A stretch of DNA of 20,000 bases from an uncultured virus (IMG/VR IMGVR_UViG_3300047678_000102) (taxonomy: Duplodnaviria > Heunggongvirae > Uroviricota > Caudoviricetes). The position numbers were made by a program, and so were the translations under genes. The stretch lies in the IMG/VR virus record IMGVR_UViG_3300047678_000102. One strand, written 5' to 3'. Of the stretch, positions 1 through 20,000 are shown one piece after another. The notes under the pieces were generated by a model, which did not search any database, was not told where the DNA came from, and was given only the letters and a program-made list of their open reading frames with translations. Numbering within the stretch: position 1 is the stretch's first letter; the number at the start of each line of letters is the position of its first letter.

Positions 1-1
1 A

Positions 2-85
2 TCACAATCTGAGGAAGATGAGATTAACAACCGAATTTGGGAAACCCACGATGCTATTTCACATCCTAGATTGAACGGTGGTTGA
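2..85 (+). CDS. 3' end of an unknown CDS entering from the left edge
   Basis: Frame 2 is open from the edge (SQSEEDEINNRIWETHDAISHPRLNGG) to TGA at 83-85. Confidence 0.5.
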   Translation, partial: SQSEEDEINNRIWETHDAISHPRLNGG

Positions 86-165
86 TCTACCAAGAGCCCT
101 GACATTCTCTTAACCGTCAAATATGAAGGGAGATTTAGGTTTAACACAGCTAAGGAGAAAATACA

Positions 166-621
166 ATGATGTATTGGATGGAGTTCACTCTCACGGGAGT
201 TGGTGTTCTAATTGGTATTGGTGCTAGTTTTGCATTTTGGATTTTGTTCAAAAAGAAGCCTCCTGTGGCCACACAAATAGTAACTCACAGATTAAGTGTT
301 ATTGACAAAGAAAGACATGATCTTGAAAACAATAGTGTAGATAAAGATCTTCGTAGGGAACACAAAACCCTTTCTGTCAATCACATGATTATCAAAAAGG
401 ATATGGAATACTACAAGAGGTGTTCAGAACAATGCCGTAAAGATCTGGAAAAGTCTAAAGAAGAGTTGAAGATCACCAACGAGCTTTTAGAAGCTTACAA
501 AGAAGAAAACAATGAACTTCAAGAATACAAACTACATTTAGAAGAGCTTATCCTTCCAGATCCACCAAAGGATCTAGATATTGATATTTCTTTGGAAGAA
601 GCAGAAGGGTGGACAGCGTAA
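166..621 (+). CDS. Hypothetical protein, N-terminal transmembrane helix plus coiled coil
   Basis: TAAGGAG SD upstream; hydrophobic GVGVLIGIGASFAFWILF followed by KKK; E/K/L-rich helical tail. Confidence 0.8.
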   Translation: MMYWMEFTLTGVGVLIGIGASFAFWILFKKKPPVATQIVTHRLSVIDKERHDLENNSVDKDLRREHKTLSVNHMIIKKDMEYYKRCSEQCRKDLEKSKEELKITNELLEAYKEENNELQEYKLHLEELILPDPPKDLDIDISLEEAEGWTA

Positions 622-864
622 ATGACATGCGAAGAATTTTTAGTTGTTTATGAAAAAAACCCTTTTCATGCTACAAGGGCCGAAAGAACTGCATTTCGTA
701 ATCATGCCAAGCAATGTGATTCTTGTCGAACAATTATGTTAGACGCTGCCAAAGAGATTTGGGGAAGTCTCTCCCCAAATGAAAGGCAAATTATTCTAGA
801 CAAAGCATTACCTCCCCTTAAAAATCTTTACGACCAAGACACTTCAGATCCAGAATGCCAATGA
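622..864 (+). CDS. Small zinc-finger protein, zf-HC2/ZAS anti-sigma-like
   Basis: N-terminal MTCEEF plus HAKQCDSC (HxxxCxxC); TAAATG coupling to the previous gene. Confidence 0.6.
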   Translation: MTCEEFLVVYEKNPFHATRAERTAFRNHAKQCDSCRTIMLDAAKEIWGSLSPNERQIILDKALPPLKNLYDQDTSDPECQ

Positions 865-1436
865 TAGATTTAAAATCATTACGAAAAAAAACAGATAAAT
901 TGTTAGCTGATAGGGAATATGCGCTCAAGAAAGTAGTTGAAGAACGTGAAGCATTGGAAGAATCAAAAGAAGATCTGAAAGCAGCTCTGGAAGTTCAAGG
1001 AATCTTCCAGAGCCACGCCGAATTTATTCAAACACAAGTACACTCCCAAATTTCTTCAGTAGTGACTAGATGTTTGAAATCCGTTTTTGGACCTACTGGA
1101 CCAGAGTTCAAAATAGATTTCAAACGAGCACGTGGTAAAACCGAAGCCAGGCTAATCTTCACTAAAAATGGTGAAGAATTTGTTCCTACTGAAGAAGATG
1201 GTGGAGGTGTAGTTGATATAGCCGCTTTAGCCCTACGATTAACATGTCTAAGGTTATCTACACCAACATTAAGAAGATTGATCGTTGCAGATGAACCTTT
1301 TAAATGGGTTAACGGAGAAGAATTTCAAGAGAGGGTGGGAGATCTAATTAGAAACCTAGCTCATGAATTCAAAGTGCAGTTTGTTATTGTGAGTGACGAT
1401 GCTTGGTTACGGCAAGGTAAAATAGTGGAGATGTAA
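855..1436 (+). CDS. SbcC/Rad50/gp46-like ABC ATPase, C-terminal half only
   Basis: Coiled coil, signature-like DGGGVVDIAALALRL, Walker B/D-loop LIVADEPF; no Walker A in this ORF. Confidence 0.8.
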   Translation: MPMIDLKSLRKKTDKLLADREYALKKVVEEREALEESKEDLKAALEVQGIFQSHAEFIQTQVHSQISSVVTRCLKSVFGPTGPEFKIDFKRARGKTEARLIFTKNGEEFVPTEEDGGGVVDIAALALRLTCLRLSTPTLRRLIVADEPFKWVNGEEFQERVGDLIRNLAHEFKVQFVIVSDDAWLRQGKIVEM

Positions 1437-1649
1437 ATGAGAGATAGAAATACTATAAATACATATGTTAAACCAACAATAGGAGTTATTCTTCTGTTGT
1501 TAGGATTTATTGTTTCAGTTTCTATCCAACTAGCTAATCCAGATATGACACCAACTAGATTGTGGTTGGAATATCCTTGGTATCTTGTTACCAGTCTTGT
1601 ATCTGCAATAATTGGACTTTTTATGATCAAAGGTATTCTTGAATCTTAA
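1437..1649 (+). CDS. Small two-TM membrane protein (holin-like topology, function unproven)
   Basis: 70 aa with two hydrophobic stretches; TAAATG coupling. Confidence 0.65.
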   Translation: MRDRNTINTYVKPTIGVILLLLGFIVSVSIQLANPDMTPTRLWLEYPWYLVTSLVSAIIGLFMIKGILES

Positions 1650-1685
1650 TCTTCTATCTCACACTTCTTTAAAATTAATCCTCTT

Positions 1686-1715
1686 TTGTCCTAATCCCGT
1701 CATTTAAGTTATAAT
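1686..1715 (+). promoter_or_regulatory. Sigma70-like promoter
   Basis: TTGTCC (1686-1691), 18 nt spacer, TATAAT (1710-1715) in an intergenic gap; small AGTCG/CGACT hairpin at about 1724-1740. Confidence 0.55.
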
Positions 1716-1794
1716 CAAGGTTAGTCGAACACAACGACTGACTTTGATTATTTCTTCGTTGTCACATTTCATCCCTATGAAAGAGGATTATATT

Positions 1795-2106
1795 ATGAGT
1801 TTCTATTCTTATCCGTCAAGTCTACCAGTTGAAGAAGGTAAGTATTTGGCCCCAATTCTTCGTGGCACCGTCCCTGACGATCTACCAAAGGCTCTGCAGG
1901 CCGCTTGGGTAATCCAGGGTTACGCTATGAATGCGTTTATCCCAGTCCCTCCTCCAATCACTGTTATGTCTGAACTACAAGTTGCAGACGTTTTTGATGA
2001 TCTTGGAAACCCAACCACATCAGCAAGTATTCCTTGGGATTTAATCCTTCCAATTATCAGTAATTTATTGATGGATTTCCTCAAGAAGAAGCTTGGAGGT
2101 AAGTAA
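1795..2106 (+). CDS. Hypothetical protein with C-terminal amphipathic/hydrophobic helix
   Basis: ATG at 1795 preceded by AGAGGA is preferred over TTG at 1744; ends IPWDLILPIISNLLMDFLKKKLGGK. Confidence 0.75.
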   Translation: MSFYSYPSSLPVEEGKYLAPILRGTVPDDLPKALQAAWVIQGYAMNAFIPVPPPITVMSELQVADVFDDLGNPTTSASIPWDLILPIISNLLMDFLKKKLGGK

Positions 2107-2108
2107 AC

Positions 2109-3158
2109 ATGCCTACAGACGGGCCAATTTACCAACTCCCTCCATACATAGTAGAAGAAGGCTACGTTACCCTAACTCAAACTATTGACTGGGGTGTACA
2201 GATGCTCGGCGTCCCTTCCTTATGGGCCAAAACCAAAGGCAAGGGAATTACTATTGCAGTTATTGATACCGGAGCGTCTGTCAATCATCCAGATTTAGTT
2301 GGGGCAATTGCAGACGCACAAGACTTCACTGGAAGTCCTTATGGTTCTGCAGATAAACAAGGGCACTCAACACACTGCTGTGGTATTATAGGTGCTAGAG
2401 ATAACCAAATTGGCATAGTTGGTGTTGCTCCAGAAGCTACTGTTGTATGCGGTAAGGTATTAGGAGATAATGGTAGTGGTTCTGGTGTTAGTGTATCTAA
2501 CGGTATTCTTTGGGCAGTTCAGAAGAAAGTAGACATCATCAGTATGAGTTTGGGTTCTCCTTACCCAGATCAACGAATTAAAGATGCTATTGATGTTGCT
2601 TTAGCAGCTGGAATTCCTGTAATTGCCGCAGCAGGTAATGAAGGGCCAAATCTCGATACTGTTGGCTATCCAGCTAGATTCCCTGGTGTAATTAGTGTTG
2701 GTAGCATCGACAGAAGTAAGCAAATTAGCCGATTCAGCTCAAGAGGCGATCGTGTTGATATTGCTGCTCCTGGAGATCAAATTACCAGTACATATCTTAA
2801 CAATGGATATGCTACTTTAAGTGGCACGTCTATGGCAACACCTTTCGTTGCTGGAGTATGTGCTTTGTTACTGGCAGTAAGAAAAGCTGCTGGAATGGAA
2901 AAACTTACTCCAGACAAATTAATTGATTTACTTCATCGTACATCAGTTGATTTAGGTAGTCCTGGAGTCGATACTGATTATGGATTTGGATTAGTCAATC
3001 CAGAGAAATTGTTAGTTGATGTCATTCCAGTTCCTCCTCCGGTAATAGTTCCAATTAAACAAATTGTATTAGGGCCATCTGATTTAACTTCAGAAGGTGC
3101 CGCTAAGATCCGCCAAGTGTTTGGCGGAGATATTGCACTCACTCTAAGAACTGTCTAA
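2109..3158 (+). CDS. Subtilisin-like serine protease (peptidase S8)
   Basis: Triad motifs VIDTG, GHSTH, SGTSMATP and oxyanion AAGN; GGAGG SD upstream. Confidence 0.95.
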   Translation: MPTDGPIYQLPPYIVEEGYVTLTQTIDWGVQMLGVPSLWAKTKGKGITIAVIDTGASVNHPDLVGAIADAQDFTGSPYGSADKQGHSTHCCGIIGARDNQIGIVGVAPEATVVCGKVLGDNGSGSGVSVSNGILWAVQKKVDIISMSLGSPYPDQRIKDAIDVALAAGIPVIAAAGNEGPNLDTVGYPARFPGVISVGSIDRSKQISRFSSRGDRVDIAAPGDQITSTYLNNGYATLSGTSMATPFVAGVCALLLAVRKAAGMEKLTPDKLIDLLHRTSVDLGSPGVDTDYGFGLVNPEKLLVDVIPVPPPVIVPIKQIVLGPSDLTSEGAAKIRQVFGGDIALTLRTV

Positions 3159-3160
3159 AT

Positions 3161-3208
3161 AACAACACGGACGCAGAATAAACAATAATATTCTGCGTCC
3201 GTGTTGTT
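3161..3208. terminator. Perfect 20-bp inverted repeat between convergent transcription units, probable bidirectional terminator
   Basis: AACAACACGGACGCAGAATA (3161-3180), 8-nt loop, TATTCTGCGTCCGTGTTGTT (3189-3208). Confidence 0.8.
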
Positions 3209-3212
3209 TACA

Positions 3213-3572
3213 TTAGTTTGAATTTGAAAAACAATCTATTATACCAACCACCTTATCTAGTACTATCCTACCTAAATCTTCATTAAAATAATTAATAAAA
3301 CAATTATTTACCACTACTAATTCATACCCCTTTTGCCAACACAAAGATTCTTTTATTTGATCAGACTGTTGGCATCTAATTAATCTATCTTGTCCATGTA
3401 TAGGCTTATAATGAAACACCCCATTTAACTCTATTGCTAATTTAATATCTACGACAAATATATCTATTTCTAAACCACCCAATAATTCTCTATTGTTATA
3501 GAGAATTTCCCTTTCTGGATAAATAATTGTTAGTTCTTTTCCAAAAATTCTTCTAATAAAGACCTCACACAT
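3213..3572 (-). CDS. PD-(D/E)XK / Vsr-DUF559-like endonuclease domain; probable C-terminal part of the 3530-4300 gene
   Basis: LEIDIF...LAIELNGVFHY...DQIKESLC..KGYELVVV motif pattern. Confidence 0.75.
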   Translation of the reverse strand: MCEVFIRRIFGKELTIIYPEREILYNNRELLGGLEIDIFVVDIKLAIELNGVFHYKPIHGQDRLIRCQQSDQIKESLCWQKGYELVVVNNCFINYFNEDLGRIVLDKVVGIIDCFSNSN

Positions 3573-4300
3573 CCAAAATCGCCATTTTTATTCCTGTATT
3601 TAGCATTACAAGATTGTGAACAAAATACATTTGTAGAAATATTCTTTCTTCCTATTGGCACAATTAATTGTTTGTCACATTCTCGGCAATTTACTTGAAT
3701 CCTTTCTGTTTCTGGCCCCTTACTTTTATTACTACAATTTCTACTGCAAAATCCAAATTTGTACCCGTTACTTGCAGATTTAAATATAGACCCCTTACTA
3801 CGTAGAAATTGTGTATTACATCTACGGCAACGTATTTCAATCTTATCTTTCATACGTAAATCTAAAAATTCAAATTTAGTTATTGTACTTATACTACTAA
3901 TATTCTCATAAACAGAATCAATGTTGTATTTCTCAGTGTGCCCGCGATACTCTGGATTTTTCCTTTTTGTTAACCAAACATTCACACAATCTCTCGAGCA
4001 TATAATTGGTTTTGCGGTAGTGATTCTCTTAGAAGAAGTTGTAAACATTTTGTTACATATATCGCATTTGATTTCAATTTGTTGGTACTTTTGATGACAA
4101 GGAGGTTTACATTTGATAGAACAAAAACTTGTTTTATTTCTTAATAATGTTCCTTTATTTCTTCTAAACTGTTTTAAACATTTAGGGCATTGAACATCAA
4201 TCATCCTACGATTATTTGCGGATTCAAATTCTTGTTCTGAAGTAATAATTATAAGTTTCGATGAATTAATCATACAATAATTCAAACTTTCCTTTTTCAA
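3530..4300 (-). CDS. Multi-zinc-finger (CxxC...CSxxC repeats) DNA-binding part of a putative homing endonuclease
   Basis: Four CxxC...CSxxC units (CSIKC, CSRDC, CSRNC, CSQSC); the real start may be ATG at 4273. Confidence 0.75.
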   Translation of the reverse strand: MKKESLNYCMINSSKLIIITSEQEFESANNRRMIDVQCPKCLKQFRRNKGTLLRNKTSFCSIKCKPPCHQKYQQIEIKCDICNKMFTTSSKRITTAKPIICSRDCVNVWLTKRKNPEYRGHTEKYNIDSVYENISSISTITKFEFLDLRMKDKIEIRCRRCNTQFLRSKGSIFKSASNGYKFGFCSRNCSNKSKGPETERIQVNCRECDKQLIVPIGRKNISTNVFCSQSCNAKYRNKNGDFGCVRSLLEEFLEKN

Positions 4301-5025
4301 GAACAGACTTTATATCATTTGTTTTTTTACCAGTTCGATGGTCAACAACCAAACTGGTTATATAATTATATGTTCTTATTTTATCCCCCCTTCCTCTGTT
4401 TTTAAAGTCTTTCTCCTTAATTTTTACATAATTCGTATGATTTTGTGTATTGTATAAGTTATTAACCTTGACTGAGAGGATCTTTCTTGCGTCTTTTCTA
4501 TTATGAACTTGGTCCCTACCGTTAATAAACACACATAATCCAGTTGGTAGATGTTTAAGTCGCACCGCAGAATTTACGCAATTCGCATTCCTTCCACCTG
4601 CCTTTTGACTACCAGTTTGAAAAGACTCTTCCAGTTCGTTCTCATTCAGAGCCAGTAACGTCCTTTCTGGAGGAAGGGGCAAAATAGCGACTGAAACCAA
4701 CGATGTCTGCCTGCGACCTTTATGTTCGGTTGGAGGCACTCTTTGTACGCAATGCTTCCCAGCTTCCATTAAGAAAGCCCTACCTGCATTATGTCCAGTC
4801 AGTTTTGCTACGACATGACCATTAGATTGGTCATAAATTTCAGATTTGATGTTGTGACGTGATGCATACTTGACGTATGCAGAGAATAGATCATCTACGA
4901 ACAGTTTAGAATCTGTTCCACCCTCTCCGAATTGCAACTCCAGTATTATTTCTGTTGCATTCTCAAAGAGAGTCCCTCTGGTTATTTAGAGAAACATTAC
5001 TCGAAACTTGTTGAATCTGATTCAT
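4266..5025 (-). CDS. Class I peptide chain release factor homologue (RF1-type, lacking canonical domain 1), joined by a +1 frameshift at 4965
   Basis: EAGKHCVQRVPPTE..GRRQTS, AGGRNANCVNSAVRLKHLPTG, KIRTYNY, VVDHRTG. The leader starts at ATG 5025 (AGGAG SD) or ATG 5214. Confidence 0.85.
4962..4977 (-). promoter_or_regulatory. prfB-like programmed +1 ribosomal frameshift site
   Basis: AGG GAC TCT CTT TGA G; the +1 frame continues ENATEIILELQFGEGG into the release-factor body. Confidence 0.8.
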
Positions 5026-5214
5026 GATACAATCTCCTATGGTAAGATGACTACTAAAACAATTAGACACAACTTGATCAACTTGAGACATTATTTGTTG
5101 TAAATACTTTTTCTTCTCTTCCCAATCATCACCTAAACCCAATCCAACTAGTGGATGGTTATTGTTGTCACTATTAATACCTTTAGATTTCAGAATCCAT
5201 TTTAGAGTTAGCAT
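4963..5214 (-). CDS. Zero-frame leader ORF of the release factor (83 aa, or 20 aa from ATG 5025)
   Basis: Ends QRDSL-TGA at the shift site. Confidence 0.6.
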   Translation of the reverse strand: MLTLKWILKSKGINSDNNNHPLVGLGLGDDWEEKKKYLQQIMSQVDQVVSNCFSSHLTIGDCIMNQIQQVSSNVSLNNQRDSL

Positions 5215-5220
5215 ACCTAT

Positions 5221-5226
5221 ATTATA
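5221..5226 (-). promoter_or_regulatory. Possible -10 box for a leaderless transcript
   Basis: TATAAT 6 nt upstream of ATG 5214; no convincing -35. Confidence 0.35.
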
Positions 5227-5253
5227 GTTTGTAACTAATGAAAAGAAAATGTA

Positions 5254-5706
5254 TTATTCTACTGCCTTTTTGGGTTTGTAAGTGGTTGTCACCAATTTGT
5301 AAGGCATTGTATAAAAAGTAGCCCATACAAACTTTCCTTTAGAATGCGATTGAGCAAATGCTTTTGCGGTTCCCGGATCAATACCAGAATATAAACAAGT
5401 ATACTTACCTCTGATGAACTTTATCTGAAGTTCTTGTTGTTGGGGCCAATACCTAAACCAAGCAACCCAAGAAGATCCTACGTGAAGAGTCATGTTTCCA
5501 TCAACAAATGCGTTTACATCGTCTTCTTTTACTTGATCTATAAGATCATCAATATCCATATCCTCAAAATTTTGAGGAGGTCCTTCTTCTTTCTCTTCTT
5601 CTGGTTGCTTCTTTGAAAAATATTTAGAAGGAACAGAAGAATTCTTCTGTTGTCCTATTCTATTTTGAATCTGTTGTGATATATTTACCGGTCGATGTTT
5701 AGCCAT
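5254..5706 (-). CDS. KTSC-domain protein with charged, probably disordered N-terminus
   Basis: VGSSWV...Y.PQQQELQIKF...LYSGI...F....SKGKFV pattern. Confidence 0.8.
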   Translation of the reverse strand: MAKHRPVNISQQIQNRIGQQKNSSVPSKYFSKKQPEEEKEEGPPQNFEDMDIDDLIDQVKEDDVNAFVDGNMTLHVGSSWVAWFRYWPQQQELQIKFIRGKYTCLYSGIDPGTAKAFAQSHSKGKFVWATFYTMPYKLVTTTYKPKKAVE

Positions 5707-5712
5707 TGTATA

Positions 5713-6054
5713 TTACCAAGTAATATTCAAATACCCTTCAGAAAGCATTTGTGCTACACCGCTTCCTAATCTGCGAAATGTATACACTTGCGCGCCTTGC
5801 ACTCCAGATGTTTGTGAAGATCTAATTTTAGTATTAACGATCCCCAATCCTGAATCTAAGACTGTCATACCACTCACGCCATTTCCATATCCACTAGCAC
5901 AACTAGTTACAATTAATCCGCTTACACCTCCAAAACGGTTTGTGTTTCGCCATTCTAGATTCCATTGGCTGATGCTAGTTGGTGGAACCAACGAAATAGT
6001 GATAGTGCCATCTACTTCAGGTTGTATCGTAATATCAGAATAAATTACTGGCAT
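5713..6054 (-). CDS. Small putative virion structural protein (beta-rich, Ser-Gly-rich)
   Basis: AGAGGAG SD inside the upstream gene end; T/S/G/V-rich; six SG dipeptides. Confidence 0.7.
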   Translation of the reverse strand: MPVIYSDITIQPEVDGTITISLVPPTSISQWNLEWRNTNRFGGVSGLIVTSCASGYGNGVSGMTVLDSGLGIVNTKIRSSQTSGVQGAQVYTFRRLGSGVAQMLSEGYLNITW

Positions 6055-7183
6055 CTTATACAGCTCCTCTTTTTATTTGTGCTAAAAATCGCTTTACTGT
6101 TGGTCCATACCATTTGCCTTTCCCTGTAACAGTGGGATATCCATTTTTATTTAATTGGTCTGCAATCTTCAGGTGGGAAAATCCTTGATTTGACAATATT
6201 TGGACTATTTCCTTCTCTTTAGATAAATCCCTTCTTTTTTCCAACCTAGATTTTACTGCAAGGTGATGTATTCTACTCATCCTTTCACTCAATTCTTGTT
6301 TGTGTTCCCGTGCATACTTTCTTCTACCTGCAGCCATTTTTCGTTTTGTTTCTTCATTTGGAATAGACGGTTTTATACGCCCTGATGCATATCCCTCTAA
6401 TAAAGTCTTTATCATTTTATCTTTCTTTTCTTGAGTCCATTCCATTTCCCCGTTTTCATGCATCTGTTTAAGTTGAGATGCTCCCCGCTGTCTATATTCT
6501 TCAATGTGTTTTCGCACAAACTTCCTGAGATGTTCTCCGGCTGCTCGCCTTTGTCTTTCTGTTTTGGGAAGTTCACTGTTTTGTTTTGCAATTCGTTCCG
6601 AAGCTCTCTTCCTTTGTTCAGGAGTAGCCATTATTCCCAATCTTGTCAGTTCTCTAATCCTTTGTGCAGATCTCATATTTTGCTCTGGGGTATTTAGTTT
6701 ACCCTGTTTGTGTAATAATTTCATTCTTTCACTAGCTGCTCTAGCCATTTCTACAGTATGTGGAGGAGATCCGGCTATTTCATTACAATTGTAACCGTTA
6801 TGATAAGAATCTAATTTTAAAATCCATTTATCTTCGGCAACAATTAAATTTTCCTCTGTGCAAAATTCCAATACCCAAAATTCAAAGGAACTTTTTCCGT
6901 GTTTGTTCCAAGAGTTTTGTAACTTAATATTCTCGTGTTTTCCTTTTTCCAACTGCAGATAATGGCCCCGACACCTATCAACTACACTTTTTGATGACCC
7001 AACGTATCCCTTGTTGGATATAAAATTGTATACAATATATATCCCTGGTTTTCGTAAATTTTTATATTCTATCGTGCCGATACGTGTAATCGGTATCAAA
7101 ACAGAAGTCGGTGGAATTAGTGAAATAGTAATAGTTCCGTCTACTTCAGGTTGAATAGTTATATCTGCGTATATTGGAGGCAT
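5974..7183 (-). repeat. Diverged 81-nt direct repeat (5974-6054 and 7103-7183) encoding the same N-terminus
   Basis: 24/27 aa identical and 60/81 nt identical by manual alignment. Confidence 0.95.
6056..7183 (-). mobile_element. GIY-YIG homing endonuclease with C-terminal recombinase-like HTH domain
   Basis: PGIYIVYN...GYVGSS...R...H..H.N..LQ.SWNKHG..SF.F; GYN; C-terminal IADQLNKNGYPTVTGKGKWY. Confidence 0.9.
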
Positions 7184-7201
7184 TATTTACTCCTTACTTT
7201 A

Positions 7202-8320
7202 TTATAATAATCCAGCCGTCGGAGACCCCATTGGACCACCAGACCAAACAGTAGGATCTACTCTAAAACAAACCGCACCGCTATTACTTACTATTCCCAT
7301 TTTCTGTCCATAATCTCCAGAAGCGAATCCATTTGGATTAAATAATCCACTAATAAGTGTAATTTGCCCACTTCTCCCTACCCACACTGGAGATCCTATA
7401 GATCCTGAAAATAATCCTAATCCACTAGTAAATTGAAGAACCCCATCAGTATATACATTACATTGTATCCCACTTAATACATTATCCCAAACGACTCCTA
7501 TAGCTGGCATTCTACCTGATACAGATGCCATAGCAATTCTAATGTGCCCAGACTGAGTTATGTGAACCGCTCTGACACCAGAGATTATTTCTTGCGTCAT
7601 ATTGGTTACATTTGTCCCACTTGCATAAGTAGAAACATATTGAGATATAGAAGCAATGGTCCCACTACTAAGGTGATATGTGCTTAGTTGTCCAGATTGA
7701 ACATTACCTGATACAATACTACCACTACCAACACCTATTAAAACTGCTTTATACCCACTCCCATCGGAGAATATTTGCACCCCCTGATTAGAAGGTAGTG
7801 TTAGAGAAGGCAGACTGTTTATTGACGATCCGCTAACTGGTGTTATTGTCAAACCGCTTTGGGAATTGTTGACTACTGTGGTCAACCAATGGGGGCCAAA
7901 ACTAGCAGTGTCTCCATTCAATGCACCTAAAAGAATACCAGATATTGATCCGCTTGCATAAAACGATACTAATGCTGCTCTGTCAACTTGACCAAATGTA
8001 TAAAGATTGTTCCCTGATTGATTATTTACACCACCAACAACATTTGCAATTGCTTGAGGTGTAACTAGAGGAACAGCTGCGGCCCAATCGTTGTGAGCCA
8101 TCTGCACACTATTTTCAGCACCCCTTGCAAGAATGTTAAAAGTAGGTCCAGATCCTCCTTGCAAAATTAAAACTTCTGCATCAATAATGGTGCGGAATTG
8201 ACCAGAGATATCAGTTGGCCAATTATTAACACCAGATTGAATAAGAAGAGTGGAAGCCCCAGATGTGAGTCTTCCACTCAGATTTGCAATAGCACCTAGT
8301 TTATACAGTTCAGCAGTCAT
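7202..8320 (-). CDS. Putative virion structural/decoration protein, very Ser-Gly-rich
   Basis: 27 SG dipeptides in 372 aa; the C-terminal MPAIGVV...GSPVWVGRSGQIT...QKMG resembles capsid-cement-like domains. Confidence 0.65.
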   Translation of the reverse strand: MTAELYKLGAIANLSGRLTSGASTLLIQSGVNNWPTDISGQFRTIIDAEVLILQGGSGPTFNILARGAENSVQMAHNDWAAAVPLVTPQAIANVVGGVNNQSGNNLYTFGQVDRAALVSFYASGSISGILLGALNGDTASFGPHWLTTVVNNSQSGLTITPVSGSSINSLPSLTLPSNQGVQIFSDGSGYKAVLIGVGSGSIVSGNVQSGQLSTYHLSSGTIASISQYVSTYASGTNVTNMTQEIISGVRAVHITQSGHIRIAMASVSGRMPAIGVVWDNVLSGIQCNVYTDGVLQFTSGLGLFSGSIGSPVWVGRSGQITLISGLFNPNGFASGDYGQKMGIVSNSGAVCFRVDPTVWSGGPMGSPTAGLL

Positions 8321-8323
8321 TTA

Positions 8324-8994
8324 TTATATTCCAACAATGCCAAAACCAGATTCTTCCACTATAGTAGCAAACATTCTTTCCCATGCATGGGTCTTTGACG
8401 GTTCTTGAACATCTCCAAATTCTAATTCATCTGCAAATTTAATTGGATTGTGTTTGGAAAAGAATTCTTTGAATATTTTAGCACGAACCACAAAAATTGT
8501 ACCAGCTATATACTTCATTGGTCTGTTTTTGTCAAAATCAAACATCTGACAATAGTTTCTATGTTCGTGGGTGCTTCCATTATACATCTCACAAAAAAGC
8601 CATTTACCACTCCCAATCATCCCTAATTTATCATATCCAAACATACAATTTAATTTATCTTGATTAAGTAATGGTTTAAAAAGCTCATTTCTTCTTTTAG
8701 GAGTGTTGGATTTACTATGGCACTGAAAAATTATATCCCCATTTCCTCCATTTTGTATCCACTCATTAATCAGTCTTAAATCAGTCTTAAATTACCACCA
8801 CAATCTTTCCCTTGATTTGGACTTTTAATTACTTTGGCCGATGGGAAATCTTTAAGAATAATATGATCAAACAAATCTGATTTATCATGCACAAGATTGA
8901 AATACATCTCATGAAACTGTAAACTATTCAAATACCCCCTGATTTCATCCCATTGGTCTAAATAATATAAATGACAGAAACAAACTATTTGCAT
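8324..8994 (-). pseudogene. RgpF-like (rhamnan synthesis F) glycosyltransferase interrupted by an 11-bp tandem duplication
   Basis: HLYYLD, NQGKD.GG, HSK, AGTIF, HAWERMF motifs are spread over two ORFs; removing one repeat unit fuses them in frame. Confidence 0.85.
8768..8789. repeat. 11-bp tandem duplication (AATCAGTCTTA)x2
   Basis: Read directly from the sequence. Confidence 0.95.
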
Positions 8995-8996
8995 AA

Positions 8997-9497
8997 TCAA
9001 TTATTCTCTTTGTGGCCAATTGCATAAATATCTTGACCGTCCCTTATCTCAATTGTCGTCTTCTTAAATACAGACATCCAGTCTTTTAATATATTAGGAT
9101 GGACGTTTTGATAATATTCGTTTTGTTTAAGAACATACCCATCAGCACCGTGGGGTTGTCTACCTAATGTAGCAGCAGTAAGAATAAATACCCCATCGTC
9201 TTCTAATATATCAAAAGCCGTTTGACAGATTTCTTTCCCATAAGATGTGTGTTCCAAACATTCTGTACTAATTACTGTATCAAATTTCTTTCCATCTTGG
9301 GGTCTCCAAGTTGCTCCATCTGCAATCAAATCAACACCATTTCCTGGTATAATATCTATGCCAAAATATAAAATTTCAGCAGTGAATAAATCTCTACAAC
9401 TACCATTCACATTCTTTGAACCAATTTCTAATACACTCTTTCTCGGTTGAAGATGTTTTAATGTTCTTCTAACAAAATCGTAAGCTTCAATGTGCAT
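8997..9497 (-). CDS. Class I SAM-dependent methyltransferase
   Basis: VLEIGS..VNG, YFGIDI, FDTVISTECLEH, L..DGVFILT. Confidence 0.9.
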   Translation of the reverse strand: MHIEAYDFVRRTLKHLQPRKSVLEIGSKNVNGSCRDLFTAEILYFGIDIIPGNGVDLIADGATWRPQDGKKFDTVISTECLEHTSYGKEICQTAFDILEDDGVFILTAATLGRQPHGADGYVLKQNEYYQNVHPNILKDWMSVFKKTTIEIRDGQDIYAIGHKENN

Positions 9498-9508
9498 TAA
9501 AATCTACC

Positions 9509-11326
9509 TTAAAAATCCTGGGTATTGTAACACAATCCTAAAGAAGAAGCAAATTCTTGATAATCTTTAGGATCAGATGTATCGTGCCATAAATGAGAAT
9601 CTGATTTCACCCATTTACCCAATCCTGGAAATTCCCACAAAGCAACTCCGTTTTGATCTCCAACTCCCCATTTAAGTAATCCCAAACACTTATCATACAT
9701 CAATTTTTCAACCCATAACCAAGAAGCATTTTTTGCCTCCTTTTCTAATTGGTCAACCAAGGCATACCATCTTGGGACATGCAAAGCTATACATTCTGTC
9801 CTCAGCCCCCAAGTCGGATCACATGTTCCTGAATAAGTAGCATGCATAGTCGTTTTAATTATTTCCCGAAGGCTAGGTCTCCAATCTTTTTTAGGGACAA
9901 ACCTTCTTGACATTTTAATTAAAACATCTAATTTCTTAGCTTTTGCCCATCTAAGCCCAGTAGCAAAAGCAGTAACATCTCCTCTAGTATGATTTAAATT
10001 AGACTCATTACAATAAAAATCAACCCCATATTTTTTACATAACCCAAGCAAATCGTTTTTTTCAGGACTACAGTCATCAACAATCAGTGTTGGGACATCT
10101 TTGTAATATTTATTTCTAACTTCTAATGCCAAATGAATATAGGGTAAAGAACCATGCGTAGAAACCACCAATCCAAAACTAGGATTAAGAGACCAAAATT
10201 CTCTTTCTAATATTTGAGGACTTTGATGTTTGACAGTCAGTTCTGGGCACATTCTTTCAACTATTTCAACATTTTCTTTCAATCTACCGTCCCAAGGAGC
10301 TAACTCATATGCTTTACGGGCATATGCCAAACTCTCTGGTTTCAAGCCAATGTAATAAGCGGCAGTAGAAGTTAAATCATATGGGCCTTCGTTTTGCGCA
10401 TATGGTGTAGAAATATAACTAGTGGCTTTGGTTTCAATTTGCATCGCTCTTTTAGCCATTGCATATCCCATAGGATATCTATTTCTATTGTTATAAAATT
10501 TGGCAGAATTTATAAAAGGCTCTCGTAAATGAATTGCTTCGGCACAAGCCCTAAAATGCCACCTCTCTGCTTCTAAATCGTTTTTTAGAGCTTCATAACA
10601 TTTGGCTATCATTGACATACTCTGAGCACGCTCATCTTCCCAAGTAGCAGTAGGTAGTTTTACATGCCGAGTAAGTTCTTTAATAGCATCTGCCCATTTA
10701 CTTTGAAAAAATAGCTCTCTACCATAATAATGAGCCATTCTATCATTATTAGGATCTTCTTCAACTGCCAACTTCAATAATCCTAAATAATTACCTCTAG
10801 ACTTGGTTCCATCTGGATAATGTCTTACAGTAATATCTAATTCTGCCCAATTTTCATATCCAGGTTTGTCGCTTCTTCTTCTTAATATTTCATGGCAAGG
10901 AAGATACCATTCATAATTTTTGTCGTGTATTTTTTCATAAGTAAAAGAATGGCCATCAGATCCATCGGGTAGGATATTCCATACATACTTGTACCTAGCA
11001 CGGTTATGATGGGGTTTCCAAACACTAAGGATTCTATCCTTCCAATCAGGTTCAGAAACTACTTCGTCTAAATCTAAAGAGAGAAATATATCAGGATCTA
11101 ATATGCCACAAAGATTGATTGCTACATTTCTAGCAACATCAAACCTCCATGGTTTAATAATTTGTTGGTGTACTAATGCTCCTCTTGCTTTCAATTTCTC
11201 AACGGTTTTATCTGTACTTCCTGTATCTAATACAATAACTGAATCTGCTTGTTGAACACTATCCATAAAACGATCAACAAACAGTTCTTCGTTTTTAGAA
11301 ATCGCATAAACACAGACTTTTGACAT
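9509..11326 (-). CDS. Glycosyltransferase family 2 with TPR repeats and a second GT-like C-terminal domain
   Basis: YAISKNE, VLDTGSTDKT, FDVARN, LDLDE (DxD), CHE; TPR-like helices; second LIVDDCS motif. Confidence 0.9.
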   Translation of the reverse strand: MSKVCVYAISKNEELFVDRFMDSVQQADSVIVLDTGSTDKTVEKLKARGALVHQQIIKPWRFDVARNVAINLCGILDPDIFLSLDLDEVVSEPDWKDRILSVWKPHHNRARYKYVWNILPDGSDGHSFTYEKIHDKNYEWYLPCHEILRRRSDKPGYENWAELDITVRHYPDGTKSRGNYLGLLKLAVEEDPNNDRMAHYYGRELFFQSKWADAIKELTRHVKLPTATWEDERAQSMSMIAKCYEALKNDLEAERWHFRACAEAIHLREPFINSAKFYNNRNRYPMGYAMAKRAMQIETKATSYISTPYAQNEGPYDLTSTAAYYIGLKPESLAYARKAYELAPWDGRLKENVEIVERMCPELTVKHQSPQILEREFWSLNPSFGLVVSTHGSLPYIHLALEVRNKYYKDVPTLIVDDCSPEKNDLLGLCKKYGVDFYCNESNLNHTRGDVTAFATGLRWAKAKKLDVLIKMSRRFVPKKDWRPSLREIIKTTMHATYSGTCDPTWGLRTECIALHVPRWYALVDQLEKEAKNASWLWVEKLMYDKCLGLLKWGVGDQNGVALWEFPGLGKWVKSDSHLWHDTSDPKDYQEFASSLGLCYNTQDF

Positions 11327-11329
11327 TTT

Positions 11330-11338
11330 CCCCCCCCC
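11330..11338 (-). repeat. G9 homopolymer in the ribosome-binding region of the GT2 gene
   Basis: Minus strand reads TA-GGGGGGGGG-AAA-ATG. Confidence 0.85.
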
Positions 11339-11344
11339 TAAAAT

Positions 11345-12262
11345 TTAACATGTAATAAAGCCATATGTGACGGTGTACGAATAATCCCCTGCAAACGGTG
11401 TGGTTTTTAACTCTAATTTAACCCCCACAATAGGCCATACAATTCCCCTCGACAATGGAGAAGTCAACGTACCGCCTGTTGTTCCAGTAAAAGGTTGTAG
11501 AGTATCGTTAAAATCCACTTGTGATCCCGCCCCTGTAGCTGTTTTTACCCAAGTTGAACCAGGTCTATCCGTATAAGTTATTTGATAATCAAAAGCAGGG
11601 GGTATGACGTAATGGGTAGGAATGTTTTTGATAATGTACGAATCAATATTTTCTAATACATCACGCAATTTAGCTTGTGCCATTTTATGGTATTTCTCAA
11701 AACGCTCCACTCCTGTTGCACTGCGGCCAAGTGATGCTGCAGCACAAACAGTGGTTCCGGAACCACTAAATGGATCTAACACCATCCCATCAGATGGTAC
11801 TAATTTTTTAATCCACCAAGCACATAGGTCAAACAACGAATCGTTATTTTCACCATCATAATAACTTGGTTTTATCGTTGGTTTGTTTTTTTCAAACTTG
11901 TCAAACCATCTTTTAAGCTTGATAGGGTTTTCAATTACAACACATCTAAAATTACCACACGCCAAAACGTTACAAGAACCAATTAGATGTACTAAATCAT
12001 TCATTGCTTCTTGTATAATTTTCGCGTGTTGGCTACTAGACGGACAGAAAATGATTACAATTTTACATCCTGGCTTCACTATACGTTTACATTCAGTCAA
12101 TACGTTTCCCATCAAATCTAACCATTCTTTTGTATTCCAATGACCATATGGCCAGTCAAAATTAGGGCATGGGGGATCTGTCAAAACCAAATCAAATGAA
12201 GAATCCGCCATGCCCTTCATTTTTTGGAGACAATCTGCATATATTAAGAAAAAGTCACTCAT
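11345..12262 (-). CDS. N4/N6 DNA methyltransferase-like protein (beta motif order, DPPC) fused to a structural-like C-terminal segment
   Basis: ADCL..MK.M.D.SFDLVLTDPPC, VLDPFSGSGTT, ATGVE; the last ~95 aa are T/G/Y-rich and unlike an MTase. Confidence 0.8.
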   Translation of the reverse strand: MSDFFLIYADCLQKMKGMADSSFDLVLTDPPCPNFDWPYGHWNTKEWLDLMGNVLTECKRIVKPGCKIVIIFCPSSSQHAKIIQEAMNDLVHLIGSCNVLACGNFRCVVIENPIKLKRWFDKFEKNKPTIKPSYYDGENNDSLFDLCAWWIKKLVPSDGMVLDPFSGSGTTVCAAASLGRSATGVERFEKYHKMAQAKLRDVLENIDSYIIKNIPTHYVIPPAFDYQITYTDRPGSTWVKTATGAGSQVDFNDTLQPFTGTTGGTLTSPLSRGIVWPIVGVKLELKTTPFAGDYSYTVTYGFITC

Positions 12263-12267
12263 TGTTA

Positions 12268-16428
<4,161 letters not shown>

Positions 16429-16430
16429 GA

Positions 16431-16814
16431 TTAACCAATTAGACTATCACTTATGGTTTGGGTGTCTATTTTACAATTAAGTTTGGCTGTACATTCTCTG
16501 TATACATCAGCCAACACGCTACTATACCATTTTCCCCTCCCAGAGAGCGTCCTTTGCCCAGTAGAATTGAATATTTTAGCAATTTGTATGAATGAATGCC
16601 CTAAGTTATGTAATTCTACTAACTTATTTGTTATCATTTCTACAACTTTATTTCGATCTCCAAGTTTTTTATTTCTATATTCTGGGTCTTGCCATCTAAG
16701 TTTCGAAGAAACACTTTTTGCTTCTCTAGATTCTTTTGTATTGACTGCCTTTTTATGTTCCTCTGATTGATTCATTTTAACCAATCTTTCCAATTGTTTA
16801 CTTCTTCTTGCCAT
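16431..16814 (-). CDS. C-terminal DNA-binding part (recombinase-like HTH) of the split GIY-YIG endonuclease
   Basis: WQDPEYR repeat shared with the upstream [27 protein letters not shown] parallels the 6056-7183 C-terminus; GAGGAG SD before ATG 16814. Confidence 0.75.
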
Positions 16815-17440
16815 AACTTTCTCCTCATATCTTTCATATTACTTTTAAACTTTTGATCCTTCCACTGTTCTATTGCGTTTTTACTTCTTTTACACCTTTC
16901 TTCATCAGTATAAATCCTATCCCTGCATTGTTCGGAAGATAATTCAATTCTCATTTTCCGAAACTCAGGATCTTCCCAAAGCTTTTTAAGCTTTAGAGAA
17001 GCTCTTTCTTTGTGTAATTTCATATACTCTGGATCTTCATACATTTTCCTCATTTTATTAGAGAAAAACTCTCTCATTTCTGAAGTCCATACTTCTCCAC
17101 CCGGAGTTAAATTATACCCATTAGTATATGTATTTAATTTTGATATCCATTCAACTTCCTGTTTGGGTAACTCACTTTCTACATAACACCCACAAATATA
17201 GAATTTAAATGCCTGTAGTCCATAAATATCCCATTCCCGTTGCATAAAAACATTATCGTGAGTACCTCGTATTAAATACCTTAAATGACATCCCCATCGA
17301 CCACCAATACAATTTGAATACCCAACATATCCTCTGTTTGATCGTGTGTTCCACAATAAATAGACCCCACATTTATTTTTATGTTGTCTAAAACATTTTA
17401 GAGATATGTTGTCTATACATTCAAATTCATCTAAAATCAT
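16772..17440 (-). mobile_element. GIY-YIG homing endonuclease, N-terminal part
   Basis: CGVYLLWN...GYVGYS...RW..H, H.N..MQ.EWD.YG..AFKF, NGYNLTPGGE; ATG 17440 has a GAGGA SD (alternative TTG at 17461). Confidence 0.85.
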
Positions 17441-17453
17441 ATTTAATTCCTCG

Positions 17454-18866
17454 TCATCCAATCAAAGTATCACTTATTGTAGGTGTTGCAGAATATGGAA
17501 ATATAATTTCGCTGGTTTGCACGTCACTAAACATTCTAAAAAGTAGCGTTTGGAAAGTGTTTAATGTCCCACCCGCGCCACGGCTATTTGAATTAAACAC
17601 CCATGCATAGTCGCCTTGGATTAGATTAACCGACCCGCTATGTACCGAATAGAATGGTTCCCAAGTTGATAACTGAGTCATCACTCCCATTCCCATTCTA
17701 TCAAGATAGAAACTTGCTCCGTTAGTATAAGGAGTAGTTTGAGTAAATCTAAAATATTGGCTCGTAGGTAGTATTATAGGTGTTCTAAACACTCCAGTAA
17801 AGGCAGCATAATTTGTAGTGAGTGTAGATAAATCAATTGTAAACGAGTTGTTATTTCCAGCAGCGTCTGTTATGACATTGCTATTCTGATCAATTAAATC
17901 TACAGTAAGAATACCAGTAGCAGCATTACCATCTCTACGCATAAACAAACAAACAGAATACTGAGTTAATGGTAGTAATGTACCACTAGTACCATCTTGA
18001 CTATTTCCAAATTCTTGCTCTAATTGAATTTGTGTTACACCATTTCCTAAAAACTGTATAGATTCCCCTGGTCCATAAGTCAAAGATGCTTCTGCAAAAA
18101 TATTAGTTCCTGGAGTTCCAACTATAATATCCCAATTATCTGGAGTGTTAGCTATTGTATAAGTATCAAACCCACTATTTGTAAGTATATTACCACTTGC
18201 ATTATCTTGACTTCCGTCGATGGCGTTGATAAAATTTGTAGCATTACTACCTAATGGCCAGTTGAAGTCAAAAGGACTTGCAGCACCAGTACCAGTAATT
18301 GTAAGACCTTCATTACCAGCGGTCGCCCCACCGATATAAGAATCTTGTGTGCAAAGAATCTGTGTGGTTTCAGCAAATATATTTTGTAGAATCAAACCAT
18401 CTGTTGGCCGATTTACAGAAGTAATGACTATACCATTACCAACCCCAGTAAAATTTGGCCCTGGATTAGACACAATTTGAGGTATTGATGATACCGTCTG
18501 CTGTAGTATAGTTGCACCAGCAATTTTCATCTGTCTAATAACTTCATTGATAGAAGTTAATGTATTTAATTGCGTCAGTGTTAGAGATATCTGAGGATTA
18601 TCCCTAAACACCATTCTGTTAATTGTTTGATCTGCTACTTGTGAAGCAAGATTTCCAATAGAATCGGAATTCAACTGAGAAATATATGCACTACCAACAA
18701 TTGCTTGAATATCAGATTCTGCATTAAATTGCGCTACTATACCAGTAGTAGTGTTAGTTAGATTTTGTAGCTGTGCGGATTGATTGATCCTCATCTGACT
18801 GATAGATAATCCGCATTTTCCAAGTCTATTAAATAAGTTACCTGTCGCATTTGAGAACGAAATCAT
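17454..18866 (-). CDS. Putative virion structural protein with a carbohydrate-binding-like jelly-roll region
   Basis: T/N/G-rich; NILTNSGFD......PDNW pattern typical of CBM4/9-like domains. Confidence 0.6.
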   Translation of the reverse strand: MISFSNATGNLFNRLGKCGLSISQMRINQSAQLQNLTNTTTGIVAQFNAESDIQAIVGSAYISQLNSDSIGNLASQVADQTINRMVFRDNPQISLTLTQLNTLTSINEVIRQMKIAGATILQQTVSSIPQIVSNPGPNFTGVGNGIVITSVNRPTDGLILQNIFAETTQILCTQDSYIGGATAGNEGLTITGTGAASPFDFNWPLGSNATNFINAIDGSQDNASGNILTNSGFDTYTIANTPDNWDIIVGTPGTNIFAEASLTYGPGESIQFLGNGVTQIQLEQEFGNSQDGTSGTLLPLTQYSVCLFMRRDGNAATGILTVDLIDQNSNVITDAAGNNNSFTIDLSTLTTNYAAFTGVFRTPIILPTSQYFRFTQTTPYTNGASFYLDRMGMGVMTQLSTWEPFYSVHSGSVNLIQGDYAWVFNSNSRGAGGTLNTFQTLLFRMFSDVQTSEIIFPYSATPTISDTLIG

Positions 18867-18880
18867 ATATTATACTCACT

Positions 18881-19549
18881 TTAACCAGGATTTCCTGGGG
18901 AAACTTGCCTGGCACCAGTAACTTTACTTCCCTGAGCAGAATCTATTATATTTGTACCTTGATGAGTTGTAACAACACCAACATTTCTAGGAACTACTGA
19001 GTCGATCCAAGCGGGTCGTCCATAACTCATATAATTGAGAACATTTTTGGTGTTAAAATTTTTGTATCCATACACAAACACACCGCTTATACGATAAATC
19101 GGGGTTATTCCGTCATTCATTAATCTTATACTAAATGGTTCATAATGCGTTGCTAATAATATCCAATTCTTATCGGTGATAGCATCAGGATCCGGTATTG
19201 TAGGGGCGGTACTTATTCTACAAGCAGTCCACCTTGACATCCAAAATAACTTAGGAGCAGCGGTCTGAACGAAAGCAGCAGTGCCTCCATCGAATCCTTC
19301 TGGAGATGTAATTCCTAACATCCATCTATGGTAATTCACCTCGTATTTATTCATTATCTGATAATCAGTCCAAATTGCTAAATTGTCATCCGTAGCATCG
19401 TCTACAATTAAAGCAGAATAATCCGATGGGAATAGCTCAGATTCATTAATAGAAACCTGAGCTATTCCCGCTCCAATAGTATTTGCTGCAAGAGCAGCAG
19501 TACTTATACCCCCACCACCCCCACCGCCGACGTTACCTGGACTTGACAT
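18881..19549 (-). CDS. Hypothetical protein, probably structural
   Basis: 222-aa ORF tightly packed in the minus-strand operon. Confidence 0.7.
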   Translation of the reverse strand: MSSPGNVGGGGGGGISTAALAANTIGAGIAQVSINESELFPSDYSALIVDDATDDNLAIWTDYQIMNKYEVNYHRWMLGITSPEGFDGGTAAFVQTAAPKLFWMSRWTACRISTAPTIPDPDAITDKNWILLATHYEPFSIRLMNDGITPIYRISGVFVYGYKNFNTKNVLNYMSYGRPAWIDSVVPRNVGVVTTHQGTNIIDSAQGSKVTGARQVSPGNPG

Positions 19550-19552
19550 CGT

Positions 19553-20000
19553 TTAGTTCTTTCCTAAAACACCAGTTTCAGCTTTGCTTGGACTTTCTTT
19601 CTTTCGCCCTGCTGTGCCAACCTGTAATCCTTGACCAAACTGACCAGTAAATTGATTGATTTGAACATTTTTAAGACTTGGATCGTAATATGCACATGCC
19701 GCTAACACCACTCCTAAAGTGCCGCCTGGACTATATGTTGGTTGTGTTCCAAAAGTGTCCCCCTGTTTATAACTTCCAGGTGTTGCTGTCCAAGCAGTCA
19801 ACCTAGTTCCAGCGTCTGCAAGTTTTCTTGCGTCAACATTCAGTAAGTTCCTAGGTGTAAGAGCAGCAACACCTCTTACTCTTACTTTGTTTTCATACAT
19901 ATCGACCTCAACTTGAATTTCATTCATAGCAGCAATAGCTTCCTTACCATTTATTTGAAGATGTTTATTCGCACCATTACCCATTGGTTTGTTAATGAGT
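19553..20000 (-). CDS. Hypothetical protein, 5'-truncated at the window edge
   Basis: The frame stays open upstream of ATG 19984 to the edge (LINKP-MGN). Confidence 0.7.
   Translation of the reverse strand, partial: LINKPMGNGANKHLQINGKEAIAAMNEIQVEVDMYENKVRVRGVAALTPRNLLNVDARKLADAGTRLTAWTATPGSYKQGDTFGTQPTYSPGGTLGVVLAACAYYDPSLKNVQINQFTGQFGQGLQVGTAGRKKESPSKAETGVLGKN

What the first reader, a model, noticed from the sequence alone, without database searches (positions are those of the whole stretch)
4266..5214. Phage RF1-type release factor expressed through an RF2-type (prfB) +1 frameshift at CTT-TGA
Seen: the leader ORF ends AGG GAC TCT CTT TGA G. Skipping one base gives ENATEIILELQFGEGGTDSKLF, which restores the conserved strand preceding the AGxGG-type loop of class I release factors. 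That frame has a TAA eight codons upstream and no ATG, so the strand is reachable only by shifting. From the SD-led ATG at 5025 the leader is 20 codons and the product 252 aa. Known: bacterial prfB uses an SD-like element, a 3-nt spacer and CTT TGA C to autoregulate on RF2 level. The body here is RF1-like (QRVPPTE = PxT; KIRTYN) rather than RF2-like (SPF), so it should not read UGA. Inference: this is not autoregulation but a sensor of host UGA-termination (RF2) activity that switches on a phage factor acting at UAG/UAA. Caveat: the base after TGA is G rather than C and the SD-like element is imperfect.
Basis: partly seen in the sequence, partly recalled or inferred. Interest (0 to 1): 0.93.

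Follow-up and report, generated by a model that had tools for sequence, protein, structure and literature searches.

The report
Frameshift-gated short phage release factor
A phage gene for a shortened RF1-type translation-termination factor can only be read if the ribosome slips one base forward at a stop codon, and the same slip signal is kept in nearly all of about a hundred related genes, often twice in a row.

Summary
On the minus strand an SD-led ATG (5025) opens a 20-codon leader ending CTT TGA G (4968-4962). The +1 frame then runs 232 codons (4964-4269) and encodes domains 2-4 of an RF1-type release factor. That frame has no usable start codon.

This is not an error. Contigs from other samples carry identical sequence. 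Of 79 distinct homologous loci, 73 have CTT+stop at the same junction (42 TGA, 30 TAG, 1 TAA), against 0 of 51 stops in the control frame. All 25 family members in a separate set from genome bins also have it.

- 32 loci carry two prfB-like cassettes in tandem.
- The stop codon flips among near-identical relatives.
- Four loci have the cassette about 30 codons further in.

An RF2-only sensor is therefore not a family trait. The better reading is a gate set by how slowly stop codons are terminated. The window's copy uniquely has GGR in place of GGQ.

I found no description of this in print for RF1-type or phage factors. The nearest precedent is the Mimivirus eRF1 gene. This scan noted relatives on other DNA before. 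No expression data exist.

The parts
5034..5038 (-). Shine-Dalgarno AGGAG, 8 nt before the leader's ATG
   Evidence: Read directly. The scripted SD check lists AGGAG for the ATG 20 codons before the stop.
4966..5025 (-). Leader ORF of 20 codons (MNQIQQVSSNVSLNNQRDSL), ending in the P-site codon CTT (4968-4966)
   Evidence: Most single-site relatives have SD-led leaders of 17-23 codons, which fits ATG 5025 better than the upstream ATG 5214.
4974..4978 (-). Internal SD-like GAGGG, 5 nt (ACTCT) before CTT. This is weaker and further away than the 3-nt spacing of the prfB cassette.
   Evidence: An SD-like 4-mer lies 2-6 nt before CTT in 33 of 73 final sites and 32 of 32 first sites, against 146 of 1460 random body positions.
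4962..4968 (-). +1 shift site CTT TGA G. The tRNA-Leu on CUU re-pairs with UUU, T 4965 is skipped, and the next codon read is GAG.
   Evidence: The same CTT+stop occurs at the homologous junction in 73 of 79 loci and in 25 of 25 fresh loci.
4269..4964 (-). Body of 232 codons: RF1-type domains 2, 3 and 4. There is no domain 1 and no start codon of its own. The stop TAA is at 4268-4266.
   Evidence: Pfam PCRF plus RF-1. NCBIfam RF1 positions 102-329 of 347. Thermus RF1 residues 106-329 of 354, E 2e-33. The AlphaFold model has pLDDT 89.7 and matches ribosome-bound RF1 with TM 0.78-0.81.
4986..4988 (-). TAA that closes the body frame eight codons upstream of the junction
4728..4736 (-). CCT CCA ACC = Pro-Pro-Thr, the PxT-type stop-codon recognition tripeptide (RF1 type)
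   Evidence: It aligns to PVT of Thermus RF1. The tripeptide is PPT in 59 of 92 distinct family proteins.
4590..4598 (-). GGT GGA AGG = Gly-Gly-Arg at the position where the family and all release factors have the catalytic GGQ
   Evidence: The column reads GGQ in 89, GGR in 1 (this window) and GGL in 1 of 91 proteins that have it. The letters are confirmed by a contig from another sample covering 4515-4752 with 0 differences.
5026..5214 (-). Upstream stretch in which the leader frame is also open (from ATG 5214, 83 codons in all). It is probably untranslated 5' region, but this is not settled.
   Evidence: It has no Pfam or NCBIfam match, and ATG 5214 has no SD.

Best explanation
The minus-strand stretch from 5025 to 4266 is one phage gene for a 252-aa RF1-type class-I release-factor paralogue that lacks domain 1. 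Ribosomes start at the SD-led ATG 5025 and translate 20 codons. With tRNA-Leu on CUU in the P site they meet UGA in the A site. If UGA is not quickly recognised by a release factor, the P-site tRNA re-pairs one base forward (CUU to UUU) and translation continues in the +1 frame through domains 2-4. Otherwise a 20-residue peptide is released. Synthesis of the factor is therefore gated by how slowly that stop codon is terminated, which is the logic of bacterial prfB. The gate is a family trait of a large group of such genes in large phages and in some bacterial chromosomes. It may use UGA, UAG or, rarely, UAA, and it is often built twice in tandem. Three things are shown here: the sequence anatomy, the lack of any other way into the body frame, the conservation of the slip signal, and selection on its context. 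Three things are inferred: that ribosomes really shift, that the shift rate responds to RF1 or RF2 activity, and that the product releases peptides at UAA/UAG. In this window the single UGA site would report on RF2-type activity, and the product, if active, would add RF1-type capacity.
For: (1) Anatomy: as set out in the observation check.
(2) No other entry. The body frame has no ATG, GTG or TTG between its upstream TAA and the conserved strand. Most of the relatives listed also show no canonical start near the junction.
(3) Not an error. Contigs of runs from other samples match 4749-5148 and 4515-4752 with no differences and no indels.
(4) Conservation. I examined 104 sources: the window plus 103 loci. 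Thirteen were duplicates, 11 lacked the N-terminal part and 1 had too little upstream sequence, leaving 79. Of these, 73 have CTT+stop at the junction (42 TGA, 30 TAG, 1 TAA), 3 have an in-frame TGA instead, and 3 have a plain SD-ATG start.
(5) Controls. In the other frame 0 of 51 stops are preceded by CTT, and the background is 2.7%.
(6) Fresh set. The genome-contig scan gave 78 loci. The 25 that score 231 bits or more against the family profile (next best 195) all carry CTT+stop: 5 TGA and 20 TAG. Two are duplicates of earlier loci.
(7) Context selection. The base after the stop is C rather than T at 46:5 where both are synonymous, against 512:543 for the same codons inside the bodies (Fisher p 1e-9). 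All 32 first sites have GG(G/A)GG, then T, two bases and CTT (GTT in 2 of them).
(8) The cassette has been rebuilt elsewhere. L090, L102/L103 and L121 start directly at the strand and carry CTT+stop about 30 codons later.
(9) The tree shows the trait throughout the family, with the non-frameshift forms nested inside it.
Against: There is no direct evidence of the shifted product: no RNA run was listed and no proteomics were available. The window's site is a weak example of the cassette, with the SD-like element 5 nt rather than 3 nt upstream and G rather than C after the stop. Its catalytic loop reads GGR instead of GGQ, with a further Lys-to-Cys change nearby, so this copy could be losing or changing function. 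Three relatives manage with an ordinary start (L035, L063, L064), so the gate is dispensable. The stop identity is interchangeable and does not track the recognition tripeptide. That weakens any reading in which one particular release factor is sensed. It is equally compatible with the stop being merely a slow codon that sets a fixed low yield. The hosts are unknown, so the tRNA-Leu and anti-SD behaviour assumed here is borrowed from E. coli.
Confidence: 0.75

Rival explanations
1. The frameshift is real but works as a fixed attenuator, not a sensor. The stop is only a slow codon that sets a constant low yield of a factor that would be harmful in excess, and two cassettes in tandem simply lower the yield further.
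For: Stop identity flips freely among close relatives and does not track the recognition tripeptide. Tandem cassettes multiply two efficiencies. In passages read, PMC12421855 reports that over-expressed RF1 and RF2 both reduce fitness in B. subtilis.
Against: TAA, the stop read by both release factors, is strongly avoided at the final site (1 of 73). The weak-termination context (C after the stop) is selected. A gate built on a stop codon inside a release-factor gene is exactly the arrangement shown to be autoregulatory for prfB. A sense-codon hungry site would serve a pure attenuator equally well, yet none is seen.
Confidence: 0.25
2. The product is not a stop-codon release factor. It is a rescue-type peptidyl-tRNA hydrolase for stalled or damaged ribosomes, in the manner of PrfH or ArfB, and is made when termination or elongation is disturbed during infection or attack.
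For: It lacks domain 1, like PrfH. The residue aligned to Thermus 'RIHTS' His is Gln in 53 of 91 family proteins. In several phages the gene sits among tRNA genes.
Against: The PrfH model scores 41 bits against a cut-off of 167, while RF1 scores 176. PxT, the Gln before it, the Thr-Ser after it and the GxGG tip are all kept. No RtcB was found among the window's ORFs or among the 25 flanking ORFs of nine loci scanned. Earlier AI notes of this scan, which I did not check, report CPR bacteria that use a domain-1-less RF1 as their ordinary RF1.
Confidence: 0.15
3. The window's copy is a decaying or dominant-negative gene. With GGR in place of GGQ it binds stop codons but releases poorly, so it either does nothing or acts as an anti-terminator.
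For: It is the only GGR among 91 family proteins, and it has a neighbouring Lys-to-Cys change. A homing-endonuclease-like gene overlaps its 3' end.
Against: The ORF is intact over 232 codons. All other invariant columns are kept and the shift site and SD-ATG are intact. The same letters occur in contigs from other samples. From recall, not checked here: many substitutions of the GGQ glutamine reduce peptide release only modestly.
Confidence: 0.12
4. There is no frameshift. The body is translated on its own from TTG 4937, or from a non-canonical start, as a 223-aa protein, which is how gene callers annotate it. The leader is then a separate small ORF.
For: Public gene calls give exactly this 223-aa product, and the relatives listed are of similar length, 207-300 aa.
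Against: TTG 4937 lies inside the first conserved strand and has GGAG directly abutting it with no spacer. For L001, one search lists no start before a GTG well downstream, beyond the first helix. This model explains neither the CTT+stop conservation in 73 of 79 and 25 of 25 loci nor the tandem cassettes.
Confidence: 0.04
5. It is a sequencing or assembly indel, or a dead pseudogene.
For: A single extra T would produce the same picture.
Against: Contigs from other samples are identical. The same break occurs at the same place in about a hundred diverged genes at 40-62% identity, with intact bodies.
Confidence: 0.01

Closest known systems
Bacterial prfB (RF2) autoregulatory +1 programmed frameshift: SD-like element, short spacer, CUU UGA C. 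Passages read in PMC3711429, PMC12421855 and PMC5009743.
   Same: P-site CUU followed by an in-frame stop, with the +1 ORF encoding a class-I release factor. There is an upstream SD-like stimulator: all 32 first sites have GG(G/A)GG three bases before CTT. C is preferred after the stop, and TAA is rare.
   Different: The product is RF1-type and lacks domain 1, and the site sits just before domain 2 rather than inside domain 1. The stop is TAG in 30 of 73 loci, whereas PMC12421855 found TAG in 0 of 8164 prfB genes and no programmed shift in prfA. The stop is often non-cognate to the product. Two cassettes in tandem occur in 32 loci. The cassette position is not fixed.
Mimivirus R726 / Megavirus mg280 eRF1-like gene, which needs UGA readthrough plus a frameshift at CUU UAG C / CUU UAA C (Jeudy et al. 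2012, PMC3521657; abstract and passages read)
   Same: A virus-encoded class-I release factor gated by two successive recoding events. It uses the same CUU+stop+C heptamer, and the stop at the shift site differs between relatives.
   Different: That factor is a eukaryote/archaea-type eRF1 in a virus of amoebae, found in two genomes. One of its events is readthrough and one a frameshift. Here the factor is a bacterial RF1-type protein in phages and bacteria, found in about a hundred loci, and both events are +1 shifts. Three loci use an in-frame UGA instead.
Release factors of huge and recoded phages (Al-Shayeb 2020, PMC7162821; Borges et al. preprint 10.1101/2021.08.26.457843)
   Same: Large phages carry RF1 or RF2 genes alongside tRNAs and other translation genes.
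   Different: Neither paper's main text contains the word 'frameshift' (0 occurrences each). There the factors are discussed as full RF1 or RF2 tied to code change. This window shows no sign of recoding, with code-11 ORF cover of 0.94.
PrfH (RF-H), the domain-1-less release-factor homologue paired with RtcB (Burroughs and Aravind 2019, PMC6514570, passages)
   Same: It lacks the N-terminal domain but keeps a codon-recognition-like domain and the hydrolase domain.
   Different: The PrfH model scores far below its cut-off. There is no RtcB neighbour. The RF1 recognition motifs are kept.

Membership tests
prfB-type +1 programmed ribosomal frameshift cassette | P-site CUU followed directly by an in-frame stop, with the main ORF in the +1 frame | tested here: met
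   The window has CTT TGA at 4968-4963. The same holds in 73 of 79 distinct loci and 25 of 25 fresh loci.
prfB-type +1 programmed ribosomal frameshift cassette | The downstream ORF has no initiation site of its own | tested here: met
   There is no ATG, GTG or TTG between the TAA at 4988 and the conserved strand. The first start, TTG 4937, lies inside the strand.
prfB-type +1 programmed ribosomal frameshift cassette | SD-like stimulator about 3 nt upstream of CUU | tested here: inconclusive
   The window has GAGGG 5 nt upstream. The family's first sites meet this in 32 of 32 cases, and the final sites carry some SD-like 4-mer at 2-6 nt in 33 of 73, against 10% in controls.
prfB-type +1 programmed ribosomal frameshift cassette | Weak termination context (C after the stop) | tested here: not met
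   The window has G. Across the family's final sites the base is C in 47, G in 16, A in 5 and T in 5 of 73. C is preferred over T at 46:5 against 512:543 in the bodies.
prfB-type +1 programmed ribosomal frameshift cassette | The stop at the site is cognate to the encoded factor, closing an autoregulatory loop | tested here: not met
   The window pairs UGA with a PxT (RF1-type) product. In the family, PxT proteins carry TGA in 36 cases and TAG in 23. Actual codon specificity was not measured.
prfB-type +1 programmed ribosomal frameshift cassette | The shifted protein product is observed | not testable with these tools
   No RNA run was listed and no proteomics were available.
Class-I release factor RF1 (prfA; TIGR00019 / PRK00591) | Domains 2-4 with RF1-type sequence and fold | tested here: met
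   RF1 models score 175.9 and 167.2 bits, above RF2 at 133.8. Thermus RF1 matches at E 2e-33. The model matches ribosome-bound RF1 with TM about 0.8.
Class-I release factor RF1 (prfA; TIGR00019 / PRK00591) | PxT recognition tripeptide | tested here: met
   PPT at 4736-4728 aligns to PVT of Thermus RF1.
Class-I release factor RF1 (prfA; TIGR00019 / PRK00591) | GGQ catalytic motif | tested here: not met
   The window has GGR. The rest of the family has GGQ in 89 of 91 proteins.
Class-I release factor RF1 (prfA; TIGR00019 / PRK00591) | N-terminal domain 1, and a full-length score above the curated cut-off | tested here: not met
   The match starts at profile position 102 of 347. The score of 175.9 bits is below the cut-off of 400. 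The leader has no family match. This is a paralogue, not prfA itself.
PrfH (TIGR03072) | Score above the curated cut-off, and an RtcB neighbour | tested here: not met
   It scores 41.2 bits against a cut-off of 166.65. No RtcB was found among the window's ORFs scanned against Pfam and PHROGs.

The most novel reading that the evidence does not exclude
Large phages and some bacteria (Melainabacteria, Pirellulaceae) keep a spare, domain-1-less RF1-type factor behind a termination-capacity gauge made of prfB-like cassettes. A UAG cassette reports RF1 activity, including the factor's own. A UGA cassette reports RF2 activity. The common tandem UAG-then-UGA form is then a two-input gate that releases the spare factor only when both host release factors are limiting. 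This would be the first RF1-type autoregulatory frameshift and the first tandem +1 frameshift switch in bacteria or phages. The window's GGR copy would be a natural catalytic-loop variant of that system.
Probability: 0.35. Interest if true: 0.9.

Novelty: new variant of a known kind. Interest (0 to 1): 0.82.

Why it matters
Programmed +1 frameshifting at CUU-stop has been treated as the private device of RF2. A 2025 survey of 8,164 prfB genes found no UAG version and no frameshift in RF1 genes (PMC12421855, passages read). The 2016 recoding review calls the RF1 counterpart unknown (PMC5009743, passages read). Here an RF1-type factor family of at least a hundred loci uses the device with UGA, UAG or UAA, often twice in series. 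Public annotation calls these genes as N-terminally clipped 'release factor 1'.

If the gate responds to release-factor activity, it offers three things. First, a natural way for phages to read the state of host termination. Second, a ready-made set of cassettes for testing how stop identity and context set the frameshift rate. Third, a natural experiment on what a release factor can do without domain 1.

It also means that gene calls for this family in phage and metagenome databases are systematically wrong at the 5' end.

Tried and rejected
- RNA structure as stimulator. The terminator scan flagged a stem (4995-4972) that pairs the SD-like element. Folding 5030-4940 gave z = -0.41 against shuffles, so I dropped it.
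- Expression evidence. No RNA holder was listed.
- Whole genome of the window: none is held.
- Nucleotide similarity to GenBank phages: no match.
- tRNAs or a suppressor tRNA in the window: none found.
- Alternative genetic code. ORF cover is 0.94 under code 11, 0.97 with TGA as sense and 0.94 with TAG as sense, so there is no sign of recoding in the window. Reading TGA as sense would in any case keep the ribosome in the wrong frame.
- Link between the stop at the shift site and the recognition tripeptide or the His/Gln position: none found.
- Termination-reinitiation. The window has no start codon in the body frame near the junction, and the nearby ATG is in the third frame and runs into a stop after four codons. 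Most of the relatives listed show no canonical start near the junction.
- Transcriptional slippage. The T run is only three long.
- The upstream 63 codons (5214-5026) as a hidden domain 1. They match no family, and relatives have short leaders.
- Look-up of this scan's notes by sequence: nothing found.
- Homing-endonuclease origin of the break. HNH-like ORFs flank the gene in the window and in only 3 other loci (L012, L017, L086), while the frameshift is nearly universal.
Full report
**What is there**

On the minus strand an AGGAG (5038-5034) precedes ATG 5025 by 8 nt. A 20-codon ORF follows and ends AGG GAC TCT CTT TGA G, with CTT at 4968-4966 and TGA at 4965-4963. One base further on, the +1 frame reads ENATEIILELQFGEGGTDSK... 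for 232 codons to the TAA at 4268-4266. That frame is closed by a TAA eight codons upstream of the junction. Its first canonical start, TTG 4937, lies inside the conserved first strand.

Pfam finds the C-terminal half of PCRF plus the RF-1 domain. NCBIfam aligns the body to RF1 positions 102-329 of 347 at 175.9 bits. RF2 scores 133.8, PrfH 41.2, and all are below their full-length cut-offs. The best solved relative is Thermus thermophilus RF1, residues 106-329 of 354, at E 2e-33. An AlphaFold model built on 84 family sequences has mean pLDDT 89.7. It superposes on ribosome-bound RF1 with TM 0.78-0.81.

The product is therefore an RF1-type factor made of domains 2-4 only. The 20-codon leader, and the 83-codon open stretch from ATG 5214, match no family.

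The rest of the window is phage. It holds a tail-fibre protein, two GIY-YIG and two HNH-like homing-endonuclease genes, a DNA methyltransferase, a glycosyltransferase and an S8 protease. The longest contig on record for the window's own gene call is 131 kb.

**It is not an error**

Logan contigs from four runs match 4200-5300 without a single difference. Two of the runs are probably the source. The other two come from other samples and may be one data set filed twice. Their pieces span the shift site (4749-5148) and the GGR codons (4515-4752). These are contigs at low depth, so this is modest support. The real test is comparative.

**Relatives**

A protein search of GenBank phages found a 595-kb uncultured phage at 52.7% identity. 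Scans of viral contigs and metagenome contigs added 102 loci. I placed each on a family profile and traced the frames by script.

Of the 104 sources, 13 were duplicates, 11 lacked the N-terminal part and 1 had too little upstream sequence. That left 79. They divide as follows:
- 73 have CTT directly followed by a stop in the leader frame at the junction (42 TGA, 30 TAG, 1 TAA).
- 3 (L012, L019, L058) instead have a short SD-led start followed by an in-frame TGA.
- 3 (L035, L063, L064) have an ordinary SD-ATG start.

In the same stretches, 0 of 51 stops in the other frame are preceded by CTT. Over all loci, CTT precedes 2.7% of stop trinucleotides.

A later scan of species-representative genomes gave 78 loci. 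The 25 that score 231 bits or more against the family profile all carry CTT+stop (5 TGA, 20 TAG). The next best score is 195, from full-length cellular RF1/RF2 with about 100 extra N-terminal residues. Two of the 25 are duplicates of earlier loci.

1. Thirty-two loci carry two cassettes in series. The script classed 29 cleanly, and 3 more also have an alternative ATG. The layout is an SD-ATG, a 3-18-codon leader (mostly 8-13), CTT+stop, then 10-23 codons in the next frame, then a second CTT+stop, then the body.
   - The first cassettes are textbook. All 32 have GG(G/A)GG, then T, two bases, then CTT (GTT in L053 and L062), then a stop, then usually C. This is the arrangement described for prfB (passages of PMC3711429).
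   - First-site stops are TAG in 20, TAA in 7 and TGA in 5. The commonest pairing is TAG followed by TGA.
   - The window's closest relative, L104 at 61% identity, is of that tandem type. It lies on a 49-kb contig binned with a Parcubacteria MAG and shares two further genes with the window.
2. The stop codon is not fixed. On the protein tree, near-identical pairs differ in it: L013 TAA against L014 TAG, L004 TAG>TGA against L027 TAA>TGA, and L030 TAA>TGA against L028 TAA>TAG. It also does not track the recognition tripeptide. PxT proteins carry TGA in 36 cases and TAG in 23.
3. The cassette can sit elsewhere. L090, L102/L103 and L121 start with ATG directly at the first strand and carry TAT CTT TAG/TGA about 30 codons later.
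4. The context is selected. Where C and T after the stop are synonymous in the body frame, sites show 46 C to 5 T, against 512:543 for the same codons inside the bodies (Fisher p 1e-9). TAA is nearly absent at the final site. The three bases before CTT are mostly TGT.
5. The family is not only viral. In Obscuribacter/Melainabacteria, an Oculatellaceae cyanobacterium and Pirellulaceae bins, the gene lies among ordinary cellular genes such as a sigma factor, MsrA, a dehydrogenase, DprA, a DEAD helicase and MetRS. Those genomes also hold full-size release factors and an ArfB-sized protein. Three of the four genomes show two full-size open frames of 357-405 aa, and one shows one. The short gene is thus an extra paralogue.

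**Mechanism**

The shown facts fit the prfB mechanism, with a P-site tRNA-Leu slipping from CUU to UUU while a stop waits in the A site. I can find no other route into the body frame. Reinitiation, transcriptional slippage, a recoded TGA and an RNA hairpin were each examined and rejected.

That the shift happens, and that its rate falls as release-factor activity rises, is inference from the prfB precedent. The family data support a gate that depends on termination rate: a stop is always used, TAA is avoided, and weak contexts are chosen. They do not support one fixed input.

By the tripeptide rule (recalled, not tested here) a PxT factor reads UAA and UAG. A UAG cassette would then close a true RF1-type autoregulatory loop, while a UGA cassette, as in this window, would depend on RF2. 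Its weak SD spacing (5 nt) and the G after the stop make it one of the less canonical sites.

The 22 ORFs listed for the window end in TAA 18 times, TGA 4 times and TAG never. An added RF1-type factor would therefore act mainly at UAA. One speculative purpose is that this would relieve RF2 for UGA.

**An unexplained point**

The window's catalytic loop reads KAGGRNANC where the relatives aligned read KAGGQN.NK or GPGGQHQNK. Among 91 family proteins with that column, 89 have GGQ, one has GGL and only this one has GGR. The letters are confirmed in another sample's contig. Whether this copy is active, impaired or a decoy cannot be told from sequence.

**Literature**

I searched the held library six times and read passages, not whole papers.
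- PMC12421855 reports TAG in 0 of 8,164 prfB frameshift motifs and no convincing programmed shift in prfA.
- PMC5009743 says the RF1/UAG counterpart is unknown and points to a giant-virus release factor.
- PMC3521657 (abstract and passages) shows that Mimivirus and Megavirus eRF1-type genes need a UGA readthrough plus a frameshift at CUU UAG C or CUU UAA C. This is the nearest precedent.
- PMC7162821 and the preprint 10.1101/2021.08.26.457843 record RF1 and RF2 genes in huge or recoded phages. Neither main text contains the word 'frameshift'.
- PMC6514570 describes PrfH and does not mention phages.
- PMC13037316 mentions only RF2 in recoded jumbo phages.

I did not see supplementary tables of these papers, and they could list such genes. 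Papers outside the open library were not searched. Within those limits I found no description of a frameshift-gated RF1-type factor in phages or bacteria, or of tandem +1 cassettes.

**Earlier notes of this scan**

The scan has met relatives before on other DNA. It noted a short phage RF1 behind CUU-UAA-C (e1-5858624). It noted one needing a UAG slip plus an internal UGA (e1-5785144). It noted two gated by an in-frame UGA (e1-5961969, e1-3258985). It also noted CPR bacteria whose ordinary RF1 lacks domain 1 (e1-361105, e1-1125425).

These are unchecked AI notes. They agree with what I find and add the internal-UGA variants. The window itself has no internal stop in its body frame.

**Verdict**

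The mechanism is a new variant of a known kind: the prfB device on an RF1-type, domain-1-less paralogue, with interchangeable stops and frequent tandem duplication.

Noticed in passing
window 3213-4300 (minus strand); L012 2692-3687, L017 2820-3764, L086 615-1262: Two HNH/homing-endonuclease-like ORFs (3530-4300 and 3213-3572) lie directly downstream of the release-factor gene, and the first overlaps its last 35 bases. Homologues of both sit next to the release-factor gene in three other loci, there on the opposite strand to it. This suggests a mobile endonuclease that travels with or targets this gene.
   Followed up: partly
window 5713-7183 (minus strand): The GIY-YIG endonuclease gene (6056-7183) and the next ORF (5713-6054) begin with nearly the same 22 residues, MP(P/V)IY(A/S)DITIQPEVDGTITISL. 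This looks like a 5' end duplicated by insertion of the endonuclease gene. A second GIY-YIG gene lies at 16772-17461.
   Followed up: no
L012 ~1950-2000, L019 ~1960-2000, L058 ~1950-1990: Three relatives replace the frameshift with a short SD-led start followed by an in-frame TGA (for example MKNQ-TGA and MKRR-TGA) and then the body in the same frame. This would be a readthrough-gated form of the same gene.
   Followed up: partly
L090 ~2010-2100, L102/L103, L121 ~2010-2110: In four loci the gene starts with ATG right at the first strand, and the CTT+stop cassette (TAT CTT TAG/TGA) lies about 30 codons inside the body. The cassette has therefore been rebuilt at a second position.
   Followed up: partly
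L125, L126, L127, L114, L119, L110, L106 (genome bins G001-G004): Family members with CTT TAG (CTT TGA in L110) lie among ordinary chromosomal genes of Obscuribacter/Melainabacteria, an Oculatellaceae cyanobacterium and Pirellulaceae. These genomes also hold full-size release factors, so some bacteria have a third, frameshift-gated class-I paralogue.
   Followed up: partly
L016, L017, L019, L020, L058: In several phage loci the gene sits inside tRNA gene arrays. In L020 a tRNA-Leu(GAG), the tRNA that reads the slippery CUU, ends about 25 bases before the gene.
   Followed up: no
L019 (whole 4681-base locus): ORF cover rises from 0.66 under the standard code to 0.97 if TAG is read as sense. This relative's phage may therefore be TAG-recoded while its RF1-type gene carries an in-frame TGA. 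The sample is small and tRNA genes fill part of the gap.
   Followed up: no
window, all 22 ORFs listed: Stop codon use is TAA 18, TGA 4 and TAG 0.
   Followed up: yes
L135 (Eubacteriales-binned 2.5-kb contig): A more distant short release-factor ORF (248 aa, family profile score 171) also has CTT TGA C at its N-terminal junction. The device may therefore extend beyond the family defined here.
   Followed up: no
public protein collection, P0001-P0120: The window's gene is called as a 223-aa protein from TTG 4937, and the 120 best relatives are called at 207-300 aa. Where they carry a name, it is 'peptide chain release factor 1'. Public gene calls of this kind take no account of the frameshift.
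   Followed up: yes

What the first reader, a model, noticed from the sequence alone, without database searches (positions are those of the whole stretch)
4590..4598. Universal GGQ catalytic motif of the release factor is GGR; possible decoy or dominant-negative factor
Seen: GGT GGA AGG in SQKAGGRNANCVNSAVR. AGG is at least two substitutions from either Gln codon, so a single base error is unlikely, and the flanking motifs are intact. Canonical domain 1 is absent. Known: GGQ positions the water for peptidyl-tRNA hydrolysis and its Gln is methylated by PrmC; some Gln substitutions keep partial activity. Inference: the protein may bind stop-codon ribosomes without efficient release (host shut-off or altered readthrough), act as a decoy against defences that target release factors, or be PrmC-independent.
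Basis: partly seen in the sequence, partly recalled or inferred. Interest (0 to 1): 0.85.

Follow-up and report, generated by a model that had tools for sequence, protein, structure and literature searches.

The report
Phage release factor with GGR motif
A bacteriophage carries its own shortened translation-termination factor, apparently made through a deliberate one-base ribosome slip, in which the universally conserved catalytic glutamine is an arginine; the change is real but is seen in this one phage only, and its effect is untested.

Summary
On the minus strand, 4598-4590 reads GGT GGA AGG, and the Arg aligns with the Gln of GGQ in solved RF1. AGG means Arg elsewhere in the same gene, and contigs from a second sample carry the same letters.

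The gene belongs to a tailed phage. It is a member of a family of RF1-like factors without domain 1 that I found only on viral or metagenome contigs. It does not start at TTG 4937. An SD-led 20-codon leader (5025-4966) ends in CTT TGA G, and a prfB-type +1 shift enters the RF frame. The same cassette sits in 34 of 40 distinct relatives' loci, with TGA, TAG or TAA, and in 7-8 loci it is doubled.

GGR is private to this phage: 118 of 119 database homologues and 48 of 48 locus-derived relatives have GGQ, and none is more than 60% identical. The protein keeps 53 of 54 conserved columns and shows no faster evolution.

Best reading (0.5): a still-selected factor that PrmC cannot methylate and that probably releases peptides more slowly. 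The decoy or dominant-negative idea is untested.

The scan had noted prfB-type sites in other phage genes and in a viral aRF1, but not this family.

The parts
5034..5038 (-). Shine-Dalgarno AGGAG, 8 nt before the leader ATG
   Evidence: Read. Relatives have GGAG/GGAGG in the same place before their leader ATG.
4966..5025 (-). Leader ORF of 20 codons (MNQIQQVSSNVSLNNQRDSL), ending in the slippery CTT
   Evidence: ATG-leader options of 83, 42 or 20 codons. I chose 20 because of the SD and because relatives have leaders of 8-28 codons. The choice of start is an inference.
4973..4979 (-). Purine-rich SD-like AGAGGGA upstream of the shift site, spaced 5 nt (most relatives and E. coli prfB have 3 nt)
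   Evidence: The weaker spacing is noted; function is inferred by analogy.
4963..4968 (-). +1 shift site CTT TGA (next base G); after the slip the next codon is GAG 4964-4962
   Evidence: a single CTTT step gives one open 315-aa reading. The same site lies in phase, 4-23 (mostly 11-12) codons before GxGG, in 34 of 40 distinct loci.
4266..4964 (-). Release-factor frame: 232 codons plus TAA; RF1-like domains 2, 3 and 4 only
   Evidence: Pfam PCRF and RF-1; NCBIfam; PDB alignment; AF2 model with pLDDT 93.2, TM 0.89-0.91 to ribosome-bound RF1.
4728..4736 (-). Tripeptide 'anticodon' position: CCT CCA ACC = PPT (RF1-type PxT)
   Evidence: Aligns to PVT of T. thermophilus RF1. PPT occurs in 33 of 49 distinct locus-derived sequences.
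4590..4598 (-). GGT GGA AGG = GGR in place of GGQ (the finding)
4578..4580 (-). TGC = Cys, four residues after the Arg, where the family has K (101), R (10) or T (5) of 119; found only in this window
   Evidence: A possible charge-compensating partner of R124 (inference).
3213..4300 (-). Zn-finger/HNH-like ORF (3530-4300; an ATG at 4273-4271 overlaps the RF stop) plus a nuclease-like ORF (3213-3572): a free-standing homing-endonuclease-like pair directly downstream
   Evidence: PHROG HNH/homing endonuclease hits. Homologues abut the RF gene of L015 on the opposite strand.

Best explanation
Minus strand 5025-4266 encodes a phage-borne class-I release factor of the RF1 lineage that lacks domain 1.

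How it is made: translation most likely starts at an SD-led 20-codon leader. At CUU UGA G the ribosome slips +1, as in bacterial prfB. The product would be about 252 aa: the leader plus domains 2-4.

The substitution: in this phage the catalytic GGQ is GGR. I read this as a lineage-private but tolerated substitution in a protein that is still under selection. The factor still recognises stop codons (PPT, GxxD and GRRQTS elements are intact) and still places its Gly-Gly loop in the peptidyl-transferase centre.

Expected consequences: with Arg in place of Gln it cannot be N5-methylated by PrmC. It probably hydrolyses peptidyl-tRNA more slowly or with poorer exclusion of other nucleophiles. That makes it an attenuated, methylation-independent release factor, not a dead gene.

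Shown: the sequence, the alignments, the conservation, AGG = Arg, and the cassette with its conservation.

Inferred: that the frameshift actually occurs, which start is used, and everything about activity.
For: 1. GGR aligns to GGQ, AGG = Arg in this gene, and the letters are identical in a second sample's contigs.

2. There is no sign of decay. The window differs from the family consensus at 1 of 54 columns conserved at 90% or more (family median 1). An HMM built without it scores it 334.3, against a family median of 336.6. Its root-to-tip distance is 0.60 against a median of 0.75. G122, G123 and the rest of domain 3 are kept.

3. It looks expressible. The SD, ATG, 20-codon leader and CTT TGA lie in the family's standard position, 12 codons before GxGG. 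There is no ATG, GTG or TTG in the RF frame upstream of the site. The first RF-frame start (TTG 4937) would cut strand E4-11 of the model.

4. Codon path. Relatives use CAA (19) or CAG (15), so AGG is 2-3 steps away. The one-step Arg codons CGG and CGA are rare in this phage (10 and 24, against AGG 61 and AGA 137). That fits an Arg that has been there for some time.

5. Four residues on, a family K/R (111 of 119) is a unique Cys, encoded TGC against AAR, 3 base changes. Net charge of the loop is therefore conserved.

6. Literature passages read (PMC4691834): the main-chain amide of this residue is what contacts the catalytic water; Q-to-P kills activity; a Q-to-E variant keeps 'reasonable' activity (citing Shaw and Green 2007, not held). 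[quoted passage not shown]
Against: Gln is kept in 118 of 119 and 48 of 48 relatives (the two sets overlap and are not independent) and in all cellular release factors.

Only one phage lineage, one 131,259-bp contig, has GGR. No relative above 60% identity exists in the collections searched, so persistence of Arg through speciation is not shown.

A tandem CA-to-AG mutation could give AGG in a single recent event.

I found no measurement of Q-to-R in a bacterial release factor in the papers I could read. A reference title (Mora 2003, seen in the reference list) says GGQ is essential in vivo in E. coli. In yeast, an eRF1 Q182E variant could not be propagated even beside a wild-type copy (PMC12440015).

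The R124/C128 pairing is not statistically special. The window has 11 unique residues in about 215 columns, and its loop region has 2 deviations, which is not an outlier.
Confidence: 0.5

Rival explanations
1. A recent loss-of-function or strongly hypomorphic allele of a dispensable accessory gene. The Gln codon was hit, possibly by one tandem double substitution, too recently for other damage to accumulate, and the gene is on its way out.
For: It is a singleton among 167 relatives. The terminal branch is long (0.47, 90th percentile), so the event cannot be timed. Phage RF genes are accessory: they are missing from most phages, and 6 of 40 relatives even lack the cassette. GGQ is reported as essential in vivo for cellular RFs (reference title only).
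Against: Sequential decay predicts other hits at the 53 remaining conserved columns before a second hit in the same codon; none is seen. The cassette and decoding motifs are intact. The same allele is present in contigs of two samples. The codon is a preferred Arg codon, not a one-step one.
Confidence: 0.25
2. One reading: a neofunctionalised factor that binds stop codons but does not hydrolyse (dominant-negative, decoy or termination brake). It would raise readthrough or frameshifting, or shut off the host.
For: Decoding elements are kept while the catalytic residue is changed. Catalytically dead GAQ-RF1 stays on the ribosome and RF3 cannot remove it (PMC3988563). Yeast eRF1 Q182E was enriched in a readthrough screen and was not tolerated beside the wild type. 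Phages hold many CTT-TGA shift sites that termination rate would tune (scan notes, untested here).
Against: No call tests binding or release. If hydrolysis were no longer needed, the invariant GG and the domain-3 helix should be free to drift, yet they are kept. An A-site blocker would also block the +1 slip, which needs an empty A site. Lack of domain 1 is shared by nearly all the GGQ relatives, so it says nothing.
Confidence: 0.12
3. A by-product of homing-endonuclease traffic. The conserved DNA that encodes the GGQ loop is the target of, or was co-converted with, the endonuclease gene just downstream. The odd codons (CAR to AGG, AAR to TGC) would be an immunity or repair scar tolerated at some cost.
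For: An HNH/nuclease-like pair abuts the RF stop codon. Its homologues abut the RF gene of L015, a 53%-identical relative. Multi-base codon changes cluster within 15 bp.
Against: L015 keeps GGQ. The loop region of the window is not an outlier in deviations (2, against a family spread of 0-5). No cleavage site is known.
Confidence: 0.05
4. An artefact or recoding: a sequencing or assembly error, or AGG decoded as Gln in this system.
For: None beyond the oddity itself.
Against: The codon needs two or three base differences. Contigs from a second sample are identical. AGG aligns to invariant Arg columns in the same gene. The major ORFs of the window do not lengthen when TAG or TGA is read as sense.
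Confidence: 0.02

Closest known systems
Bacterial release factor 1 (PrfA)
   Same: PCRF and RF-1 domains, PxT tripeptide, and the fold of domains 2-4 (TM 0.89-0.91 to ribosome-bound RF1).
   Different: No domain 1. Scores 176 bits against the prfA cutoff of 400. His of GRIHTS is Gln and the Ile is Arg, as in RF2. GGR in place of GGQ. Made through a frameshift, which a survey of 12,000 bacterial genomes did not find for prfA (PMC12421855).
prfB (RF2) autoregulatory +1 frameshift, CUU UGA C
   Same: Short leader, slippery CUU followed by a stop, and often GGGGG/GGAGG 3 nt upstream.
   Different: The gene is RF1-like. The leader is not part of domain 1. The stop may be TGA (27), TAG (6) or TAA (1) at the proximal site of 34 loci, whereas 0 of 8,164 bacterial prfB motifs have TAG. 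7-8 loci carry two cassettes in series.
Mimivirus/Megavirus class-I release factor recoding (Jeudy et al. 2012, PMC3521657; abstract read)
   Same: A virus-encoded release factor whose synthesis needs recoding at internal stops; read there as bacterial-style autoregulation.
   Different: That factor is eRF1/aRF1-type in a eukaryotic virus and uses one frameshift plus one readthrough. This one is bacterial-type in phages and uses only +1 shifts.
PrfH (release factor H, partner of RtcB)
   Same: A class-I RF homologue without domain 1.
   Different: TIGR03072 scores 40-41 bits against a cutoff of 166.65. No RtcB was found in the window. Stop-decoding motifs are retained here.
Phage RF1/RF2 of stop-codon-recoded phages (Borges et al. 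preprint 10.1101/2021.08.26.457843; passages read)
   Same: Phage-borne class-I release factors.
   Different: Those sit in TAG- or TGA-recoded phages as part of a code-change module. This window reads as the standard code and has no tRNA gene.
Engineered GGQ variants (GAQ-RF1; RF2 Q253P, 4v9n; RF1 GGD/GGS, 9mtq/9mtr)
   Same: Changed catalytic tripeptide in an otherwise normal factor that still binds the A site.
   Different: Those are laboratory constructs. This is a natural allele, and Arg was not among the variants I could read about.

Membership tests
Bacterial class-I release factor superfamily (PCRF + RF-1 domains) | Pfam PCRF (PF03462) and RF-1 (PF00472) above gathering score | tested here: met
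   71.2-82.1 bits (cutoff 24) and 60.3-61 bits (cutoff 35).
Bacterial class-I release factor superfamily (PCRF + RF-1 domains) | GGQ catalytic tripeptide | tested here: not met
   GGR aligned to GGQ.
RF1 (PrfA equivalog) | NCBIfam equivalog cutoff | tested here: not met
   NF001859 176.4 bits against 400; TIGR00019 166.8 against 423.25.
RF1 (PrfA equivalog) | PxT tripeptide at the decoding tip | tested here: met
   PPT aligns under PVT.
RF1 (PrfA equivalog) | N-terminal domain 1 | tested here: not met
   The PCRF match starts at profile position 76-109 of 194 even when the upstream ORF is joined. The leader is 20 codons. The model has domains 2-4 only.
RF2 (PrfB) | SPF tripeptide and NCBIfam cutoff | tested here: not met
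   PPT, not SPF; TIGR00020 138.1 bits against 370.
RF2 (PrfB) | +1 frameshift site CUU UGA after a short leader | tested here: met
   The sequence feature is present and conserved. Actual frameshifting was not observed.
PrfH | TIGR03072 cutoff and an RtcB neighbour | tested here: not met
   39.9-41.3 bits against 166.65. No RtcB among the window ORFs scanned.
ArfB/ICT1 | GGQ domain alone with a basic C-terminal tail | tested here: not met
   21-22 bits against a cutoff of 100; domains 2 and 4 are present.
Phage short RF1-like family (PHROG 19918 in part) | 50-60% identity to about 220-250-aa phage or metagenome proteins; GEGGxDSKLF, QR[VI]PPTE, GR[RK][QH]TS and GRGxKIRTYN motifs | tested here: met
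   phrog_19918 at 2e-38. 119 homologues at 47-62% identity. 53 of 54 conserved columns are kept. The best of the representative cellular genomes reach only 31-38% identity (best 80 of at least 592 matches).
Phage short RF1-like family (PHROG 19918 in part) | Leader plus CTT_stop +1 cassette about 12 codons before GxGG | tested here: met
   Window: yes. Family: 34 of 40 distinct loci.

The most novel reading that the evidence does not exclude
Phages carry their own class of domain-1-less release factors whose synthesis is gated by one or two prfB-type slip sites at UGA, UAG or UAA. Because near-identical factors sit behind different stops, they may read all three stop codons, which would make them natural omnipotent bacterial-type RFs that regulate themselves. 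In this phage, Gln-to-Arg at the catalytic tip, with Lys-to-Cys four residues on, would have turned the factor into a methylation-independent slow or non-releasing stop-codon binder that tunes termination and recoding during infection.
Probability: 0.12. Interest if true: 0.85.

Novelty: new variant of a known kind. Interest (0 to 1): 0.6.

Why it matters
GGQ is among the most conserved motifs in biology. A natural, otherwise intact release factor with Arg at the Gln position is a ready-made test of what that side chain, and its PrmC methylation, are for.

The setting matters at least as much. The phage family around it appears to use the prfB frameshift switch on an RF1-like gene, with UAG and UAA as well as UGA, and sometimes with two switches in series. 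A 2016 review calls the RF1/UAG counterpart of the prfB switch unknown. A 2025 survey found no TAG in 8,164 bacterial prfB motifs.

If these cassettes work, they show how phages sense or set the host's termination capacity. They also mean that gene callers mis-annotate this whole family as 5'-truncated ORFs.

Tried and rejected
- The window's own genome is not held. Megablast of 4000-9000 against phage records found no match.
- A first custom code, TTTG=L, shifted at the wrong places. CTTT=L gave the single intended step.
- Joining the whole 83-aa upstream ORF does not restore domain 1.
- Search for closer relatives or other GGR alleles:
  - IMG/VR by protein.
  - JGI/ENA metagenome contigs: 9 loci, best 56% over most of the protein (71% only over a 38-residue fragment, L069), own contig absent.
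  - A word search limited to residues 108-150: 4 candidates, none with GGR.
  - A degenerate DNA pattern for Q.AGG[R/S]N[A/V]N in IMG/VR: 4 matches, none a release factor.
  - A second pattern had too few specified bases and was not re-sent.
- AGG reassignment was rejected. Stop-codon recoding of the window was rejected.
- No tRNA genes in the window or in 6 relatives' loci.
- No RNA holder was listed among the sequencing runs, so nothing can be said on expression.
- The promoter/terminator scan gave nothing above shuffles for promoters. It did flag one small hairpin at 4995-4972, just before the slip site, of unknown meaning.
- I tested whether decoding motifs co-vary with the stop at the slip site. 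They do not: QRVPPTE + GRRQTS occurs with TGA, TAG and TAA.
- I tested whether the window or L015 (both with the neighbouring endonuclease) are outliers in loop-region deviations. They are not.
- Papers not held: PMC5079439, PMC2175178, PMC60236. The primary data on Gln substitutions (Shaw and Green 2007; Seit-Nebi; Mora 2003) were therefore seen only as citations or titles.
- The paper behind PDB 9mtq/9mtr was not found.
- Scan-notes look-ups by sequence and by place were empty.

Full report
**Observation.** The minus strand of the window reads GGT GGA AGG at 4598-4590, inside ...FQTGSQKAGGRNANCVNSAVRLKHLPTG.... The ORF finder lists it as 4266..4937 (-), 223 aa, starting at TTG.

- Pfam finds the C-terminal part of PCRF (profile 109-194 of 194) and the RF-1 domain.
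- phmmer against PDB chains puts T. thermophilus RF1 first (E 2e-33). In the printed alignment GGR lies under GGQ, PPT under the PVT 'tripeptide anticodon', and GRRQTS under GRIHTS.
- The codon is not a recoding. The other AGG codons of the gene fall in columns that are Arg in 116 of 119, 119 of 119 and 84 of 119 (plus 28 Lys) homologues. The window's main ORFs do not lengthen if TAG or TGA is read as sense.
- It is not a one-assembly error. Contigs of a second moss-metagenome sample (X3/X4, probably one data set filed twice, possibly the same campaign) match 4515-4752 and 4749-5148 with no difference.

**Where it sits.** The window is from a tailed phage. It holds a 1386-aa tail-fibre protein, GIY-YIG and HNH homing endonucleases, DNA methyltransferases, a glycosyltransferase and an S8 protease. 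GC is 37.5%. The stops of 21 ORFs are TAA 18, TGA 3, TAG 0. There are no tRNA genes. The protein is on record from one contig of 131,259 bp only. No whole genome is held.

**The real gene model.** Just upstream, in the -1 frame relative to the RF frame, an ORF ends ...AGAGGGA CTCT CTT TGA G.

- Reading CTT-T as one step gives a single open 315-aa frame.
- The long upstream ORF does not supply domain 1: PCRF still begins at profile position 76.
- Relatives settle the matter. In IMG/VR loci, short SD-led leaders (MSKK..., MKKK...) end in CTT TGA or CTT TAG, and the +1 frame continues as (F)[DES]xxxEIILExxFGEGG.
- I held 65 sequences: 59 IMG/VR loci, 5 metagenome loci and the window. I dropped 11 duplicates, 8 fragments or odd lengths, 4 without a GxGG match and 2 full-length RF1 genes.
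- Of the remaining 40, 34 have an in-phase CTT_T(GA|AG|AA) site 4-23 (mostly 11-12) codons before GxGG. Two of the dropped loci (L050, L051) also show it, and L057/L058 have it inside domain 2.
- The proximal stop is TGA in 27, TAG in 6 and TAA in 1.
- Seven loci (L006, L011, L020, L022, L062, L064, L065), and by eye also L002/L008, carry two such sites in series. The combinations are TGA+TGA, TAA+TAG, TAA+TGA, TAG+TAG and TAG+TGA. Each site has GGGGG or GGAGG three bases upstream.
- In the window the cassette is standard: AGGAG 5038-5034, ATG 5025, 20 codons, CTT 4968-4966, TGA 4965-4963. No start codon lies in the RF frame upstream of the site. The internal SD-like AGAGGGA is spaced 5 nt instead of 3.
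- Starting at TTG 4937 instead would remove half of the first beta strand of the model.
- No reads, RNA or peptides show that the slip actually occurs. It is inferred from conservation and from the identity of the site with prfB.

**The family.** The best 119 homologues out of 5.8 billion clustered proteins are 166-300 aa and 47-62% identical. Many come from contigs of 100-670 kb.

- The representative genomes of 185,579 cellular species give only ordinary RF1/RF2 at 31-38% identity (best 80 of at least 592 matches). The family therefore looks phage-specific.
- NCBIfam scores are far under every equivalog cutoff: prfA 176 against 400, prfB 138 against 370, prfH 40 against 167.
- An AlphaFold model built on 50 sequences (pLDDT 93.2) superposes on ribosome-bound RF1 domains 2-4 at TM 0.89-0.91 and about 2 Å.
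- The decoding elements are a mosaic. QR[VI]PxTE resembles RF1. GR[RK] resembles RF2. Gln or His stands where both have His.
- The same QRVPPTE + GRRQTS pair occurs behind TGA (10 loci), TAG (3) and TAA (1). L017 and L018, with the same decoding and catalytic-loop motifs, differ in having TAA versus TAG. So the stop at the slip site is interchangeable. This fits either a factor that reads all three stops or a switch set by the host's factors. I cannot tell which.

**How special GGR is.**

- In a MAFFT alignment of the window with 119 homologues, the column is Q in 118 and T in 1 (P0110).
- In 48 distinct locus-derived relatives it is Q in 48. The two sets overlap.
- A word search restricted to residues 108-150 found no other protein sharing the GGR loop. 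A degenerate DNA pattern found no GGR release factor in IMG/VR.
- The metagenome scan found nothing closer than 56% over most of the protein.
- GGR is therefore private to this lineage, and whether it persists within a sub-lineage cannot be tested.

**Decay or function.**

- The window departs from consensus at 1 of 54 columns conserved at 90% or more (family median 1).
- It scores 334.3 against an HMM built without it (family median 336.6). Its root-to-tip distance is below the median. Its terminal branch is long (0.47), but that is because it has no near neighbour.
- GG, the domain-3 helix, the decoding motifs and the expression cassette are all intact.
- Relatives use CAA (19) or CAG (15) for the Gln. 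These are 34 correctly matched rows; 6 rows hit another GG motif and were dropped. AGG is therefore 2-3 changes away.
- AGG is a preferred Arg codon here, unlike the one-step CGG and CGA.
- Four residues on, a K/R column (111 of 119) holds a unique Cys encoded by TGC, so the loop's charge is conserved.
- These points favour an Arg that has been carried for some time by a protein still under selection. They are not proof. A tandem mutation could make AGG at once, and the R/C pairing is not statistically unusual.

**Mechanism.**

- In passages I read, the main-chain NH of this residue contacts the catalytic water, the side chain packs the pocket that selects water, Q-to-P abolishes release, and Q-to-E keeps reasonable activity (PMC4691834).
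- Methylation of the Gln orients it and speeds release (PMC5799190).
- Dead GAQ-RF1 stays bound and resists RF3 (PMC3988563).
- Yeast eRF1 Q182E raised readthrough and was not tolerated beside the wild type (PMC12440015).
- From recall only, not seen here: Shaw and Green reported modest rate losses for most Gln substitutions.
- On this basis I expect the GGR factor to bind stop codons, to be blind to PrmC and to release peptides less well.
- My odds are:

| Reading | Confidence |
|---|---|
| Attenuated but working factor | 0.5 |
| Recent null allele | 0.25 |
| Homing-endonuclease scar | 0.05 |
| Artefact | 0.02 |

**What is in print.**

- Phage RF1/RF2 are reported for recoded Lak, Agate and Jade phages (preprint passages).
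- A giant-virus eRF1-type factor needs a frameshift plus a readthrough (Jeudy 2012, abstract).
- The 2016 recoding review calls the RF1/UAG counterpart of the prfB switch unknown.
- A 2025 survey found no TAG among 8,164 prfB motifs and no programmed shift in prfA.
- RECODE's CUU-stop cases are all bacterial prfB.
- My searches found no paper on a +1 cassette in phage RF1-like genes. The library lacks most subscription journals, and I did not read supplements.
- Earlier notes of this scan report prfB-type sites in other phage genes and in a viral aRF1, but not this family.

**Verdict.** GGR is a real, private variant in an otherwise healthy gene. The more general result is the conserved prfB-style switch, single or double and at any of the three stops, in a phage-specific family of domain-1-less release factors.

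Noticed in passing
L006, L011, L020, L022, L062, L064, L065 (and L002/L008); sites 10-23 codons apart upstream of position 1501 or 10001: Two prfB-type +1 slip sites in series before the RF frame. The stop pairs are TGA+TGA, TAA+TAG, TAA+TGA, TAG+TAG and TAG+TGA, each with GGGGG/GGAGG 3 nt upstream. This may be a double sensor of termination capacity.
   Followed up: partly
L042 + L061 (one IMG/VR contig) and L063: The RF gene is split after ...INGRD (query residue 150) by an ORF with reverse-transcriptase and group II intron maturase domains. This looks like a group II intron inside a phage release-factor gene.
   Followed up: partly
window 3213-4300 (-) and L015 2192-3187 (-): A Zn-finger/HNH-like ORF plus a nuclease-like ORF (the two overlap out of frame at 3530-3572, perhaps one broken homing endonuclease) sits directly after the RF gene. 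Homologues sit at the 3' end of the RF gene of a 53%-identical relative, on the opposite strand.
   Followed up: partly
window 5713-6054 (-) and 6056-7183 (-): The GIY-YIG endonuclease ORF and the small ORF after it share their first 28 residues (24 of 28 identical), as if the endonuclease had landed in a gene and copied its start. A second GIY-YIG ORF lies at 16772-17461.
   Followed up: partly
P0110 (metagenome protein, contig of 10,900 bp): The only other departure at the catalytic column is GGT (HQKAGGTNTN), together with PSN in place of PPT, for 3 deviations at conserved columns in all.
   Followed up: no
L057, L058: The slip site (CTT TGA / CTT TAG) lies inside domain 2, after ...ARRGL/ARRSL, instead of before it. 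The N-terminal part of the factor itself therefore serves as the 'leader'.
   Followed up: no
L015, L021, L025, L027, L028, L032: Six of 40 distinct short-form loci lack an in-phase CTT_stop site. L028 has GTT TGA after a 7-codon leader, and L021 may start directly at Met-Ile-Ile-Leu-Glu.
   Followed up: no
P0053, P0061, L012, L013: Some family members carry a C-terminal extension of about 60 aa with Cys pairs (...CDWCLEY...) after the RF core.
   Followed up: no
window 4972-4995 (-): A small hairpin (8 pairs) ends 3 nt before the CTT of the slip site and includes the SD-like AGAGGGA. It was flagged by the terminator-like scan.
   Followed up: no
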